Below are positions 1 through 64,000 of a stretch of 64,000 nucleotides of DNA, one piece after another (position 1 is the first letter of the stretch; each line of letters begins with the position of its first letter). Origin of the DNA: Dehalococcoidia bacterium (GTDB lineage Bacteria; Chloroflexota; Dehalococcoidia; Lucifugimonadales; JAGWBF01). The translations under genes and the position numbers were made by a program. The stretch is taken from positions 1,129,179 to 1,193,178 of the forward strand of contig CBDBNM010000002.1 of the NCBI GenBank assembly GCA_965207935.1, given 5' to 3'. The notes beneath the pieces were generated by a model that searched no databases, was not told where the DNA came from, and was given only the letters and a program-made list of their open reading frames with translations.

Positions 1-1497
1 CTTAGGGGTCAGGCTGCCCAGAATATATCCCAGGACATGCTGAACAACCTCCAGAACATGTCCCCCGAGCAGATGTCGGCCCTCCAAGAGATGATCCGGG
101 AGCTCAACCGGATGCTCCAGGAGCGGGCCCAGGGCGGACAGCCCGACTTCCAGGGCTTCATGGACCGGTTCGGGGACGCATTCGGGCCTAACCCGCCCCA
201 GAGCCTGGACGAGCTGCTGGAGCAGATGATGCATCAGATGTCCCAGATGCAGTCGATGCTGGAGAGCATGTCCCCCGAGGCCCGGCGGGAGATGGAGGAG
301 GCTCTGGCAGCAGCCATGGACCCTGGCCTGGCACGGGAGCTGGCCCAGCTGGCCTCATGGATGGAGCAGCTGATGCCCATGGACGATCTCCGGCGCCAGT
401 ACCCCTTCCTGGGCGACGACAGCCTGACTATGGACCAGGCCATGGAACTGATGAAGCACCTCCAGGAGAGCGACGAGATGGCCCGCGCCCTGCAGGAAGC
501 CATCCGCACCGGCGACCTGGACGAGGTGGACCCCGACAAGCTGGCGGAGCTGCTGGGCGAGGAAGCCCGACGTACTTGGGAGCAGCTAAACGAGTTGCTG
601 GAAGCCCTCCGTGAGGGAGGCTACATAACCGAGGGCGACGAGCCTGCCCTGACCCCCAGGGCGATTCGGCGCATCGGCCAAAAAGCCCTGCGTGAGGTGT
701 TCCTGAGCCTGCAGAAGGACCGACTGGGCGACCATGAGCTTACGAGACGGGGCGATGCCGGAGACAATCTCACCGACACCAAGCCCTACGAGTTCGGCGA
801 CCCCTTCCAACTGGAGCTGCAAGCCACCGTCAAAAACGCCGTCCTTCGGGTAGGGCCGGGCACGCCGGTGGAACTGAGCAAGAAGGACCTGGAGGTGTAC
901 CAGAGCGAGAGCCAGACCAGGGCCGCCACAGTGGTGCTCCTGGACCAGAGCCGCTCCATGGGTATCTGCGACAGCTTCTACGCCGCCAAGAAAGTCGCGA
1001 TGGCCCTGTACGCCCTGATCCACATGCAGTACCCCAGGGACAGCCTCTACGTCATCGGCTTCTCCGACTACGCCCGGGAGATCAAGGAGGAGGACCTGCC
1101 CAAGGTGGCGTGGAACACCTGGGCGCCGGGCACCAACCTCCACCACGCCCTCATGCTTTCCCGCAAGCTCCTATCCAGGGAGAAGGGCTGCACCAAGCAG
1201 GTGCTCCTGATCACCGATGGCGAGCCAACGGCCCACCTGGAGGGAGACCGGTCGTATTTCAGCTACCCGCCCGCATACCAGACCATCATGGAGACGATGA
1301 AGGAAGCCCGCCGGTGCACCCAGGAAAGCATCATCATCAACACCTTCATGCTGGAGAACAGCTACCAGCTTGTGAACTTCGTGGACCAGCTAACCCGCAT
1401 CAACCAGGGACGCGCCTTCTACAGCGCCCCCGACCGGCTGGGGGAATACGTGCTGGTGGACTACGTGAACAACCGGCGCAAGCGCGTCAACGGCTAG
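1..1497 (+). CDS. VWA (von Willebrand factor type A) domain protein, 5' end probably outside window
   Basis: Track ORF 37..1497. The same frame has no stop back to nt 1. The C-terminal half carries a MIDAS-like DxSxS (VVLLDQSRSMG) and LLITDGEPTA. The N-terminal half is M/Q/E-rich and helical. Confidence 0.8.
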   Translation, partial: LRGQAAQNISQDMLNNLQNMSPEQMSALQEMIRELNRMLQERAQGGQPDFQGFMDRFGDAFGPNPPQSLDELLEQMMHQMSQMQSMLESMSPEARREMEEALAAAMDPGLARELAQLASWMEQLMPMDDLRRQYPFLGDDSLTMDQAMELMKHLQESDEMARALQEAIRTGDLDEVDPDKLAELLGEEARRTWEQLNELLEALREGGYITEGDEPALTPRAIRRIGQKALREVFLSLQKDRLGDHELTRRGDAGDNLTDTKPYEFGDPFQLELQATVKNAVLRVGPGTPVELSKKDLEVYQSESQTRAATVVLLDQSRSMGICDSFYAAKKVAMALYALIHMQYPRDSLYVIGFSDYAREIKEEDLPKVAWNTWAPGTNLHHALMLSRKLLSREKGCTKQVLLITDGEPTAHLEGDRSYFSYPPAYQTIMETMKEARRCTQESIIINTFMLENSYQLVNFVDQLTRINQGRAFYSAPDRLGEYVLVDYVNNRRKRVNG

Positions 1498-1570
1498 CTT
1501 TCCCGCGCGGTCCACTTTCCTCAGGCCACACCACTCTGCAACCCGCATCATGGCACGCCTGCCTCCCATG

Positions 1571-1945
1571 CGGCCGTACGGTCGCCCTGAGCCTGCCCTG
1601 AGGCTCTCGAAGGGGGAAATCGAAGGGGAACCGGCCTGGGGACCTCTCGTCATGGGTAGCCGTGTCGCAGGCTGAAGTTTCCTGGATTGCGGCCTCCGCC
1701 GCAATGACGGCGGAGGCGTTTGTTACATCCGGCCGTTCCCTGCCTGTGCATCTCTCCCCACTCCCCCGGGGTAGACGCGTCTTTCGTCATTGACGCGCTA
1801 TTCGTCATTGCGGCGAAGGCCGCAATCCAGGACGGAGCGCTGCCGGCTTCAGGGTGGCTCCCGTCAGGGGGATTGGCTCGGTTCGTCCTGAGCCTGTCCT
1901 GAGGCTCTCGAAAGGGGAAATCGAAGGGGAACGAACCAGGAAAGG
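1571..1945. repeat. Mosaic palindromic repeat cluster R1
   Basis: Modules are shared with the other clusters. GAGCCT-N6-AGGCTC lies at 1589-1606 and 1890-1907. ATTGCGGC-ctcc-GCCGCAAT lies at 1686-1705, with its inverted form ATTGCGGC-gaag-GCCGCAAT at 1807-1826. Confidence 0.85.
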
Positions 1946-1973
1946 GCGAACGGGCTTGGAGTGGTGCCCAGCG

Positions 1974-2396
1974 CTAGCCGGGAACCAGCTCGATGCGGTT
2001 CTCGTAGCGGCGAAAGTCCGAGATGTTGAACGTCAATAGCCTGCCTTCGCCATGAGTAAGCATGGTCGCCACGATGTTGGCGTCGTGAATCTGACGTCCC
2101 CCGACGGGGACCTCCCTGCACATGGCCACGAGGTGTTCGGTCACCGCAGGGCCGTCCTCTAGTACCTCGAAGCTGCCAATCAGCCTGCTTACGTCGTCAA
2201 GAGCTTCCTGGAGGGTGATGGCCACCGGCCAGATATCCGGGCGAGTGACGACGGCCAGGTATTCGCGTACTACCTGGCGGCTAATCCTCAGAGGTTCTGG
2301 GTCCAGGAAAGCGCGTTCCAGGCTGGCCCTGGCAGAGTCATGGTCCGGGGCGCCGCGGACACGCGCTTTGACGAGCACGTTGGTGTCTATGAACAT
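1974..2396 (-). CDS. vapC: PIN-domain toxin (VapC-like ribonuclease)
   Basis: Track ORF 1974..2483, trimmed to the ATG giving MFIDTNVLV. PIN acidic residues are in the expected order (FIDTN, VVREYL, IHDANIV, NISDF). The start lies 8 nt after the stop of the upstream antitoxin-like gene. Confidence 0.85.
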   Translation of the reverse strand: MFIDTNVLVKARVRGAPDHDSARASLERAFLDPEPLRISRQVVREYLAVVTRPDIWPVAITLQEALDDVSRLIGSFEVLEDGPAVTEHLVAMCREVPVGGRQIHDANIVATMLTHGEGRLLTFNISDFRRYENRIELVPG

Positions 2397-2404
2397 AGGG
2401 AAAC

Positions 2405-2812
2405 TTAGACCCTGTCCTCGTAGAGGTCCTCGCGCCTGAGGCTCAGGCCTTCCGGCCAGACCGCAGTGGGATGGATGGGCCAAGCCTCGTCCAGGGAAAG
2501 CCTCCTGGATACGGGTTTGGGGCGTGTCCGCCGAAACAGCAGCGTCTCGGTGTCCATATCAACCTTCGCCGTCTCCCAGCCGGCGATGCTCCATGCCAGG
2601 GCGTGGCTGTGGCCGCTGGCGCCCCTCTGGTTTCCCCACCAGGGGCGATGGAGCCGTGCTGACGGGGGCAGATTGAAGCCGATGACGGCTTCGAGCTCGT
2701 TGAAGGAGGTCCTCCATTCAGCGACCTTGAGGCTGCTCAGGTGCGTGTACAACCTCCGGTACTTGCCCCGCATTACCATCTCTCGGTACATTTCCAGTTG
2801 GTTAACGGCCAT
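2405..2812 (-). CDS. Putative antitoxin: uncharacterised N-terminal domain fused to a VapB-like C-terminal tail
   Basis: 135 aa. The N-terminal ~95 aa (KYRRLYTHL...FNELEAVIGFNLPPSARLHRPWWGN...AWSIAGW) resembles a widespread DUF (possibly DUF7662; the number is from memory). The tail WPEGLSLRREDLYEDRV resembles toxin-binding tails of PIN-associated antitoxins. It sits immediately upstream of vapC. Confidence 0.6.
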   Translation of the reverse strand: MAVNQLEMYREMVMRGKYRRLYTHLSSLKVAEWRTSFNELEAVIGFNLPPSARLHRPWWGNQRGASGHSHALAWSIAGWETAKVDMDTETLLFRRTRPKPVSRRLSLDEAWPIHPTAVWPEGLSLRREDLYEDRV

Positions 2813-2908
2813 GGGAGGCTCCTTCGTCCGGGCTTGATGGGGAAAAGGTGACTTGGTCTGTATTGTAGTTAGTTAGTGAAATTACTGCAAGCTCCGGGGC
2901 GTGTTCAG

Positions 2909-3307
2909 CCGGTTCGCCCTTCTATTGCCCCCAGGACGAACCAATAAGGGAATCATTCTTCACGCGTGGTCGTGTCGCAGGCTGGGTTTCCTGGATTGCG
3001 GCCTCCGCCGCAATGACGGCAGGGGCATTTGTCACATGCAGACGTTTGCTGGCAGTTCGTCCCCTACCCCATCCCCCGGGGTAGACGCGTCTTTTGTCAT
3101 TGACGCGTATTCGTCTTTGCGGCGAAGGCCGCAATCCAGGACGGAGCGTTGCCGGCTACAGGATGGCTCCCGTCAAGGGGGATTGGCTCGGCTCGCCCTT
3201 TGATTGCTCCCAGGACGAACCAATAAGGGAATCATTCTTCACGCGTGGTCGTGTCGCAGGCTGGGTTTCCTGGATTGCGGCCTCCGCCGCAATGACGGCA
3301 GGGGCAC
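2909..3307. repeat. Mosaic palindromic repeat cluster R2
   Basis: An internal direct repeat of about 117 nt occurs at 2911-3027 and 3189-3306. Hairpins ATTGCGGC-N4-GCCGCAAT start at 2995 and 3274, with a variant at 3116. Segment 2971-3190 is colinear with 1661-1880. Confidence 0.85.
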
Positions 3308-3384
3308 TTATGCAGGAATTGTGGAAGGGTTCCGATGAAGGGGAAGCAGGCCGAGGGCCTGTGAGTGCAGGGGCAGAGTAGGGC

Positions 3385-4677
3385 CTACGCTTCCTTGGAT
3401 AGGTTGGTCAGGAACTCGGCGTTGTTCTTGGTGCGACCCAGGCGCTCCAGGATGCGCTCGGTGGCGTCGGCGGCGTTGGTCGAGTCCGTTGCAAGCAGGG
3501 CAATCATACGCCTCAGCAGATAGACCTGCCTGAGGGTGGTTTCATCGAAGAACAGCTCCTCACGCCTGGTCCCGCTGCGCTGTATGTCTATGGCTGGGAA
3601 GAAGCGCTTCTCCGCCAGCCGCCGGTCCAGGTGCAGCTCCATGTTCCCGGTGCCCTTGAACTCCTCGTAGATGACCTCATCCATGCGGCTGCCGGTGTCC
3701 ACGAGGCAGTTGGCGATGATGGTCAAGCTGCCGCCCTCTTCCACGTTCCGGGCTGCGCCGAAGAACTGCTTGGGCGGGTATAGGGCCATGGGGTCGATCC
3801 CACCGGAAAGAGTGCGTCCGCTGGTGGGGGCCGACAGGTTGTAGGCCCGGGTGAAGCGGGTGATGCTGTCCAGCAGGATCACCACGTCGCGCTTGCTCTC
3901 CACCAGTCGCTTGGCCCGCTCCAGGGCCAGCTCGCCGATGCGGCACTGGTCGTCCACCGACTCGTCGAAGGTGGAGGCAAACACTTCGCCCTTCACTGAG
4001 CGGCGCATGTCCGTCACCTCTTCGGGCCTCTCCCCGATGAGCACCACCATGATGTCGGCTTCGGGGCAGTTGTTGGAAACCCCGCGGGCGATGTTCTTCA
4101 GGACGGTGGTCTTTCCGGCCTTGGGCGGCGACACGATCAGGCCCCGCTGCCCCAGGCCGATGGGGGCGAACAGGTCCACCATCCGGTTGGTCAGGTTGTT
4201 AGGTTCCGATTCCAGCTCCAGTACGATCTGCCGGTCGGGGAACACGGGGGTCAGGTGCTCGAAGGAGCGTCGCGAGCGCAGGTCCTCGGGCTCCAGGCCG
4301 TTGACCTGCTCAACCCGGACCAGTCCAAAGTAGCGTTCTCCCTCCTTGGGGGGTCGTACCTGGCCGGCCAGGGTGTCGCCGGTGCGCAGGCCGAAACGCC
4401 TTATCTGGGACTGGGAGACGTACACATCTCCCGCGGCTGGACGGAGCCCTTGCTGCCGAAGGAAACCATAGCCTTCGTGCATCACATCCAGGACCCCGGT
4501 GGCCATCAGGCCCCGCTGCTCCGAGCACATCTGGAAGACGCGCCCGAGCACATCTTCCCTTCTAAGGTTGACGAGGGGAGCGCTGTCTTCCAGGCCCAGG
4601 TCTTTTGCAACTACAAGGAGCTCATCCTTGCTTTTGCGCTCCAGCTCGCCAATATCAACTGCTTGTTCCGTTGTCAC
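3385..4677 (-). CDS. rho: Transcription termination factor Rho
   Basis: 430 aa. RNA-binding N-terminal part ([14 protein letters not shown]), Walker A ([15 protein letters not shown]) and a full-length Rho-like layout. Confidence 0.97.
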
Positions 4678-4762
4678 AGGGTCACCTCTCAGTGGAGTTT
4701 TTTGGGGGTTCCAACGCCTTCGGCGGTAGGAGTCCGGGGCTCTTCAAGAACGTCCGAACCGA

Positions 4763-5419
4763 TCATTTCGAAGCTTTGTTCCAGTCCTGCAAGAATCGGG
4801 CCTGCCCGGCATCGGTCATGGGATGCTTCAGCATTTGCCCAAAGACCGTGAAAGGCATGGTGGCAATGTGTGCGCCGGCCTTGGCAGCCTGAATGCAGTG
4901 CAGGGGATGGCGGAGGCTGGCCGCCAGCACCTCGGTTTTGATGTTGTACTGGCGAAAGATGTCAACGATGTCCCTGACAAGCTGCATCCCGTCGTGGCCG
5001 ATGTCGTCCAGCCGTCCCACGAATGGGCTGACGGCAGTGGCGCCGCAGTGGGCGCCCAGCAAGGCTTGATTGACCGAGAAGCAGAGGGTCTGGTTCACCT
5101 TGATGTTGTCCCTGGTGAGGGTTGCCATAGCTTCCAGGCCCTCGGAGGTGCTGGGCAGCTTCACCCAGGGGTTGGGGATCCACTCGGCAATGTCCCGGCC
5201 TTCGCTGATCATCCCTTCAACGTCGGTGCTGACGACCTCGACGGAGATTGGCCCGTCGATGATGTCGGCGATCTCCTGGACGGCGGCTTTGTATGCGCCC
5301 GCAGCCCCTATGCCTTCCTTGGCGGCAAGAGAGGGGTTGGTGGTCACGCCATGCACCGCACCCAGGCGGGCGCCCTGGCGTATCTCATCTATGTTGGCGG
5401 TGTCCAGGAATATCTTCAT
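4763..5419 (-). CDS. tal: Transaldolase (short type 3B) / fructose-6-phosphate aldolase
   Basis: 218 aa. MKIFLDTANIDEI, VTTNPSL and VKLPST motifs typical of short transaldolase/FSA proteins. Confidence 0.92.
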   Translation of the reverse strand: MKIFLDTANIDEIRQGARLGAVHGVTTNPSLAAKEGIGAAGAYKAAVQEIADIIDGPISVEVVSTDVEGMISEGRDIAEWIPNPWVKLPSTSEGLEAMATLTRDNIKVNQTLCFSVNQALLGAHCGATAVSPFVGRLDDIGHDGMQLVRDIVDIFRQYNIKTEVLAASLRHPLHCIQAAKAGAHIATMPFTVFGQMLKHPMTDAGQARFLQDWNKASK

Positions 5420-5540
5420 CGGCTTTCCTCCTTCGCGGGTCTCGGAGGGACTGTGGTCGATTGGGAAGATGTTGCCGGGTATTGCATGACCTTGAGGAGT
5501 GGCGGTGTGGAGGGAATCAGCACTAACTGCACACTATCTG

Positions 5541-7190
5541 TCAGCTTGACGCTTCACCGTTCAGTTCTAAGGGCACCTGGGAGCCTTCCCTGAAGGTGGT
5601 CTTGGCGGCGCCGATGAACTCTCGGAAGAGGGGATGGGGACGGTTGGGGCGGGACAGAAACTCGGGATGAAACTGGACGCCCACCATGAAGGGATGGTTG
5701 GCGGTTTCTACTATCTCCACCAGCTTGCCGTCAGGAGAAACCCCGCCGGCCATAAGGCCGTGGTTTTCCAGGGACTCCCGGTAGGCGTTGTTGACTTCGA
5801 ATCGATGCCTGTGCCGTTCGGTAAACGTCTCGACGCCGTAGGCCCGGCGCGTAATGGACCCCTCCATGGCTCTGCAAGGGTAGTCCCCCAAGCGCATGGT
5901 GCCGCCCTTGTCGGTGATGGAACGCTGCTCCGGCAGGATGTCGATGACCGGGTTAGGTGTGGAGGCATCAACCTCCGAGGAGTTGGCGTCGGCTATTCCC
6001 AGCACGTTTCGGGAGTACTCGACCACCATTACCTGAAGGCCCAGGCACAGGCCAAGGTATGGGACGCCGTTCTCCCGGGCATATCTCGCAGTCTGGACCA
6101 TGCCTTCCACGCCGCGTATGCCGAAGCCTCCCGGCACCACAATGCCGCTGGCGTGCTTCAGCAGGTTGTCGGGGCCTTCTTGCTCAATCGTCTCGGAGTG
6201 CACCCACTCCATCTCGATATCCCGATCATGGTACAAGCCGGCGTGCTTCAGGGCTTCATTCACGGATATATAAGAATCGGGGAACTCCACGTATTTGCCC
6301 ACCAGGGCGATGCGCACCTTATCCCTGGGCTGGTTCATCTGCTCGACCATGTTCGACCAGTCGCCCAGGTCCTTGCTGCCTCCCTCCAGGTTCAGCGAAC
6401 TGGCCAGCAGGTCTCCCAGCCCGTGCTCCTCCAGGATTAAGGGCACCTCGTACACACGGGGGACCGTGGGCAGGGGGATGACCGCTTCCTTGGGCACATC
6501 GCAGAAGAGGGATATCTTGTCCTTGATGCCCAGGGGCATTTCGTGGTCGCTGCGGCAGATTATAGCGTCGGGCTGGATGCCGAGGCTTCGGAGCTCCTTG
6601 ACGCTGTGCTGGGTCGGCTTGGTCTTCAGCTCGCCCGTCGCCGACATGTGGGGCAGCAGGGTGCAGTGTATGTAGAAGACGTTGTCTCTCCCCACCTGGT
6701 TGCGCATCTGGCGTATGGTCTCCAGGAAGGGAAGGCCTTCGATGTCCCCCACCGTGCCTCCGACCTCTACCACGACCACCTCGGCTTGGGACTCGTCGGC
6801 CAGGTCGGTAATCCTGGACTTGATCTCGTTGGTGACGTGAGGCACAGCCTGGATGGTCCCGCCCAGGAAGTCCCCCCGGCGCTCCTTGCCCAGCAGGGAC
6901 ACGTACACCTGGCCGGCGGTAAGGTTGGAAGACCTGGTCAACTCCTGATCGGTGAAGCGTTCGTAGTGGCCCAGGTCCATGTCCGTCTCACCGCCGTCGC
7001 GGGTGACGAACACCTCGCCGTGCTGATAGGGGGACATGGTGCCCGGGTCCAAGTTGAGGTAGGGGTCGAGCTTCATTATGGAGATGGAGACGTTACGGCT
7101 CTTGAGTATTCGCCCGATGGAAGCGACGCTGATGCCCTTGCCCACCGAGCTAACGACTCCCCCGGTCACAAAAATGTACTTGGCACCCAT
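5541..7190 (-). CDS. pyrG: CTP synthase
   Basis: 549 aa. N-terminal KYIFVTGGVVSSVGKG and C-terminal glutamine amidotransferase LGLCLGLQ. Confidence 0.98.
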   Translation of the reverse strand: MGAKYIFVTGGVVSSVGKGISVASIGRILKSRNVSISIMKLDPYLNLDPGTMSPYQHGEVFVTRDGGETDMDLGHYERFTDQELTRSSNLTAGQVYVSLLGKERRGDFLGGTIQAVPHVTNEIKSRITDLADESQAEVVVVEVGGTVGDIEGLPFLETIRQMRNQVGRDNVFYIHCTLLPHMSATGELKTKPTQHSVKELRSLGIQPDAIICRSDHEMPLGIKDKISLFCDVPKEAVIPLPTVPRVYEVPLILEEHGLGDLLASSLNLEGGSKDLGDWSNMVEQMNQPRDKVRIALVGKYVEFPDSYISVNEALKHAGLYHDRDIEMEWVHSETIEQEGPDNLLKHASGIVVPGGFGIRGVEGMVQTARYARENGVPYLGLCLGLQVMVVEYSRNVLGIADANSSEVDASTPNPVIDILPEQRSITDKGGTMRLGDYPCRAMEGSITRRAYGVETFTERHRHRFEVNNAYRESLENHGLMAGGVSPDGKLVEIVETANHPFMVGVQFHPEFLSRPNRPHPLFREFIGAAKTTFREGSQVPLELNGEASS

Positions 7191-7295
7191 GTACTAGTAG
7201 CTGCGTTTTCGCATAGGGGAAATGCTACACCATCTTGGGGAAACGTAAGGGGAAGCATGGAGGGCGGACGGGGTGGGAGGAAGCCATCCGGTATC

Positions 7296-7325
7296 ATCTT
7301 AGGCCCCTTATCCAGATGTTGTCAA
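7296..7325 (-). promoter_or_regulatory. Candidate sigma70-type promoter for pyrG
   Basis: On the minus strand, TTGACA (7325-7320), an 18-nt spacer and TAAGAT (7301-7296). It lies about 105 nt upstream of the pyrG ATG. Confidence 0.3.
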
Positions 7326-7349
7326 GTGCAAGAAGTTGCACTATCGGCA

Positions 7350-7389
7350 GAAAACGACAGGGCGAGGTTAAGCGCAACCTCGCCCTGTC
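7350..7389 (-). terminator. Rho-independent terminator after the HMGL-like gene
   Basis: Perfect 14-bp stem GACAGGGCGAGGTT / AACCTCGCCCTGTC (7356-7369 / 7376-7389) with a 6-nt loop. On the minus strand it is followed by GTTTTC. It sits about 35 nt past the stop at 7423. Confidence 0.6.
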
Positions 7390-7422
7390 TTAGTTCCCGC
7401 TCGGCTGTCTTTTCGGTTCCGG

Positions 7423-8604
7423 TTAGTCCTTTACGGGGAACCAGTCCTGCTTCCAGGGCCACTCGCCGTCGGCGTCGTCGAAAGCGGGCTTGCCCTGGTC
7501 CAGCCGGTCCCGGTAGGGGCTGGTCACCGGCTCCTGGTATGGATAGATGCCGCCTTCATAGGCCTCGGCGCCAAGCTTGAAGTGCTTGGCCTGCTCCATC
7601 GTCTCGATGAAGGGAGCATTCATGTCGTACAGCTTGTCGTAGGTGGGCCTGGGGCCAGCCTTGGAGACGTGGCCGTACAGGGGACGACCTACGATCTCTT
7701 CGCACATCCAGACGCAGTCGATGAGCTTGTCGATATCCACGCCGGTATCGATGCCCATATCATCCATCATGTGGAGAATATCTTCGCTGGGCGCCTGTCC
7801 GGTTGCCCGCCCGGTGCCGCAGTAGGGGCATCCGCCGAAGCCGCCGATGCTCCCGTCGATATCCAGGGTGTCTTCCTTCTCCAGCACCCGCAGGGCAGCG
7901 TAGGCGGAGGGGAGGGCCATGTTGCGCCCGTTGTGGAAGTGCATGCGGAAGTGCTTGATCTCGGGCCACCGCTCCTTCACACGGACGATGCTCTCCTCGA
8001 CCTTGTCCGGGCGGCACCAGCTCATCGGGTCGCCCATGCTGACGCTTTCAACCTTGATGTTGGCTTCATCCCAAAGCTGGTGCTGCTTCTCCAGCATGGT
8101 CATCAGGGCATCGACGGGGAAGTCGCCCAGGAAGTTGGAACCCCAGCTGGCGTTGGTGCCTATGCCTGCGGCTTCCACGTTGCGCTCCTGGGCCTGGGCG
8201 ACGATCTGAGGCCAGCGCTCCATCTCCTGCATCTGGGAGCGGTTGGTGTTCCTGCGAACGAACACGTCGCACATGTGGCACTGCAGCCTGGGGTAACGGT
8301 CCCGCTCGATGGTCAGAGGAGGTGAATACTCCTTGGCTCGCTCGATGCCCCGTGCGTTGAGCGCCAGGGCTGTGTACTTGACCCCTTCCTTGGGATGGAA
8401 TTTGGTCACGATCTCGTCGATGCGGGCCATCTGGGGGGTCCACTTGGGGCTTACGAAGGAGCCTACGACGATGTGCTTCAGTCCCGTCTCAGAGAGGGCG
8501 TCCAGAAGCCGGACCTTGTCTTCGACGGGGATGTTGGCATCTTCGATCTGCATGCCCTCCCGCATTCCTTCTTCCTTGTAGTTCACGGTTGGCCAGTCGC
8601 TCAC
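7423..8604 (-). CDS. HMG-CoA lyase-like (pyruvate carboxyltransferase/HMGL family) protein
   Basis: Track ORF 7423..8652. The start is moved to the GTG at 8604, preceded by AGGAGG (8616-8611). GSFVSPKWTPQMA matches the HMG-CoA lyase signature region. The substrate is unknown. Confidence 0.8.
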   Translation of the reverse strand: MSDWPTVNYKEEGMREGMQIEDANIPVEDKVRLLDALSETGLKHIVVGSFVSPKWTPQMARIDEIVTKFHPKEGVKYTALALNARGIERAKEYSPPLTIERDRYPRLQCHMCDVFVRRNTNRSQMQEMERWPQIVAQAQERNVEAAGIGTNASWGSNFLGDFPVDALMTMLEKQHQLWDEANIKVESVSMGDPMSWCRPDKVEESIVRVKERWPEIKHFRMHFHNGRNMALPSAYAALRVLEKEDTLDIDGSIGGFGGCPYCGTGRATGQAPSEDILHMMDDMGIDTGVDIDKLIDCVWMCEEIVGRPLYGHVSKAGPRPTYDKLYDMNAPFIETMEQAKHFKLGAEAYEGGIYPYQEPVTSPYRDRLDQGKPAFDDADGEWPWKQDWFPVKD

Positions 8605-8797
8605 TTGGTACCTCCTACTTGCGGTGGTCCGCTGGGATAGCTCCCCGCCCACCTTCCGCCACCGCCCTAGCTTGGGCGGATTTTAATTGCTTGCCTGGAG
8701 GCTGTCAATGAGGAAACCGTCCGTCCCAGGGCGTGAAACAAAGGGGATTTCGGGACCGCGGAGGGGTTCTATTGCACCCAAGACTCGGGCAAAAAGC

Positions 8798-9454
8798 CTA
8801 GCGCATGAGGCGGATTACGCCGACCACCCTGCCCTGGACTTCCACGTTGTCCGCGTGGGAGTAAATGGGGTCCATCTGCTCGTTGGCAGGCTGGAGCCTG
8901 ACCATGTCCCCTTCCCAGTACAGGTACTTCAGGGTGGTCTCGTTTTCTTCCTTAAGCCGGGCCACCACCATGGCCCCGTTGTTGGCTTGTCGGGCGGGCT
9001 CGATCAGGACGATATCCCCGTCGGCCACCAGGGCATCGATCATGGAGGTGCCCCGGACCTTCAGGGCGTAGAGGTCCCTCTTGCCACTGACCATATCCGG
9101 CGTTATCTCGATGGTGTCCATGGGTTCGCCGGACCAGCCTTCGGCATCCAGGGCCAGGGCGGGCTCCCCGGCGGCGATGTAGGCCAGCACAGGAATACGG
9201 GGCAAGCTGGAGGCGTGGCCACGGGCCATTCCCACCAACTCTATGCCCCGGGCAACGTCGGGCCGGCGCCGTATGAAACCCTCCTTCTGAAGCAGCCTCA
9301 GGTTGTAGTCCACCACCGAGGTGGAGCTGATAGAGCAGGCCATCTGTATGTCCCGAACCGTCGGCGGCATTTCGTTCGCCTCCATGAAGTCCTTTATGAA
9401 CTCCAGGATGCGCTCCTGCCTGGGAGAAAGTTTCTTCCTGCGTGGCATGATCAT
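8798..9454 (-). CDS. lexA: LexA repressor
   Basis: 218 aa. N-terminal wHTH (LSPRQERILEFIKDF...PTVRDI) and C-terminal S24 peptidase (VRGTSMIDA...VVARL). An alternative start lies 6 nt downstream. Confidence 0.93.
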   Translation of the reverse strand: MIMPRRKKLSPRQERILEFIKDFMEANEMPPTVRDIQMACSISSTSVVDYNLRLLQKEGFIRRRPDVARGIELVGMARGHASSLPRIPVLAYIAAGEPALALDAEGWSGEPMDTIEITPDMVSGKRDLYALKVRGTSMIDALVADGDIVLIEPARQANNGAMVVARLKEENETTLKYLYWEGDMVRLQPANEQMDPIYSHADNVEVQGRVVGVIRLMR

Positions 9455-9463
9455 GACGTGCCT

Positions 9464-9478
9464 CGAAACATGTGTTCT
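9464..9478 (-). promoter_or_regulatory. Candidate SOS (LexA) box upstream of lexA
   Basis: The minus strand reads AGAACACATGTTTCG, which matches GAAC-N4-GTTC at 7 of 8 core positions. It ends 10 nt before the lexA ATG and abuts the GAGG RBS. Confidence 0.45.
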
Positions 9479-9564
9479 GGGCGGAGACTAGCAAAGCCGC
9501 TAGGCCATGTCAACACGCCGTTGACTAATCTGGGAGGAAAATCAGGGAAGGGTTGCGGGGGCGC

Positions 9565-9831
9565 TTAGGAGGAACCGGGGGCTTGTAGGTTGTGGAGCTT
9601 GGCCATGAGGCGGGACTTCCTGCGGGCGGCGTTGTTCTTGTGGAGGATGCCCTTCGTAACGGCCTTGTCCAACGCGCGAATAGCTTGGGCCACTGCCGGC
9701 TCGGCGGCTTCGGCCTCGCCATCCCAGACAGCATCCAGCGCCTTTCCCATAAGAGTACGGGTTGTGGAGCGAACGTGGCGGTTCCTCAATCTACGCCTCT
9801 CGGCGGAGCGGGCTGACCTGGCGCTGGGCAA
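9565..9831 (-). CDS. rpsT: 30S ribosomal protein S20
   Basis: Track ORF 9565..9852. The likely start is the TTG at 9831, preceded by GGAGGA. The S20-like sequence is PSARSARSAERRRLRNRHVRS...HKNNAARRKSRL. Confidence 0.9.
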   Translation of the reverse strand: MPSARSARSAERRRLRNRHVRSTTRTLMGKALDAVWDGEAEAAEPAVAQAIRALDKAVTKGILHKNNAARRKSRLMAKLHNLQAPGSS

Positions 9832-9882
9832 AGCATCCTCCTCGGCAGTCAAAGCAAACTTTGGACATTATAGACTATTTCG

Positions 9883-12102
9883 TTAGCGGGGTGAAGGGGT
9901 TGGGGCGTCCGTGTTACTACGAGTTGCGCTGATCACCCCTCGCACACCCTCGAGCTTGTTGAACAGGCGGGCAAGCTGGTCCACCCCGGAGGTGTACAGG
10001 GTGAGGGAGATGGTAGCCGTGCCGTCGGAGTTCTCCGTCGTCACCACCGAAGCTATGTTCACCTTGTCGTCGGACACCAGGGTGGTGATGTCCTTCAGGA
10101 GGCCCACCCGGTCCCACGCTTGGATGTCCACCCTGACGGGATAGAGGGAACGGGCTTCTCCCCAGTCCACGCTCACCAGGCGCTCGGGCTCATCTTCGTT
10201 GCGCAGGTTGGGGCAGCCGGTCTTGTGCACCGTCACCCCTTGGGTGCGGGTGACGTACCCGATGATCTCCTCGCCGGGCAGAGGATTGCAGCACCTGCCC
10301 ATGCGGATGAGCAGGTCTCCCACACCCAGCACCTGGACGCCGGTGGTCGGGCTGGATATCGGCAGGTTGGACTGCGCCTTCTTGGTCGTCTTCTCCTGCT
10401 GGGTTGTGAGGCGGCCCACCAACTGCACCTCGGATATGTTCCCCGATCCCAGGGCAGCCAGAAAGTCCTCGGTGGAGTCGTAGCGGAAAGTCTTGGCGAC
10501 CTCATCCTCGTCCATGGTGACGTTCAGGCGCTTGAGCTCCTTGCGCAGCAGGTCGCCGCCCCGCTGAATATTTGCGCTCTTCTCCTGCCTCCGGAACCAC
10601 TGGCGCACCTTCTCCTTGGCGCTGGCAGACCGCAGGTATCCCAGGTTGGGATTGAGCCAGTCCAAGCTGGGCCCGCGGGCGACCTTGGTTGTCAGGATCT
10701 CGATGGTGTCCCCGTTCTGGAGCTGCCGGTCCAGGGACACCAGGCGCCCGTTGACCTTGCCTCCGATGCACCGGTGCCCCAGCTCGGTGTGTATCTTGTA
10801 GGCGAAGTCCAGGGGAGTGGACCCTGAAGGAAGCTCGACGATGTCGCCCTTGGGTGTATAGACGAACACCTGGTCCTTGAACAGGTCGGTCTTGACCGAT
10901 TCCAGGAACTCCTCGGTGCCGCTGACCTCCCGCTGCCAGTCCAGGAGCTGACGGAGCCAGGTCATCTTGTCTTCGAAGAGCACATCCCCGGAGCTGCCTT
11001 CCTTGTACCTCCAGTGGGCGGCCACGCCGTACTCGGCGACCTGGTGCATCTCGTAGGTGCGTATCTGCACCTCCAGGGGATTGCCTCCCTCGCACATAAC
11101 CGTCGTGTGCAGGGAGCGGTAGCGGTTGTCCTTGGGGCTCCCTATGTAGTCGTCGAACTGGCCCGGCATAGGGTGCCACAGGTCGTGCACCAGCCCCAGG
11201 GCGTTGTAGCAGTCGGCCTTGGACCTTACCAGTACCCGAACGGCGTACAGGTCGTGTATCTGGCTGAGCTCCATTCCCTGGGCTTGGTACTTCAGCATCT
11301 TCTTGTAGATGCTGTAGATGTGCTTGGGGCGGCCGACCACCTGGGCCTCCAGGTTGGCCAGCTCAAGCTGCTCCCGGAGCACATCCACCACGTTTTCGAT
11401 GTAGGACTCCCGCTCCTGCCTCCGGGCCGCCAGCATCTTGGAGATCTTGTGGTACAGGTCGTTTTCCAGGTGCCGGAAAGCCAAATCCTCCAGGCGCCAC
11501 TTGATGTTCCATATGCCCAGGCGGTGGGCGAGGGGGCCGTAAATGTCCAGGGTTTCCTGGGCTATTGCCCGGCGCCGCACCTCGGGCAGGGCGTCCAGGG
11601 TCTCCATGTTGTGGAGGCGGTCGGCCAGCTTGACCAGCACCACCCGGATATCCTCGGCCATAGCCACCAGCATCTTGCGCAGGCTCTCGGCCTGAATGCT
11701 GTCCTCGGTGGAGTTGGCAGAGCTTTCGTGGGCAAGGGTCTTGGCGTCCATACGGTTGAGCTTGCTGACCCCATCAACCAGCTTGGCCACATCATCGCCA
11801 AAGGCTTCCTTTATGTCGCCGTAGGTGACACCGCAGTCCTCCATGACATCGTGAAGAAGGGCGACAGCGATGGTGGTGACGTCGAGGCGCAGGTCTGCCA
11901 GGAAGAGGGCCGTTTCCAGGGGATGTTCTATGTAGGGGCCACCGGACATGCGGGTCTGTCCGGCGTGGCTCTCTGTGGCGAACTCGCAGGCTTTCTCCAC
12001 CACAGCCACCTTGTCGGCGGGCAGGTAGGTGCCAACCTTGGAGATCAGCTTTTCCGCGCTCTCTGCAACGGTCGTCATAAGACTTCCCTTGTAGCAAATC
12101 AT
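9883..12102 (-). CDS. relA: Bifunctional (p)ppGpp synthetase/hydrolase (RelA/SpoT family)
   Basis: 739 aa. HD hydrolase (HDVMEDC), RelA/SpoT synthetase (YRSLHTTV), then TGS and ACT regions in order. An alternative start at 12078 (MTTVAES) has AAGGGAAG upstream. Confidence 0.95.
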   Translation of the reverse strand: MICYKGSLMTTVAESAEKLISKVGTYLPADKVAVVEKACEFATESHAGQTRMSGGPYIEHPLETALFLADLRLDVTTIAVALLHDVMEDCGVTYGDIKEAFGDDVAKLVDGVSKLNRMDAKTLAHESSANSTEDSIQAESLRKMLVAMAEDIRVVLVKLADRLHNMETLDALPEVRRRAIAQETLDIYGPLAHRLGIWNIKWRLEDLAFRHLENDLYHKISKMLAARRQERESYIENVVDVLREQLELANLEAQVVGRPKHIYSIYKKMLKYQAQGMELSQIHDLYAVRVLVRSKADCYNALGLVHDLWHPMPGQFDDYIGSPKDNRYRSLHTTVMCEGGNPLEVQIRTYEMHQVAEYGVAAHWRYKEGSSGDVLFEDKMTWLRQLLDWQREVSGTEEFLESVKTDLFKDQVFVYTPKGDIVELPSGSTPLDFAYKIHTELGHRCIGGKVNGRLVSLDRQLQNGDTIEILTTKVARGPSLDWLNPNLGYLRSASAKEKVRQWFRRQEKSANIQRGGDLLRKELKRLNVTMDEDEVAKTFRYDSTEDFLAALGSGNISEVQLVGRLTTQQEKTTKKAQSNLPISSPTTGVQVLGVGDLLIRMGRCCNPLPGEEIIGYVTRTQGVTVHKTGCPNLRNEDEPERLVSVDWGEARSLYPVRVDIQAWDRVGLLKDITTLVSDDKVNIASVVTTENSDGTATISLTLYTSGVDQLARLFNKLEGVRGVISATRSNTDAPTPSPR

Positions 12103-12182
12103 AACCTTGGAGCACCGGGAAGTCTAGGAGGGCGGGACGTCCTTAAGTTGCGAGTCTGGAGGGTTGTTCAGCTCGCCGCGTA

Positions 12183-12211
12183 TTGACAGCCCAAAGCAGA
12201 CGGTTTATGAA
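12183..12211 (+). promoter_or_regulatory. Candidate promoter of the acidic-protein/PLD cassette
   Basis: TTGACA (12183-12188), a 17-nt spacer and TATGAA (12206-12211). GAGGAG (12225-12230) lies 9 nt before the ATG at 12240. Confidence 0.35.
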
Positions 12212-12239
12212 GGTCTAAATCGCCGAGGAGCTTGCTCAT

Positions 12240-12422
12240 ATGACCCTCTACCAGGTGGGCATAGAACGAACATTGGTGTGCTGGATCTTGGTCGATGCGG
12301 AGGATGAAACGGACGCCCAAAACCAGGCTGAAAATACTGATCCGTATGCCCTCGACTGGAAGGAGGCCCAATACGAGGTCTTTGAGGTCGAGGATATACT
12401 GGGTGAAATAAGACCTGTGTGA
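12240..12422 (+). CDS. Small hyper-acidic protein (60 aa), function unknown
   Basis: It has its own RBS. There are 15 Asp/Glu against 3 Lys/Arg. Its TGA (12420-12422) overlaps the GTG start (12419) of the next gene. No family was recognised. Confidence 0.55.
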   Translation: MTLYQVGIERTLVCWILVDAEDETDAQNQAENTDPYALDWKEAQYEVFEVEDILGEIRPV

Positions 12423-13237
12423 GCATCGTGGAAGTCGTTACAACTCCAACATTTGACTGGCTAGCTGACCGAATCTCTTCCTGCACGTCTCGAGTGCTCA
12501 TCGGGAGCCCATTCGTCAACGACGGCATTTTGTCGCTGACCAGTCTGGTATCCAGGAATGTCCCCCGGATTCTGATTACGCGAACCGACCTGCGAGACTT
12601 TGCTATGGGAGCCTCCAATCCTGGAACCCTTTGTAAGCTGGCGACGGATGGGGTAGACGTCCGCAGCTTGATCGACCTACACGCAAAGATATACGTGTTC
12701 GACGACAAATGGGCCTTGGTGACTTCTGCAAATGCGACGAACTCAGGGATGCGTCGCAACATTGAGTGCGGCTTGGCAACACAGGACAGGCGGGTGGTGA
12801 ACCGTCTAGCCAGGTCTTTGCTCAGGGGACTAGGGGCCGAAAGTCCTCCCAGAAGGATGAAACTGGAGAAACTAGAGGCCTTGCAAGCCCAAACTAAGAT
12901 GGTCAAGGCAACTGTTCTCTTGCCTAAGGTTACTGCGCCGCTGGGCGACTCCGTTGAGGCTGAGGCCACCTTTTCTATCGCCGACCCCAGAGCCTTCCTT
13001 CAATCCGACAGCGGTTGGCTGAGGCTTACCCTTCAAGGTGTGCTAGCGATGCCGGAGGAAAACTTTCAGTTGCAACAATTGATCTCCGAGTGTCAAGCCG
13101 AGGCATCGAGGCGGTACCCCAAGAATCAAAACGTAGAAGCGAAGCTCCGTCAGCAGTTGCAGGTGCTTCGGGATAAAGGCATAGTTGAATTTCTCGCGCC
13201 GGATCAGCCAGGTCACTATAGGCGCACGATGAGTTGA
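12419..13237 (+). CDS. Single-HKD phospholipase D-family (Nuc-like) nuclease with C-terminal winged-helix-like tail
   Basis: 272 aa. Complete HKD motif HAKIYVFDDKWALVTSAN (12680-12733). The C-terminus LRQQLQVLRDKGIVEFLAPDQPGHYRR looks wHTH-like. A/T-ending codons are more frequent than in the flanking genes. Confidence 0.8.
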   Translation: MSIVEVVTTPTFDWLADRISSCTSRVLIGSPFVNDGILSLTSLVSRNVPRILITRTDLRDFAMGASNPGTLCKLATDGVDVRSLIDLHAKIYVFDDKWALVTSANATNSGMRRNIECGLATQDRRVVNRLARSLLRGLGAESPPRRMKLEKLEALQAQTKMVKATVLLPKVTAPLGDSVEAEATFSIADPRAFLQSDSGWLRLTLQGVLAMPEENFQLQQLISECQAEASRRYPKNQNVEAKLRQQLQVLRDKGIVEFLAPDQPGHYRRTMS

Positions 13238-13319
13238 TGAGGACGCGCCTCTCTCGTATGGCCTGACCCTACTCTTCCTTTACACTCCGTTGGAAGCTGG
13301 GGTATTCTCCACCCTGAAA

Positions 13320-14585
13320 ATGGCTATGCAGCACCGGGCGCCCAGGGGAACGGCAGATATCCTGCCCTCGGACCAGAAGTACTGGCGGTACATCGAAGGT
13401 AAGGCCCGCGACCTGTCCCGCAGGTTCGGGTACTCCCGGCTGGACACCCCCGTCTTCGAGGACTCCGGCCTGTTTGTGCGCTCCGTGGGGGAAGGCACCG
13501 ACATCGTCGAAAAGGAGATGTACACCTTCCTCGACCGGGGCGGCGACTCCAACACCCTGCGCCCCGAAGGCACCGCGCCTGTGTGCAGGGCCTACCTGGA
13601 GCACGGAATGCAGAACCAGCCCCAGCCCGTGCGCATGTACTACTTCTGCCCGGTGTTCCGCTACGAACGTCCCCAGGCGGGGCGCTACCGGGAACACCAC
13701 CAGTTCGGGGTGGAGGCCCTGGGAGACGGCGACCCTTCCGTGGATGCTGAGATTGTGGAGCTGGCTTGGTCCCTGGTCGGCGCCTTGGGCTTGGAGGACA
13801 CATCCCTCCTGGTCAACAGCATCGGCGACAAAGAGTGCCGGCCCGCCTACATCGACAAGCTGAAGGAGCACTACACCCGGGCCAAGGACCAGCTCTGCCG
13901 GGACTGCGTTGACCGCCTGGACCGAAACCCCCTGAGGCTACTGGACTGCAAGCAGGCATCCTGCCAGGGACTGGGCATGGAGGCTCCCCGCTCGGTAGAC
14001 CACCTGTGCCCGGATTGCCAAACCCACTGGGAAAGCTTCCAGCGCTACCTGGACAGCATGGGATTGCCGTATAGAATCGACCACCACCTTGTGAGAGGGT
14101 TGGACTACTACACCCGCACAGTTTTCGAGATCCAGCCCAAGGAAGAGGGTGGGCAGAGCACCATACTGGGCGGCGGCCGGTACGATGGCCTAATCGAGCA
14201 GATAGGCGGGAAGCCGACTCCCGGCATAGGGTTCGCCACGGGCATGGAGCGCCTGGTGCTCAACCTGAAGCGGCAGGAGGTGCCCGTCCCCGACGAGCCG
14301 TCCCCCGACTACATGGTCATCAGCGCAGGTGAAGGCACCCGGGACGCCGCCCTGGAGCTGGCTGCCAGGATTCGCCGGGCCGGGAGCGGGGCCATCCTCA
14401 GCACAGCCGGCCGGGCCTTACGGGGCCAGCTCCGCCAAGCCAACGCTCTGGGAGTGCGCTACGCTGTCATCCTGGGGGAAGACGAAATCAGCAAGGGCGA
14501 GGTGACGCTGCGTGACATGACCAGCAGCGAGCAGGAGGCGGTCCCGGTGGACACCTTCCTGGCCAAGCTGGACTGCGGTCGGTAG
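13320..14585 (+). CDS. hisS: Histidine--tRNA ligase
   Basis: Track ORF from 13290. The ATG at 13320 gives MAMQHRAPRGTADILP. Class II motifs are present (LRPEGTAP, FRYERPQAGRYREHHQ, GGGRYDGL). Confidence 0.97.
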   Translation: MAMQHRAPRGTADILPSDQKYWRYIEGKARDLSRRFGYSRLDTPVFEDSGLFVRSVGEGTDIVEKEMYTFLDRGGDSNTLRPEGTAPVCRAYLEHGMQNQPQPVRMYYFCPVFRYERPQAGRYREHHQFGVEALGDGDPSVDAEIVELAWSLVGALGLEDTSLLVNSIGDKECRPAYIDKLKEHYTRAKDQLCRDCVDRLDRNPLRLLDCKQASCQGLGMEAPRSVDHLCPDCQTHWESFQRYLDSMGLPYRIDHHLVRGLDYYTRTVFEIQPKEEGGQSTILGGGRYDGLIEQIGGKPTPGIGFATGMERLVLNLKRQEVPVPDEPSPDYMVISAGEGTRDAALELAARIRRAGSGAILSTAGRALRGQLRQANALGVRYAVILGEDEISKGEVTLRDMTSSEQEAVPVDTFLAKLDCGR

Positions 14586-14592
14586 CAGACGC

Positions 14593-15393
14593 TTACCGCG
14601 CCGACGGAAAGTCCGGGTCTCGCTTCTCCTGCAGGGAATCCAGCCCTTCCTTCACATCGTCGCCGAAGAAGCCGAGCATCTCCAGGGACAGGGAGTAATC
14701 GAAGGAGGTGTGCTCTGCCATCCGCAGCCACTGGTTCAGAGCGCGCTTGGTCCACTGGATCGCCGGCTGGGGCCCGTTGGCCAGCTTCTGCGCCACCTGC
14801 ATAGCCGTCGGCATCAGCTCGTCGTGGGGCACCACCTTGCTCACCAAGCCGATGCGCTCGGCCTCCGTGCCGTCGAGGAAGTCGCAGGTGAGCAGGTAGT
14901 ACTTGGTCTTGGCCATCCCGCACAGCAGGGGCCATATCAGGCAGGCATGGTCTCCCGCCGCCACACCCAGGCGCACATGGCCGTCGGTGAACCGGGCTTT
15001 GTCCGATGCGATGGAGATGTCGGCCAAGAGGGCTACGGCCAAGCCCGCTCCCACCGCCACGCCGTTTATGGCGGACACGATGGGTTTGTCCAGGGCAACC
15101 ATGTTGTGGACGATGTCCCGGGCTTCCTTCATGCTCCTGGCAATCTCCTGGGAATTGCCCACCGTCCCCCGCAGCCCGTTCAGGTCCCCTCCGGCGGAGA
15201 AAGCCCGGCCCGCGCCGGTGATCAGGGCCACCCGCACCTCGGGGTCGTCGCCAATGTCCACCCATATGCGGCTCAGCTCATAGTGGAGCTGGGCATTGGT
15301 GGCGTTCAGCACATCGGGGCGGTCCATGGTCAGCAAGGCGATATTGTCTTTCACCTCCACCCGGAGGTGCTGGTAGCTTTCGTAGCCGGGCAT
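14593..15393 (-). CDS. Enoyl-CoA hydratase/isomerase (crotonase) family protein
   Basis: 266 aa. LTMDRPDVLNA and ITGAGRAFSAGGDL signatures. Confidence 0.9.
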   Translation of the reverse strand: MPGYESYQHLRVEVKDNIALLTMDRPDVLNATNAQLHYELSRIWVDIGDDPEVRVALITGAGRAFSAGGDLNGLRGTVGNSQEIARSMKEARDIVHNMVALDKPIVSAINGVAVGAGLAVALLADISIASDKARFTDGHVRLGVAAGDHACLIWPLLCGMAKTKYYLLTCDFLDGTEAERIGLVSKVVPHDELMPTAMQVAQKLANGPQPAIQWTKRALNQWLRMAEHTSFDYSLSLEMLGFFGDDVKEGLDSLQEKRDPDFPSAR

Positions 15394-15447
15394 AGCTGTC
15401 TTGCTCCTGTTGTTGGGATTTGTGTAATGGTTCTCGACCGATGAGGG

Positions 15448-16227
15448 TCAGAATTTGGGCTGCTCTTTGGCCTTGAAGGCGGCGATGCCCATAGCGGGAT
15501 GGGGCGAGGTGGCGGCGTGCTCGACGAAGTAGCTGGTCTCCCGGGCAATCCCTTCCTTCAGGCCGGTGCGGTCTCCCTCCAAGGCCAGTTTCTTGATCCG
15601 GGCAAGGGCATGCCTGCTCTTGTCCCTGAGGCCTGCCAGCAGGCCCTCCAGCTCCCCCTCCAGGGCGTCCACGGGTACCGCCCGAAGCACGAGCCCGGCT
15701 TGCGCAGCTTCAGCGCCTGTCAGCCAGCGTCCTGTAAAGAGCAGCTCCAATGCCCGCTGGCGCCCGACCCTGATCGGCAGGCGCTGGGTGGACCCTCCCC
15801 CCGGTATGAGGGCAAAGTTGATGTGCTGGTCCCCGATCCGGGCATCCTCGGCGGCGATGACAATGTCGCAGGCCAGAAGAATCTCCAGCCCGCCCGCGAG
15901 GGCGTAGCCGTGCACAACCCCGATGACGGGGATGGGCAGCTCCTCCAGGGCGAAGAGCATCTCGTTGAACCTGCCCAAGTACCCGGACAACGCCACCCGG
16001 TCCTCCAGGATGCCCTGCATGTAGGTGAGGTCGGCTCCCGCGCAGAAGGCCCTGCCCTCCCCCGACACCACCAGGGCCTTAACGTCGTCCATTGCCGAGA
16101 CGGAGGCGAGGGCTTCGATGACCTCCTCGATCATCGCCGGGTTCACGGCGTTCAGCTCGTCGGGGCGCGCCAGGGTCAGCCTGGCCACCCTGTCATCTGC
16201 TGCCAGCTTGATGCACTGGAAACTCAC
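15448..16227 (-). CDS. Enoyl-CoA hydratase/isomerase (crotonase) family protein
   Basis: 259 aa. LTLARPDELNA and VSGEGRAFCAGADL. Tandem paralogue of the preceding gene. Confidence 0.9.
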   Translation of the reverse strand: MSFQCIKLAADDRVARLTLARPDELNAVNPAMIEEVIEALASVSAMDDVKALVVSGEGRAFCAGADLTYMQGILEDRVALSGYLGRFNEMLFALEELPIPVIGVVHGYALAGGLEILLACDIVIAAEDARIGDQHINFALIPGGGSTQRLPIRVGRQRALELLFTGRWLTGAEAAQAGLVLRAVPVDALEGELEGLLAGLRDKSRHALARIKKLALEGDRTGLKEGIARETSYFVEHAATSPHPAMGIAAFKAKEQPKF

Positions 16228-16322
16228 ATTCCGGCTCCTCGTGGTTGCTTCCGAGCACCAAGTATAATGCTGTCGCGGGCCGCCACCAATGGCCTATTCA
16301 GGCCCGCGAGAGGTGAAGCGTC

Positions 16323-16757
16323 TTGGAAAACATGCACTTCAGCTGGGTGATTCCCGATGTCCTGGCCGGATCGCGAGGGCCGATGGGCCGGGAGGACCTG
16401 CTCTTCCTCAAAGCCCAGGGTGTGGGGGCGATCCTTCGCATGGAGGAGCGCACCATCTCGGGAGAAGGAGTCGGGCTGGTCGATATGGCCGAGTTCGTGC
16501 CGGACATGACACCGCCCCTGCCAACCCAGCTAAAGCGCATGCTGGCATTCATTCATGAACAGGTTGAGCAGGGGGTCGCCGTCGGCGTGTCTTGCTATGC
16601 CGGAATTGGACGGACTGGGACCGTGCTGGCGTGTTACCTGGTCGATGAAGGGTATGATGCCAGGGGAGCGGTGGAGCGCGTCCGCGAATTGAGACCCGGC
16701 TCCCTGCAGACCCCCTCCCAGGTGGCTGCGGTGTTCGACTACGAAGCTGGCCGCTAG
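16323..16757 (+). CDS. Dual-specificity / protein-tyrosine phosphatase-like protein
   Basis: 144 aa. CX5R P-loop VSCYAGIGRTG. The start may be the ATG at 16332 rather than the TTG at 16323. Confidence 0.8.
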   Translation: MENMHFSWVIPDVLAGSRGPMGREDLLFLKAQGVGAILRMEERTISGEGVGLVDMAEFVPDMTPPLPTQLKRMLAFIHEQVEQGVAVGVSCYAGIGRTGTVLACYLVDEGYDARGAVERVRELRPGSLQTPSQVAAVFDYEAGR

Positions 16758-16889
16758 CCTGTTCCGACCCCGTTCAAGGTAGGTCCGACAGCCTTGGGAT
16801 TTCTTGACGCTGTAGCTGGCCTGTGATTTACTAGACCCCGAAGCCCCCTAAGAATTCATGCCCTAACGAAGCTATCAAGATTCCGAGGG

Positions 16890-17981
16890 ATGGATGCCAT
16901 GCACTACGGTCTCACCATGGAATGCGATTACAGGTATGGCACTACCGCAGTAGATGCTTTCGATGAGGCTTTCGACCAGATGCAGGCTGCCGAGGACTGG
17001 GGGTTGGATGGGGTGTGGCTGGCCGAAAGACACTTTGCCGCGCCCAGGGCTGAGCTGGACCTGCAGGGCACCGGCATTCCGTCGGTGGTGTCGGCCCCGC
17101 TGATCATCGCCACGGCTATCGCCGCCCGCACCGAGCGCATCAAGGTCGGCGTGGCTGTGAACGTCCTCCCACTGGCCCATCCTGTCCGCATGGCCGAAGA
17201 GATAGCCACCCTTGACCATATCAGCCAGGGACGCTTCGAGTTCGGCGTTGGGCGCAGCGGCTTCGCCCGCGCGTACCAGGGCTACAACATCTCCTACGAT
17301 GAGAGCCGGGACCGGTTCCGTGAGTGCCTGGAGGTGATCCTGGCCGCGTGGAGCAACGAGTACTTCTCCTACGAGGGCCAGTACTACCAGTACCACGATG
17401 TCTGTGTGATACCCAAGCCCCTCCAGAAGCCCTACCCGATGCCTCGCATAGCGGCCACCACCAGGGAGACTTTCCCATTTGTGGGCAAGCAGGGATATCG
17501 TATCTTCGTTGGCCTGCGGGGGATGGATGTGCCCGAGCTTTCGGCGGCGCTCCAGACTTACAGGGATGCCTGGCATGAAGCTGGCCACGAGGGCGATGGG
17601 GATGTGATCCTGCGCATTCCGGTATATGTGGCTGACACTGGGGAAGCGGCCTTGTCGGAACCCATGGACAGCACCCTCCAGTCCTACAGGCGCCTTGGCG
17701 CCAACTACTCCAAGTCAACCAGCCTGCCCGGCGCAACCGCCAATGAAGACCGGGCTGGCCGAGGTGAGAAACTGGGGCAGATAACCTACGACGACCTGCT
17801 GAGGGACCGACTTGCCTACGGCACGCCTGATGAGGTGGCCACGAAGCTGAGACACCTGACGGAAGAGTTGAAGCTGTCGGGGGTGATAGCTGAGGTGAAC
17901 GTCGGAGGCAGAAACTCACGGGACCGGGTGCTCAACTCCATCAAGCTCTTTGCCCAGGAGGTGGTCCCCCAGTGCCGGTAA
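16890..17981 (+). CDS. LLM-class (luciferase-like) flavin-dependent oxidoreductase
   Basis: 363 aa. Typical LLM layout (WLAERHF..., HPVRMAEEIATLDHISQGRFEFGVG). Confidence 0.88.
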   Translation: MDAMHYGLTMECDYRYGTTAVDAFDEAFDQMQAAEDWGLDGVWLAERHFAAPRAELDLQGTGIPSVVSAPLIIATAIAARTERIKVGVAVNVLPLAHPVRMAEEIATLDHISQGRFEFGVGRSGFARAYQGYNISYDESRDRFRECLEVILAAWSNEYFSYEGQYYQYHDVCVIPKPLQKPYPMPRIAATTRETFPFVGKQGYRIFVGLRGMDVPELSAALQTYRDAWHEAGHEGDGDVILRIPVYVADTGEAALSEPMDSTLQSYRRLGANYSKSTSLPGATANEDRAGRGEKLGQITYDDLLRDRLAYGTPDEVATKLRHLTEELKLSGVIAEVNVGGRNSRDRVLNSIKLFAQEVVPQCR

Positions 17982-18030
17982 ATGGGGGTACTATCCCAAA
18001 GCACCCAGCTTCTTAAGGCCTAAGCAGTGT

Positions 18031-18067
18031 AAGATGAGACCAACGGCAGGGTCTCATCTTCTTTTTG
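18031..18067 (+). terminator. Rho-independent terminator
   Basis: 11-bp stem AAGATGAGACC / GGTCTCATCTT (18031-18041 / 18050-18060) with an 8-nt loop, followed by CTTTTT. Confidence 0.65.
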
Positions 18068-18089
18068 GCCCTGGGGCAGTCTCGAACCT

Positions 18090-19619
18090 ATGCTAGAACA
18101 CGTCAGAAACTCAATCGCGTCCAGCCCCTCCTACAAATGGTGGGCTTTCGTCGCCCTGGGCATAGGGACATTCCAGTCGGTTGTCGCCCACAACAGCATA
18201 ATTGTCGTCCTTCCCGTCATCGCCGACCACTTCGATACGGACATGTCCACCGTCCAGTGGGTTGTCCTGGCTGAGCTCACCGTGCTCAGTTGCCTGCTTG
18301 TGCCCATGGGCCGCCTGTCGGACATAGTTGGCAGAAAGCAGGTTTACACAATCGGGCTGGTAGTCTTCCTGACAGGACTGACCTTGGCAGGGATCTCCAA
18401 CAGCATCACTTCCCTGGTGCTAGCCAAGACCCTGCAGGGGATAGGCTCGGCCATGAGCCAGGGCACAGCTATGGCAATGATCGTCTCCAGCTTCCCGGGC
18501 GCCGAGAGGGGGAAAGCCCTCGGGCTCAACATGAGTGTTGTCGGGACGGGGGGGATAACGGGCCCTGTAATTGGGGGCATCCTGGCGGGCACCCTGGGAT
18601 GGCGCTGGGTCTTCCTGGCCAGCATTCCGGCGGGGGTCGTAGCCCTTATAGTAGCTTATGTGGTCCTGGACTCCCGCCTCTACGCCAGCGACTCCCAACA
18701 ACGCCCCAAGTTCGACTGGCTGGGCGCCGCCCTGTCCACGGGGACCCTTTTGGCCCTGCTGCTGACGATTACCAACGGGAATCGACTTGGCTGGGACTCG
18801 GCGCCGATAATCGGTGGGGCGTTGGCTTTCGTAGCCCTGACAGCCACCTTCACCTGGTGGGAGCTAAGGACGGAAGTCCCAATGCTGGACCTGAGGTTGT
18901 TCGGCAGGCGCCTCTTTGCCATGGGTGTGTCGGCCGGGTTCATCAGCTTCATGGGCATGCACTGGATGCGCTTCGTGATGCCCTTCTACCTGCACGGCGT
19001 TATGGGATTCAGCATCGCCCAAGTGGGGCTGATCATGGTGCCCAACGCCATTGCCATGATCCTAATGGGGCCTCTGGCGGGAAGGCTCTCGGACCGCTAC
19101 GGCTGGGGAAGGTTCAACGGGGCAGGTTCCATCATGTCAGCCAGCGGGATATTCCTGCTGGCCTTCTTCGTGGACAGGTCGGCCCCCCTGAGCCTGATTA
19201 TCCTCGCAATGGTCCTACAGAGCTGCGGGACGGGGATATTCAACTCTCCCAACCACACCTCGGTGCTGAGCACCGTTGACTCCGGCAGGTACGGGGTGGT
19301 CTCGGGTCTCCTGAGCCTGAGCCGCACATCGGCCCAGACGGTCAGCATAGCCCTGGCAACCGTAGTGGTCACCCTGAGCATGGCCGCCGCCGGGTATACG
19401 GTGAACATCGGCGACATACTGGACTCCCAGGAGCCGGCGCTGCTTTCCTCCTTCACCCAAGCTACGGAGGTCGCTTTGCTGGTCTTGGGCGGTTTCCTGC
19501 TCATCGCCGTCACCTTGTCCATACTGAAGGGCGGCCGTCCCGCGTCGGTCACCGCCGGGGCTGCCCACGAGGCGGAACCGGCACCTGCCACTGGGGCCCA
19601 GAACTCCCCCGCTGACTAA
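18090..19619 (+). CDS. MFS transporter (14-TMS DHA2/EmrB-like)
   Basis: 509 aa, hydrophobic throughout. MFS loop motif GRLSDIVGRK. Confidence 0.9.
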   Translation: MLEHVRNSIASSPSYKWWAFVALGIGTFQSVVAHNSIIVVLPVIADHFDTDMSTVQWVVLAELTVLSCLLVPMGRLSDIVGRKQVYTIGLVVFLTGLTLAGISNSITSLVLAKTLQGIGSAMSQGTAMAMIVSSFPGAERGKALGLNMSVVGTGGITGPVIGGILAGTLGWRWVFLASIPAGVVALIVAYVVLDSRLYASDSQQRPKFDWLGAALSTGTLLALLLTITNGNRLGWDSAPIIGGALAFVALTATFTWWELRTEVPMLDLRLFGRRLFAMGVSAGFISFMGMHWMRFVMPFYLHGVMGFSIAQVGLIMVPNAIAMILMGPLAGRLSDRYGWGRFNGAGSIMSASGIFLLAFFVDRSAPLSLIILAMVLQSCGTGIFNSPNHTSVLSTVDSGRYGVVSGLLSLSRTSAQTVSIALATVVVTLSMAAAGYTVNIGDILDSQEPALLSSFTQATEVALLVLGGFLLIAVTLSILKGGRPASVTAGAAHEAEPAPATGAQNSPAD

Positions 19620-19669
19620 GGAATCGCCCGCGCCCACTCGCCCATGTGTCGGCGGCACAGCCCCCGAAC

Positions 19670-20090
19670 CCCCGCGACTCCCGCTTCCCTATCGGTATGC
19701 CCTTCGATTTCCCTCTTCGAGAGCCTCAGGACAGGCTCAGGACGAACCGACAAGGGCCGCAATCCAGGAAACCCAGGCCAGGGGCAGGCCTCCCCCCACT
19801 ATCGTCACTCCCGCGGAAGCGGGAGTCTACGAACCCTCGGCTGTACGTTCGCCCTGAGCCTGTCCAGAGGCTCTCGAAGGGAGAACGGACAGGATGCCCT
19901 GACGGGAGCAACCCTGTAGCTGGCATTGCTCCGTTCTGGATTGCGGCCTCCGCCGCAATGACGAATATCCTCTCGATAGTGAAAAGCGTGTGTGACACAA
20001 TGCCAGAGAAGGCCGTCCATGACCAAAGGCCCACCCCGTCATTGCGGCGAAGGCCGCAATCCAGGAAACCCAGGCCAGGGGCAGGCGCCC
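19670..20090. repeat. Mosaic palindromic repeat cluster R3
   Basis: GAGCCT/AGGCTC module in both orientations (about 19720-19745 and 19853-19875). TCCCGC-ggaa-GCGGGA at about 19811. ATTGCGGC-N4-GCCGCAAT at 19940-19959 and inverted at 20041-20060. Confidence 0.85.
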
Positions 20091-20271
20091 CACAACGAAG
20101 ACCCTCCCGACGCACCGGTGCCCTACATTCACAAACGAAGCGCAACACCTTCTTTGAGGTGGAAGCCGAGAGGGTCCCGCCGCGGTTGCGGTGTGTAGGG
20201 CTTCCTCTTATACTCTTACGGGCGAATCAGCAGGAACCAGCTACACCCCACCACGATAGAGAAATCACTTA

Positions 20272-21273
20272 ATGCAGCAGATCGGGCGGATCTTTTCGGG
20301 AATGCGGCCCACGGGCCGCCTCCACATCGGCAACTACCTGGGCGCTCTCCAGAACTGGGTCGATCTCCAGGACTCCTACCAGTGCATCTACTGCGCGGTG
20401 GATATCCATGCTCTCACCACCATCTCTTCCTCCGAGGAGACGGGCGACATTGCGGGCAACATCGAAGAGATGGTGCTGGACTGGTTGGCTGCGGGGCTGG
20501 ACCCGGAGCGCAGCATTCTGTTCGTCCAGTCCCACGTCCCCGAGGTGATGAGCCTCCATACCCTTCTCAGCATGGTCACCCCTTTGGGCTGGCTCATGCG
20601 GGTGCCCACCTTCAAGGAGAAGGTGCGCCAGATGGGGGAGACCGATGAGACGGTGAACTACGGGCTGGTGGGCTACCCCGTCCTCCAGACGGCCGACATT
20701 ATCCTGTACAAGGCTGATGCGGTGCCTGTGGGTGAAGACCAGGTGCCCCACCTGGAATTGGCCAGGGAGATCGTCCGTCGCTTCAACCACATGTTCGGCG
20801 AGACCTTCCCCGAGCCCCAAGCCAAGCTCACCGAGGTGCCCCTCATAGTCGGGCTGGATGGCCAGCAGAAGATGAGCAAGACCCTGGACAATCATGTCGA
20901 CATCGCCCTCACGCCCGAGGACACCCAGAAGCGGGTGCTGACTGCCTTCACCGACCCCAAGCGCACCCACCGCAACATCCCCGGCACCCCCGAGGTGTGC
21001 AACGTCTATTCCCTGCACAAGACCTTCACGCCCCCCGCCGACGTAACCACGATTTACGAGGAGTGCACCGGCGCTGTGCGGGGCTGCGTGGACTGCAAAC
21101 GCGAGCTGGCCGGCAACATGAACACCTACCTGGCGCCCTTGAGGGAGCGACGAGAAGAGTTCCGCGCTCGCCCCGGCTACGTGAAAGAGGTGCTGCAGCA
21201 TGGCGCGGAGCAGGCCCGCGCCATCGCAAGGGACACCATGGCGGAAGTCAACGAGAAGATGGGCTTGGCCTAG
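20272..21273 (+). CDS. trpS: Tryptophan--tRNA ligase
   Basis: 333 aa. HIGN (GRLHIGNYLGA) and KMSKT class I signatures. Confidence 0.97.
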   Translation: MQQIGRIFSGMRPTGRLHIGNYLGALQNWVDLQDSYQCIYCAVDIHALTTISSSEETGDIAGNIEEMVLDWLAAGLDPERSILFVQSHVPEVMSLHTLLSMVTPLGWLMRVPTFKEKVRQMGETDETVNYGLVGYPVLQTADIILYKADAVPVGEDQVPHLELAREIVRRFNHMFGETFPEPQAKLTEVPLIVGLDGQQKMSKTLDNHVDIALTPEDTQKRVLTAFTDPKRTHRNIPGTPEVCNVYSLHKTFTPPADVTTIYEECTGAVRGCVDCKRELAGNMNTYLAPLRERREEFRARPGYVKEVLQHGAEQARAIARDTMAEVNEKMGLA

Positions 21274-21282
21274 CTTCGTCCC

Positions 21283-22104
21283 ATGAGCGCCCAGAGCATC
21301 GATATTCCCCGGTCAGCCAGCCGTCTCCCAGCCTTAGATGTGGCGGTGGAGGCTGCCAAGCGAGCCGGGGGACTGCTGATGGAGCGCTACCACTCGGAGA
21401 AGTCCATCAGCTACAAAGGCCGGGCCGACCTGGTTACCGATGTGGACCTGGCGGCCGAAGGGGAGATACTTGCCCTGCTGCGGGAAGAGTACCCCGGCTT
21501 CGGCATCCTTTCCGAGGAGTCGCCTGCGGTAGCCAGCGACTCCGGGTTTACGTGGATCGTCGATCCCCTGGATGGGACGAGGAACTATGCCCTCCAGGTG
21601 CCCCACTTCTGCGTCATGGTAGCCCTGGCTCACGGCAACGACCCAATTATCGGCGTTACCTACGACCCCTTGCGGGAGGAGATGTTCAGCGCAGAGAGGG
21701 GCAAGGGCGCCTTCATGAACGGCACGGCGGTGGAAGCCACCCAGCGCAGTTCCCTGGACGAGTGCGTGCTGGCCTTCGAGATGGGCTACGTCGACGACAT
21801 GGCGGCCAAGGCCCTGAAGCTGGTCGGCGGGCTATGGCCCAACATGCAGGCGGTGCGGGTGATGGGCTCAGCGGGCTTGGGGCTGGCCTACGCCGCATGC
21901 GGGCGAGTGGACCTCTTCTTCCACCATAAGCTTTCGCCGTGGGACATAGCCGCGGGCATCATCCTGGCCCGGGAGGCAGGCGGCCTCGTTGTGGACCGGT
22001 ACGGGGGCAACCGGTGCCTGGAAGATGGAAGCGTCATTGCATCCAGCCCACGCATTGTGCAGAGCTTCTTCGACGCCACCGAGGGGATGGACTGGCGTCA
22101 ATAG
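21283..22104 (+). CDS. Inositol monophosphatase family protein
   Basis: 273 aa. WIVDPLDGT and HHKLSPWDIAAG motifs. Confidence 0.9.
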   Translation: MSAQSIDIPRSASRLPALDVAVEAAKRAGGLLMERYHSEKSISYKGRADLVTDVDLAAEGEILALLREEYPGFGILSEESPAVASDSGFTWIVDPLDGTRNYALQVPHFCVMVALAHGNDPIIGVTYDPLREEMFSAERGKGAFMNGTAVEATQRSSLDECVLAFEMGYVDDMAAKALKLVGGLWPNMQAVRVMGSAGLGLAYAACGRVDLFFHHKLSPWDIAAGIILAREAGGLVVDRYGGNRCLEDGSVIASSPRIVQSFFDATEGMDWRQ

Positions 22105-22161
22105 CCCGGGGAATCTCCCGGGTCACCAAGGACCACAACTGACCCTGGTAAGGGGAAAGCG

Positions 22162-22716
22162 ATGGCAAGGTTGGTCCGGCTGAATAGAGAAGACCTGGAT
22201 GACGCCGATGTCGCGCATTTCGACAAGATAGTCGAGCTGCGTGGAGGCGCCGGCGGCCTGTACAGCCTGCTGCTCCACAGCCCAGCCTTGGCTGCGCGCA
22301 TGGCAGCCACCGAAGCTTACGTCAGGTTCGACTCTCCTCTTCCTACAGCTCTCAAGGAGATCGTGATACTGGCAACCGCTCGCGAAATCCGTTCCCAGTA
22401 CGAGTTCCAAGCCCATGCCAGGTTGGCTCGGCAGGCCGGCGTGGCCGACGAGGTAATCCGTTCCCTTGCCCTTGGAGAGGACCCGGAGGGGCTATCCGAC
22501 GAGGAGAAAGTGGCATTGTCCTACGCCCGAGAGCTGCTTCAAAGGGGCAGCATATCCGGGCCTGTCTTTGAAGCTGCGGCGGAGCGCTTCGGACGACGAG
22601 GCGTCGCAGAGCTGTCCGTGATAGTCGGGCACTACCGGATGATAGACCTGTTTCTAACGTCCCTGGAGGTGGAGCTGGCGCCGGGAGCGGTGCCGGAGCT
22701 GCCTCTCACAGGGTGA
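22162..22716 (+). CDS. Carboxymuconolactone decarboxylase (AhpD-like) family protein
   Basis: 184 aa. Pattern LLHSP.LA...YVRF...LKEIVILATAREI.SQYEF.AH. Confidence 0.75.
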   Translation: MARLVRLNREDLDDADVAHFDKIVELRGGAGGLYSLLLHSPALAARMAATEAYVRFDSPLPTALKEIVILATAREIRSQYEFQAHARLARQAGVADEVIRSLALGEDPEGLSDEEKVALSYARELLQRGSISGPVFEAAAERFGRRGVAELSVIVGHYRMIDLFLTSLEVELAPGAVPELPLTG

Positions 22717-22757
22717 GACCGACGAGTACCATTCAGTAGGATTTGAGGAGGTTCACA

Positions 22758-23306
22758 ATGGCGCGCATACCCGATGTTTCCAGGGAAGAACTGAGCGCTG
22801 AAGAGCAGGGTTACTACGATGAGATAGTGGAGAGCCGCGGGGGCATCAGGGGGCCTTACGGCGTCCTGCTGCACAGCCCCAAGCTGGCGGCCTGCGTGGC
22901 TGCCACCGGCACCTACGTGCGCTTTGAGGGCGATATGGACAACGCCCTGCGCGAGGTGGTGGTGCTTGCCACAGCCCGTGAGATAAAGAGCCAGTACGAG
23001 TTTGCAGCCCATGCCCGCTTGGCCAGGGCGGCAGGGGTCGCCGAGGACACCATACAGGGCATTGCCAAGGGGACAGCTCCCAACGGGCTGGCGGGGGATG
23101 AGGCCCTGGTGGTCAGATACGTCCAGGAGCTGCTGCGGGACCACAAGATTTCCTCTGCCTCTTTCGATGCTGTCAAGGACCGGTTCGGGGTGAAGGGGAC
23201 CGTCGAGCTGACCGGGCTCATCGGCCACTATATGCTGGTCGGTCAGGTGCTGGCGGCCTTCGCCGTGGAGCTGACCGAGGGCATGGTAGCCGAAATACCC
23301 GAGTAG
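22758..23306 (+). CDS. Carboxymuconolactone decarboxylase (AhpD-like) family protein, tandem paralogue
   Basis: Track ORF from 22743; the ATG at 22758 gives MARIPDV. Clearly paralogous to 22162..22716 (LLHSPKLA, VVLATAREIKSQYEFAAHARLAR). Confidence 0.75.
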   Translation: MARIPDVSREELSAEEQGYYDEIVESRGGIRGPYGVLLHSPKLAACVAATGTYVRFEGDMDNALREVVVLATAREIKSQYEFAAHARLARAAGVAEDTIQGIAKGTAPNGLAGDEALVVRYVQELLRDHKISSASFDAVKDRFGVKGTVELTGLIGHYMLVGQVLAAFAVELTEGMVAEIPE

Positions 23307-23313
23307 AGATATC

Positions 23314-24789
23314 TTGACCCTCCGTCAAGGGCCTCCCTATAATCCACATGTGAAGAAGAATTCCGGTTCTCTTCAACCTCGGGCTGCCGGCGATCGTCCC
23401 AGGGAAGAGTGCGGCGTCGTAGGGGTGTACGCCCCCGGGCGCGATGCTGGGCGCGTCGCCTTCTTCGGCCTCTTCGCCCTTCAGCACAGGGGTCAGGAGA
23501 GCGCAGGAATCGCCGCTACCGACGGCTCTTCCATCCGGGTGCATACCGACATGGGACTCGTCACCCAGGTCTTCCGCGAGGAAGAGCTGCGCCCCCTACA
23601 GGGTACGATGGCCATAGGCCATACCCGCTACTCCACCACCGGCTCCAGCCAGGAGTGCAACGCCCAACCCTTCCTCGTCCAGGGGGTTCACGGCCAACTG
23701 GCCCTGGGACACAACGGCAACGTTGTCAACGCGGCCGAGCTCCAGGACCAGCTCAGGAAGGACTGGGGCTGCACCTTCGCTTCGTCCACCGACTCCGAAG
23801 TCATGGCTTACCTCCTGGTCAACGCCTCCGGTCAGACCTGGGAGGAGCGGGCCGCCTACTTCATGCGAAACGTGCAGGGCGCCTACTCGGTTGTGGTGCT
23901 GACCAAGGACGGCGTGATGGGTATGCGTGACCCGATGGGAGTGAGGCCCCTCTGCATCGGTCGCCTGGATGAAGGCTGGGTGCTCGCATCGGAGAGCTGC
24001 GCCCTGGACCACCTGGGGGCCACTTATCTCAGGGATGTGGAACCCGGCGAACTGGTGTACATCGACGACAACGGCCTCCAGTCATACGTATGGCAGGGGG
24101 GCAACGGCAAGCGGTCCCTATGTGTGTTCGAGCTTATCTACTTCGCCCGGCCCGACAGTACCATGGAAGGCAGCTTGGTCTATTCCAGCCGCAACGCCAT
24201 GGGTGCCCAGCTTGCCAGGGAACATCCCGCCGATGCCGATGTCGTCATCGGTGTTCCCGACTCAGCTGGGGCGGCCGCCGTCGGCTACGCCCACGAGTCC
24301 AACATCCCCTACGGCGAGGGCTTGGTGAAGAACCGCTACGTGGGACGCACCTTCATCGAGCCGGACCAGAAGCTCCGGGAACTGGGCGTCTGGGTCAAGT
24401 TCAATCCCCTGATCGAGGTGATCAAGGGGAAACGCATCGTGGTGGTCGACGACAGCATAGTTCGCGGGACCACCACTCCCCACGTGGTCAGCCTGCTGCG
24501 CCGTGCTGGAGCCGAGGAGGTGCACATGCGGGTGTGCGCCCCCCCGATACGCCATCCTTGCATCCTGGGGGTGGATATGGCGACCAAGGGTGAGCTGATC
24601 GCCTCCCACAAGAGCAACGACGAGATACGCAAGTTCATCGGCGCCGACTCACTGGGCTACCTCAGCGTGAAGGGGCTGCTTGAAGTGGTTGGCGGCAGCT
24701 CAGGCGGGTTCTGCGACGCCTGCTTTACCGGCAAGTATCCCATCCCCGTGCAGCTGGAGATGGACAAACTCATGCTGGAGCACCAGTAG
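23314..24789 (+). CDS. purF: Amidophosphoribosyltransferase
   Basis: 491 aa. CGVVGVY Ntn nucleophile after a leader, PRTase loop VVVDDSIVRGTT, and C-terminal Cys ligands. The exact start is uncertain (TTG 23314 or GTG 23350). Confidence 0.95.
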   Translation: MTLRQGPPYNPHVKKNSGSLQPRAAGDRPREECGVVGVYAPGRDAGRVAFFGLFALQHRGQESAGIAATDGSSIRVHTDMGLVTQVFREEELRPLQGTMAIGHTRYSTTGSSQECNAQPFLVQGVHGQLALGHNGNVVNAAELQDQLRKDWGCTFASSTDSEVMAYLLVNASGQTWEERAAYFMRNVQGAYSVVVLTKDGVMGMRDPMGVRPLCIGRLDEGWVLASESCALDHLGATYLRDVEPGELVYIDDNGLQSYVWQGGNGKRSLCVFELIYFARPDSTMEGSLVYSSRNAMGAQLAREHPADADVVIGVPDSAGAAAVGYAHESNIPYGEGLVKNRYVGRTFIEPDQKLRELGVWVKFNPLIEVIKGKRIVVVDDSIVRGTTTPHVVSLLRRAGAEEVHMRVCAPPIRHPCILGVDMATKGELIASHKSNDEIRKFIGADSLGYLSVKGLLEVVGGSSGGFCDACFTGKYPIPVQLEMDKLMLEHQ

Positions 24790-24855
24790 CCGGTTGCCTC
24801 TCACCTATCCTACCAAGCCGCTGAAGCATCACATCCTGAGGGCGGGGGGCTGACC

Positions 24856-25884
24856 GTGGCTGACAACCCGTACCAGGCAGCGGGGGTGGACACCGACGCC
24901 CTGGCCCACATCAAGGACCGCATAGCGGGATTCGCCCGCCTGACCCACGGCCCCGAGGTACTGGGGGGCGCGGGCGGCTTCGCAGGGCTTTTCCGACTCC
25001 AGGGCTACGACAACCCCATCCTGGTAGCCAGCACCGACGGCGTCGGCACCAAGCTGAAGGTGGCTTCCCTCCTGGGCCATTACGAGTCCCTGGGCATCGA
25101 CCTGGTCAACCTGAACATCGACGATGTGCTCACCCAGGGCGCCAAACCCCTGTTCTTCCTGGACTACGTAGCGACCAGCGACAAAGGGCTGGAATGGATC
25201 GACACCCTGGTGCGGGGCATGACGTGGGCCTGCCGGGAGGCCGGTTGTGCCCTGATCGGGGGCGAGACCGCTCAGATGCCCGGCGTGTACGCCGAAGGCG
25301 ATTTCGACCTCGCGGGGTTCATCGTAGGCATCGTTGAGGAGAAGCAGAGGCTCGATCCCTCCACGGTGGAGGCTGGCGATGTCCTGGTAGGCGTGCCCTC
25401 CAGCGGTCTCCATACCAACGGCTTCTCCCTGGTCCGCAAGGTGTTCGGCATCGACGACAACCCCAACGTCCTGTACGAACACCACCAGGAGCTGGGCCAC
25501 TCCCTAGGAGAGGAGCTTCTGATACCCCACCGCTCCTACTATCCGGCCCTGTCCGGGGTGCTGGGCAGCATCAAGGCCATGGCCCACATCAGCGGAGGCG
25601 GCCTCCTGGAGAACATGCCCCGGGCTATGCCTCCGGGGCTGGCTGCCCGGTTCGATTTAGGCAGCTGGCAGGTCCTGCCGATCTTCACGATGCTTCAACA
25701 CCGGGGAGAGATAGACCCTGCCGAAATGTACCGGGTCTTCAACATGGGCTTGGGCATTGTCATGGTGTGCCCCCAGGACAAAGTAGAGTCTGTGCTGACC
25801 GAGGTGCCCGACTCGGTGGTGGTGGGCGAGGTGGTGGTGCAGCACGGCGATGATGGGGTTATACTGGGTTCCCTGCCCCACTAG
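24856..25884 (+). CDS. purM: Phosphoribosylformylglycinamidine cyclo-ligase (AIR synthetase)
   Basis: 342 aa. YQAAGVD, DGVGTK and ISGGGL motifs. Confidence 0.96.
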   Translation: MADNPYQAAGVDTDALAHIKDRIAGFARLTHGPEVLGGAGGFAGLFRLQGYDNPILVASTDGVGTKLKVASLLGHYESLGIDLVNLNIDDVLTQGAKPLFFLDYVATSDKGLEWIDTLVRGMTWACREAGCALIGGETAQMPGVYAEGDFDLAGFIVGIVEEKQRLDPSTVEAGDVLVGVPSSGLHTNGFSLVRKVFGIDDNPNVLYEHHQELGHSLGEELLIPHRSYYPALSGVLGSIKAMAHISGGGLLENMPRAMPPGLAARFDLGSWQVLPIFTMLQHRGEIDPAEMYRVFNMGLGIVMVCPQDKVESVLTEVPDSVVVGEVVVQHGDDGVILGSLPH

Positions 25885-25914
25885 GTACAGGATATCTCTG
25901 CGGGAGGGAGCCCC

Positions 25915-27459
25915 TTGCGAGCCATCATCAGCATCTACGACAAGAGCGGAATCGTAGATTTTGCCCGCCGCCTGGCGGAAGCCGGTGTCGAGCTGATCAG
26001 TACCGGGGGCACCTACAAGGTGCTGTCCGAGGATGGCGGCCTGCCCGTACAGCAGGTCTCCGACGTTACCGGCTCCCCGGAGATACTGGACGGGCGGGTG
26101 AAGACCCTGCACCCCCGCATACATGGGGGCCTGCTGGCCCGGCGGGACACCCCGGAGCACATGACGGAGCTAAAAAAGCAGGGCATTCAGCCCATCGATT
26201 TAGTTGTGTCGAACCTCTATCCCTTCGTAGATACGGTGAGCAAGCCGGGCGTGGAGCTGGATGAAGCATTGGAGAACATCGACATTGGCGGGCCTACCCT
26301 CATCAGGGCGGGAGCTAAGAACTTCCCGTCTGTGGCGGTGGTCGTCGATCCGGCCGACTACCCGTGGGTCGCCGATCGCATAGCGGGGGGTGGGCTGAGC
26401 CAGGAGGAGCGCCAAGGCTTGGCGTTCAAGGCTTTCCAGCACGTTTCCACCTACGACACCGCCGTCGCCGCATACCTGGGCGCCAAAGCGGATAGCAAGG
26501 ATGGGGCTGGCGGCGAAGAGATGCCCCAGGTGCTGGACCTGTCCTACCGAAAGCACCTAGACCTGCGCTATGGGGAGAATCCCCACCAGAAGGCCGCCTT
26601 GTATGTGGCCGGGGAAAATGACGGAGGCTTGGCAGGAGCAAGCCAGGTCCATGGCAGGGAGCTGTCCTTCAACAACTTGCTGGATGCCGACGCAGCTTGG
26701 CGGACGGCCACCGATTTCGAGGGCGTCGCCGTCGCCATAATCAAGCACACCAACCCCTGCGGCCTTGCTGTCTCCAGCGACCAGGTTGAGGCCTACCAGC
26801 GTGCCCTCGCCGGAGACCCGGTGTCGGCCTTCGGTGGAATCGTGGGCTTCAACTCCATCGTCTCCGCCGCGACGGCCAGGGAGATGGGCAGCGTCTTCTA
26901 CGAGGTGGTGGTGGCCCCAGGCTATGAAGAGGAAGCCCTGGAAGAGCTGAAGAAGAAGCGAAACCTGCGAATACTGGTAGCTGAACCGCCTAAGGATGAG
27001 GGCGACTACGATCTGCGGCCTTTGTCGGGAGGGCTCCTGGCCCAGTCCCAGGATGTGCTGGCCGAGGATGCGTCATCGTGGAAGGTCGTCACCAAGCGGC
27101 AGCCGGATGACCGGGAGATGGCCGACCTGGCTTTCGCCTGGAAGGTCGCCAAGCACATCAAGTCCAACGCCATCGTGCTGGTCAAGGACCAAGCCCTGGT
27201 TGGCATGGGAGCAGGTCAGCCCAACCGCCTCAACAGCGTCCACCTGGCTGTGCGGGCGGCGGGAGATGCGTCCCCGGGAAGCGTCCTGGCGTCCGATGCC
27301 TTCTTCCCCTTTCCCGACGGCGTGGAGCTGGCGGCCGAGGGCGGGGCCACCGCCGTCGTCCAGCCTGGAGGCTCCATCCGGGACGATGAGGTCATAGCGG
27401 CCGCCGACGAAGCCAACCTGGCCATGGTGTTCACCGGCGTGCGCCATTTCAAGCACTGA
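25915..27459 (+). CDS. purH: Bifunctional IMP cyclohydrolase / AICAR formyltransferase
   Basis: 514 aa. SVYDK-like start, [10 protein letters not shown], and a C-terminal ending FTGVRHFKH. Confidence 0.97.
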
Positions 27460-27533
27460 TTCTAGCTTGACACCGGTTTGCCGCAACAAATAGGGTTAGT
27501 CGGAGCCAGGAAGATAGTGGAGAGAGCGGGGAG

Positions 27534-28259
27534 ATGGCAGACACTGTAGATTTCGTTATTCCGGTCTATAACGAAGAGCATGATCTGCCCCGCAGTATCG
27601 ACATCCTCAGCAAGTTCCTGCGCGAGAACCTGCTCCAGAACCCCTGGCAGATAATCATTGCCGACAACGGCTCTACGGACAACACCCGCGCCGTAGCCGA
27701 TATGCTGGCCACCCGCCACACCAGCGTTGTCAGCGTGCACATCCCCCAGAAGGGCAGGGGGCGCGCCCTTCGCCAAGTATGGCTGGAAAGCAGCGCCGAT
27801 ATCCTCAGCTACATGGATGTTGACCTGTCCACGGACCTGTCCCACATTCCCCAGCTTGTAGGAGCTATCGAAGAAGGCGCGGACATCGCCATAGGAAGCC
27901 GACTCTCGAAGAACTCCAGGGTCACCCGCTCCCTCAAGCGCGAATTCATATCCCGCTCCTACAGCACCCTGATTCGGATGATGTTCTTCACCCCCTTCCG
28001 GGATGCCCAGTGCGGCTTCAAGGCCATCACCCGCAGGGCCGCCCAAGCCATCATTCCCCAGGTGCAGAACAACAACTGGTTCTTCGACACCGAGATGCTG
28101 ATAATCGCCGCCAAGAACGGGTACCGGATACGGGAGATTCCCGTGAAGTGGGATGACGACCCCGATTCCCGGGTGCGAGTGGTCGCCACGGCATGGGAAG
28201 ACATCAAGGGCCTGATGAGGCTCAGGTTCAAGGGTGTGCCCCGCCCGACCGCCCCCTAA
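27534..28259 (+). CDS. Family 2 glycosyltransferase (polyprenyl-phosphate glycosyltransferase-like)
   Basis: 241 aa. VIPVYNEE, DNGSTD and the DVD acidic motif (YMDVDLS). Confidence 0.88.
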   Translation: MADTVDFVIPVYNEEHDLPRSIDILSKFLRENLLQNPWQIIIADNGSTDNTRAVADMLATRHTSVVSVHIPQKGRGRALRQVWLESSADILSYMDVDLSTDLSHIPQLVGAIEEGADIAIGSRLSKNSRVTRSLKREFISRSYSTLIRMMFFTPFRDAQCGFKAITRRAAQAIIPQVQNNNWFFDTEMLIIAAKNGYRIREIPVKWDDDPDSRVRVVATAWEDIKGLMRLRFKGVPRPTAP

Positions 28260-28355
28260 GTCCCCAACCCCCGGTCTCCCATTCCCTGCCGTGTCCGGCA
28301 TCCCCCCAAGGTGTATACTGCCAGCACTTCCAGTCATCACCCAGGAGGAGACGCC

Positions 28356-29321
28356 ATGAAAGTCAGCCGCATTCATGAACAGGGTCCACCGGAGGTCCTG
28401 AAGTACGAGGACAGTCCCGAGCCTTCGCCCGCCGAAGGTGAAGTGCTGGTGAAGGTGGAGGCCATCGGCGTCAACTTCACCGATGTCAACAGCCGGTCCG
28501 GGGCCAGCCCCGTTCCAGCCCTGCCGGCAGTCCTGGGGCGGGAAGCCGGAGGCGTGGTTGCAGCCCTGGGCAGCGGGGTGAGTGGGTTCCAGGTTGGGGA
28601 TGCTGTTGGATGGTGCGGCGTTACCGGTTCATATGCCGAGCAGGTGGCAGTGCCCTCCGGCGCCCTGGTGAAGCTGCCCCAGGGAATAGACACCAGGACC
28701 GCGGCGGCAGCCCTTCTCCAAGGTATGACAGCCCACTACCTGGCTTTCAGCATCTGCTCCTTGGGGTCCGGGGATGCGGCGCTGGTTCACGCCGGGGCGG
28801 GTGGCACAGGCCTGCTCCTGATCCAGATGGCCAAGCGCACCGGGGCGACCGTCTATACGACAGTCTCCACCGAAGAGAAGGCTGCCCTGGCAAAGGAAGC
28901 AGGGGCGGACGTGGTGATCAACTACGCTACCGAGAACTTCGCCGATAAGGTCATGGAAGGAACCGGCGGCAAGGGAGCCAAGGCTGTCTTCGATGCTGTG
29001 GGACAGACCACCTTCGACGGGAGCTTGGCTTCCCTGTCCCGCCGGGGCTACCTGGCGCTGTACGGCCAAGCCAGCGGCCCGGTGCCTCCCGTGAGCCGGG
29101 CCAGCATCCGCAGCTCCTCCTACCTGACGTGCCCCACCCTGGGCGACTACACCGCCACCCGGGAAGAGCTGGAGTGGCGCTCTTCCGAGGTGCTGGGATG
29201 GGTCGCCAGCGGCCAGCTTAAGCTGCGCATCGGGGGCACCTTCGGCCTGTCCGAGGCCCATGAGGCCCACCGCCAGCTCCAGGGCAGGGAGTCCACAGGA
29301 AAGCTGGTGCTGGTCCCCTAG
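28356..29321 (+). CDS. NADPH:quinone oxidoreductase / zinc-type alcohol dehydrogenase family
   Basis: Track ORF from 28311; the ATG at 28356 follows AGGAGG. MDR-family pattern (GVNFTD, HAGAGGTG, GKLVLVP). Confidence 0.88.
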   Translation: MKVSRIHEQGPPEVLKYEDSPEPSPAEGEVLVKVEAIGVNFTDVNSRSGASPVPALPAVLGREAGGVVAALGSGVSGFQVGDAVGWCGVTGSYAEQVAVPSGALVKLPQGIDTRTAAAALLQGMTAHYLAFSICSLGSGDAALVHAGAGGTGLLLIQMAKRTGATVYTTVSTEEKAALAKEAGADVVINYATENFADKVMEGTGGKGAKAVFDAVGQTTFDGSLASLSRRGYLALYGQASGPVPPVSRASIRSSSYLTCPTLGDYTATREELEWRSSEVLGWVASGQLKLRIGGTFGLSEAHEAHRQLQGRESTGKLVLVP

Positions 29322-29326
29322 CATCC

Positions 29327-29971
29327 ATGAAGGCTGTCATCTTCGACATGGATGGCGTCCTCGTAGATAGCGAACCCATCCATGCGGCGGTGTTCGACGG
29401 TATCCTGGCCGACGAGGGCTTCGACTATTCGCCGGAAGATGTGCTGGAAGAAGGGTTGGGGAGGACCTTTCCATCCCAGATGGGGGAGCTGATTGGCCGC
29501 CTTGGCCTGGACAAGCCCCTTGAGCACTACGCCGCCCTGTTCGAGGAAGGCATTCTACGTCGCTTGTCGGAAGAAGCTGTGCCATCCTCAGGAGCAGCCA
29601 AACTGCTGGATGACCTGAAGGGTCGAGGGTACAAGCTGGCGCTGGCTTCATCTTCGGCCAGCGGGATCGTGCATGGCACGCTGGCGCTACTGGGCTTCCA
29701 GGACCGGTTCGAGGTCATAGTGTCCGGCGACATGGCGGCGGCCAGCAAGCCTGCCCCGGACATCTTCCTCCTGACGGCCCAAAAGCTGGGTGTCCAGCCG
29801 GGAGAGTGCATCGTCGTCGAAGATTCCCCGCGGGGTGTGGAGGGTGCCAAGAGGGCGGGAATGTTCGTGGTTGCGGTGCGCACCGACCCGGTGCCCGAGT
29901 CCGAGATAGCAGGCGCAGACAGGGTGATCAACTCCCTCGACGAGTTCCCCTGGGATGTCCTGGGAGCTTAG
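29327..29971 (+). CDS. HAD-superfamily hydrolase (beta-phosphoglucomutase-like subfamily IA)
   Basis: 214 aa. DMDGVLVDSE motif I, then KPAPDIF and VVEDSPRGVEGAKRAGM. Confidence 0.88.
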   Translation: MKAVIFDMDGVLVDSEPIHAAVFDGILADEGFDYSPEDVLEEGLGRTFPSQMGELIGRLGLDKPLEHYAALFEEGILRRLSEEAVPSSGAAKLLDDLKGRGYKLALASSSASGIVHGTLALLGFQDRFEVIVSGDMAAASKPAPDIFLLTAQKLGVQPGECIVVEDSPRGVEGAKRAGMFVVAVRTDPVPESEIAGADRVINSLDEFPWDVLGA

Positions 29972-29994
29972 GAAACACCTCAAATACAGCCCGT

Positions 29995-30105
29995 TGTCCC
30001 CTACCGTCACTCCTGCGACAGCGGGAATCCGGGGGATAAACGGTGCCCCCTCGCCCCTGGAGGGAGAGGGTTGGGGTGAGGGGGCAGGCCCCTCCGTCAT
30101 TCCGG
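29995..30105. repeat. Left remnant of a mosaic repeat unit interrupted by the IS (cluster R4a)
   Basis: Matches the last about 110 nt of the 328-bp unit at 32570-32683, including CCCCCTCGCCCC-N15-GGGGTGAGGGGG. It stops within the ATTGCGGC arm. Confidence 0.85.
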
Positions 30106-30207
30106 TGTCAATGCTAAGTTAGATTTGACCCTTTTCCGCTAAGTTAGAACTGACCCACCTTGTCGTTAAGTCGCCTCCTTTCTGGCAAGCAAGAGTGCCT
30201 GTTGGAT

Positions 30208-31011
30208 TTAGACGTCGCCGGAGCTAGCGGCTTCAGGCGATGTCGATAGCAGTTGATGGGAGGCGAAGAGTCCGGCCTGCCTCTTGCCTTTAAGCCGGTA
30301 GCTCTCGCCTCGGATGTTGAGGACGTGGCTGTGGTGCAGCAGCCGGTCCAGGATGGCCGAGGCGATGACGGTATCGCCCAGAAGCTCACCCCACTCGGCG
30401 AAGCCCTTGTTGGAGGTGAGGATGATGCTGCCCCGCTCATAGCGAGCCGACACCAGGGTGAAGAAGGCGGTGGAGGCGTCCCGGTCGTAAGGCCAGATGC
30501 CGAACTCGTCCACGATGAGTAGCTTGGGCGACAGGTAGACCCGCATGCGCCGTTGGAGGTTGTTCTCCACCCTGGCCTTCCTCAGGTCCTCCATCAGGTC
30601 GTAGGCTCGGACGAAGTAGGCCCCCTGGCTCTTCTCGATGGCCTTGAGCGCTAGGGCCACCGCCAGATGGGTCTTGCCCACACCTGGCGGTCCCAGGAGC
30701 AGCAGGTTGGTGGCTTCAGCGACGAAGGACAGGCCGGCCAGTTCCCGCACCTGTCGCTCGTCGATGGAGGGCTGGAACGAGAAGTCGAACTGCTCCAAGG
30801 TCCGGTGGAAGGGGAGGTGAGCCAGCTTCGTCCTGGTGGACATGTACCGCTCCTTCCGGGCGGCCACTTCCACGCCGAGTAGCTCTGCCAGCATCTCGGG
30901 GTAGGTCAGTTTCTTGGTGGCCGCAGCGTCCAAGGAGTTGTCCAGGGCTTCGACGGCCTGCTTGAGGCCCAGCGTCTCCAGGTGCTGGCGAGCCTGTTCC
31001 AGCGCGATCAT
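30208..31011 (-). CDS. istB: IS21-family helper ATPase IstB
   Basis: 267 aa. Walker A LLLLGPPGVGKTHLA and Walker B LLIVDEFG. The start overlaps the istA stop. Confidence 0.95.
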   Translation of the reverse strand: MIALEQARQHLETLGLKQAVEALDNSLDAAATKKLTYPEMLAELLGVEVAARKERYMSTRTKLAHLPFHRTLEQFDFSFQPSIDERQVRELAGLSFVAEATNLLLLGPPGVGKTHLAVALALKAIEKSQGAYFVRAYDLMEDLRKARVENNLQRRMRVYLSPKLLIVDEFGIWPYDRDASTAFFTLVSARYERGSIILTSNKGFAEWGELLGDTVIASAILDRLLHHSHVLNIRGESYRLKGKRQAGLFASHQLLSTSPEAASSGDV

Positions 31012-32243
31012 CGCCCACCTCCCACCGCTGCCAACTCGTACACCTCCAGGGAGCGGCGCTCCACCTGGCCCACAGGGATCTGCACCGCCACGGCTTCCTT
31101 ACGAGGACGATCATCGCCGCCGGGCAGTCCGTCCCACTGGCCCGGCAGTGTGAGGCGCTGACCGGTCCGCTGGGCTTGGGGATGCACCGCCAGCCGCACG
31201 TCGCCCGACCAGACCTCCACCGTACCGGCCCGCACACCCACCTGGACCGTCGAACCCGCCCAGCTCCAGGGCACGCCGTAGCGAGACCTCTCCCAGTGGA
31301 CGTAGCCGTCCCTGGCCACCTTCCGCTCCTCCCGCATGTAGGGCGCAAGGCCCGAACGCGGCGGCAGGCTGCCCAGGTGGGCGAGCTCCTCAGCCAGCAT
31401 CTCTCGGGGGACCCGGTGCGTCGTCCCATGGACTCGCCGATTGGCCACCGCATCGCACCACTCCAGGGCCTGGCGGTTCATGTCTGCGTCGTCGGTGAAG
31501 CGGACACCGGGCCACAGGTTGCCCCGGACGTACTTCACGCCGCTCTCCACCTTGCCCTTCGTCTGCGCTCGGTAGGGTCGGCACAGACGGAGGTCGAAGC
31601 CCATTCGCAGTGAGAAGTCCAGCATCCGGCTGTTCCACTCCGGCCTGCCCTCCCTGTCACGCCCCAGGACCACCACCTTGGCGTTGTCGTACAGGCAGCG
31701 GCGGGGAACACCACCGAAGTACTCGAAGGCGTTCAGATGGCACCTGATGAAGGTCGCCACGTCGGCGCGCCGGACGAACTCCACGTAGATGGTCCGAGAC
31801 CAGCTCAGCACCATCACGAAGGCCCAGACCCGGTGCTTGCGCCCGTCCTCTCCGACATAGGCGAAGCTGCCCCAGTCCACCTGTGCCTGCTCGCCTGGCG
31901 CCGTCTCGAACCGCACCGTCGCACGGGGCTGACGCGGCCGACGCCGAGGCCGCACGTAGTTGGTCAGCGTCGGATAGCTGCCGTCGTAGCCCAACTCCCG
32001 GATCTCCCGCAGCAGCACCACGCAGTTGTCCACTCCCGCCGACAGCCGACCATCTATGTGACCCTTGTATGGGTCCAGCTTCGACCCCTGCTTCTCTCGC
32101 CGCTTGGCCTTGGGCACCTCGTCGGAGCGCACGTACTTGCGCACGGTGTTCCGGGAAATCCCCAACTCCCTCGATATCCCTCGGATCGAGCTTCCATCGC
32201 CCTTCAACTCGTATAACTCTCTCACTAACCCACCTCCTATCAT
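31008..32243 (-). CDS. istA: IS21-family transposase IstA
   Basis: 411 aa. N-terminal HTH (SIRGISRELGISRNTVRKYV) and a DDE core (QVDWG...VMVLSWSR...LYDNAKVVV). Confidence 0.95.
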   Translation of the reverse strand: MIGGGLVRELYELKGDGSSIRGISRELGISRNTVRKYVRSDEVPKAKRREKQGSKLDPYKGHIDGRLSAGVDNCVVLLREIRELGYDGSYPTLTNYVRPRRRPRQPRATVRFETAPGEQAQVDWGSFAYVGEDGRKHRVWAFVMVLSWSRTIYVEFVRRADVATFIRCHLNAFEYFGGVPRRCLYDNAKVVVLGRDREGRPEWNSRMLDFSLRMGFDLRLCRPYRAQTKGKVESGVKYVRGNLWPGVRFTDDADMNRQALEWCDAVANRRVHGTTHRVPREMLAEELAHLGSLPPRSGLAPYMREERKVARDGYVHWERSRYGVPWSWAGSTVQVGVRAGTVEVWSGDVRLAVHPQAQRTGQRLTLPGQWDGLPGGDDRPRKEAVAVQIPVGQVERRSLEVYELAAVGGGR

Positions 32244-32351
32244 TTGACTTGCTGCACCTCCTAATCGGTTTCCCGACGAAGATGCGTCCGCTATCGGGGT
32301 GGGTCAATTCCAAATTAGCGCTACTGGGTCAGTTTAGAGTTAGCACTAACA

Positions 32352-33235
32352 CCGGCGGAGGCCGCAACCCAGGAAACCCCGGGACTGGGCCAGGCTGGCT
32401 ATGATGAAAGGCGTGCCCCCCGGTTTGTTCTGAGGGAAATCGAAGGAGAACCGACAGGAGCGCCGGTGAGTTGCGAGGGAAAGGATCGGCCCCTTGACAA
32501 AGGCCATCCTGTATCCCGACAACGCTCCGTCCTGGATTGCGGCCTACGCCGCAATGACGAAAAGCGGGGGTGCCCCAAATACCCCCACTCCCGCGAAAGC
32601 GGGAATCCGGGGGATAAGCGGTGCCCCCTCGCCCCTGGAGGGAGAGGGTTGGGGTGAGGGGGCAGGCCCCTCCGTCATTGCGGCGGAGGCCGCAACCCAG
32701 GAAACCCCGGGACTGGGCCAGGCTGGCTATGATGAAAGGCGTGCCCCCCGGTTTGTTCTGAGGGAAATCGAAGGAGAACCGACAGGAGCGCCGGTGAGTT
32801 GCGAGGGAAAGGATCGGCCCCTTGACAAAGGCCATCCTGTATCCCGACAACGCTCCGTCCTGGATTGCGGCCTACGCCGCAATGACGAAAAGCGGGGGTG
32901 CCCCAAATACCCCCACTCCCGCGAAAGCGGGAATCCGGGGGATAAGCGGTGCCCCCTCGCCCCTGGAGGGAGAGGGTTGGGGTGAGGAGGACAGGCCCCT
33001 CCGTCATTGCGGCGGAGGCCGCAATCCAGGAAACCCCGGGACCGGGCCAGGCTGGCTATGATGAAAGGCGTGCCCCCCGGTTCGTCCTGAGGGAAATCGA
33101 AGGAGAACCGGGGGCGTAAAGTAAGCCACGGTAGGTTCCCGCGAAAGCGGGAACGACGGAAGAGGGAGTGGGGAAGAGCGACTCTGGGCTGTGTCACCCT
33201 CCCCTTAATCCCCTCCCATCAAGGGAGGGGGATAT
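32352..33235. repeat. Tandem array of a 328-bp composite repeat unit (cluster R4b) plus degenerate tail
   Basis: Units occupy 32356-32683 and 32684-33012, nearly identical, with a partial third copy from 33013 to about 33110. The tail carries TTCCCGCGAAAGCGGGAA (about 33136) and CCCCTCCC-N5-GGGAGGGG (about 33208-33228). Confidence 0.9.
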
Positions 33236-33283
33236 GCTGTCCCCAGGCGCGAGTTTCTAAAGGGGGTAGGGATAAGGGCAGGG

Positions 33284-34084
33284 CTAGCGGGTGTAGACTG
33301 GCAGGTAGCCCGGCCGGTAGTCGCGGTCTTCCCATGAATGGTCGTCGGGGTCCCAGACGTAGGGCAGGTGGACCATCTCCCCCGGCGTTGTCATGGCCTC
33401 CATCGCCCCGAAAGCATCCTTCAGGATGGCGCGCTGAAGCTCTGGCTCGTTGGGCTTACCCGTTTGATGGCCCAGGGGGAAGTTGACGAACACCGAGCGG
33501 GGAGGCTTCACCGCCTGGGTGATGTCCAGGGCTGACGTCATGGACAGGGTGGGTATCCCCGCTTCTTCCACACCCCTGGCGATCAGCCCCACGGACTGAT
33601 GGCACACCGGTCAGGCAGGCACCAGGAACAGCACACCCACCTGGCGGCTGAGCATCTGCTCCACCACCATGGGGACGACCTCGTTACGCACCCGGCGGGC
33701 TGAGTAGATGCCCCCCATCAGAGAATAGGCCGGGTCCGCCAGCTCCCCGATGGTGCCCTCGGATTCCAACTCCCGCAGCCTCTCCAAGGGGAACACGCAG
33801 TTGGGATCGACGCCGGCGTCGTCGGTCAGATAGCCGAAGTGGGACACCCGCAGCCGGGCGTAGTCCACATCCTTCGGTATCTCGTGGCAGGAAGTGTCGT
33901 CCTTGTAGTGGAAAGGAGCTTGGTCCTCCATGTGGATGCCGCCCGTGGACAGGAGGGCTACCCTGCTCTCGGCTAGGGGGGAACGTAGAGGCGTCCATGG
34001 AGCATCTTCGTTGACCACCCATCGGTAGGGCAGGTAGCTGGCATACATTTCCCGGGTGCGGGGGATGTAGTCGATGGGTGACAT
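33284..34084 (-). CDS. GrdB/PrdB-family reductase-like protein, proposed selenoprotein (in-frame TGA at 33611-33613 read as Sec)
   Basis: Track ORFs 33611..34084 and 33284..33607 are in the same frame, separated by TGA plus CCG. The joined 266-aa product reads ...FLVPA-U-PVCHQSVGLIARGVEEAGIPT... The family call comes from recalled patterns (YIPRT..., VFPLERLRELE, PPRSVFVNFPLGHQTGKP). Confidence 0.65.
33579..33603 (-). promoter_or_regulatory. Candidate bacterial SECIS stem-loop
   Basis: The mRNA 8-32 nt after the UGA folds as GCCAUCAGUC-CGUGG-GGCUGAUCGC. That is 10 stem positions: 8 Watson-Crick pairs, 1 G.U and 1 C.C mismatch. The apical loop contains GU. Confidence 0.4.
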
Positions 34085-34100
34085 GCGCTCTTTTCAACTC

Positions 34101-35795
34101 CTACTGCTGGGGCTGCTTCATCACATCGCCCAAGCGGGCAGGCCGGGGCATCTCGTCGGGATCGACGGGCACCTCTATAATGCTGGGGACGCTTGCGTTC
34201 ATCGCTTCCCTGAAGGCGTCTCCTATCTGGTCAGCCTCTTCCACCCTGATGCCGATGGCGCCGAATGAGCGGGCGTACTGCTCGAAGTCGGGGCTGCCCA
34301 CATCGGCCCCAACGTAGCGTTCGTTGAATGCGTACTTCTGGTAGGCCTTTTCTGACCCCCAGCAGCCGTTGTTCATGATAATCGTGATCACGTTCAGGCC
34401 GTAGCGCACTGCCGTCTCCATCTCCTGGGCGTTGAACAGGAACCCGCCGTCCCCGTTCATGTTGACTACCGTGCGGTTCGGCAGAGCGAACTTGGCGCCC
34501 AGGGCCTCGGGGAATCCGAAGCCAAGTCCTCCCAGGTCCAGGGAGATGAGCAGGCTGCGAGGGTTGTCGAACACCAGCCTGTCCTGCCCGAAGGCGGGCG
34601 TCAGCCCGGCATCCAGGGAGATGATAGCGTCGGTGGGGATGACCTTGCGCAGCTCATGGTAGGCGCGCTGGGGTTTGAGGGGCATGGTGTTCAATGAGCC
34701 TTCGGAGTCCAGGCGCTCCCAGCGACGCCGGGAAAGCTCCTTGACCTCCTCCAGCCATTCGCCCCGGATAGGCGCTTCCGCTGCCCTGAGAGACCGGAGG
34801 AGCTGGGTGGCCACGCCCTTAGCATCGCCCTGGATGCCCACGGCGACAGGGTAGTTCCTGCCGATCTCGTTGGCATCGATGTCCACCTGGACTATTCGGG
34901 TTTCCGGCTGGATGTAGCGGTTGTCGTAGAAGGTGGTGCTGTGGGACAGACGGGTGCCCAGCGCCAGCAGCACATCGGCCTTGCGCACCGCCTCGGCGGC
35001 TTCGGGCGCACCCAAGCGTCCTATGTGCCCCAGGAACTGCGGGTGGTTGTTGGGAACAGCATCTGCCCGTCCATAAGATGTCACCAGGGCGGCGCCGGTG
35101 ATCTCCGCCAGTTCCACAGCTTCCTGGGAGGCCAAGCTCCAGTCCACCCCGCCGCCGGCCATGATTACGGGCCGTTGCCCGGAACGGAGCACCTGGACAG
35201 CCCTCTCCACAAGATCTTCGTCCCCCTGAACCCGGCTCTGGCCGATGCGGTAGCTCCCAGGATCGAGGGCCGTGGCCTGCACCTCCGTGCCCACCATTAT
35301 GTCTCTGGGAAGGTCCACCAGCACAGGCCCCATCTTCCCGGAAGTGGCTACCCGAAAGGCGTGCTGCAGAAGCTCAGGGATACGCTCGGGCACGGTCACC
35401 TGGAAGGCCGCCTTCGTGATGGGACGGAACAGGGACACCTGGTCGAACTCCTGGGTGGAGTCGCGGTGCTGGTGCTCCCTGGATGGCGATGGGGCCAGGA
35501 TAACCATCGGAGAATGGGCAACGTAGGCAGCCGCCACCCCATAGGTCAGGTTGATGACCCCGGGGCCGTTGGTCACCAGGCAGACCGAGGGCCGGCCGGT
35601 AACCCGGGCATAGCCGTCAGCCATAAGAGCCGCTGCTTGTTCATGGCGGACACCGACGAACTGGATGTCCGTCCGGTCGTACATGGCATCCAAAATATCC
35701 AGAAAGGCGGCGCCCACAATGCCGAACACATGGCGTACGCCTTCCTGCCTGAGGGCTTCCACGACGGCGTGGCCGACGCTGGTTGTTGGAGACAT
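34101..35795 (-). CDS. Thiamine diphosphate-dependent enzyme (acetolactate synthase / sulfoacetaldehyde acetyltransferase-like)
   Basis: 564 aa. N-terminal PYR domain (GVRHEQAAALMADGYARVTGRP) and C-terminal ThDP motif (GDGGFLFNAQEMETAVRYGLNV). Ends 16 nt before the GrdB-like start. Confidence 0.88.
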   Translation of the reverse strand: MSPTTSVGHAVVEALRQEGVRHVFGIVGAAFLDILDAMYDRTDIQFVGVRHEQAAALMADGYARVTGRPSVCLVTNGPGVINLTYGVAAAYVAHSPMVILAPSPSREHQHRDSTQEFDQVSLFRPITKAAFQVTVPERIPELLQHAFRVATSGKMGPVLVDLPRDIMVGTEVQATALDPGSYRIGQSRVQGDEDLVERAVQVLRSGQRPVIMAGGGVDWSLASQEAVELAEITGAALVTSYGRADAVPNNHPQFLGHIGRLGAPEAAEAVRKADVLLALGTRLSHSTTFYDNRYIQPETRIVQVDIDANEIGRNYPVAVGIQGDAKGVATQLLRSLRAAEAPIRGEWLEEVKELSRRRWERLDSEGSLNTMPLKPQRAYHELRKVIPTDAIISLDAGLTPAFGQDRLVFDNPRSLLISLDLGGLGFGFPEALGAKFALPNRTVVNMNGDGGFLFNAQEMETAVRYGLNVITIIMNNGCWGSEKAYQKYAFNERYVGADVGSPDFEQYARSFGAIGIRVEEADQIGDAFREAMNASVPSIIEVPVDPDEMPRPARLGDVMKQPQQ

Positions 35796-35844
35796 GATGG
35801 TCCTCTTGGTACCTATGCGGAATGCCGGGTCAAAGAATGACAGG

Positions 35845-35873
35845 ATTCAAGCATCCGCGTAGGTGCCTGTCAA
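35845..35873 (-). promoter_or_regulatory. Candidate promoter of the ThDP-enzyme/GrdB-like operon
   Basis: On the minus strand, TTGACA (35873-35868), a 17-nt spacer and TTGAAT (35850-35845). AAGAGGA lies before the ATG at 35795. Confidence 0.3.
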
Positions 35874-35956
35874 TAGGCTGTCCTGCGGCTCAAGGGTCGG
35901 GAGAAAGTGCTTCGGACAAACTTTGCAAAGAAGCATCAAAACTGTCCGGGAGACCT

Positions 35957-35985
35957 GAGACACGCTGTACTAATTGCGTTATAAT
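35957..35985 (+). promoter_or_regulatory. Candidate promoter of the amino-acid ABC transporter operon
   Basis: GAGACA (35957-35962), a 17-nt spacer and TATAAT (35980-35985). Confidence 0.3.
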
Positions 35986-36066
35986 GTTCACTTGTTCGGC
36001 GGACTGCCGCGGAAGCGCCGGTCTCCGAGCAGACACTTTCACTTCAGGAAAGGAACGGATCGGGAG

Positions 36067-37134
36067 ATGCTGAAGTACAAGGTATACATCATGGTTGCGG
36101 TTCTCGTAGCTCTGGCGGCAACCCTCGCGGCGTGCGGTGGGGATGGCGATGGCGAAGAGAGCGGCAGACTACAGGCTGTCCAGGACCGCGGCGAGGTCAT
36201 CTGTGCCAGCAGAAACGACGTCCCGGGGTATGGCTCCCTGGACGCGGCGGGGAACAACGTAGGCTTTGACATCGATCTGTGCAGGGCGCTGGCGGCCGCT
36301 GTACTGGGTGATCCGAATGCCATACAGATCAGGCTGATCACAGCTGCCGAGCGTGGGCCGACCATCCAGTCGGGTGAGGTTGACATGCTCGTGCGCACAG
36401 TTACCTGGACAACCTCCCGGGATTCCCAGTGGGGCAACTATGCCCAGACCATGTTCTACGATGGCCAAGGGTTCATGGTACGGGAGGACGAAGGCTTGGG
36501 CAGCGCCCTGGACCTTAAGGATGCCACCGTTTGTGTCACCCAGGGAACGACTACTGAGCTTAACCTGCAGGACTTCTCGAACCAGAACGACCTGAACCTA
36601 ACCGTTCTGACATTCGAGGACACCGACGCGGTGGTCGCGGCTTACGACGCCGGGCAGTGCAACTCCTTCACCAACGACCGGTCCCAGCTTGCAGCTCTGC
36701 GCACAGCTCTGGCCAACCCCGGAGACCATGTGATCCTGCCTGAGACGATCTCTGAAGAGCCTCTGGGTCCCGTGGTCCCCCACGGCGACGACCAGTGGTT
36801 CGACATCGTCAAGACCGTGATGGGCATGCTCATCTACGCTGAGGCGTATGGGGTCACAATGGATAGTGTGCCGAGCTCCGCGACCGGCGACACCAAGGTT
36901 GACCGTCTATTCGGCTTGGGAGGCTCCTTCGGCCAGGACAGCCTGGGTCTCAAGGAAACTGTAGCCCAGGATGTAATCAGGGCCGTCGGCAACTACGGCG
37001 AGATATATGCCCGGAACCTTGGCCCCGACGGGATCAACCTTCCGCGCGATGGCGGGCGCAACGCCTTGTGGGCAGATGCCCCGTGCAGCGACTGCCCCAA
37101 GGGCGGCCAGATCTACGCAGCTCCTCTAAGGTAG
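36067..37134 (+). CDS. Amino-acid ABC transporter substrate-binding lipoprotein (AapJ/BztA-like)
   Basis: Track ORF from 35974. The ATG at 36067 gives MLKYKVYIMVAVLVALAATLAACGG, a lipobox signal. The mature part resembles general L-amino-acid binding proteins. Confidence 0.88.
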   Translation: MLKYKVYIMVAVLVALAATLAACGGDGDGEESGRLQAVQDRGEVICASRNDVPGYGSLDAAGNNVGFDIDLCRALAAAVLGDPNAIQIRLITAAERGPTIQSGEVDMLVRTVTWTTSRDSQWGNYAQTMFYDGQGFMVREDEGLGSALDLKDATVCVTQGTTTELNLQDFSNQNDLNLTVLTFEDTDAVVAAYDAGQCNSFTNDRSQLAALRTALANPGDHVILPETISEEPLGPVVPHGDDQWFDIVKTVMGMLIYAEAYGVTMDSVPSSATGDTKVDRLFGLGGSFGQDSLGLKETVAQDVIRAVGNYGEIYARNLGPDGINLPRDGGRNALWADAPCSDCPKGGQIYAAPLR

Positions 37135-37163
37135 CTGCAGACCTGTACTCTGTGTGAGATACG

Positions 37164-37197
37164 GAGGATACCCCCGGCTCCGGCCGGGGGTATCCTC
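37164..37197 (+). other. Intercistronic 15-bp perfect stem-loop
   Basis: GAGGATACCCCCGGC-tccg-GCCGGGGGTATCCTC, 30 nt after the binding-protein stop. No T-tract follows. Confidence 0.5.
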
Positions 37198-37390
37198 TAA
37201 CGTGCACCTACCGAGGGCCCCAGCCCAACAGCGGGAATCAAACTGGTGCTGAGGCTCCCCGGAGCTTAGTGCACATCCCGTAGTCAACGACCTATGCCCG
37301 CTTCGGGTAGAAGCAAACCATTAAGTCACCTCGACAAACTCGGCGCTGTTAGACTAGAATCATGCGCAAAACCGCTAGGTAGTCGAAGGT

Positions 37391-38590
37391 GTGACGCTCC
37401 CCAACCTTACCTACAAAGGCGTGCCCGTTTGGAGGCACGCTCAAGTCCTTCAGTGGACGGCGCAGATCGTGTCCGGGATATTGGTAGTTGTCCTGGTCAC
37501 TTGGTTCTTTGCGAATATCGCCAGCGCCATCTCAAACCGAAACATCCCCTTCGGATTTGAGTTTCTTTCCAGGGAGTACCAGACCCCCATAGGTTGGCAT
37601 CTGCTCCCATACGAGTCCTCAGACACCTTCCTTTACGCCTTTCTCGTCGCCGTTACTAACACCCTGTTTGTCTCCTTGGTCGGCGTGGTGCTGGCAACCC
37701 TCCTGGGCACATTCATAGGGATTGCTCGCCTGTCCGGCAACTGGATCCTTTCCAAGGTTGCCCTCGTTTACATCGAGTTCTTCCGGAATGTTCCTTTGCT
37801 GGTGCAGCTGTTCTTCTGGTTCTTTATAGTGCTGGCGCTGCCCAGCGAGCGGGATGGCTATGTCCTCGCAGACCGCCTGTACCTGAACAATGCAGGGCTA
37901 TCCATTCCGTGGCTTGCGGTGAGCAGCGTTGGTTCCGCCCTGATCTGGCTTGGACTGGTCGTTGCCGCCATCGTCGCCGGCATACTGGTCCATCGCTGGT
38001 TGGTTGCCAGGGAAGTTCGAACAGGTTCGGCGCCGGACCCCCTGTTGATGGGACTTGCAACCGTTTTGGTGATCGGCGCCGTCGGCTGGGTCATTATCGC
38101 CTTTTCGTCAGGAACGGCTCCCTTTACCGTTTCGCTGCCTTCGCCCCAGGGGGACTTTGGTCGCATCTCAGACGGGTTCACCTTGTCGGGAGGGCTGATG
38201 GCGCTGATGATCGGGCTGGTCATGTACACAGCCTCGTTCATCGCCGAGATAGTGAGAGCCGGAATCCAGTCGGTAAGCCGGGGACAAATCGAGGCGGCCC
38301 GCGCTTTGGGGCTCTCAACTGCGAGGACCTTGCGACAGGTAACCCTCCCTCAGGCCATGAAGGTGATTATTCCTCCGCTGATCAGCCAGTTCCTCAACTT
38401 GACCAAGAACAGCAGCTTGGCAGGCGCCATCGGGTTTTCCGACCTTACTAACGTGGCAAAGACCATGACCCAGACGGCGCCTGCCGTATCCATATTCCTG
38501 TTGATCATGGCGGCGTATCTCGCCATGAGCCTGACCTATTCCCTCATCGGCAATCTGTACAACAAGCGGATAAACGTTGGGAGAAGGTAG
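37391..38590 (+). CDS. Amino-acid ABC transporter permease (AapQ/BztB-like)
   Basis: 399 aa, polytopic. EAA-type loop (VSRGQIEAARALGLS). Confidence 0.9.
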   Translation: MTLPNLTYKGVPVWRHAQVLQWTAQIVSGILVVVLVTWFFANIASAISNRNIPFGFEFLSREYQTPIGWHLLPYESSDTFLYAFLVAVTNTLFVSLVGVVLATLLGTFIGIARLSGNWILSKVALVYIEFFRNVPLLVQLFFWFFIVLALPSERDGYVLADRLYLNNAGLSIPWLAVSSVGSALIWLGLVVAAIVAGILVHRWLVAREVRTGSAPDPLLMGLATVLVIGAVGWVIIAFSSGTAPFTVSLPSPQGDFGRISDGFTLSGGLMALMIGLVMYTASFIAEIVRAGIQSVSRGQIEAARALGLSTARTLRQVTLPQAMKVIIPPLISQFLNLTKNSSLAGAIGFSDLTNVAKTMTQTAPAVSIFLLIMAAYLAMSLTYSLIGNLYNKRINVGRR

Positions 38591-38593
38591 GAC

Positions 38594-39844
38594 TTGGCTT
38601 CTGAATTAAGACCCGCCGGCAACGTACCCCTTCCGCCTCCGCGCCTGGAAAGAGGCGCCGTCGGATGGGTACATGCCAACCTGTTTGCGACAAAGTTCAG
38701 CGGCGCCCTTACAGTGGTGTCCGCGTTGGTGATCGGTGCAGCGGCAATATTCGGCATAAACTGGATGCTGTTCAACGCCGACTGGACTGTCATCGGAGTC
38801 CTGGGCGGTCAGATGATAATAGGCCAGTACAACACCGAGGCCTCCTGTCCCGGCCAGAACTGTTTCTGGAGGCCCCAGGCGTCGTTGCTGCTGGTGACGG
38901 CCCTCCTGGGCATGATGTGGGCAGTTGCGGGAGGCGGGCTTACAAAACGTATCGCAATAGGCGTCGCCGTGGCCCTGGCTGCCTTTGCCTTGCTCCCCTA
39001 CAGCTTCGAACGGATGGGCATGGATGTCCGCCTGCTGCTTGCAGCGAATATCCCCGCGCTGGGGATCGGATGGGCTATCGCCCGGTACACACCGTTGGGG
39101 ACTTCGCCCAGGATTGCGCTGTCGGCCGTCGTCGTGTTCGTTTTGACCCTGCTCCTGCTCCGTGGAATCCCAGGCATCCCGGGCCTGCAACCGGTGTCGG
39201 TGCTCAACTGGGGAGGGTTGACGCTGAACCTGGTGCTGGCTGTGGGGGGCATCGCCTTCAGCTTTCCCATCGGCATTGCCCTCGCCCTTGGCCGACGTTC
39301 CCGGCTGCCTGTGGTCAAGCTGCTGTGCGTGGTGTTCATCGAAGTGTTTCGGGGCGTGCCCCTCATTACCCTGCTGTTCATGTCCCAGGTGCTGGTGCCG
39401 CTGGCATTTCCTGAGAACTTCCCCCAGAACTCCCTGTTCCGAGCGGCCATTGTCATAACCTTATTCAGTTCTGCATACATGGCGGAGAACATCCGAGGCG
39501 GGCTCCAGGCCCTGCACCCCGGCCAGGCTGAGGCAGCCCGGGCGCTGGGCCTTCCAAGCTGGCAGACCACCCTCTTCATATCTTTGCCCCAAGCCATCCG
39601 CAATGTGATTCCAGCCATCGTGGGGCAGTTCATCGCTTTATTCAAAGACACTACCCTGGTGTACATCATCGGTATGCTCGACATAGTTGAGATCAGCCGA
39701 GCCTTCACCCAATCAAACCCACAGTACCTTGCCGACACTAAGGAGTTGTTCCTCTTCCTGGGCTTGGTTTTCTGGGTGTTCACCTACGGCATGTCATATG
39801 TCAGCAGGCGGGTGGAAGAGAACATGGGAGTGGGACGCCGGTAG
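38594..39844 (+). CDS. Amino-acid ABC transporter permease (AapM/BztC-like)
   Basis: 416 aa, polytopic. EAA-type loop (HPGQAEAARALGLP). Confidence 0.9.
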   Translation: MASELRPAGNVPLPPPRLERGAVGWVHANLFATKFSGALTVVSALVIGAAAIFGINWMLFNADWTVIGVLGGQMIIGQYNTEASCPGQNCFWRPQASLLLVTALLGMMWAVAGGGLTKRIAIGVAVALAAFALLPYSFERMGMDVRLLLAANIPALGIGWAIARYTPLGTSPRIALSAVVVFVLTLLLLRGIPGIPGLQPVSVLNWGGLTLNLVLAVGGIAFSFPIGIALALGRRSRLPVVKLLCVVFIEVFRGVPLITLLFMSQVLVPLAFPENFPQNSLFRAAIVITLFSSAYMAENIRGGLQALHPGQAEAARALGLPSWQTTLFISLPQAIRNVIPAIVGQFIALFKDTTLVYIIGMLDIVEISRAFTQSNPQYLADTKELFLFLGLVFWVFTYGMSYVSRRVEENMGVGRR

Positions 39845-39861
39845 CTTAGACAGGAGGGACC

Positions 39862-40620
39862 ATGGAAGCGCAAGAAATGAATAACGGCGCAGAAGACATC
39901 ATCATCTGCCGGGATGTGCACAAGTGGTTTGGCAGCTTCCATGCCCTTCGCGGAATCACTACTACCATCGGCAGGGCCCAGGTCGTGGTGGTGTTCGGGC
40001 CGTCGGGGTCCGGCAAGTCCACCTTCATCCGCACCATCAACCGGCTGGAGGAGCACCAGCGGGGCCAGATCATCGTGGACGGCATCGAGCTCACCAACGA
40101 CGTTCGCAACATCGATGCCATTAGGCGGGATGTGGGAATGGTGTTCCAGTCCTTCAACCTGTTCCCCCATCTGACCGTGATGGACAACATCACCCTGGCG
40201 CCGATAAAGGTGCGCAAGATGCCCAGGGACGAAGCACGGCAGGTCGCGTTGGACCTGCTGAACCGGGTGGGAATACCCGACCAGTCGGACAAGTACCCGG
40301 CCCAGCTGTCGGGAGGTCAACAGCAGCGGGTGGCCATAGCCCGGGCGCTGGCGATGCAGCCCAACATTATGCTGTTCGACGAGCCCACCTCGGCCCTCGA
40401 CCCGGAGATGATCAAAGAGGTGCTGGAGGTGATGAAGGAGCTGGCAGGCTCTGGGATGACCATGGTGGTGGTGTCCCACGAGATGGGGTTCGCCCGTGAG
40501 GTGGCGGACCGCATGATGATGTTCGACCAGGGATCGATTGTAGAGGATGGGTCCCCCCAGCAGATATTCGAGGACCCACAGAACGATCGGACCAAGCTGT
40601 TCCTGTCCCAGATACTCTAG
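39862..40620 (+). CDS. Amino-acid ABC transporter ATP-binding protein (AapP/GlnQ-like)
   Basis: 252 aa. Walker [10 protein letters not shown], signature LSGGQQQRV and Walker [13 protein letters not shown]. Confidence 0.95.
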
Positions 40621-40626
40621 GCGGCG

Positions 40627-42276
40627 TTAGGAGAGGAGCTTTTTGGCCAGCCTTGAGGCATCTTCCAGGCTCGGCTGGAAGTGTTCTGGTGGGACATTGC
40701 GCAGGACGTTAAGCGCCCGCAGGGTGGTCTCAGGCATACCCTGAAGACCGATGATGATGCACTGAACTTCATTCTTCATCGCCGTATCGATCAGCTGCTC
40801 CACCACCAAGGCGGCGCTGTCATCGACGTAAAGGGTGTCGGAGAAATCGAGGATGACCACCTCATGCTCCCGTATGTCTGCCCCTATGGTGTTGTTCAGC
40901 TTGGCGGCTGATGCCACGGTGAAGCTTCCACGGAGGGCAACCAGTCCAACACGAGCGGAGAAGAAATCTTCGTCTGGCACCGAGTCCACCCCGGCTTCTT
41001 CATCACCCTCTCCACTTGCCAGGAAGCTGTGGTCCAGCAGGGGCACCGAAACCACGCTGTCCAGTTCCAGGCGCTCAAACTGGCGGGCGTTGGTGACTGC
41101 GGCTGCTATCATCCCCACCGCGACGGCGGTTACCAGGTCGAGGAACACGGTCAGTCCAAAGGTCAGGAGCATAACCAACAGGTGTTCTCGGTGGACTCGA
41201 TGCATTAGAGCAACAAAACGCCAGTCCACCGTGTCCCATCCAACCTTTACGAGAATTGCGGCTAGAACGGCGTTAGGTATCTTGGCGACGTAGTCTCCTA
41301 GGAGCATCACCATCGCTGCCAGGATTCCTACCGCAAGCAGCCCCGCAAGGTAGGAGCGTCCCCCAGCCTGAATGTTTGCCACGGTGCTGGGCGTGGCTCC
41401 AGCTCCGGGAAGGGCGCGGATGAACCCGGCGAACACGGTGCCAGCCCCCTGGGCCAAAAGCTCCTTATCGGCCTTGTGATTGGTCCTGGTCATTGAGTCC
41501 GCTACCAAAGCTGTGAGCAGGGTATCTACGGAACTCACGAGGGCGATGACCAGCGCAGGTTCTATGGCCCTGACGAGGATTCCGGGAGAGACCTCAGGCA
41601 GAAGGAACGAGGGAAGATTGGTCGGCACAGAGCCAATCGCAGGCACATCGGTGAGCCACAGCAATCCCAGCAGGGTCCCTACCAAGAGAGCGACCAAGGT
41701 CGATGGCAGGAACCGTTGAAGCTTGGTGGGCCACAGGAAGGCGACGGCAAGGGTAGTGGCAGCGATTATAAGGGCCCCTGCTTCGAAATGGTTCACCACC
41801 TCCGGCCAGTTTTGGATGGTCCCAACGGGCCCGCCGGCAACCACAGGCGCCCCGAGGAAAGGCAGGGTCTGGACCAGGATAATGATGACTCCCACACCGG
41901 TCATAAAGCCGGAGATGACCGAGTAGGGTGTATAGGTCACAAAGCGCCCGACCCTGAGCATACCCAGCAGGATCTGGATGCATCCCGCCATGATGACGAT
42001 TGTGAACGCCTCACCCAGGTTATCAGCGTGGGCTGAAACGATGACGGCGATAGCAACTGTGGTAGAACCTGTTGGCCCGGAGATGAGGCCCCGGCACCCG
42101 CCGAACAGGGCTGCGAAGAACCCTACGGCCACCGCTCCATATATGCCGGCGGCAGCCCCTAGCCCCGATGCTACGCCGAAGGCCAGAGCGACCGGCAGCC
42201 CGACCACTGCGGCAGTGACCCCTCCAAAGACTTCACCTCGGAGGGTTAGCAGGTCTTGCTTTAGCCTGGGAGACAT
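40627..42276 (-). CDS. SulP-family anion transporter with C-terminal STAS domain
   Basis: 549 aa. Polytopic N-terminal part (Sulfate_transp-like) with a C-terminal STAS-like region (VVILDFSDTLYVDDSAAL). Confidence 0.9.
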   Translation of the reverse strand: MSPRLKQDLLTLRGEVFGGVTAAVVGLPVALAFGVASGLGAAAGIYGAVAVGFFAALFGGCRGLISGPTGSTTVAIAVIVSAHADNLGEAFTIVIMAGCIQILLGMLRVGRFVTYTPYSVISGFMTGVGVIIILVQTLPFLGAPVVAGGPVGTIQNWPEVVNHFEAGALIIAATTLAVAFLWPTKLQRFLPSTLVALLVGTLLGLLWLTDVPAIGSVPTNLPSFLLPEVSPGILVRAIEPALVIALVSSVDTLLTALVADSMTRTNHKADKELLAQGAGTVFAGFIRALPGAGATPSTVANIQAGGRSYLAGLLAVGILAAMVMLLGDYVAKIPNAVLAAILVKVGWDTVDWRFVALMHRVHREHLLVMLLTFGLTVFLDLVTAVAVGMIAAAVTNARQFERLELDSVVSVPLLDHSFLASGEGDEEAGVDSVPDEDFFSARVGLVALRGSFTVASAAKLNNTIGADIREHEVVILDFSDTLYVDDSAALVVEQLIDTAMKNEVQCIIIGLQGMPETTLRALNVLRNVPPEHFQPSLEDASRLAKKLLS

Positions 42277-42484
42277 TCGAGGGTTCTATTAGGCGTTGAT
42301 GGCAATGGCTTCACTCACGATATTCTGTGGGGCCTGTCTCTTGATGAAGATGCCTGCGCAGAGGATGCGCAGGAGCGTTGGTGTCTACCGGAAAGACTGC
42401 CCCCATACAATACAATAGTATCTGCCCGTTATCCACATTGGGTTTATCTGGACATGGATAACCCCTTGGACATATACTTCTGCG

Positions 42485-43945
42485 GTGCAGTTCGACAGCT
42501 ACGAACTAGACCCTGCGATTTACGATGAGATGTTCCTAGCCGATGGTACCATCAGGGAGCATTGTAGTCGACTCTACGAAGAGCTGACCCAGCTTTCGGC
42601 CGAAGAGACCAGGACCATCCAGGAGCGGGTTGCCCGCTCATTTCGGAACGAAGGCATCACCTTCACCGTTTATGGGGATGAGGAGGCTGACGAGCGCATT
42701 ATCCCCATCGATTGCGTCCCACGCTTGATGGCCAAGTCCGATTGGCTCCACCTCGAAGCAGGGCTGACCCAACGTCTGAAGGCCCTGAACCTCTTTCTGG
42801 AAGATGTTTACAGCGGCTCCCCGGGAGAAAACGGCCGTGGAGAGCCGCGCATCATTCACGATGGAGTGGTCCCCGTCGATGTGGTGCGGGGCTGTCCTCA
42901 GTACAGGTTGGAAATGCAGGGCTTCTCTGCGCCATACGGCACCTGGGTTGCCATATGCGGCACCGACCTTGTGCGCACCAACCAGGGGTTCCAGGTACTG
43001 GAGGACAACCTCCGGGTCCCCTCGGGGGTCTCCTACATGATCGCCAACCGCAAGGCGGTCAAAGCCAACCTGCGCCGGCTTTATCGGACCTCCCGGGTGC
43101 AGGAAGTGGAGCACTACGGCCGGGTGCTGCTGCAGACCCTGAAGGAGCTGGCTCCTGTGGGGTGCGAGGACCCCACCATCGTCCTGCTCACGCCCGGAGT
43201 GTACAACTCAGCCTTTTACGAGCACATTTTCCTGGCCCATGAGATAGGCGCCGAGCTGGTGGAAGGCAGGGACTTGCTGGTCAGCGACGGCTATGTGTAC
43301 ATGCGCAACACCACAGGGCTGCAGCGCGTGGATGTGATATATCGTCGGGTGGATGACGACTTCATCGACCCCCTGGTGTTTCGCCCGGACTCCCTCCTCG
43401 GCGTTCCCGGGCTTATGCAAGCGTACAAGCAGGGCAACGTCAGCCTCGTGAACGCACCCGGCACCGGCGTCGCCGACGACAAGAGCGTTTACGCCTACGT
43501 TCCGGACATGGTGCGCTACTACCTTAACGAGGAACCGATACTGAACAACGTGGATACCCGGCTCTGCCGCAGGCCGGAAGACCTGGAATACACCCTGGAC
43601 AACCTGCAAGACCTTGTGGTGAAGCGGGTCGGAGGCTCCGGCGGGTACGGAATGCTCATTGGGCCCCACTCGACGCCCCAGGAGCGAGAGGACTACGCCA
43701 AGGAGATGCGCTCCGACCCAGCCGACTTCATTTCCCAGCCCGTCCTTGCCCTTTCCCGCTCTCCCTGCTTCATCGATGGCGAGTTCGAGCCGCGGCACGT
43801 GGATCTGCGTCCCTTTATTCTGCACGGAAAGACCACCCGCATAGTCCCCGGCGCTTTCTGTCGGATCGCCCTGCGCCGGGGCAGCCTCGTCGTGAATTCC
43901 AGCCAGGGCGGGGGTGGCAAAGATTTCTGGGTCATGGATGAGTAG
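42485..43945 (+). CDS. Circularly permuted type-2 ATP-grasp protein (DUF404/DUF407 type)
   Basis: 486 aa. Pattern recalled for this family (TFTVYGD...ERIIPIDCVPR, NAPGTGVADDKSVYAYVP, VVKRVGGSGGYGMLIGP). Confidence 0.85.
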   Translation: MQFDSYELDPAIYDEMFLADGTIREHCSRLYEELTQLSAEETRTIQERVARSFRNEGITFTVYGDEEADERIIPIDCVPRLMAKSDWLHLEAGLTQRLKALNLFLEDVYSGSPGENGRGEPRIIHDGVVPVDVVRGCPQYRLEMQGFSAPYGTWVAICGTDLVRTNQGFQVLEDNLRVPSGVSYMIANRKAVKANLRRLYRTSRVQEVEHYGRVLLQTLKELAPVGCEDPTIVLLTPGVYNSAFYEHIFLAHEIGAELVEGRDLLVSDGYVYMRNTTGLQRVDVIYRRVDDDFIDPLVFRPDSLLGVPGLMQAYKQGNVSLVNAPGTGVADDKSVYAYVPDMVRYYLNEEPILNNVDTRLCRRPEDLEYTLDNLQDLVVKRVGGSGGYGMLIGPHSTPQEREDYAKEMRSDPADFISQPVLALSRSPCFIDGEFEPRHVDLRPFILHGKTTRIVPGAFCRIALRRGSLVVNSSQGGGGKDFWVMDE

Positions 43946-44062
43946 CTCCCGCCAGAGGGAGCTAGCTCTCAGCAAAGTGAAAATACGTATGCCGTCTCAC
44001 CGTCTTGAGGAGGACGAGACGGAGGCAGCCCAGGGAGATTGCAGATATAGGAGGATGGGCAA

Positions 44063-45448
44063 TTGAGTGCAATAATGGTCCCGTTTAAGCGCCACCGCGT
44101 TCTTGTGCTGGCGGTGCTAATCCTGCTGACGTTGGCTATATTCTCTGTGAGGCCGGCCCTCGCGCAGACCACCGGCGTCAACCCGGAGACCCAGTTTGTC
44201 CTCAACACCTTCGCCTTCCTTGCCTGGGGGGCATTGGTGATGTGGATGTGTGCCGGATTCACCATGCTGGAGGCCGGGTCGGTGCGCACCAAGAACGCAT
44301 CGATGATCTGCCTCAAGAACATCGGCCTGTACTCCATTGCCGGTCTGGCCTTCTTCTTCATCGGCTACAACCTGATGTACACCGATGTCTGGCATGTCAT
44401 CGGCTCCTTCCAATTGCTGTACGGCCCTTCGGATGCCGAACGCGCGTTGATCGAAGGAACCGGAGGGGCAGCTGAGGTAGTTGAGAACAACTACTCGGTG
44501 ATGTCCGACTGGTTCTTCCAGATGGTCTTTGTTGCAACCACAGCTTCAATAGTTTCGGGGGCCATAGCTGAGAGGGTGAGGATGTGGATATTCTTCCTGT
44601 TCATCCTTGTGCTCACAGCGTTCATCTATCCCATCGTGGGAGCATGGACCTGGGGAGGGGGATGGCTGGCGGAGCGGGGCTTCCAGGACTTCGCCGGATC
44701 GACCATAGTGCATAGCACCGGCGGATGGGCCGCCCTTGCAGGAGTGATGGTCATCGGTCCCAGGCTGGGCAAGTTCCGGCGCGACGGCACCGCAAGGCCC
44801 ACCCCGCCGTCCAACATCCTGTCGGTAACCCTTGGCGTATTTATATTGTGGCTGGGATGGTTCGGGTTTAACGGCGGTTCCCAGCTATCCCTGGGGACTG
44901 CCTTCGATGCTGTGGCTATGAGCAATGTTCTGGTCAACACCAACTTGGCTGCCGCTGCCGGAGTTGTGGTAGCTCTGGCGGTGTCCCGGCCCATCCTGGG
45001 TCGCATGGACCTGTTTGCGGGGCTGAATGGCGCCCTTGCAGGACTTGTTTCCATCACGGCGGGACCCGATATAGTTGACCACTACTGGGCGGTAGTCATC
45101 GGCGCTGTCGGCGGCGCTATCTGCGTGGGAGCCATCAAGCTCATGGAGATGGTCAAGCTGGATGATGTGGTGGGCGCCATCCCGGCCCACCTGTTTGCCG
45201 GCGTTTGGGGTACCCTGGCGGTCTGCATCGCTGCGGGCGGCCAGTTCCACATCCAACTGCTTGGCGTCGTGTCCATAGGCGCCTTTGTGTTCGGAGTGTC
45301 ATACCTTCTGTGGTTCGGCCTGAACAAAACGATTGGACTCAGGGTGCCTCCCTCGGTAGAGAGGCTGGGCCAAGATGTTGCAGAACTGGGCATCGAAGCG
45401 TACCCCGAGTTTGTGCTGATGCCCGAGCCGGACGACGAGGCAAGTTAA
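44063..45448 (+). CDS. amt: Ammonium transporter (Amt family)
   Basis: 461 aa. Signal-like N-terminus, then AGFTMLEAGSVR, DFAGSTIVH and VGAIPAHLFAGVWG motifs. TTG start after AGGAGGA; an alternative ATG is at 44075. Confidence 0.93.
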   Translation: MSAIMVPFKRHRVLVLAVLILLTLAIFSVRPALAQTTGVNPETQFVLNTFAFLAWGALVMWMCAGFTMLEAGSVRTKNASMICLKNIGLYSIAGLAFFFIGYNLMYTDVWHVIGSFQLLYGPSDAERALIEGTGGAAEVVENNYSVMSDWFFQMVFVATTASIVSGAIAERVRMWIFFLFILVLTAFIYPIVGAWTWGGGWLAERGFQDFAGSTIVHSTGGWAALAGVMVIGPRLGKFRRDGTARPTPPSNILSVTLGVFILWLGWFGFNGGSQLSLGTAFDAVAMSNVLVNTNLAAAAGVVVALAVSRPILGRMDLFAGLNGALAGLVSITAGPDIVDHYWAVVIGAVGGAICVGAIKLMEMVKLDDVVGAIPAHLFAGVWGTLAVCIAAGGQFHIQLLGVVSIGAFVFGVSYLLWFGLNKTIGLRVPPSVERLGQDVAELGIEAYPEFVLMPEPDDEAS

Positions 45449-45452
45449 CCAC

Positions 45453-46418
45453 GTGCTGTCTAGAAGCGCGCAAGGACTCTACTGGATGGGCCGCTACCTG
45501 GAGCGGGCGCAGCACCTTTGCGGGTTGCTGCGCCTGCAGTCGGAGGCCCTGGTGGACCGCCCAATCCGGGAGATATATGCGGGCTGGAAGCGGATCTACG
45601 ACAGCATCGGCAGGGAGCCTCCCGGAGGCAGTCTTGCGCTGAGCGAGACCGATGAGTTCACCTTGGCCGACTCCTACACCCTGGCCGACGATCTGACCTT
45701 CGAGCGGTCGAACCCGGACTCGGTGTGGCGGTGCTTCGCCATGGGCCGGGAGAACGCCCGCCAGATGCGCAACAGCATCAGCGCCGATATGTGGACGTCG
45801 CTGAATTTGGCTTACCTCCGCATCCAGGATCTGTCCATCCAGGATATCTGGACAGCTCCCGAGAGCTTCTACGCAGAGACCTTTGCGGAGATCAACACAT
45901 TTACCGGCGTGGCGTTCTTCACCATGTATCGGGACGACGGGTGGCATTTCCTGCAATTGGGGTCCACCATGGAACGTTCTCAGCTCCTGACCTCCCTGCT
46001 GTTGACCCAGCTGCTCAGCGAAGTCTCCGCCGAGGAAATCCTCGATGACGACTGGGCGACCCTGCTGCGTGCGTACCATGCCACCGAGACCTATAGCCGC
46101 AAGCACAGCGCCGAAGTCTTCGGTGATAAGGTGCTGGATTTGCTGCTCAACGATTCCATGCTGCCCAGGTCCCTGCGCCGCTCCATCGACCTGATGTCGG
46201 CCCAACTGAGTGGCCTGAAGCCCGGTCCTGATCCAGGGTCTAACGCGGCGGTCCGGCAGGCGGAGATTCGTCTCAGCAACCTGGTCAACCAGGACCTGGC
46301 CCCCCAGGGGAACCGCGCCGCCCTCTTGAGAAGGGTTAACGAACGGTGCCGGGAGCTTCACCAGCTCGTGTCTGCTTCCTACTTCAGCTACCCCTTGGAA
46401 ACGCAACCGGCAAGCTGA
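45453..46418 (+). CDS. Alpha-E domain protein (DUF403)
   Basis: 321 aa. LSRSAQGLYWMGRYLERA opening typical of the family. The GTG start is 4 nt after the amt stop. Confidence 0.85.
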   Translation: MLSRSAQGLYWMGRYLERAQHLCGLLRLQSEALVDRPIREIYAGWKRIYDSIGREPPGGSLALSETDEFTLADSYTLADDLTFERSNPDSVWRCFAMGRENARQMRNSISADMWTSLNLAYLRIQDLSIQDIWTAPESFYAETFAEINTFTGVAFFTMYRDDGWHFLQLGSTMERSQLLTSLLLTQLLSEVSAEEILDDDWATLLRAYHATETYSRKHSAEVFGDKVLDLLLNDSMLPRSLRRSIDLMSAQLSGLKPGPDPGSNAAVRQAEIRLSNLVNQDLAPQGNRAALLRRVNERCRELHQLVSASYFSYPLETQPAS

Positions 46419-46433
46419 CTTGATTCACTCCCT

Positions 46434-47300
46434 GTGCGCTACCAGATAGAGCACATATCCCGCTACATCTATTCGACGCCGGTACAACGCTGTGCCATGT
46501 CCCTCTGCCTGGAACCGAGCACAGATTCAGACCAAAGGCTCATAGATTTCCGGGTTTCCACAACTCCGGAAGCCTCCCTGATTGAAGAGATGGATGTCTT
46601 CGGGAACACCAAGCACAGCTTCACCATCAACCGAATGCACGAGACCCTGGAGGTTGTGGCGCACTCAACGATTGACAAAGCTCCTTCAAGCACCCCCTCT
46701 AGTCCGTTGGGCGCGGGAGCCTGGGAGGAGGTCCGCTCGTGGGCAGGGGACTACCCTTCCTGGCAATTCATGCAGCCCACCCCCCTGACCAGCCCATCGC
46801 CCGCCCTTGACAGGTTCATCGGGGACCGCGGTATCTCCTGCGGTGATGACCCCCTGGAGTCGTTGCTGCGCCTCTCAGAGACGCTGCGACTCGGCCTTGA
46901 GTACGTGCCCGGGAGTACCAGCGTGGTCTCCACCATCGACCACATCATGGAGACCGGCCAAGGTGTGTGCCAGGACTATGCCCACCTGATGCTGACGATC
47001 GCGCGATGCTGGGGGATACCGGGGCGTTACGTGTCGGGATATTTGTACGGGAGCCGGTCCGAGTCGCAGTGGGAAGGGACCGCAACCCACGCATGGGTAG
47101 AATGTATGCTTCCCGAGGTCGGATGGGTTGGCGTCGATCCCACCAACGAGGGCCGTGTGGACGAACGGTACGTTCGAATCGCGGTCGGGCGGGACTATCG
47201 GGACGTTGCCCCAACAAAGGGGGTTCTGATCGGAGGCGGGGAAGGCACCCTGGAGGTCAGCGTCAAGATAAGCAGGGACAACACACCCCAGCACATCTAA
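46434..47300 (+). CDS. Transglutaminase-family protein (Bact_transglu_N + transglutaminase core)
   Basis: 288 aa. Cys-His-Asp core context GQGVCQDYAHL...THAWVE...GVDPTN. Confidence 0.88.
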   Translation: MRYQIEHISRYIYSTPVQRCAMSLCLEPSTDSDQRLIDFRVSTTPEASLIEEMDVFGNTKHSFTINRMHETLEVVAHSTIDKAPSSTPSSPLGAGAWEEVRSWAGDYPSWQFMQPTPLTSPSPALDRFIGDRGISCGDDPLESLLRLSETLRLGLEYVPGSTSVVSTIDHIMETGQGVCQDYAHLMLTIARCWGIPGRYVSGYLYGSRSESQWEGTATHAWVECMLPEVGWVGVDPTNEGRVDERYVRIAVGRDYRDVAPTKGVLIGGGEGTLEVSVKISRDNTPQHI

Positions 47301-47366
47301 GGGCGCAGTTCCACCAATCTACGGGCAGGCCCCGGCTTTGGGATGTCCGATCTGTGGTAGAGAGAT

Positions 47367-47945
47367 GTGAAGATCGAATTGCATGACGAATTCTCCCTTA
47401 GGGACTGGCCCGGAGTCTGGGAGGACGGGGACCGGGCCAGGTTCGTGGCGCTGGCCGATGACCGCGATGTTTGGCTGAACCTGAGAGATCGTTTCCCCCA
47501 TCCGTACACTTTCGCGGACGCGGAGGAGTGGGTTGCACTGCAGCAGGGCCGGGACCCGGTAGACAACTTCGCCATCTGCAACAGCGATGGGCCCATAGGC
47601 GGTATAGGGCTGACCTTGCGAGAGGGTGACCTGCAGCACTCGGCCGAGCTGGGTTACTGGCTGGGCAAGGCCTTCTGGGGGCATGGAGTGGCCACAGCAG
47701 CGGCACAAGAGGTCACCGCCTACGGGTTCCGGGAGTTAGGTCTTCTTCGTATCGATGCGCTGGTGCTGACGGAGAACATAGCTTCCATCAGGGTGCTGGA
47801 AAAGGCGGGATTCCAGCGGGAGGGCCTGCTCCGCAAGGTCGAGCTGAAGCAGGGCGTGCCCATGGACCATTTCCTCTATGCCATCCTGCGTGAGGAGTGG
47901 CAGGGCGGGTCGGCTACCGGCCCTGGAGGAGAGGCGCCTACTTGA
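47367..47945 (+). CDS. GNAT-family N-acetyltransferase (RimJ/RimL-like)
   Basis: 192 aa. GYWLGKAFWGHGVATAA and SIRVLEKAGFQREG. Confidence 0.85.
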   Translation: MKIELHDEFSLRDWPGVWEDGDRARFVALADDRDVWLNLRDRFPHPYTFADAEEWVALQQGRDPVDNFAICNSDGPIGGIGLTLREGDLQHSAELGYWLGKAFWGHGVATAAAQEVTAYGFRELGLLRIDALVLTENIASIRVLEKAGFQREGLLRKVELKQGVPMDHFLYAILREEWQGGSATGPGGEAPT

Positions 47946-48696
47946 AGCCGAGGTTGCTCTCCTTGAGACTCACGAAGCGTCCTCCGCTGCCGATCACCAG
48001 GTGGTCCAGCAGCTCCACACTCAGCAATTTCCCCGCCGAAACCAGGTGCTGGGTGATGCTGATGTCTTCCGGGCTGGGCGCAGGGTCCCCCGAAGGATGA
48101 TTGTGCACAACTATGATTGAGGGCACGTTCTCCCGCACGGCAGGACGGAACACCTCAGCGGGGCGTACCACCGATGTGTTCACGTTGCCCACGTAGATCT
48201 CCTGGATGCCCAGCACCTCGTTCTTGGTGTTTAGCAGCAACACCTTCAGGTGCTCCTGCTCCAGGGATGCCATCTCGCCCATAAGCAGGTTGGCTGCATC
48301 CTGGGGGGAGTTGATGGTCGCCCGTTCGGCGGGGGCAAGGGACACCATCCGCCTGCCCAGCTCCAGGCCTGCCATAAGCTGGCTTGCCTTCGCCTCACTC
48401 AGCCCCCTGACAGCGCACACCTCGGAGAAGCCGGTTCGCCCCAGCCCGGCGAGGCCGTCGAACTGGGCAAGCAGGCGGGATGCCAGGGAGAGGACGTTCT
48501 CTCCCTGAATGCCTGTGCGAAGGAGAATAGCGATTAGCTCCGAGTTGCTCAGCTGTTTGGCGCCGTAGTGCTTCAGCCTTTCCCGCGGCCGTTCGCCCTG
48601 GGGCAGGTCCCGGATGGTCGGCTGGTATGTTGCTTCGGGAGTCTTTTCCACGCGCTCGCCATTAGTCAGGAGCATGCCTGATGATTGCCCTGGCAT
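47938..48696 (-). CDS. radC: RadC-family JAB-domain protein (UPF0758)
   Basis: 252 aa. HhH region (LSNSELIAILLRTG) and JAMM motif (VVHNHPSGDPAPSPED). The 3' end overlaps the GNAT gene by 8 nt. Confidence 0.9.
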   Translation of the reverse strand: MPGQSSGMLLTNGERVEKTPEATYQPTIRDLPQGERPRERLKHYGAKQLSNSELIAILLRTGIQGENVLSLASRLLAQFDGLAGLGRTGFSEVCAVRGLSEAKASQLMAGLELGRRMVSLAPAERATINSPQDAANLLMGEMASLEQEHLKVLLLNTKNEVLGIQEIYVGNVNTSVVRPAEVFRPAVRENVPSIIVVHNHPSGDPAPSPEDISITQHLVSAGKLLSVELLDHLVIGSGGRFVSLKESNLGFK

Positions 48697-48881
48697 AGTA
48701 CCCGGGCGCCGCCGGCCTTGAAAAGCAAGAGATGTCAGTGCTTGCCTTGGCAGGTGAGGAACAATGGCTAGCGTGGTTCCGTTTGGTAGCTGTGTCTGGC
48801 GTTTCCAGGCTCAGGCGTGTCGAGCCCTAAAGCAATCGGAGCTTCCTCAGACACTAAACAATTGACTACAATAGATAAACT

Positions 48882-50255
48882 ATGGGCGTCTGGCGCATAT
48901 TGGTACCAGTTGTAGTGTTCTTGATGTTGGGCGCTTGTCTCGAAGAACGTTCGCAACCCTTTCGTGCGCCTCCGCCTGAGCCTCTCCGATTTGGTTTTTG
49001 GGATGCCGGACCAGAGTTCATCGGCTTCACCAGCCTGGAGGAGCGCATTCTCCACTCCGATCTCATCGTGCTGGCGAAGTTGCGATCCATCACAAGCAAG
49101 GCAACACAGTCTCGCACCTGGAGCGGCTATTGGATGCCGGTGATCGTATATGAGTTCAGGGCACTCGAGTTTCTCAAGGGGGAAGGAACGAAATCGCTTC
49201 TGGTGAGCACTTCCTTCGGAGCATCGGGCGACTCATGGCGCTCGAACTACGAGCTGTACGAAACTGAGGAAGATGCGATAACGGCGGGGCTTCGTCATAT
49301 CCCCACTCGCGACGAATCGTGGGACGAACACAAAGCAATAATCTTCATCAGCGAAGGGCAATTCTGGGGTGCTGATTGCATCGGTCCCGCATTCATTCTC
49401 TGTGAAACTTACCAATTCACACTGTCGGGACCAATACAAGCACCGGAATATCGGCTTGAGAGTCGTTTCAACAGGGCATGGCTGCCAGCTGTCGATGTCT
49501 CTTCCAGAGGGACGGATCAATTCATGCTAAGGCCTCCCACAGATGCCCCTGGGCTCGAGCCCCGAAAGGGCATCACTTTGGAGGATATCGCGCGGTTGAT
49601 ATCGGAGCAGGAAAAACCAATCAGTCGTGAATGGTTGGAGGAAATCTTGAAAGTAACCACCGAGCAGTACGACCGGTCTAGTACACAATCTGAAAGCGTT
49701 CCTTCGATCGCCTTTAGGTATGGGATCCCAACGAGCAAAACGATGGAAGAGCTACGTCAGTCGATTGCGGACCTGGACGCCTCGATCAGTCATGCCCATG
49801 AAGACGGCATATCCGGGTTTGAAGAATGCCTCGCCAACAAGTATGAGCGCGAAAGAATGAATCAGCAGGCGATCTACGAGGGAGGGGAATTGCTCCGCCA
49901 TTGGTGGCAACACTACGTACCACCCGCCCCCGAGAACAAAATCCTGCCCTCCAGAGACCCGTCCGGGCTGAACGTCGTGGAAGAAGTTTGGGCCTATATT
50001 GCTGGTCCGTACGCGCCCGAGCTTAGGGACAAGTTGTGGTTAACTGGGCGAGATGCTGACCTTTTCCAGCTGCAACCCTATTCTGATTTCGACGAAGACT
50101 ACTTGCAGTATCGGATCATACCCTCCGATGTGCTTGTACCAGGCTCCTATCAGTTCCGTTTGCATATACAGGAAGCTCACTTCCAGCCCTGCGGCTATTA
50201 CGACGAACTCTCGGCTACCGACTACTATGTTGAGGTTGTCGCTCCCGTGGAATAG
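48882..50255 (+). CDS. Hypothetical lipoprotein, no recognisable domain
   Basis: 457 aa. N-terminal signal with lipobox (VVVFLMLGAC). Lower-G+C region. No family recalled. Confidence 0.6.
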   Translation: MGVWRILVPVVVFLMLGACLEERSQPFRAPPPEPLRFGFWDAGPEFIGFTSLEERILHSDLIVLAKLRSITSKATQSRTWSGYWMPVIVYEFRALEFLKGEGTKSLLVSTSFGASGDSWRSNYELYETEEDAITAGLRHIPTRDESWDEHKAIIFISEGQFWGADCIGPAFILCETYQFTLSGPIQAPEYRLESRFNRAWLPAVDVSSRGTDQFMLRPPTDAPGLEPRKGITLEDIARLISEQEKPISREWLEEILKVTTEQYDRSSTQSESVPSIAFRYGIPTSKTMEELRQSIADLDASISHAHEDGISGFEECLANKYERERMNQQAIYEGGELLRHWWQHYVPPAPENKILPSRDPSGLNVVEEVWAYIAGPYAPELRDKLWLTGRDADLFQLQPYSDFDEDYLQYRIIPSDVLVPGSYQFRLHIQEAHFQPCGYYDELSATDYYVEVVAPVE

Positions 50256-50418
50256 AAGTCACTCGACTCGCCTTGGGCCATTTGTGTGTTGGGCAACAAA
50301 GCCGTTCCAGGTCCGTTAGAACAACGGCACCAGCTCCGTTCAATTTTGGGATTTGCTACTCCAGAGTCTGTAGACGCCAGACACCAAAAACAAAACAAAA
50401 CCGCTAGCGTTGCGTCAA

Positions 50419-50446
50419 TTGACTAGGGTCTGCTTACGAATATAGA
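50419..50446 (+). promoter_or_regulatory. Candidate promoter of the NYN gene
   Basis: TTGACT (50419-50424), a 16-nt spacer and TATAGA (50441-50446). AAGGAG (50470-50475) lies 8 nt before the ATG at 50484. Confidence 0.3.
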
Positions 50447-50483
50447 GTTACCCTTCGCACCACCATGCCAAGGAGTGGGGGAT

Positions 50484-51023
50484 ATGCCCGAAGGCGAGAG
50501 AGTAAACATCTATATTGATGGAAGCAACCTGTATCACACACTAAGGGAAACGGTGGGGCGAACCAACGTCAACCTCGGGAAGTTTGCCAGCAAGCTGGCG
50601 GGGGAGCGAAAGCTAGTCAGAACCTACTACTATACTGCCCGGGTTGACCAAACCAAGGACCCTCAAGCCTATAAGAATCAGCAGAAATTCCTCGAAGCAT
50701 TGCAAAGGATCGACTATTTTGAAGCGTACTTGGGAAGGCTGATCTATCACCCCAACTGGCCAACCGTGCCGCCGCACGAAAAGGGCATAGACATCAAGAT
50801 TGCGACCGATATGCTCGTCCATGGATTTCGCGGCAACTACGATACCGCAGTCTTGGTTAGCGAGGACACCGACTTTGCTGACGCCGTGCAAGCTGTGAAG
50901 GACCTAGGTCGCCACGTCGAGGTTGCTCTGACAAAGGCCAAAGGTTCGCAAAAGTTGAGGGAAGTGGCGGACCGAACAGTAGTGATGAACAGTGATTTCC
51001 TGTCGGACTGTTGGATGGCCTGA
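50484..51023 (+). CDS. NYN-domain (LabA/DUF88-like) predicted ribonuclease
   Basis: Track ORF from GTG 50475; the ATG at 50484 has the better RBS. Motifs VNIYIDGSNLYH, KGIDIKIATDML and AVLVSEDTDFADAV. Confidence 0.8.
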   Translation: MPEGERVNIYIDGSNLYHTLRETVGRTNVNLGKFASKLAGERKLVRTYYYTARVDQTKDPQAYKNQQKFLEALQRIDYFEAYLGRLIYHPNWPTVPPHEKGIDIKIATDMLVHGFRGNYDTAVLVSEDTDFADAVQAVKDLGRHVEVALTKAKGSQKLREVADRTVVMNSDFLSDCWMA

Positions 51024-51200
51024 AATAAACAAAGGGTTGCAAGAGCAACCCTCTGGTGCTAATCGCCTTAGGTTGCAATGCAAACTAAGGGGGCTAATAC
51101 GCCTAATTTATATATCATTGTCGTTACTACTGTCAACGGTTCTCGCAGTAACTGCTGTAGGGTATTTTGGGAGCTAACTCACCAAATGTAGGGAAAATAT

Positions 51201-51872
51201 ATGAGCAACCCGGGACAACTGACGGCGGATGTGTTGTTGGCCCAGAAAGAAGGGCTGGGCGATGCCTGCCCTGAAAACCTGGACCTCAGGGTTTACCGCG
51301 CCATTAGCTGGATCAGGCGGGCCGAGATGGCCCATGATGATCCCGACGTAGCTTTCGTCTGCTACTGGATCGCATTCAATGCAGCCTACGCCGAAGATAC
51401 GTCGGACACTGCTGAAGCGCCCGTAAGGGCCCTCATCGAAGCATACTTCGAAAAGATCCTGAGGCTGGACACGGGACGGGCCATCTACAAGGGGATATGG
51501 GACCGGTTCTCCGGGCCGGTACGTGTCCTGCTGAACAACCAGTTCGTTTTCCAGCCCTTCTGGAAGCACCTTAACGGGGTCCCGGGGAACACTGAATGGA
51601 AGAAGCGCTTCGAGGATTCTCAGGCCCTGGCAGGTAAGGCCCTCGTCAGCCAGGATACTTCCATGATATTGGCGATGATTTTCGACCGGCTTTATGTGCT
51701 GAGAAACCAGATCCTGCATGGCGGGGCTACGTGGAACAGCAGCGTAAACCGTAGCCAGGTGAGGGATGGGGCCACGATCTTGGGGTTTCTTGTGCCCACC
51801 TTCGTCAAGGTGATGATGGACCACCCTGAGGAGCTTTGGGGGGCAAACTACTACCCGGTGGTGAACCCATGA
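51201..51872 (+). CDS. Stand-alone HEPN-domain protein
   Basis: 223 aa. R-x4-H motif LRNQILHGG (Arg 51702-51704, His 51717-51719). The context DRLYVLRNQILHGGATWNS is recalled from a conserved family of about 220-aa HEPN proteins. Confidence 0.7.
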   Translation: MSNPGQLTADVLLAQKEGLGDACPENLDLRVYRAISWIRRAEMAHDDPDVAFVCYWIAFNAAYAEDTSDTAEAPVRALIEAYFEKILRLDTGRAIYKGIWDRFSGPVRVLLNNQFVFQPFWKHLNGVPGNTEWKKRFEDSQALAGKALVSQDTSMILAMIFDRLYVLRNQILHGGATWNSSVNRSQVRDGATILGFLVPTFVKVMMDHPEELWGANYYPVVNP

Positions 51873-51915
51873 GTCCGAGAGGGTAGCAATCCCCGGGTGC
51901 GAGACTTCAGGCAGC

Positions 51916-52647
51916 CTAGTACATGTGGGCTTGAACTGACGAGGAAACCAGCATCTCGATGTCCTGGATGGACTGGGACATGGCTTGCCCGATGAGGTCC
52001 AGCTGGCGTACCTGCTTGATCCTGTCCGATGCTGTGTCCAGTTCTTGCTTGGTCAGCAGCTTATCGAATATGCCGCATGCATCGGCCAAACAGATTATCA
52101 CCACATCCCGGGGGTCGGGGATGGAGTCGCTGAACAGGACCTCCATGATGCGGCGTTTTACCTCGCGCTCGGCTTCGCCCTTAACAGCCACGTAGCGCCT
52201 GGACTTGAACACCCACAGGAAACGGTCATCCCGGCGCTCCAGGATGCCGTTGTCAACGAGCCGGCCGAGGGCATCCTCGCGGATGCTGTCCGCGTGGCTG
52301 GCAGTCTGCTCCACCCAGTACTTGGCATCGCGCTGCTCATTCGCCGCAATATCGGCCAGGGTCGGGTCCAAGAGGCTGTCACCGATGGGGGTCTCATCCA
52401 CCAGCACCAAGTTCTCAAGGTCGGTGTCGATGCGATTCTCCAGGGCCAGGTCCATAAGGACCCCACCGGCAAGGGCATAGTTCAACGACCAGTAGGGCAC
52501 CCTTGCGAAAGTGCCGTCCTTGTCGTTGAGCAAGAGCAGGATTATTTCCTCGGCGAATCGCAGCAAGTTGACTTCCTTCCCTACCCAGCGCTTTCGATCC
52601 AACTCCCAGCCACCGCCTTCATGGCCTGACGGTCGCAGGAAATTCAC
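51916..52647 (-). CDS. GPP34/GOLPH3-family protein
   Basis: 243 aa. LLRFAEEIILLLLNDKDG...LNYALAGGVLMDLAL pattern. The true start may be the TTG at 52566, preceded by GGAAGGAAG. Confidence 0.75.
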   Translation of the reverse strand: MNFLRPSGHEGGGWELDRKRWVGKEVNLLRFAEEIILLLLNDKDGTFARVPYWSLNYALAGGVLMDLALENRIDTDLENLVLVDETPIGDSLLDPTLADIAANEQRDAKYWVEQTASHADSIREDALGRLVDNGILERRDDRFLWVFKSRRYVAVKGEAEREVKRRIMEVLFSDSIPDPRDVVIICLADACGIFDKLLTKQELDTASDRIKQVRQLDLIGQAMSQSIQDIEMLVSSSVQAHMY

Positions 52648-52788
52648 CTTTATGATAGCTTAGGGGGCGTTTCGTCCGCAAGCCCTGCCGATACGAGAAA
52701 CGGGCGCCCGGAACGTTCTTCAGAGACACCGGGCATTGTATAATGACGGGCGCCGTGAGCTTTCTCCCTTCACTTATGCTGGCAGTCG

Positions 52789-54105
52789 ATGGCCTCTGAT
52801 CAAACCGGGGTAGAAGCCCCTCCCCGGGAGACTCTGCGCCGCTTCCCCCGTACGTTCGCTGACCTGGGAAACGTCTTCTATGGTTGGAAGATGATCCCTG
52901 TCGTCTCCTTCCTGATAGCTGTCATGTCCCTGGGGGTGTTCCAGGGCGTGGGCACCTATTTCGTGGCCTTAGAGAGGCAGTTTGGTTGGAGCAGGACAGC
53001 CCTGTCAGGGGCCTTCGCTTTTTCCAGAGCAGAGGGTGCTGCCATCGGGCCAATAGAGGGTTTCCTCATCGACCGTTTCGGTAGCCGACGCATGATACTC
53101 ATAGGTTTCTCCATCATGGGAGCCGGCTTCATATACCTGTCCCGCGTTGAAGAGATTTGGCAGTTCTACCTGGCCTTCATCATCCTCACCCTGGGGTCCG
53201 GGCTGGGGGGCTGGCTGGCTTGCATCACCATCGTCAACTACTGGTTCATAAGAAAGCGTTCCATTGCTATGTCGTCGGCAATGTCCGGCATCCATATCGC
53301 GGGTCTGCTGGTATCCGTCCTTGCCGTCGTGGTAGACACCTTTGGCTTTCGTAACGCTACCGCGGGCATAGGGGTGTTCATCCTGTTGTTTTGCCTACCC
53401 ATGACCAGGTTCATTCGCAATCGTCCTGAGGACCACGGGCTGAAGCCCGACGGCAATGTCCCCCAACCGGCAACGACCGGGGGGCCGGGAGCCTTCGTTG
53501 GCGAGCCGGAATTCACTACAAGGCAAGCGCTTCGCACCCGAGCCTTCTGGATAATCGCCTTCGTGCACCTGTCCTCCAGCGTGGCCATAGTCTCCCTGGC
53601 CCTGCACCTTATTCCCAAGCTGACCGATATGGGGATGTCGCTGAGCTCCGCCGGTATTGTGGTGTTGACCTATACCGCCATCGCGCTTCCCTCTCAGACC
53701 GTTGCAGGGTACATAGCGGACCGGATGCCCAAGACGGCTGCCATATTCATATTCATTGCTTTCCAGGCTGCGGGCATCATGGTGATCGCGTTGGCGGAAA
53801 GCCTGCCCATGGTGTACCTGTTCGCTGTGCTGTACGGCATCGGGTTCGGCGGCCGGGTGCCCTTGTTGACAGCCATACGAGGAGACTATTTCGGGCGCAA
53901 GTCCTTCGCCACCATCATGGGGTTGTCCCAGCTGCCCAACAACCTTGGCATGATCGCAGCGCCTCTCTTTGCCGGGTACATGTTCGACACCACGGGATCC
54001 TACTTTATTCCCTTTACGGTGTTTGCGGGGCTGACAGCCCTGGGAGGTGCCGTAATCTGGTTTGCCGTCAGGCCCAAGGCGCCCATGCCATCGTCTCGCC
54101 CATAA
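52789..54105 (+). CDS. MFS transporter (oxalate/formate antiporter-like)
   Basis: 438 aa, 12 predicted TMS by eye. GFLIDRFGSRRM loop motif. Confidence 0.88.
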   Translation: MASDQTGVEAPPRETLRRFPRTFADLGNVFYGWKMIPVVSFLIAVMSLGVFQGVGTYFVALERQFGWSRTALSGAFAFSRAEGAAIGPIEGFLIDRFGSRRMILIGFSIMGAGFIYLSRVEEIWQFYLAFIILTLGSGLGGWLACITIVNYWFIRKRSIAMSSAMSGIHIAGLLVSVLAVVVDTFGFRNATAGIGVFILLFCLPMTRFIRNRPEDHGLKPDGNVPQPATTGGPGAFVGEPEFTTRQALRTRAFWIIAFVHLSSSVAIVSLALHLIPKLTDMGMSLSSAGIVVLTYTAIALPSQTVAGYIADRMPKTAAIFIFIAFQAAGIMVIALAESLPMVYLFAVLYGIGFGGRVPLLTAIRGDYFGRKSFATIMGLSQLPNNLGMIAAPLFAGYMFDTTGSYFIPFTVFAGLTALGGAVIWFAVRPKAPMPSSRP

Positions 54106-54108
54106 AGG

Positions 54109-54137
54109 AAAGCCCGGGCATGAAGGCCCGGGCTTTT
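54109..54137. terminator. Bidirectional rho-independent terminator between convergent genes
   Basis: 11-bp stem AAAGCCCGGGC / GCCCGGGCTTT (54109-54119 / 54126-54136) with a 6-nt loop. T-runs are available on both strands. Confidence 0.65.
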
Positions 54138-54167
54138 CGAAAGGGCTGCGTTAGATGGGTTGGGGGA

Positions 54168-55160
54168 CTAGACGCCGGCCTTCACTGCCTTGAAGCTGGG
54201 TATCACCTTCTCGGCGAACTGGAGCATCTGGTCCTGGAAGCCCGACAGGGGGCACAAGGGTGTGGCGATAATCCAGGTTGCCCCTGAGTCCACGAACTCG
54301 CGCACCTTGCTGATGCACTCCTCGGCGCTGCCCAATGCGGCGGCCTGCCCTACCAAATCCTCGGTGGGAGCTTGGCCGGTGGTGCTCTGCTTGTCGGGGC
54401 GCAGCTCCACGGCTGCCTCAGCCTCGGCTGCAGCCCTGCCCCGGTCCGCGTTCATGTTGAAGCCTACCTCTACAACCCAGTCGAAGCCGCTCTGAATGTC
54501 CCGGTTCACCTCTTGGGCGTACTGCTGCACCAGGGGACGCTTCTCAGCGAACTCCGCAGGTGTGACCATGGGCACCGCCCACGCTTCCCCGGAGCTGACG
54601 GCGCGGCGAAGGGCCGAGTCGTGACGGCCGTTCACCCAGGTGGGGATGGAGTTGGGCACCGACTTCCTGAGGGTCATGTTCAGGTTGGTCGTCTTGTTGA
54701 ACTCGCCCTCGAAGGAGACGTCATCCTCGGTCCACAGCTTGGCAACCAGGTCCATGCCCTCGGTGTTTCTCATAGGCCGCTCGGGAAGGGCGACGTTCAC
54801 CGCCTCCAGCTCAATAGGGTATCCGAACCCCGAGGCTGTGCAGAAGATGGCGCGCCCGTTGGAGATGTGGTGGACGCTGAGCATCATGCTGCCCACGATG
54901 GAGGCGTTGTACAGGGGCATTGCCAGGGGATAGGGCCCCAGTTTCACCCGGTCGGTTACCGCTGCCGCCGCCGCCAGGAAGGGGAAGGCGTTGATCGATG
55001 GCGCCAAGCCCTCGGGCGGGCTGGAGATATGGTCGCTGGTGTGTATGGAATCGTAACCTGCTTCCTCCGCACCCCGGGCCAGGGACAGCAGCTCGCTTCC
55101 TGAAGGCAGGCCCTGGGTCCAAGTACCACCCATCAGAATGCCAAATTTCGTATCGGGCAT
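54168..55160 (-). CDS. LLM-class flavin-dependent oxidoreductase
   Basis: Track ORF to 55301. The ATG at 55160 gives MPDTKFGILMGG. LLM-like layout; the N-terminal extension in the track looks non-coding. Confidence 0.85.
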   Translation of the reverse strand: MPDTKFGILMGGTWTQGLPSGSELLSLARGAEEAGYDSIHTSDHISSPPEGLAPSINAFPFLAAAAAVTDRVKLGPYPLAMPLYNASIVGSMMLSVHHISNGRAIFCTASGFGYPIELEAVNVALPERPMRNTEGMDLVAKLWTEDDVSFEGEFNKTTNLNMTLRKSVPNSIPTWVNGRHDSALRRAVSSGEAWAVPMVTPAEFAEKRPLVQQYAQEVNRDIQSGFDWVVEVGFNMNADRGRAAAEAEAAVELRPDKQSTTGQAPTEDLVGQAAALGSAEECISKVREFVDSGATWIIATPLCPLSGFQDQMLQFAEKVIPSFKAVKAGV

Positions 55161-55313
55161 GTTTCTACTCCTCTGCTTTGGTCGAATTGGCCGGAAAGAA
55201 CAAGGGAAGTATATCTCCCTACGGGATAAAGTCAACGAAAGGCGGGCACGCCGGGGCGCCTCTCGATGGCCTTTGTCAGCCCCGGCAGAAGGGCTCCCCA
55301 AAGCTTCAGAGGC

Positions 55314-56669
55314 TTATCCGCCGCTAGGGTAGATGGCGGTGCCGGGATTGAAGGCCGCCCATGCAAACCAGAAGTGATTGCCATGGACGATCGGTGTCAG
55401 CATCTTGCCGGCCAGCTCCCCTTCCACCGCATGTCCCAGGATGTTCCAAGTGCTACCGGTCTGGTCATCGACGATGCGTCCGTCTTCGTGACTGAAGGTC
55501 ATCGCCCTTCCCTCCAGGGCGGGGTCGAAAACCCCAGTGGCGCCCACATCCTTGGAGAAGGCGAACAGGTCCGAGTCCAGGGCCGACCTTGTGCCGTCCT
55601 GGAAGAAGACGACGATATCCATTCCGCCGACCCGGTGGCTTATGACCCGCTCCTCTTCCAGGGTGGAGAAGGGGAAGGCCATAGCTGCGCCGTCTATGGT
55701 CACCGCAACGACCCTTTCCTTGGGACGCAGTCGCCCGTCGCTCTCCCCGTCGAACAGGAAGGGGTCGGTGTTTGGGATGTCGTATTCAGGGTAGGGATTG
55801 GTCCCGTACTCCCGCCGGAAGCCGGTGTCGTGGGAGAGCGCCATCCCGTCGGGGTAGGCGTTTTTGAAGTCCTGCCAGGACACGATGGGGGCCGAGAGAA
55901 ATCTCAGCTGCCTTCCGGCAAGGGTGCCAACCACAGCCTCCCCGGTGAACTGCTGCCACCAAGACCTGGTCTGTCGGTCGTACATCACAAGGTCGCTGTT
56001 GCGCAGGTTGCCCGTTGTGCCGAAGTCCAGTACCACCCCTTCCAGGGTGCGCTCGAAGGCGATGGCCGAATTGCAGAGGGGGCAGTAGGTGATCACCACC
56101 GGCACCCCAGCAACCACATCATTGACGATCTCGTGGAATATCATTATCTGCAGGGGATAAGCCCGCGCCTCGCCATCCAGCTCGAAAGCCATCACCGGCT
56201 CCTCGTTATCCAGGTGGAAATTGGCCTCGTTGGGGGTGACGAACTTGGGGTTGTCGATGGGTGGGATGCGGTCGGGGGGTGGGCCGCCCGATCTGAACTC
56301 GTTCAGGGGGACCGTGTAACGGCTGAAGTCCGTGTCGCGCCAGTAGCTGGTGTTGAACCGGGCGCGCTCCAAGGCCCTCTCATAGTCAGGGTCCGGCTCT
56401 ACCAGGGGTTCGAGAACCGCAGGGGCTGGTGAGGTGACCCCTTCGGTTGGGGAGGTCGTTGCCCCCGGGTCCTGGGTAGTCGGCGCCGCCCTAGTCCCTC
56501 CGGGGCCCTGGACGCCCGGCGCTTCCCCTGTGGCGGTCCCGTCCGCCGTACTATCCGCCCCGCATCCGGCAATGAGGGCGACCACAGCCACACTTATCAC
56601 TATGGCCATGACCGGTCTCCATAGCTCGTTCCTGACTCTGCTATACACCTGGCTCATACCTATCCTCAA
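55314..56669 (-). CDS. DUF3179-domain lipoprotein
   Basis: 451 aa. Signal/lipobox (VVALIAGCG), a P/T/G-rich linker, then VVITYCPLCNSAIAF and DFGTTGNLRNSDLVMYDRQT. Confidence 0.85.
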   Translation of the reverse strand: MRIGMSQVYSRVRNELWRPVMAIVISVAVVALIAGCGADSTADGTATGEAPGVQGPGGTRAAPTTQDPGATTSPTEGVTSPAPAVLEPLVEPDPDYERALERARFNTSYWRDTDFSRYTVPLNEFRSGGPPPDRIPPIDNPKFVTPNEANFHLDNEEPVMAFELDGEARAYPLQIMIFHEIVNDVVAGVPVVITYCPLCNSAIAFERTLEGVVLDFGTTGNLRNSDLVMYDRQTRSWWQQFTGEAVVGTLAGRQLRFLSAPIVSWQDFKNAYPDGMALSHDTGFRREYGTNPYPEYDIPNTDPFLFDGESDGRLRPKERVVAVTIDGAAMAFPFSTLEEERVISHRVGGMDIVVFFQDGTRSALDSDLFAFSKDVGATGVFDPALEGRAMTFSHEDGRIVDDQTGSTWNILGHAVEGELAGKMLTPIVHGNHFWFAWAAFNPGTAIYPSGG

Positions 56670-56694
56670 CGTGTTCTACGAAAAGGGTACTTCG

Positions 56695-56724
56695 TTGACT
56701 TGGCTGCGTCCAGATGGTTACGAT
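56695..56724 (+). promoter_or_regulatory. Candidate promoter of zwf
   Basis: TTGACT (56695-56700), an 18-nt spacer and TACGAT (56719-56724). Confidence 0.3.
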
Positions 56725-56793
56725 ACCCCGTGCATTCGATGCTCCCAGCCCAGCATCCTTGATGAATCGTTAGGCTCGGAGGTGCGTGGAGAG

Positions 56794-58260
56794 ATGGCCG
56801 AAGGCACCACTTCTGTGGTCATCATGGGAGCTACCGGGGACCTGACTCAAAGGCGTCTGCTGCCCGAGCTGTTCAATCTGCGACGCAAAGGGCGCCTTCC
56901 CGAACACTTCAGCATCGTCGGGTACGCCCGCTCCGACTACTCCGACGAAGCCTTCAGACAGTACTCCTGGGAGAAGATATCGGAGATCGGGTCCCTGAGC
57001 GCCTCCAGCGAAGAGTGGGAAGAGTTCGCCCGGCACGTTCACTACGTCCGGGGAAACGTGGGCTCCGAACAGGACATGGGGGGCTTGCTGGACCGGCTGG
57101 TGGCGCTGGAGGGCGACCTGCGGCCCTCCAATCGCCTGTTCTACCTCTCCATTGCGCCCAGCCTGTACGAGTCGGCCATTCGAAGCCTCACCACCTGCGG
57201 GATCGCCAGGGAGGACACAGGCTGGCGCAGAGCAGTCATCGAGAAGCCCTTTGGCCGGGACCTGGCATCGGCCCAGCACCTGAACAACATCGTCCGGGAG
57301 CTCTTCGCCGAGGGGCAGGTGTATCGCATCGACCACTATCTCGGCAAGGAAACGGTCCAGAATCTTCTGGTGCTCCGGTTTGCCAATGCGGTGTTCGAGC
57401 CGGTGTGGAACCGCAACTACGTGGACAACATCCAGATCACCGTTGCCGAAGACCTATCCGTGGGAGACCGGGGAGGCTACTACGACGGGTCGGGCGTGGT
57501 GAGGGACATGGTGCAGAACCACCTGCTCCAGCTATTGTCCATCGTAGCCATGGAACCCCCCAGCGCAATAGATGCCGAGTCCCTGCGGGACAAGAAGGTG
57601 GAGGTGCTGAAGGCGATCCGGCGCGGATCCGCCGCCGAGGTTGCCTCCAACGCTGTCCGGGGCCAGTACATGGGGTACCTCAAGGAGAATGGAGTGGCGC
57701 CCGACTCAACCACACCCACCTACGTAGCCATGCGCCTGTATGTGGACAACTGGCGCTGGCAGGGAGTCCCCTTCTACTTGCGGTCGGGCAAGAGCCTGAC
57801 CTCCAAGGTGTCAGAGATTTCCATCCAGTTCAAGGCGCCTCCCCACGTGATGTTCTCCCTGGGGGGTGAGGACCGCTCCTCCTCCAACATCCTGTCGGTG
57901 TGTGTCCAGCCCAATGAAGGGGCCCACCTGCGCTTGGATGCCAAGATCCCCGGGCAGGACTTGTCCCTGAGGCCCGTGGACATGGAGTTTCACTATGACG
58001 ATGCCTTCAGGGGGCACGAAATCCCCGAAGCCTACCAACGACTGCTGCAGGATGCCCTGGAGGGGGATGCCAGGCTGTTCATCAGGAACGACCACATAGA
58101 GGAGGCCTGGAGCATAGTCGATCCCCTCCTGGAGGGGTGGGAAAGCCCCAACGCTCCGGCCCTTCAATACTACTTGCCGGGGAGCTGGGGTCCCGCCGCC
58201 GCCGATGAGCTTCTGGCACGGGATGGACACAGGTGGCTCCACCTGTGCGGCGACGCTTAG
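56794..58260 (+). CDS. zwf: Glucose-6-phosphate 1-dehydrogenase
   Basis: Track ORF from 56434 overlaps the DUF3179 gene. Homology starts at MAEGTTSVVIMGATGDLTQRRL (ATG 56794). RIDHYLGKE active-site motif is present. Confidence 0.96.
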   Translation: MAEGTTSVVIMGATGDLTQRRLLPELFNLRRKGRLPEHFSIVGYARSDYSDEAFRQYSWEKISEIGSLSASSEEWEEFARHVHYVRGNVGSEQDMGGLLDRLVALEGDLRPSNRLFYLSIAPSLYESAIRSLTTCGIAREDTGWRRAVIEKPFGRDLASAQHLNNIVRELFAEGQVYRIDHYLGKETVQNLLVLRFANAVFEPVWNRNYVDNIQITVAEDLSVGDRGGYYDGSGVVRDMVQNHLLQLLSIVAMEPPSAIDAESLRDKKVEVLKAIRRGSAAEVASNAVRGQYMGYLKENGVAPDSTTPTYVAMRLYVDNWRWQGVPFYLRSGKSLTSKVSEISIQFKAPPHVMFSLGGEDRSSSNILSVCVQPNEGAHLRLDAKIPGQDLSLRPVDMEFHYDDAFRGHEIPEAYQRLLQDALEGDARLFIRNDHIEEAWSIVDPLLEGWESPNAPALQYYLPGSWGPAAADELLARDGHRWLHLCGDA

Positions 58261-58261
58261 G

Positions 58262-59011
58262 CTACTCCGGCCGATAGCCCAGGGAGCGCAGGTACTCCAG
58301 GTCTTCCTTAGCCAGGTCGGCCGTCTCCAAGAGGTCGGGGCGGCTCTCCAAGGTCCTCAAAAGGGACTGCCTTCTCCGCCAGCGGGAAATCTCTCCATGG
58401 TTGCCCGATAGCAGCACCGGGGGCACCTCGGCGTCCCGGAAGCTCTGGGGCCGGGTGTAGAGGGGATGCTGCAGCAGGCCGGTAGTCAGCGAGTCTTCGG
58501 AAACGCTGTCCTCAGACCCAACCACCCCTGGGACCAGGCGCACAACTGCATCCACCACTACCAAGGCAGCCAGCTCGCCGCCCGTCAGGATGTAGTCGCC
58601 GATGCTGATCTCGTCGGTCGCCAGGTGCTCCCGTACCCGCTCATCCACTCCCCCGTAGTGGCCGCAGATCAGCACCATCCCGGCCTTGCCAGCCAGCTCC
58701 TCGGCCACGGACTGGGTGAAGACTCGCCCCTGGGGAGACAGGAGAATCACTGGCACATCGTTGCCATCTGAAGGGGCAAGGTCCTCCAAGGCGGCTTCGA
58801 CGCCGGCAAATATGGGCTCAGGCTTCATCACCATGCCAGGACCGCCTCCGTACTGGTAGTCGTCGGCAGTCCTGTGGGGGTCGGTGGTGTACTCCCGGAT
58901 ATCGTCGATGGACACGCTCACCAGCCCGCTTTCAAGAGCGCGGCCGATCATGCTGGTGTGCAGGGGAGCGTGGAACAGGTCGGGGAACAGGGTCAGGATG
59001 TGAATCTTCAT
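58262..59011 (-). CDS. trmD: tRNA (guanine37-N1)-methyltransferase
   Basis: Track ORF to 59179; the ATG at 59011 gives MKIHILTLFPDLF. LICGHYGGVDERV and SIGDYILTGGE motifs. Confidence 0.95.
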   Translation of the reverse strand: MKIHILTLFPDLFHAPLHTSMIGRALESGLVSVSIDDIREYTTDPHRTADDYQYGGGPGMVMKPEPIFAGVEAALEDLAPSDGNDVPVILLSPQGRVFTQSVAEELAGKAGMVLICGHYGGVDERVREHLATDEISIGDYILTGGELAALVVVDAVVRLVPGVVGSEDSVSEDSLTTGLLQHPLYTRPQSFRDAEVPPVLLSGNHGEISRWRRRQSLLRTLESRPDLLETADLAKEDLEYLRSLGYRPE

Positions 59012-59036
59012 CGCATGACAACCGGGGTTCGGCTGC

Positions 59037-59555
59037 TCAGTCGGGACCGCTCCCCTGACCCTGAGGCTGGGTGGGATGCCCCTGGGCATCGCCGCGGAGG
59101 AGCTGGATGGCGTGGGGCAGTACGGGCAGAATGACCTCCAGGCACTCGACGACACCCTTGGGGCTGCCGGGCAGGGCAACTATCAGAGTGCTTCCCCGGG
59201 TCCCGGCCACTGACCGGCTGAGCATAGCCATAGGCGTCTTGCTCAAGGTGCCTGCCCGCATAGTTTCCGCCAAGCCGGGCACCTCCCTGTCGAACACCAT
59301 CCTGCACGCTTCGGGGGTCAGGTCCGTGGGCGCCACGCCCGTGCCTCCCGTGGTCACGATCAGGTCGAGCCGGTCATCGTCTGCCCAGCTCTTGAGACGG
59401 TCGGTGATCATGCCGGTGTCGTCGGAGACGATCTCGTAGCGCACCCGTTCGTAGTCGGGGGCGGCCAGCATTTTGGAGATGGCATCCCCGCTGGTGTCTT
59501 CGCGCTGGCCGTGGAAGCCTGCGGTGCTGATGGTAAGGATACCCAACTTGAACAA
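59037..59555 (-). CDS. mog: Molybdenum cofactor biosynthesis protein (MogA/MoaB family)
   Basis: 172 aa. LIVTTGGTGVAPTD and ALPGSPKG motifs. Confidence 0.88.
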   Translation of the reverse strand: MFKLGILTISTAGFHGQREDTSGDAISKMLAAPDYERVRYEIVSDDTGMITDRLKSWADDDRLDLIVTTGGTGVAPTDLTPEACRMVFDREVPGLAETMRAGTLSKTPMAMLSRSVAGTRGSTLIVALPGSPKGVVECLEVILPVLPHAIQLLRGDAQGHPTQPQGQGSGPD

Positions 59556-59693
59556 GTGGGCCTCCGGGCAGTCTTGATGATGATTTCATGTTAGGAAGCC
59601 AGCTATACGCTGTCAACCTAGGCTTCCCACTCCCATCCTTTCCAATCCGAGATTGGGGGAGTATCCTACGAAAATCCGAACCGGAGGTGGTGC

Positions 59694-61430
59694 TTGCCTC
59701 CCAGGGGCATATCGTCCTACCGGCCGGCGGTCATGGGCACCGAACACATGATCGCTACGGGCAACTACCTGGCCACATCCGCCGGTTTCCAGGTTCTCCA
59801 GCAGGGTGGCAATGCCATCGATGCGGGGGTTGCTTCGGGCATCGCCCTCAACATCACCATTGCGGAGCAGACCAACATCGCGGGCGTCGCTCCCATCATG
59901 GTGTACATGGCAGACACCGGCCAGGTGCACAGCATCACCGGCGTGGGTCCCTGGGCCAAATCAGCCGAGCTGGACAGCTACATCAAGAGGTTCGGAGGCA
60001 CCATTCCCCGTGGGATGGCCCGGGCCGTCGTACCCGCGGCCTGCGATGCCTGGCTCACCGCCCTGGAACGCTTCGGCACCATGACCTTCGAACAGGTTGT
60101 GGCCCCGTCCATTGAGCTGTGCGAGAAAGGCCTGCCCGTCCCTCGAAGGATGGAGCGGATCATCGAGATGCAGGAGGAGTTCATCTCCGAGCATCCCACC
60201 TCCGCCGCCGTCTTCATGCCTGGGGGAAGATGCCCGCGGCTTGGCGAGCGCCTCCGCCAGGAAGATATGGGACGCACCTTCCGGAGAATGATCGACGCCG
60301 AGCGGGGCAGCGCCCACAAAGGCCGGGAGCAGGGCATCCGAGCTGCCCGGGACCTGTTCTACAAGGGAGAGATCGCCGAGGAGATGGTGCGCTTCTGCCA
60401 GGAGCAGGGAGGCCTCCTGGAAATGGATGACCTGGCAGGCTACCAGGCGCAGGTGGAAGCTCCCCCATCAACCAGCTATCGCGGCTACACTGTGTACACC
60501 AACGGACCGTGGTGCCAGGGCCCGACGCTGGTGCAGGTGCTGAACCTGCTGGAGGGGTTCGACCTTCAGGGAATGGGCCACAACTCGGCCCAATATGTTC
60601 ATACCATCGCAGAGGCCGTAAAGCTGGCCTTTGCCGACCGCCACCAGTACTACGGCGACCCGGATATCGTCGAGGTGCCAATCGCAGGCCTGACGACCAA
60701 GGAGTACGCCGACCACAGGCGGGGTGGGATAGATGCTAAAGCAGCATGGCCCGAAATGCCTCCTCCGGGCAACCCATGGCCCTTCGAAGGAAAGAACAGG
60801 GCTGTGAACGTCATTCCAGCCGTGCCCAAGTCGGGAGTCCCGGAACCCGACACCGCCTATACCTGCGTGGTGGACAGGTGGGGCAACGCCTTCTCCGCCA
60901 CGCCCAGCGACGCCTTCACCAGCACGCCTATCGTCCCGGGAGTCGGCGTGTCCATATCCGGCCGCGGGGGACAGTCCTGGCTGGACCCTGAGAACCCCAA
61001 CTCCCTGGGTCCCGGCAAGCGTCCCCGCATGACCCCCTGCGCGGCCATGGTCTTGAAGGACGGACGCTTGTTCATGCCCTTTGGCAGCCCTGGAGAGGAT
61101 ATGCAGGTACAGGCCCAGGTGCAGGTGCTGCTGAACATAGTGGAGTTCGGCTTCGATCCCCAGCAGGCTGTGGAGGAGCCCCGCTTCCGCAGCACCAGCT
61201 TTCCCAGCTCGGGCTGGCCCCATCTCTACGCCCCTGGCGAGCTCAGCGTGGAGGGACGCATGGACGCCGAGGTGGTTCGGGCGCTTCAGGATTTGGGACA
61301 CAAGGTCTATATGCGGGATGATTGGATGCTGATCGCAGGAAGCCCCTGCGCCATCGTGGCGGACCATGAGCGCGGCGTCCTGATCGCCGGCGCAGCCCCT
61401 CATAGGGAAAGCTATGCGATGGGCTGGTAG
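59694..61430 (+). CDS. ggt: Gamma-glutamyltransferase family protein
   Basis: 578 aa. GGNAIDAGVA and the nucleophile context DTAYTCVVDRWGNAFSATPS. The start is ambiguous (TTG 59694 or ATG 59733). Confidence 0.88.
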   Translation: MPPRGISSYRPAVMGTEHMIATGNYLATSAGFQVLQQGGNAIDAGVASGIALNITIAEQTNIAGVAPIMVYMADTGQVHSITGVGPWAKSAELDSYIKRFGGTIPRGMARAVVPAACDAWLTALERFGTMTFEQVVAPSIELCEKGLPVPRRMERIIEMQEEFISEHPTSAAVFMPGGRCPRLGERLRQEDMGRTFRRMIDAERGSAHKGREQGIRAARDLFYKGEIAEEMVRFCQEQGGLLEMDDLAGYQAQVEAPPSTSYRGYTVYTNGPWCQGPTLVQVLNLLEGFDLQGMGHNSAQYVHTIAEAVKLAFADRHQYYGDPDIVEVPIAGLTTKEYADHRRGGIDAKAAWPEMPPPGNPWPFEGKNRAVNVIPAVPKSGVPEPDTAYTCVVDRWGNAFSATPSDAFTSTPIVPGVGVSISGRGGQSWLDPENPNSLGPGKRPRMTPCAAMVLKDGRLFMPFGSPGEDMQVQAQVQVLLNIVEFGFDPQQAVEEPRFRSTSFPSSGWPHLYAPGELSVEGRMDAEVVRALQDLGHKVYMRDDWMLIAGSPCAIVADHERGVLIAGAAPHRESYAMGW

Positions 61431-61450
61431 AATAGTGAGTAGCAGTATGT

Positions 61451-62014
61451 TTGGGGGATACCACGGAAATGCTTGAATCATTGAACAGATTACGTTTGGC
61501 AGGTTGGACGCTGATTATCACCGCTGTTTTGTTGGCGGCTGGCGCTTGTGCAGGGTCCAGCGAAGGGGAGCCGGCGCCCAGCTTCAGCTTCCCAGCCTTC
61601 GGCAACGAGAACTATGAGGCCGGCGAGGAGATCAGCCTGGAGCGCTTTCAAGACAAGATGGTTGTGGTCAACTTCTGGTACCCGTCGTGCGCCCCTTGCC
61701 GGGAGGAGATGCCCGACCTGGAGGAAGCTTCCCACAAGTACCGGGACGATAGCGTGATCGTAATTGGAATCCAGCTCGTGGATGTGGACCCGGCTGAAGA
61801 GGGCCAGAAGTTCATTAACGAGCTGGGCATCACCTACGCCATCGGCCCCGACCCCGACGGCGAAATCTTCAAGCAGTACGATGTGATCAGCTTCCCCACC
61901 ACCTTCTTCCTGGACCGCAGCCACAACATAGCGCGCAAGTTCGGAGGCTTCCTTTCAGCCGATGCCCTGGAGGAACAGATACAAAACTTGCTCGAGGCGG
62001 ACAGGGCCGGGTAG
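61451..62014 (+). CDS. TlpA-family thiol:disulfide oxidoreductase lipoprotein
   Basis: 187 aa. Lipobox (LLAAGAC) and thioredoxin CxxC (WYPSCAPCREE). An alternative ATG start is at 61469. Confidence 0.85.
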   Translation: MGDTTEMLESLNRLRLAGWTLIITAVLLAAGACAGSSEGEPAPSFSFPAFGNENYEAGEEISLERFQDKMVVVNFWYPSCAPCREEMPDLEEASHKYRDDSVIVIGIQLVDVDPAEEGQKFINELGITYAIGPDPDGEIFKQYDVISFPTTFFLDRSHNIARKFGGFLSADALEEQIQNLLEADRAG

Positions 62015-62047
62015 CTTCTCTTCCAGGGAAGGATGCCCCGGGTAGCC

Positions 62048-62076
62048 TTGATTCTGTCGACGCGCAATTGTAGAAT
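62048..62076 (+). promoter_or_regulatory. Candidate promoter of rplS
   Basis: TTGATT (62048-62053), a 17-nt spacer and TAGAAT (62071-62076). Confidence 0.35.
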
Positions 62077-62115
62077 ATGCCGTTGAAAGCCAATCGCAAG
62101 GATCGTTAGAAGACC

Positions 62116-62487
62116 ATGGACGCACGCGCGCTACTAGGCGCCACAGACAACCCCAAGGTGCAGGAGTTCCTCCCGGGAGATACCGTCAAGGTGAACTTCC
62201 GGGTCCGTGAAGGTGAAAGGGAGCGCATCCAGGGGTTCCAGGGTGTGGTCATCCGCAGGCGGGAAGGCGGCATTGGAAGCACCTTCACCGTCCGCAGGGT
62301 TACCTACAACATCGGTGTGGAGCGCACCTTCCCCCTGCACTCCCCGCTGCTGGACTCGGTGGAGGTCGTCCGGCAAGGCGCGGTCCGCCGGGCCAAGCTG
62401 TACTACCTGCGGGGCCTTTCGGGCAGGGCTGCCCGCATCAAAGAACGCTCCCAGTTCGGCCCCAAGGGCAAGAAGGGGTCCTCCTAG
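62116..62487 (+). CDS. rplS: 50S ribosomal protein L19
   Basis: 123 aa. [27 protein letters not shown]...[10 protein letters not shown]. Confidence 0.96.
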
Positions 62488-62646
62488 GACGAGTCCTTCA
62501 GGCATCCGGTCCCGGCGCCCAGGCCTTTCCCCGCAACTTTCCCCAAGACTTCTTCCTGTTCCCCGCTACCTCCTGCGTGTGAGGATCTGTTGCCCCTTGC
62601 GGCCGCGCCCCCGCATGCCTGATCCTCCCGTGGAAGTGGACTGGGC

Positions 62647-64000
62647 ATGAGCTACGTCGAAGTTGCTGTCGATGCCCCCATGGGGCCTAACAGGACCCTG
62701 TCCTACTCGGTGCCGACAGGCATGGATGCCGAGGAAGGGCAGTTGGTGTGGGCGCCCCTGGGGAACAGGCTGGTCAAGGGCATCATCTTCGAGAAGGCAT
62801 CCCAAACCGACGCACCATACACCAAGGACATCCGGTCCGTTGTGGGCCCCTGCCCTCTGCTCACCCAAGCCTCCCTGGACCTTGCCCGGTGGATCAGCCG
62901 ACACTATCTATCGTCCCTGTACGAGGCTGCAGCCCTGCACCTGCCCCACCAGTTCGAAGGCCAAGTGCGCTCCTACATGCGACGGTCCCCTCCCTTGGAC
63001 ACCGACGGAATTGGTGAGAACGAGCAGGCTGTGCTGGCAAAGTTCGGCGATGCCGAAGAGGTCGCAGACAAAGACCTGCTGAAGGGCTTGGGGAAGAGCT
63101 ACGTCAGCGTCATCCGGCGGATGCTGGCCAGGGGCGACCTGACGCGACGCTGGGTACTGCCCAGACCCAGGACGATCCATCGCACCACCTCCTATCTGCG
63201 CCTCCCCCTATCTACCTGGGAGGGCCCTAGCTGCTTGGCAATGCACGTGGACATGACGGGGAAAGCTGCCGATCTGTATCACTACCTGCTGGAAGCAGGA
63301 GGCAGTGTTCCCACGGTTACAGCCAACAAGAATTTCGGCGTATCTGCCGTCAACACCCTGCTCACGCAGGGACTGGCTGGCCGGGAGTGGGTGCGGACCG
63401 AAGAGCGCCCGCCCGTCCAGAACCTGGCGGGCCTGGGAACGGAAACGGTGGAGCATCTCACTCGCTATCAGGAGGAAGCCCTCTCCTCCATCACCTGCGG
63501 CCTTGAGGGCGTCTCGTCCGAAAGGCAGCACCTGCTTTTCGGCGTAACGGGCAGCGGAAAGACCGAGGTGTACCTGCGGGCATTGGAGCGGTGCGTGTCC
63601 CAGGGCAGGCAGGGCATATTCCTGGTGCCGGAAATCGCCCTCACACCCCAGACCCTGCACCGGCTCAACCAGCGCTTCCCCGGCAGGGTCGCTCTGCTGC
63701 ACAGCCAGCTCACTCCCCGGCAGCGCCTGGACCAGTGGTGGGGGATCAAGCATGGCAAGTACGATGTGGTGGTGGGCCCTCGCAGCGCCGTCTTCGCTCC
63801 CGTGCCCAAGCTGGGCCTCATCGTGATGGATGAAGAGCACGAGTGGACCTACAAGCAGGTCGATGCAGCACCCCGTTATCATGCCCGGGAGGCGGCCCTG
63901 AAACGGGCGGCCCTGGAGGGGGCGGTGTTCGTAGCCGGTAGCGCCACCCCCGATGTGTGCACCTACTTCCATGCATCCAGGGGTGAAATGGCCCTTCATA
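62647..64000 (+). CDS. priA: Primosomal protein N' (PriA helicase), 3' end outside window
   Basis: Not in the ORF track because there is no stop in the window. The ATG at 62647 gives MSYVEVAVDAPMGP. In frame there are Walker A LLFGVTGSGKTEVY (from 63532) and DEEH (IVMDEEHE). Confidence 0.9.
   Translation, partial: MSYVEVAVDAPMGPNRTLSYSVPTGMDAEEGQLVWAPLGNRLVKGIIFEKASQTDAPYTKDIRSVVGPCPLLTQASLDLARWISRHYLSSLYEAAALHLPHQFEGQVRSYMRRSPPLDTDGIGENEQAVLAKFGDAEEVADKDLLKGLGKSYVSVIRRMLARGDLTRRWVLPRPRTIHRTTSYLRLPLSTWEGPSCLAMHVDMTGKAADLYHYLLEAGGSVPTVTANKNFGVSAVNTLLTQGLAGREWVRTEERPPVQNLAGLGTETVEHLTRYQEEALSSITCGLEGVSSERQHLLFGVTGSGKTEVYLRALERCVSQGRQGIFLVPEIALTPQTLHRLNQRFPGRVALLHSQLTPRQRLDQWWGIKHGKYDVVVGPRSAVFAPVPKLGLIVMDEEHEWTYKQVDAAPRYHAREAALKRAALEGAVFVAGSATPDVCTYFHASRGEMALH

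Follow-up and report, generated by a model that had tools for sequence, protein, structure and literature searches.

PLD-wH fusion endonucleases, in which an N-terminal PLD domain is followed by a C-terminal DpnI-type winged helix (wH), have been described as putative type IV, Dam-methylation-dependent enzymes, and have been treated as modification-dependent restriction systems of that type rather than as a generic toxin (Helbrecht et al. 2024, Front Microbiol 15:1286822; PMC11037411). In that study, 27 PLD-wH proteins were counted and treated as single-chain, neighbouring 'hypothetical proteins' were mentioned without analysis, and other winged-helix fusion nucleases were noted to act as single chains. 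The data for the class consist of in vivo toxicity. Attempts to over-express two members, Aba4572I and CbaI, in E. coli failed to yield any detectable protein; uninduced, both were less toxic in Dam- than in Dam+ E. coli, Aba4572I being toxic even in Dam- cells and the toxicity of CbaI being Dam-dependent (PMC11037411).

The winged helix of these proteins is of the type found in DpnI, in which the methyl pocket and base-reading positions are E228, K229, R231, Q232 and Q235 (PMC3424567). The DpnI locus consists of dpnC and dpnD, and the function of dpnD is not known (PMC4471560).

Here, a two-gene cassette was analysed within a 64-kb stretch of DNA (the window) from a Dehalococcoidia genome of ~1.66 Mb. 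The original prediction had read the pair as an acquired module made up of a single-HKD PLD nuclease with a winged-helix tail and a translationally coupled acidic gene, had likened the nuclease to DrmC and had matched the module to no named system. The nuclease, the winged helix, the acquired module and the coupled acidic gene have stood, while the membership in DrmC and the lack of a named class have not, as gene 2 fits the PLD-wH fusion endonucleases (PMC11037411). Because the winged helix is the N6-methyladenine reader of DpnI, gene 2 matches the PLD-wH class; from its sequence, we regard it as a member of that class and a putative N6-methyladenine-dependent (type IV) restriction nuclease. 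The nuclease belongs to an already described family; its partnership with gene 1 is new and was undescribed before.

The cassette at the relA/hisS junction

The features of the locus are as follows.

9883-12102, minus strand: relA/spoT-type (p)ppGpp synthetase/hydrolase, a core gene and the left border (ORF)
12183-12211, plus strand: promoter-like pair TTGACA (12183-12188), 17-nt spacer, TATGAA (12206-12211), read directly
12225-12230, plus strand: Shine-Dalgarno GAGGAG, 9 nt 5' of the gene 1 ATG
12240-12422, plus strand: gene 1, encoding a 60-aa acidic protein (ORF list)
12417-12422, plus strand: GTGTGA overlap, with the gene 2 GTG at 12419-12421 and the gene 1 TGA at 12420-12422
12419-13237, plus strand: gene 2, encoding a 272-aa PLD-wH fusion protein (ORF list)
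12464-12814, plus strand: PLD-superfamily nuclease domain, residues 16-132 (PF13091, PLDc_2, E 6.4e-14)
12680-12733, plus strand: single HKD motif HAKIYVFDDKWALVTSAN, residues 88-105 (PF00614, E 2.3e-5)
13010-13222, plus strand: DpnI-type winged-helix domain, residues 198-268 (PF17726, DpnI_C, E 1.3e-16)
13142-13162, plus strand: recognition helix KLRQQLQ (K242-Q248), equivalent to DpnI K229-Q235
13320-14585, plus strand: hisS (histidyl-tRNA synthetase), a core gene and the right border (ORF; GC3 0.85)

Both cassette ORFs were found on the plus strand at the coordinates originally assigned to them (ORF list and sequence). Gene 1 ends in CCT GTG TGA and gene 2 begins with the GTG at 12419-12421, so that start and stop overlap by 4 nt as had been claimed. 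In relatives, the stop of the small ORF lies anywhere from 8 nt inside to 14 nt before the PLD-wH start, and all 18 contexts examined (the window and 17 distinct loci) fall within this range of -8 to +14 nt.

The promoter-like pair and the GAGGAG site were likewise present at their predicted positions. The two hexamers, their spacing and the RBS are kept in an 82%-identical relative (L004) in which adjacent bases diverge, and the Shine-Dalgarno region AGGAGCTTGCTCA is also kept there. The pair was missed by a consensus scanner because the -10 hexamer has A in place of the final T (position 6); given this -10 element and the scanner miss, a promoter for gene 1 is plausible, not strong. A second conserved promoter-like site, at 13279-13308, belongs to hisS itself.

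The identity of both border genes was taken from the Pfam content of a syntenic relative (L001), whose relA/spoT orthologue carries HD, RelA_SpoT, TGS and ACT domains. With relA and hisS as the neighbours, no methyltransferase or helicase adjoins the cassette, in line with the original description. The atypical composition that had been suspected from hand counts is evident over 12050-13400, where G+C is 0.51-0.56 against 0.60-0.67 in the flanks; GC3 is 0.61 and 0.62 in the two cassette genes and 0.85 in relA and hisS alike. The relA-to-hisS start distance is 1217 bp in the window. In two more distant relatives (L094 and L098, HisS 57-60% identical), the junction is empty and the divergent genes are 127 and 133 bp apart, and a third relative carries another gene, of 578 aa, at the same junction. 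PLD-wH homologues are spread over many differing genomic contexts. The GC3 contrast, the empty junctions and the varied contexts of the homologues support the proposal of a horizontally acquired, compact defence-type module.

Other candidate members of the locus were discarded. The long antisense ORFs at 12205-12969 (minus strand) and 11014-12186 (plus strand) were treated as high-GC artefacts; strongly conserved genes lie opposite to them. A DUF309 gene is found downstream at eight loci and was rejected as a part of the module; it was judged a syntenic neighbour, because it is absent in the window and in L004.

Domains of the gene 2 product

The profile (HMM) searches that had been proposed as a check returned both PLDc_2 and DpnI_C in gene 2. 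The HKD motif lies where it had been read, and the residues H88, K90, D95, S103 and N105 are invariant among 76 homologues. In the AlphaFold2 model (pLDDT 89.5, pTM 0.86), Foldseek recovered NucT (6ehi), Nuc (1byr) and Zucchini (4ggj) as the best structural matches, with NucT and Nuc being the best-fitting folds by target coverage (TM-score on target 0.67-0.70). The PLDc_2 match and these structures bear out the claim of a single-HKD PLD-superfamily nuclease. Both domains were present in 118 of 120 homologue clusters among the matches listed.

Gene 2 has its fold and single HKD motif in common with Nuc, NucT and the BfiI catalytic domain, and the mechanism expected to be shared is that of a dimer with one metal-independent active site. 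Nuc and NucT have no DNA-reading domain, whereas gene 2 has the methyl-reading winged helix; BfiI and NgoFVII read unmethylated sites through a B3-like domain, in the place of which gene 2 has the winged helix. Assignment to the BfiI/NgoFVII type was rejected, with RE_NgoFVII scoring 15.6 bits against a cut-off of 23.8 and the C-terminal domain not being B3-like. The likeness to DISARM DrmC holds at the level of the broad PLD subfamily (PADLOC DrmC model, E 5.5e-18, PLD domain) but not as membership: the NCBIfam DrmC model (NF038319), which has a cut-off of 133 bits, gave 52.8 bits in a match that spans the HKD region only, the winged helix of gene 2 is absent in DrmC, and none of the DISARM neighbours (DrmA, DrmB and methyltransferase genes) is near the cassette, which is bordered by relA and hisS.

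The C-terminal winged helix that had been surmised from the end of the protein is present. The DNA-binding wing had been recognised correctly; what had been missed is that it is specifically the N6-methyladenine-reading domain of DpnI. PF17726 scored 60.9 bits against a cut-off of 23, phmmer aligned the domain to residues 187-250 of DpnI (4esj), Foldseek matched it to the DpnI structures 4kyw and 4esj, and the PADLOC model mREase_II matched the C-terminus of gene 2 (E 2.9e-10). DpnI residues E228, K229, R231, Q232 and Q235 align to A241, K242, R244, Q245 and Q248, so that four of the five residues that read Gm6ATC in DpnI are kept (K242, R244, Q245 and Q248). Within the family, K242, R244 and Q248 are conserved at 90% or more and L243, Q246 and L247 do not vary; Q245 of gene 2 is the same residue as in DpnI but is conserved at less than 90% in the family, and position 241 is variable. 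The retained residues suggest a Gm6ATC specificity for gene 2, of which the exact sequence and methylation requirements are uncertain because DpnI E228 is replaced by Ala. The 64-kb window holds 193 GATC sites against 293 +/- 15 expected, a count that says nothing about methylation.

DpnI proper (type IIM) was also considered and rejected for gene 2, in which the winged helix alone aligns and the DpnI catalytic-domain family (PF06044) gave no match up to E 1. The winged helix is the only module common to gene 2 and DpnI.

The small acidic protein and its relatives

The composition reported for gene 1 was confirmed at 15 Asp/Glu and 3 Lys/Arg, giving a pI of 4.05 and a net charge of -12. Compared with L004, its dN/dS is 0.145 (14 synonymous and 10 non-synonymous changes); that of gene 2 is 0.125. 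A family of such small proteins occurs directly upstream of PLD-wH genes at 15 of 80 genome loci and additionally at L085 and L086. This recurrence 5' of PLD-wH genes and the purifying selection agree with the view of gene 1 as a conserved, coupled coding gene. Close family members (E <1e-10) were found solely beside PLD-wH genes, over a range of PLD-wH proteins that have diverged to ~53% identity. In total, the family comprises 42 clusters at E <= 0.01, none with a Pfam annotation.

A beta-alpha-beta fold is predicted by AlphaFold2 (pLDDT 88), with a strand at residues 4-13, a helix at 23-32 and a second strand at 41-52. Searches of gene 1 against PADLOC and NCBIfam profiles gave no match and those against PHROGs a single weak one (phrog_18001, E 0.016); no DNA-binding domain was detected in Pfam, NCBIfam or PHROGs, and Foldseek against the PDB returned nothing at E <2. 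Against BFVD, the matches were to many uncharacterised phage proteins of 52-64 aa, one of them named PcfM DpnD/PcfM-like. Distant relatives of gene 1 are encoded in arrays of tiny genes that resemble those of phages, and a Gordonia phage protein is a member of one of their clusters.

The resemblance to DpnD/PcfM was followed through PF14207. Gene 1 matched this profile at 14.6 bits (E 0.035), below the cut-off of 25, and two of 15 close family members matched it at E <1. A search of 1.8 billion sequences with the family profile found proteins of 55-70 aa of the type 'MPKYxV...VEAxxxEEAxxKA' at E 1e-7 to 1e-3. When the window protein and 51 of these distant relatives were scanned, PF14207 matched 26 of the 52, including the window protein, with a best E of 1.8e-8; the register was constant, approximately residue 4 falling on profile position 1, and the alignments cover only about the first 30 of the 46 profile positions. 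Re-scanned singly, 20 relatives gave nine matches of 17-22 bits, all nine below the cut-off. The family and its distant relatives were joined by hhalign at a probability of 99.5%, the relatives having been retrieved with that same profile. When the distant-relative alignment was used for a word-indexed search, 19 proteins without a name were recovered and DpnD was not among them. Literature searches found no mention of PF14207 or DpnD-PcfM, and 'PcfM' led to unrelated acronyms only. In a tblastn search of plasmids with the DpnI winged helix, the matches were confined to Neisseria drp and to a gene of Lactiplantibacillus that is annotated as a sigma factor; no DpnD-like ORF lies near either. 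From these profile matches, a distant DpnD/PcfM-like identity of gene 1 is probable without being certain, and the assignment is weak.

Sister PLD-wH clades are accompanied by other small acidic proteins, unrelated to gene 1 (D3, D1 and U6), with net charges of -2 to -19. By hhalign, the probabilities among the partner families U1, D3, D1 and U6 did not exceed 2.3%; they are thus unrelated, and a single divergent partner family behind all four was rejected. Depending on the distance cut-off, no conserved small neighbour could be recognised at 40-47 of 80 PLD-wH loci. As this is about half of the loci, a partner is not obligatory for the PLD-wH class.

Proposed mechanism, rival readings and known systems

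The best explanation, whose chances of being right or wrong we hold to be about equal, is that of an acquired cassette in which a methyladenine-dependent PLD-wH nuclease is accompanied by a coupled acidic partner acting as a safety catch. The two genes would have been inserted by horizontal transfer between the divergent relA and hisS genes of a Dehalococcoidia genome. The winged helix would bind double-stranded DNA in which both strands carry N6-methyladenine, a GATC-like context being the most likely, as the conserved residues and experimentally characterised winged-helix fusion enzymes suggest. On the model of Nuc and BfiI, the single-HKD domain would dimerise to form one metal-independent active site and would cut through a phospho-histidine intermediate. 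Incoming phage or plasmid DNA with Dam-type methylation would be the target, and host DNA would be safe because, in this proposal, the host has no such methylation mark. Gene 1, produced from the same mRNA by coupled translation, would be a stoichiometric partner of the nuclease. In the preferred reading, this strongly negative protein would cover the basic DNA-binding surface of the nuclease (pI 9.3) and, by analogy with Im proteins and barstar, would guard against methylation-independent cutting. If gene 1 is DpnD/PcfM-like, the cassette would be an analogue of dpnC-dpnD with PD-(D/E)XK swapped for PLD.

Gene 1 is linked to the nuclease by adjacency, start/stop overlap and purifying selection. 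The role originally offered for it, that of an acidic inhibitor, immunity protein or DNA mimic, is plausible by analogy. PLD-wH genes cloned alone are toxic or cannot be expressed, even in Dam- E. coli (PMC11037411), and other PLD-wH clades have differing small acidic neighbours, both of which are in keeping with an inhibitor. However, about half of the PLD-wH loci are without a recognisable partner, and the best explanation must also accommodate the winged-helix fusion nucleases that work as single chains.

The same toxicity studies, in which PLD-wH alone gave no detectable protein, would also fit a small protein that is a required positive subunit, be it an assembly or folding factor or a beta-sheet that completes the active dimer. 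Translational coupling would ensure 1:1 synthesis, and the modelled product, with its two long strands and a single helix, would probably not be stable by itself and would suit strand complementation. We consider this unlikely, as the partner is missing from about half of the loci and unrelated partner families fit generic charge masking better than a specific structural subunit.

That half of the loci do without a partner and that single-chain winged-helix fusions are active could alternatively mean that the small gene is independent of the nuclease, as a phage-derived or leader ORF next to a single-chain type IV enzyme. The phage-like arrays in which distant relatives lie, and the Gordonia phage protein in one of their clusters, point the same way. 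Against this, the close family is confined to the vicinity of PLD-wH genes, with start and stop juxtaposed and under purifying selection, and independence appears unlikely on the whole.

The original prediction in its pure form, a toxin-antitoxin or abortive infection system in which the PLD protein is a non-specific DNase toxin held by a labile acidic antitoxin and methylation is irrelevant, is in our judgement quite improbable. The antitoxin-first order of overlapping genes, the pairing of an acidic partner with a basic nuclease and the toxicity of Aba4572I in Dam- cells, which suggests non-specific activity, would all be expected of such a system. It is opposed by the methyl-pocket residues of DpnI, four of which out of five are retained and three of which (K242, R244 and Q248) are at least 90% conserved in the family, by the Dam-dependence of CbaI toxicity, by the many family members that stand alone, by the lack of a DNA-binding domain for autoregulation in gene 1 and by the lack of matches to toxin-antitoxin or abortive-infection models in PADLOC.

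That gene 2 is not a nuclease, but either a PLD enzyme of lipid metabolism (cardiolipin/phosphatidylserine synthase type) or a transcription factor resembling TrmB, its PLD fold being degenerate, is highly improbable. Foldseek did list TrmBL2/TrmB and phosphatidylserine synthase at similar E-values and ClsB matched weakly, but that match stayed at 21 bits where the cut-off is 281, the HKD motif occurs once without a second repeat, and NucT and Nuc fit best by target coverage. In contrast to TrmB, the catalytic residues H, K, D, S and N do not vary, and the domain order is opposite to that of TrmB.

The safety-catch reading may be extended, tentatively and with considerable doubt, to PLD-wH enzymes in general, which would then be two-component systems in which small acidic proteins of several unrelated families, here DpnD/PcfM-like, bind and gate the nuclease, possibly at the methyl-DNA-reading winged helix. 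If so, the toxicity and non-expression of PLD-wH genes cloned alone would be explained, a first function for DpnD would be at hand, and the phage DpnD/PcfM-like small proteins could be inhibitors of methyl-dependent restriction. DpnD/PcfM-like proteins are often encoded by phages and by conjugative plasmids, and to our knowledge no role has been assigned to them.

PLD-wH proteins are the one branch of winged-helix methyladenine-dependent restriction that has resisted expression and purification, and a partner from the same mRNA is a concrete and cheap candidate for co-expression in the native overlapping arrangement. Should it be an inhibitor or a required subunit, PLD-wH enzymes would become usable for the detection of methylated DNA, the scattered small acidic neighbours of other clades would be explained, and DpnD/PcfM-like proteins would gain a testable function. 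Should the partner do nothing, the finding is one further member of a family described in 2024.

Among known systems, the acidic nuclease inhibitors (colicin Im proteins, barstar and NuiA) and the anti-restriction proteins that mimic DNA (Ocr and ArdA) are small and strongly negative like gene 1. They are co-expressed with an enzyme that cuts DNA, or target one, and the inhibitor model draws on this functional parallel; in sequence and fold, no similarity to gene 1 was detected. DpnI has a homologous winged helix (PF17726), with the recognition helix KIRQQLQ against KLRQQLQ in gene 2, but its catalytic domain is PD-(D/E)XK and that of gene 2 is PLD.

The DpnI cassette was reportedly sequenced in 1986. 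The pneumococcal dpnC and dpnD form a two-gene cassette without a methyltransferase, as in the window, and the small second gene possibly belongs to the same DpnD/PcfM-like superfamily as gene 1, a homology judged from the Pfam profile, which the window protein matches below threshold. The arrangement differs in that the small gene is upstream and overlapping in the window, whereas in S. pneumoniae dpnD follows dpnC, judging by the gene names.

The class of Aba4572I and CbaI has the same domain order as gene 2, a host phylum (Chloroflexota) in common with the window and the same predicted role as an N6-methyladenine-dependent type IV restriction enzyme, a likeness judged by the described architecture. 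The PLD-wH family is much larger in the present survey, with at least 260 homologue clusters of gene 2 (90% identity) and, among species-representative genomes, 197 loci, than the 27 proteins counted earlier, and one of its subclades, unlike the single-chain treatment given to the class (PMC11037411), has a conserved, co-translated 60-aa acidic partner.

The relA/hisS junction and its insert

The two-ORF segment that the original prediction placed between relA and hisS was recovered at the same coordinates and with the same GTGTGA overlap, and is laid out below.

Features of the relA/hisS junction (window coordinates)
9883-12102, minus strand: relA/spoT, left neighbour
12183-12211: promoter-like pair TTGACA-17-TATGAA
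12225-12230: GAGGAG box
12240-12422, plus strand: gene 1, 60 aa, ATG start
12419-13237, plus strand: gene 2, 272 aa, GTG start
13320-14585: hisS, right neighbour

Gene 1 ends in CCT GTG TGA and the GTG of gene 2 lies at 12419, giving a stop/start overlap of 4 nt. The lower G+C content and deviating codon usage first judged by eye were confirmed by measurement, with G+C of 0.51-0.56 within the segment against 0.60-0.67 outside and GC3 of 0.61-0.62 in both genes against 0.85 in each flanking gene (relA/spoT and hisS). The proposed expression signals held up in part: the promoter-like pair and the GAGGAG box are present and are both kept among divergent adjacent bases in L004, a close relative, but the -10 element is without the usual final T and the site was not listed by the promoter scanner.

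Just upstream of the relA start, a 35-nt block (12096-12130) is identical to L004 except for its first base and overlaps a minus-strand promoter-like site, TAGACT-17-TATGAT; the block probably represents the promoter and leader of relA, kept beside the insert. Neither tRNA genes nor Rfam families at the gathering threshold were detected in the whole 64-kb window. GATC is rarer than expected in the window (193 observed, 293 +/- 15 in dinucleotide-preserving shuffles; observed/expected 0.62 by a maximal-order Markov estimate), which puts it level with CGCG as second-lowest of the four-base palindromes (16 in all), CTAG being lowest at 0.43, and the cassette of genes 1 and 2 contains 5 GATC sites in its 1 kb.

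The order relA, 60-aa gene, PLD gene, hisS is shared by L004, a Dehalococcoidia genome with a PLD protein 82% identical to that of the window. In two metagenomic contigs (L094 and L098; HisS 57-60% identical), relA and hisS are divergent and lie only 127 and 133 bp apart, while a third relative (L096, metagenome contig Ga0209427_10010634) carries an unrelated 578-aa gene at the junction (2949-4874), the product of which combines a hydrophobic N-terminal segment with a proline-rich stretch. Elsewhere, homologues of gene 2 are scattered over many unrelated genomic contexts. The codon-usage break, the short or differently occupied junctions and the varied homologue contexts together support horizontal acquisition of the cassette at this junction, which seems to have served as a landing site more than once.

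A nuclease of the PLD-wH class

Both domains proposed for gene 2 are present. Pfam searches matched PLDc_2 at residues 16-132 (E 6.4e-14) and DpnI_C ("Dam-replacing HTH domain") at residues 198-268 (E 1.3e-16; 60.9 bits, cut-off 23), and the sole PDB match by sequence was DpnI, over its C-terminal winged helix (residues 187-250). The AlphaFold2 model is of high confidence (pLDDT 89.5, pTM 0.86), and by fold it comes closest to NucT and Nuc, both single-HKD nucleases, and also to DpnI. The HKD-motif residues H88, K90, D95, S103 and N105 are invariant among 76 homologues; the catalytic residues as well as the domains are established. Four of the five DpnI residues for base reading and the methyl pocket are kept, E228, K229, R231, Q232 and Q235 aligning with A241, K242, R244, Q245 and Q248, and conservation within the family reaches some of its highest levels in the helix KLRQQLQ. 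PADLOC matched the PLD part to DrmC models and the C-terminus to its model of type II methyl-directed restriction enzymes. DISARM DrmC, cardiolipin synthase, the BfiI/NgoFVII type and DpnI proper were each considered and rejected, as gene 2 lacks their defining features.

The original prediction could match the pair to no named system; gene 2, however, has a published architecture, the "PLD-wH" fusion, one group of winged-helix fusion endonucleases sensing Gm6ATC (Helbrecht et al. 2024, PMC11037411), and is a new member of that class. That study predicted 27 PLD-wH proteins, among them Aba4572I and CbaI of Chloroflexota-type bacteria. The PLD-wH clones proved toxic to E. coli and yielded no protein that could be detected; for one of them the toxicity persisted in a Dam- strain, and expression of two further proteins failed "due to toxicity" (PMC11037411). 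The class is characterised by in vivo toxicity only. Its membership extends beyond those 27, to at least 260 clusters (90% identity; both domains in 118 of the 120 clusters listed) and 197 loci in species-representative genomes. Neighbourhood counts rest on the best 80 of these 197, mostly Dehalococcoidia and other Chloroflexota metagenome-assembled genomes, the rest being Poribacteria, Verrucomicrobiota, Brocadiia, Armatimonadia, Ignavibacteriales, Alcaligenaceae, Planctomycetales and one Clostridia genome.

A Lactiplantibacillus plantarum plasmid (NZ_CP028223.1; L171 2791-4164) encodes a further protein, of 457 aa, with a winged helix like that of DpnI (42% identity). It carries the annotation of a sigma-70 family sigma factor, and a DEAD/DEAH helicase gene follows it; the annotation may be mistaken and the gene one for methyl-DNA-sensing defence.

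Small acidic neighbours

Gene 1 is a real gene, conserved, under selection and coupled to gene 2. Its product is as acidic as predicted (15 Asp/Glu, 3 Lys/Arg, pI 4.05), whereas gene 2 encodes a protein of pI 9.3. The possibility that the small ORF lacked coding signal or conservation beside PLD homologues was not borne out: it differs from L004 by 10 non-synonymous and 14 synonymous changes (dN/dS 0.145; 0.125 for gene 2), and tblastn with iterated HMM searches found homologues in 15 of the best 80 of 197 loci, all directly upstream of the PLD-wH gene and ending from 8 nt inside to 14 nt before the nuclease start. Two more family members, looked up independently, are likewise followed by a PLD-wH gene. 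The family comprises 42 clusters at E up to 0.01, all without Pfam annotation. The AlphaFold2 model (pLDDT 88; strand 4-13, helix 23-32, strand 41-52) has no significant structural neighbour in the PDB.

Clustering of ORFs abutting PLD-wH genes revealed further small families. D3 (~80 aa, acidic C-terminal tail, no Pfam match) lies directly downstream at 8 loci, which belong to Dehalococcoidia, Armatimonadia, Brocadiia and one Chloroflexota genome, and seems to substitute for the small gene upstream; D1 (~75 aa, CxxC...CxxC, zinc ribbon-like) lies downstream at 9 loci of another clade set; U6 (~62 aa) lies upstream in Verrucomicrobiota.

Positions of D3 and D1 genes in retrieved loci
D3: L005 6826-7077
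D3: L006 6815-7081
D3: L008 6825-7073
D3: L024 6822-7055
D3: L064 6817-7089
D3: L065 3265-3513
D3: L072 5304-5543
D1: L017 6919-7164
D1: L020 6841-7065
D1: L034 6930-7160
D1: L052 4528-4782
D1: L055 6848-7072
D1: L057 6926-7168
D1: L073 6848-7072
D1: L081 6940-7170

D3, D1 and U6 are all acidic (net charge -2 to -19) and, by hhalign, unrelated to one another and to gene 1. When the nucleases are arranged in a neighbour-joining tree, the kind of partner tracks clades patchily; the window's clade, of gene 1 type, is sister to a D3-bearing one. The pattern looks like partner replacement. Short ORFs abutting PLD-wH genes in L008 (5422-5940; PF01555, E 3e-15), L017 (5760-5993) and L048 (5713-5970) correspond to the N-terminal portion of N6/N4 DNA methyltransferases, with the DPPY motif; they look truncated and are possibly inactivated methyltransferases beside a methyl-dependent nuclease.

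Proposed function and possible kinship with DpnD

By analogy with characterised relatives, the winged helix would recognise, in a GATC-like context, A-T steps that are fully methylated and would do so without flipping bases, two PLD domains would form one metal-independent active site, and the cut would fall near the recognition site rather than within it; the host would be spared by the absence of the mark from its own DNA. Genomic context suggests that the small acidic protein may bind the basic nuclease. We favour a role as an inhibitory "safety catch", in keeping with the toxicity of PLD-wH genes cloned alone (PMC11037411) and with the recurrence of unrelated acidic neighbours. The main rival is a required subunit of the nuclease; a partner is not universally required in the class, since 40-47 of the best 80 of 197 loci, according to the distance limit chosen, show no conserved small gene that could be recognised beside the nuclease. 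Functional independence of gene 1 is possible, the same loci being compatible with it and the constant position upstream of the nuclease less so.

A gene 1 profile retrieved 62 proteins from 1.8 billion representatives, the distant relatives being of 55-70 aa with the pattern MPKYxV...VEAxxxEEAxxKA. Their surroundings are phage-like, with tiny genes arrayed in the same direction, one of their clusters contains a Gordonia phage protein, and BFVD holds many phage proteins sharing the fold. In L084 (1-2433) and L090 (1-6471) they lie in dense one-strand runs of overlapping 40-130-aa genes, one run with a WhiB-like gene, typical of phage early or accessory regions. P0167 (266 aa), P0190 (252 aa), P0181, P0195 and P0205 carry 2-5 tandem copies of the region hit by the profile, which suggests that the beta-alpha-beta unit can act as a repeat or oligomer.

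PF14207 ("DpnD/PcfM-like protein"), for which a literature search found no paper, was matched in constant register by 26 of 52 proteins scanned (the window protein and 51 relatives; best E 1.8e-8). Homology to DpnD/PcfM-like proteins is probable rather than established, because the window protein (14.6 bits) and the nine matches among 20 relatives re-scanned singly (17-22 bits each) fall under the cut-off of 25. What is new here is a conserved, co-translated acidic partner of a PLD-wH nuclease and its possible DpnD kinship. The interest of that link lies in the pneumococcal DpnI locus, which likewise pairs a nuclease gene, dpnC (DpnI), with a second gene, dpnD, encoding "a protein of unknown function" (PMC4471560), to which gene 1 is possibly kin.

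Follow-up and report, generated by a model that had tools for sequence, protein, structure and literature searches.

The stretch of Dehalococcoidia DNA analysed here, which is 64,000 nucleotides long and is referred to below as the window, carries on its minus strand a reading frame running from 34084 to 33284, whose sole interruption is a TGA codon at 33613..33611. Past the TGA, the same frame continues with one CCG codon and then with a GTG (33607..33605) that is the opening of a 107-aa ORF (33284..33607), and 108 codons lie in frame between the TGA and the terminal TAG. An earlier reading of this DNA, made from the sequence alone, had described two ORFs in one frame parted by a TGA and a CCG alone, and the sequence reads exactly so. 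Read through, the product is ...VLFLVPA-U-PVCHQSVGLIARGVEEAGIPT..., with 266 residues, U at position 158 and Cys at position 161, and its junction is LVPA-U-PVCHQS. The sequence-only reading had also anticipated that automated annotation would split the gene, and public gene calls do give a product of 157 aa and another of 85-110 aa. The features of the locus are collected in Table 1.

Table 1. Features of the PrdB-like locus, in coordinates of the window; offsets in the hairpin rows are counted from the U of the UGA.
Feature	Position	Strand	Remarks
Complete CDS of the predicted PrdB-like selenoprotein	33284..34084	-	266 residues and TAG stop (33286..33284); ATG at 34084..34082
N-terminal part, residues 1-157	33611..34084	-	reported by gene callers as a 157-aa GRDB-domain protein
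C-terminal part, residues 159-266	33284..33610	-	reached solely by UGA read-through
In-frame UGA, codon 158, U of U-P-V-C, putatively read as selenocysteine	33611..33613	-	from conservation and Cys homologues
TGC, Cys161, predicted resolving cysteine of UxxC	33602..33604	-	Cys in 81/81 orthologues
SECIS-like hairpin (candidate)	33579..33603	-	+10..+34; RNAalifold consensus of 81 orthologous junctions
Hairpin, 8-bp core stem	33600..33593 with 33589..33582	-	+13..+20 with +24..+31
Hairpin, loop GUG (consensus GUN, three bases)	33592..33590	-	
Hairpin, two outer pairs	33603/33579 and 33602/33580	-	+10/+34 and +11/+33
Upstream ThDP-dependent enzyme, 564 aa, acetolactate synthase / sulfoacetaldehyde acetyltransferase-like	34101..35795	-	16 nt upstream

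A bare pair of ORFs joined by a TGA is not beyond chance in a window of 61% GC, in which a TGA links two open stretches of one frame in well over 100 cases. The pair described here stands out because of its coding-like GC3, which is 0.82 on each side of the TGA, because of its homology to PF07355 and TIGR04483, and because of its comparative conservation. The other TGA-joined cases with high GC3 in the window were considered as possible further selenoprotein genes, and were rejected as antisense shadows or as adjacent genes that share a frame.

Profile searches, in which Cys was substituted for the stop in the 266-residue product, associate the protein with the reductase B-subunit family that the sequence-only reading had named. 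The PrdB model TIGR04483 is matched with an E-value of 1.2e-49, residues 27-244 being collinear with positions 17-234 of a model of 238, and the GRDB domain PF07355, which is also precomputed for the homologues, is recognized above its threshold in residues 34-129 (31.9 bits versus 22). The models for GrdB, GrdF and GrdH (TIGR01917, NF040794 and NF040795) give 45-50 bits versus cutoffs of 602-800, and are aligned in their C-terminal half alone (approximately positions 222-425 of 431-435). The resemblance to the GrdB/PrdB family is supported by these searches, as is the proposal that the product is of the size of PrdB rather than of GrdB, since the alignment covers nearly the whole PrdB model and, of those for GrdB, no more than the C-terminal half. 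Residue 158 corresponds to about position 148 of TIGR04483, near U151 of Clostridioides difficile PrdB, in a mapping by HMM coordinates.

The conservation of the TGA and of the frame that follows it was followed in proteins and in genomes. Among 5.8 billion clustered proteins, 718 matches were identified, and among the best 120, which were inspected, 112 are proteins of 152-162 aa that end at the TGA codon, with 58-90% identity to the protein of the window. In a scan in which each GTDB species was represented by a single genome, a relative was encoded in 207 genomes, the best 80 of which were analysed; these are MAGs of Dehalococcoidia and of Binatia/Binataceae, and one MAG of Conexibacteraceae. 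Some of the Binatia/Binataceae MAGs carry the label delta proteobacterium. In these 80 genomes the tblastn matches run across the stop and span residues 1-266, essentially the whole query, and the orthologues from the three groups display 59-90% identity. In the syntenic close relatives OY760073.1, OZ220675.1 and OZ244824.1, the identity of the orthologue reaches 86-90%. The codon preceding P-[VI]-C-H-Q-S is TGA in all 82 fetched loci, which represent 80 distinct genomes, as well as in the window, and neither TAA, TAG nor a sense codon was found at position 158 in any of the 82. The 48-nt alignment of the junction contains 75 distinct rows, and the orthologues are therefore not assembly copies of one sequence.

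Such a pattern bears directly on the simplest alternative, a nonsense pseudogene in which a TGC or TGT of a Cys-containing gene mutated to TGA and the downstream part has since been decaying. A single in-frame stop that splits the homology, together with gene callers that treat the gene as truncated, would be in agreement with this possibility. The same TGA is nevertheless present in 80 species-level genomes of two phyla, and all 83 sequences have an open post-TGA frame of 108-141 codons, with no frameshifts or further stops downstream. The part that should be decaying is better conserved than the part that precedes it, with a mean identity to the window of 72% after the TGA versus 62.5% before. 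Compared with the window, the 60 codons that follow the TGA show mismatches of 10, 6 and 51% at codon positions 1, 2 and 3, and the mean number of stops per 100 codons is 4.2 and 1.7 in the two other frames. A substitution pattern so dominated by third positions indicates that the downstream frame is in all likelihood under purifying selection. Close relatives with TGC or TGT here together with other inactivating lesions, which the sequence-only reading had named as the sign of a pseudogene, were not found, and 80/80 orthologous loci keep both the TGA and the intact, constrained frame.

A second possibility is that translation stops at the TGA and re-initiates downstream, generating a 157-aa and a ~107-aa domain that assemble later. 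This notion draws on the GTG located two codons past the TGA, a feature that the window shares with 40/81 orthologues, and on the annotation of the second small ORF by gene callers. It is at odds with the signals that surround the junction: no SD-like motif occurs at -18..+6 in 81/81 orthologues, and the codon that serves as 'start' in the window is otherwise GTC, GTA, GTT or ATA/ATT, which agrees with the earlier remark that the second ORF lacks a start signal of its own. The first possible start after the TGA is found at codon 2, 7, 13, 16, 22 or 24, depending on the orthologue, and Pro159, which lies ahead of every possible start, is invariant. The Cys-containing homologues, in addition, are single fused chains whose CPxC motif spans the junction. 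Taken together, the conservation of the TGA, the constrained frame and the start-codon data therefore exclude a pseudogene for all practical purposes and render two separate genes very unlikely.

The homologues that carry a sense codon at the position of the UGA provide an indication of the residue that would be inserted there. Among the eight closest full-length homologues, column 158 is occupied by Cys in five (P0001, P0011, P0044, P0053 and P0057, all with the motif [V/M]-C-P-V-C-H-Q-S), by Thr in two, where the DNA has genuine ACA and ACU codons, and by Trp in one. The best and simplest explanation of the latter entry (P0083) is a TGA that was translated with a different code table. When P0001, the nearest of the full-length Cys homologues, was used as the query of an exhaustive HMMER search, 1638 clusters at 50% identity were recovered (E ≤ 1e-3). 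In the top 150 cluster representatives, column 158 holds Cys in 70, mostly within CPxC; a further 35 representatives end exactly at this column, 6 are C-terminal fragments that begin just past it, 4 have Trp, and a minority has Ser, Gly or Thr. The statement in the sequence-only reading that many short homologues have Cys at this point is borne out by both samples, and the apparent Sec/Cys pairing is as expected of a redox-active selenoprotein family. An AlphaFold2 model of P0001, calculated from 29 aligned sequences (pLDDT 80, pTM 0.81), positions the Cys equivalent to residue 158 between a beta-strand (148-152) and the N-terminus of a helix (156-171), a predicted placement that is the usual setting of a CxxC/UxxC redox pair. 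A sequence search of PDB chains returned nothing at E ≤ 1, and the best Foldseek fold match (E 0.015, TM about 0.3) gave no functional lead.

The decoding of UGA as selenocysteine in bacteria involves a SECIS element whose stem, in the textbook arrangement, starts ~10 nt after the UGA and whose loop opens with G-U, as in the element of Escherichia coli fdhF. The comparison of orthologues reveals a conserved hairpin of 10 bp that begins 7-10 nt past the UGA, inside the coding sequence; its position, we presume, agrees with the layout of fdhF-type elements, and the SECIS whose presence the sequence-only reading had proposed to check has a plausible counterpart here. Standard pairs are found in 98.1% of 750 cells of the alignment, versus 12-39% in controls with the 3' partners shifted by 1-3 columns. 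Covariation is limited to one of the ten pairs, which is changed from U-A to C-G in 11 of the sequences; in two pairs, wobble changes alone are tolerated. The codons of the stem are frozen: Gln is CAG in 81/81 orthologues, Ser is UCC and Leu is CUG in 80/81 each, and Gly is GGA or GGG in 81/81, never GGC or GGU. For the Val of the loop all four codons occur, and the amino acids of the stem use 2-6 codons elsewhere in the gene. The peptide that the hairpin overlaps is itself fully conserved.

A small control (n = 7) is provided by Cys or Thr homologues with the same PVCHQSVGL-type peptide, among which the closest Cys form, L085, keeps 9/10 pairs. These homologues keep between 5 and 9 of the 10 pairs, and their codons include AGC and UCG (Ser), CAA (Gln), GGC (Gly) and CUC (Leu). 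The relaxation of the pairs in the Cys/Thr forms therefore suggests that the RNA constraint tracks the UGA and not the peptide, which also speaks against a stop followed by re-initiation, as the hairpin constraint goes with the TGA. Folding of the single sequence compared to shuffles gave z-scores of +0.67 (86 nt) and -1.13 (39 nt); since single-sequence folding is uninformative in GC-rich coding sequence, the case for a SECIS rests on the comparative data. The hairpin of the window matches no Rfam family at gathering thresholds. Its conserved features are those of a bacterial SECIS, and on comparative grounds it is a candidate target of SelB.

The components that would decode the UGA were sought in the window and around the orthologues. 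In the 64 kb of the window, ARAGORN identified no tRNA gene, Rfam searches at gathering thresholds produced no match, and tblastn with SelA, SelB and SelD of E. coli detected no homologue of selA, selB or selD. A lone SelB-like tblastn match among all loci, in L026, was discarded as IF-2 located beside truB. In three Binatia genomes (L050, L062 and L073), a tRNA-Sec with anticodon UCA lies 7-9 kb from the orthologue, and is recognized both by ARAGORN and by Rfam model RF01852, with 71-72 bits versus a gathering score of 47. Dehalococcoidia MAGs carry 46-49 selenoprotein genes according to BSepDB (PMC13326102). For the window's own genome, the decoding of selenocysteine is inferred.

Reading of the UGA as a standard amino acid must also be weighed, be it Trp, Cys or Gly through near-cognate or suppressor decoding or a reassigned code. 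The Trp in P0083 and in four of the cluster representatives could be taken in its favor, as could the fact that no Sec machinery was seen in the 64-kb window. Yet TGA is the ordinary stop of 17/58 ORFs in the window, from which it follows that the code is standard and not reassigned. The residue aligned in the homologues is moreover the Cys of a CPxC motif, that is, the classic Sec/Cys pair, and this reading would leave aside both the conserved hairpin at the distance of a SECIS and the tRNA-Sec near the orthologue in three genomes. The insertion of a standard amino acid is consequently given very little credence here.

Together, these observations make it highly probable that the two ORFs are a single gene whose product is a selenoprotein of 266 residues that belongs to the GrdB/PrdB superfamily and is nearest to PrdB, with UGA158 specifying selenocysteine. 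The candidate U-x-x-C selenoprotein put forward in the sequence-only reading is supported by the conserved TGA, the constrained frame, the Cys homologues and the hairpin, all of them comparative evidence. In the mechanism that is proposed, codon 158 would be decoded by Sec-tRNA(Sec) delivered by SelB, which would be recruited by the mRNA hairpin that lies within the coding sequence 7-10 nt past the UGA, in the arrangement of bacterial SECIS elements. In the protein, Sec158 and Cys161 of the U-P-V-C motif, at the end of a strand and the start of a helix, would form the redox-active center: the selenolate may attack the substrate, after which Cys161 would resolve the adduct with formation of a selenenylsulfide, a bond that would then be re-reduced.

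The nature of the substrate and of potential partners was approached through the gene neighborhood. In 81 loci, the ORFs located up to 7 kb from the gene were clustered, and all recurrent families were annotated. PrdA/GrdE, GrdA, PrdC and proline racemase are absent from the recurrent neighbors within these 7 kb, and no prdA, prdC, prdH or prdF was found nearby in the 81 loci, nor in the gene calls of L001 and L002 to 10 kb; for these two loci, the Pfam-labelled public gene calls likewise show no PrdA-type neighbor. The recurrent families include a luciferase-like (LLM) F420/FMN oxidoreductase, in 31 loci, as well as a DHA2-type MFS transporter, an SDR, a GST-like protein, a SpoU methylase and assorted hydrolases. 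In 21 Binatia loci, a Tpx-type redoxin is found directly downstream, followed by a riboswitch-controlled cobalamin-salvage cluster, whose genes were not retained as a functional link and were treated as lineage synteny. The ThDP-dependent enzyme encoded upstream in the window, for which the matches to Pfam TPP_enzyme_N/M/C and NCBIfam models are all under their cutoffs, is probably co-transcribed with the PrdB-like gene. It is present in 12 loci, and was set aside as a conserved functional partner since, apart from the window, just the four closest relatives have it directly upstream.

It could be argued that the protein is a genuine B subunit of D-proline reductase, or of an amino-acid reductase that likewise depends on pyruvoyl, and that the genome encodes its PrdA-type partner at another place. 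Of the named families PrdB scores best, with a collinear alignment from end to end, the putative Sec158 falls near residue U151 of the C. difficile protein (PMC11229817), and an amino-acid ABC transporter adjoins the gene divergently. Against this stands the score of 168.9 bits versus the TIGR04483 equivalog cutoff of 300, as well as a neighborhood that holds no PrdA/GrdE, PrdC or proline racemase and that varies from locus to locus (LLM, MFS, SDR, GST, ThDP, Tpx). In Clostridia, prdA and prdB are kept in one operon and the complex is required for maturation (PMC11229817). The sub-threshold equivalog score, coupled to the lack of PrdA/GrdE, PrdC and racemase neighbors, argues that the protein is PrdB-like at the level of its putative UxxC chemistry and not a demonstrated member of D-proline reductase; a genuine B subunit is judged unlikely, and D-proline attached to the pyruvoyl group of PrdA is probably not the substrate. 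As no PrdA-type pyruvoyl subunit is encoded nearby, the protein is most likely a stand-alone or differently partnered reductase, and not a classical D-proline reductase.

A broader extension of this reading is that the Dehalococcoidia/Binatia clade, and with it much of the ocean 'PrdB' family, consists of PrdA-independent, stand-alone Sec/Cys (UPxC) reductases that are not proline reductases. The chances of this being correct appear evenly balanced; the neighbors that change from clade to clade and the fold without a solved relative are the observations that lead to it. If it is true, the PrdB label is a misnomer, and an abundant environmental selenoprotein family is one without known function. 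The real substrate of the abundant, PrdA-less environmental 'PrdB' family is a question that can be tested. In terms of annotation, the window and at least 80 species-level genomes should carry one 266-aa selenoprotein in place of a 157-aa protein and a small hypothetical ORF, and a comparatively validated SECIS for the clade could be useful in the training of programs that predict selenoproteins in Chloroflexota and Binatia. For a selenoprotein specialist, none of these results is surprising.

Among characterized systems, the closest is PrdB of Clostridia (Clostridium sticklandii and C. difficile; ~241 aa, Sec151), which belongs to the same size class, is collinear with the window protein over a near-full alignment, and likewise has U-x-x-C at the equivalent position; its UGA-encoded Sec and the SECIS within its coding region have putative counterparts in the gene of the window. 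In the C. difficile enzyme, U151 is essential, a U151C variant is inactive, and Sec151 attacks the alpha carbon of the pyruvoyl-bound D-proline (PMC11229817). By analogy, the chemistry in which a selenolate attack is followed by resolution by a nearby Cys is likely to be shared (PMC11229817). The hosts differ, the Clostridia being Stickland fermenters, whereas those of the window's clade are represented by Dehalococcoidia and Binatia MAGs. GrdB, GrdF and GrdH have in common with the window protein the GRDB domain (PF07355) and a Sec-based motif for reductive cleavage. They are nonetheless proteins of ~430 aa with UxxCxxC, in contrast to the 266 residues and the U-P-V-C-H-Q-S of the window protein, which is devoid of the third Cys, and they work with grdA/grdE partners, none of which lies near the loci of the window's clade.

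The third system is known from marine metagenomes, where 'PrdB' UxxC selenoproteins have been recognized since 2005, so that the present gene is chiefly an annotation correction. In the Sargasso Sea, 'proline reductase PrdB' with UxxC was the third most abundant selenoprotein family, with 42 Sec genes (PMC1088965), while in the GOS metagenomes the pfam07355 PrdB family, with 235 Sec versus 110 Cys forms, was among the most abundant (PMC2398784); the PrdB selenoprotein family is also featured in recent reviews. Both metagenome papers name the PrdB function by label only and leave PrdA unmentioned (PMC1088965, PMC2398784). Likened by description, this family has the same Pfam, the same UxxC and the same coexistence of Sec and Cys forms in uncultured bacteria, and the gene of the window is most simply another member of it. 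What is described here from primary data is the Dehalococcoidia/Binatia clade, together with its candidate SECIS and its gene context.

Directly upstream of the PrdB-like selenoprotein gene, whose in-frame UGA is the predicted selenocysteine (Sec) codon, lies the gene for a ThDP enzyme, and the two are probably co-transcribed across a gap of 16 nt. The best models for this enzyme are those of sulfoacetaldehyde acetyltransferase and acetolactate synthase, all of which score below cutoff. An amino-acid ABC transporter is transcribed divergently from the intergenic region that it has in common with the ThDP enzyme gene, a layout that is identical in four syntenic relatives (loci L003-L006).

On the downstream side, the selenoprotein gene of these relatives directly adjoins a HAD hydrolase gene, and they lack the insert of ~3.3 kb that in the window carries an IS21-family element. 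This element, whose transposase and IstB helper both exceed NCBIfam cutoffs, is located ~930 bp 3' of the selenoprotein gene stop codon, with a 328-bp tandem repeat in between; because a partial copy of the repeat is found on its far side, it is suggested that the element inserted into, or beside, the repeat array. ORFs at window positions 32329-33197 are spurious, being mere translations of the repeat. The repeat units belong to the family of a 30-nt element, TCCTGGATTGCGGCCTmCGCCGCAATGACG, which occurs 11 times in the window (0 expected), mostly in inverted pairs spaced by 103-143 nt, and which looks like a dispersed, MITE/REP-like family of intergenic repeats.

Positions of features in the window and in loci (L) from other genomes
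Feature	Location	Strand	Remarks
30-nt element sites	window 1680-1832, 2989-3297, 19934-20066, 32530-33031
Partial 328-bp repeat copy	window 30002-30105		opposite side of IS21 element
IS21-family element	window 30102-32355
IS21 inverted repeats	window 30102-30159, 32298-32355		58 nt, imperfect; element boundaries
istB	window 30208-31011	-
istA	window 31008-32243	-
328-bp tandem repeat	window 32353-33110		2.3 copies, 98% identical
ThDP enzyme gene	window 34101-35795	-
Amino-acid ABC transporter	window 35974-40620	+	four genes
tRNA-Sec gene	L050 3083-3178	-	Binatia
tRNA-Sec gene	L062 1249-1344	-	Binatia
tRNA-Sec gene	L073 1333-1428	-	Binatia
Region of Tpx gene and cobalamin cluster	L050 11477-16600		Binatia
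P0005 coding DNA	L088 6001-7044
P0007 coding DNA	L091 1501-2400

In three Binatia genomes (L050, L062, L073), a tRNA-Sec gene lies upstream of the PrdB-like gene at a distance of 7-9 kb, with neither selA nor selB beside it. A gene for a Tpx-type thiol peroxidase lies 3' of the PrdB-like gene in 21 Binatia loci, and is followed, as in the same three genomes, by a cluster under the control of a cobalamin riboswitch that encodes CobS, CobU, a CobT-like phosphoribosyltransferase, CobD, CbiZ, a BluB-like nitroreductase, an aminotransferase and a TonB-dependent receptor.

Two full-length homologues, P0005 and P0007, carry Thr in place of Sec or Cys, encoded by real ACA/ACU codons, and keep the downstream Cys (T-P-V-C-H-Q), while Ser or Gly occupies this position in some remoter representatives; to judge by these residues, such family members must function without the first redox residue.

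Comparison of the two phyla reveals that PrdB-like orthologues from Dehalococcoidia (L003-L032) and Binatia (L033-L082) are 60-65% identical at the protein level, and that the SECIS core, the conserved hairpin just after the UGA, is nearly identical in both (CAUCAGUCC-GUN-GGACUGAU), a likeness that could reflect either horizontal transfer of gene and SECIS together or very strong constraint.
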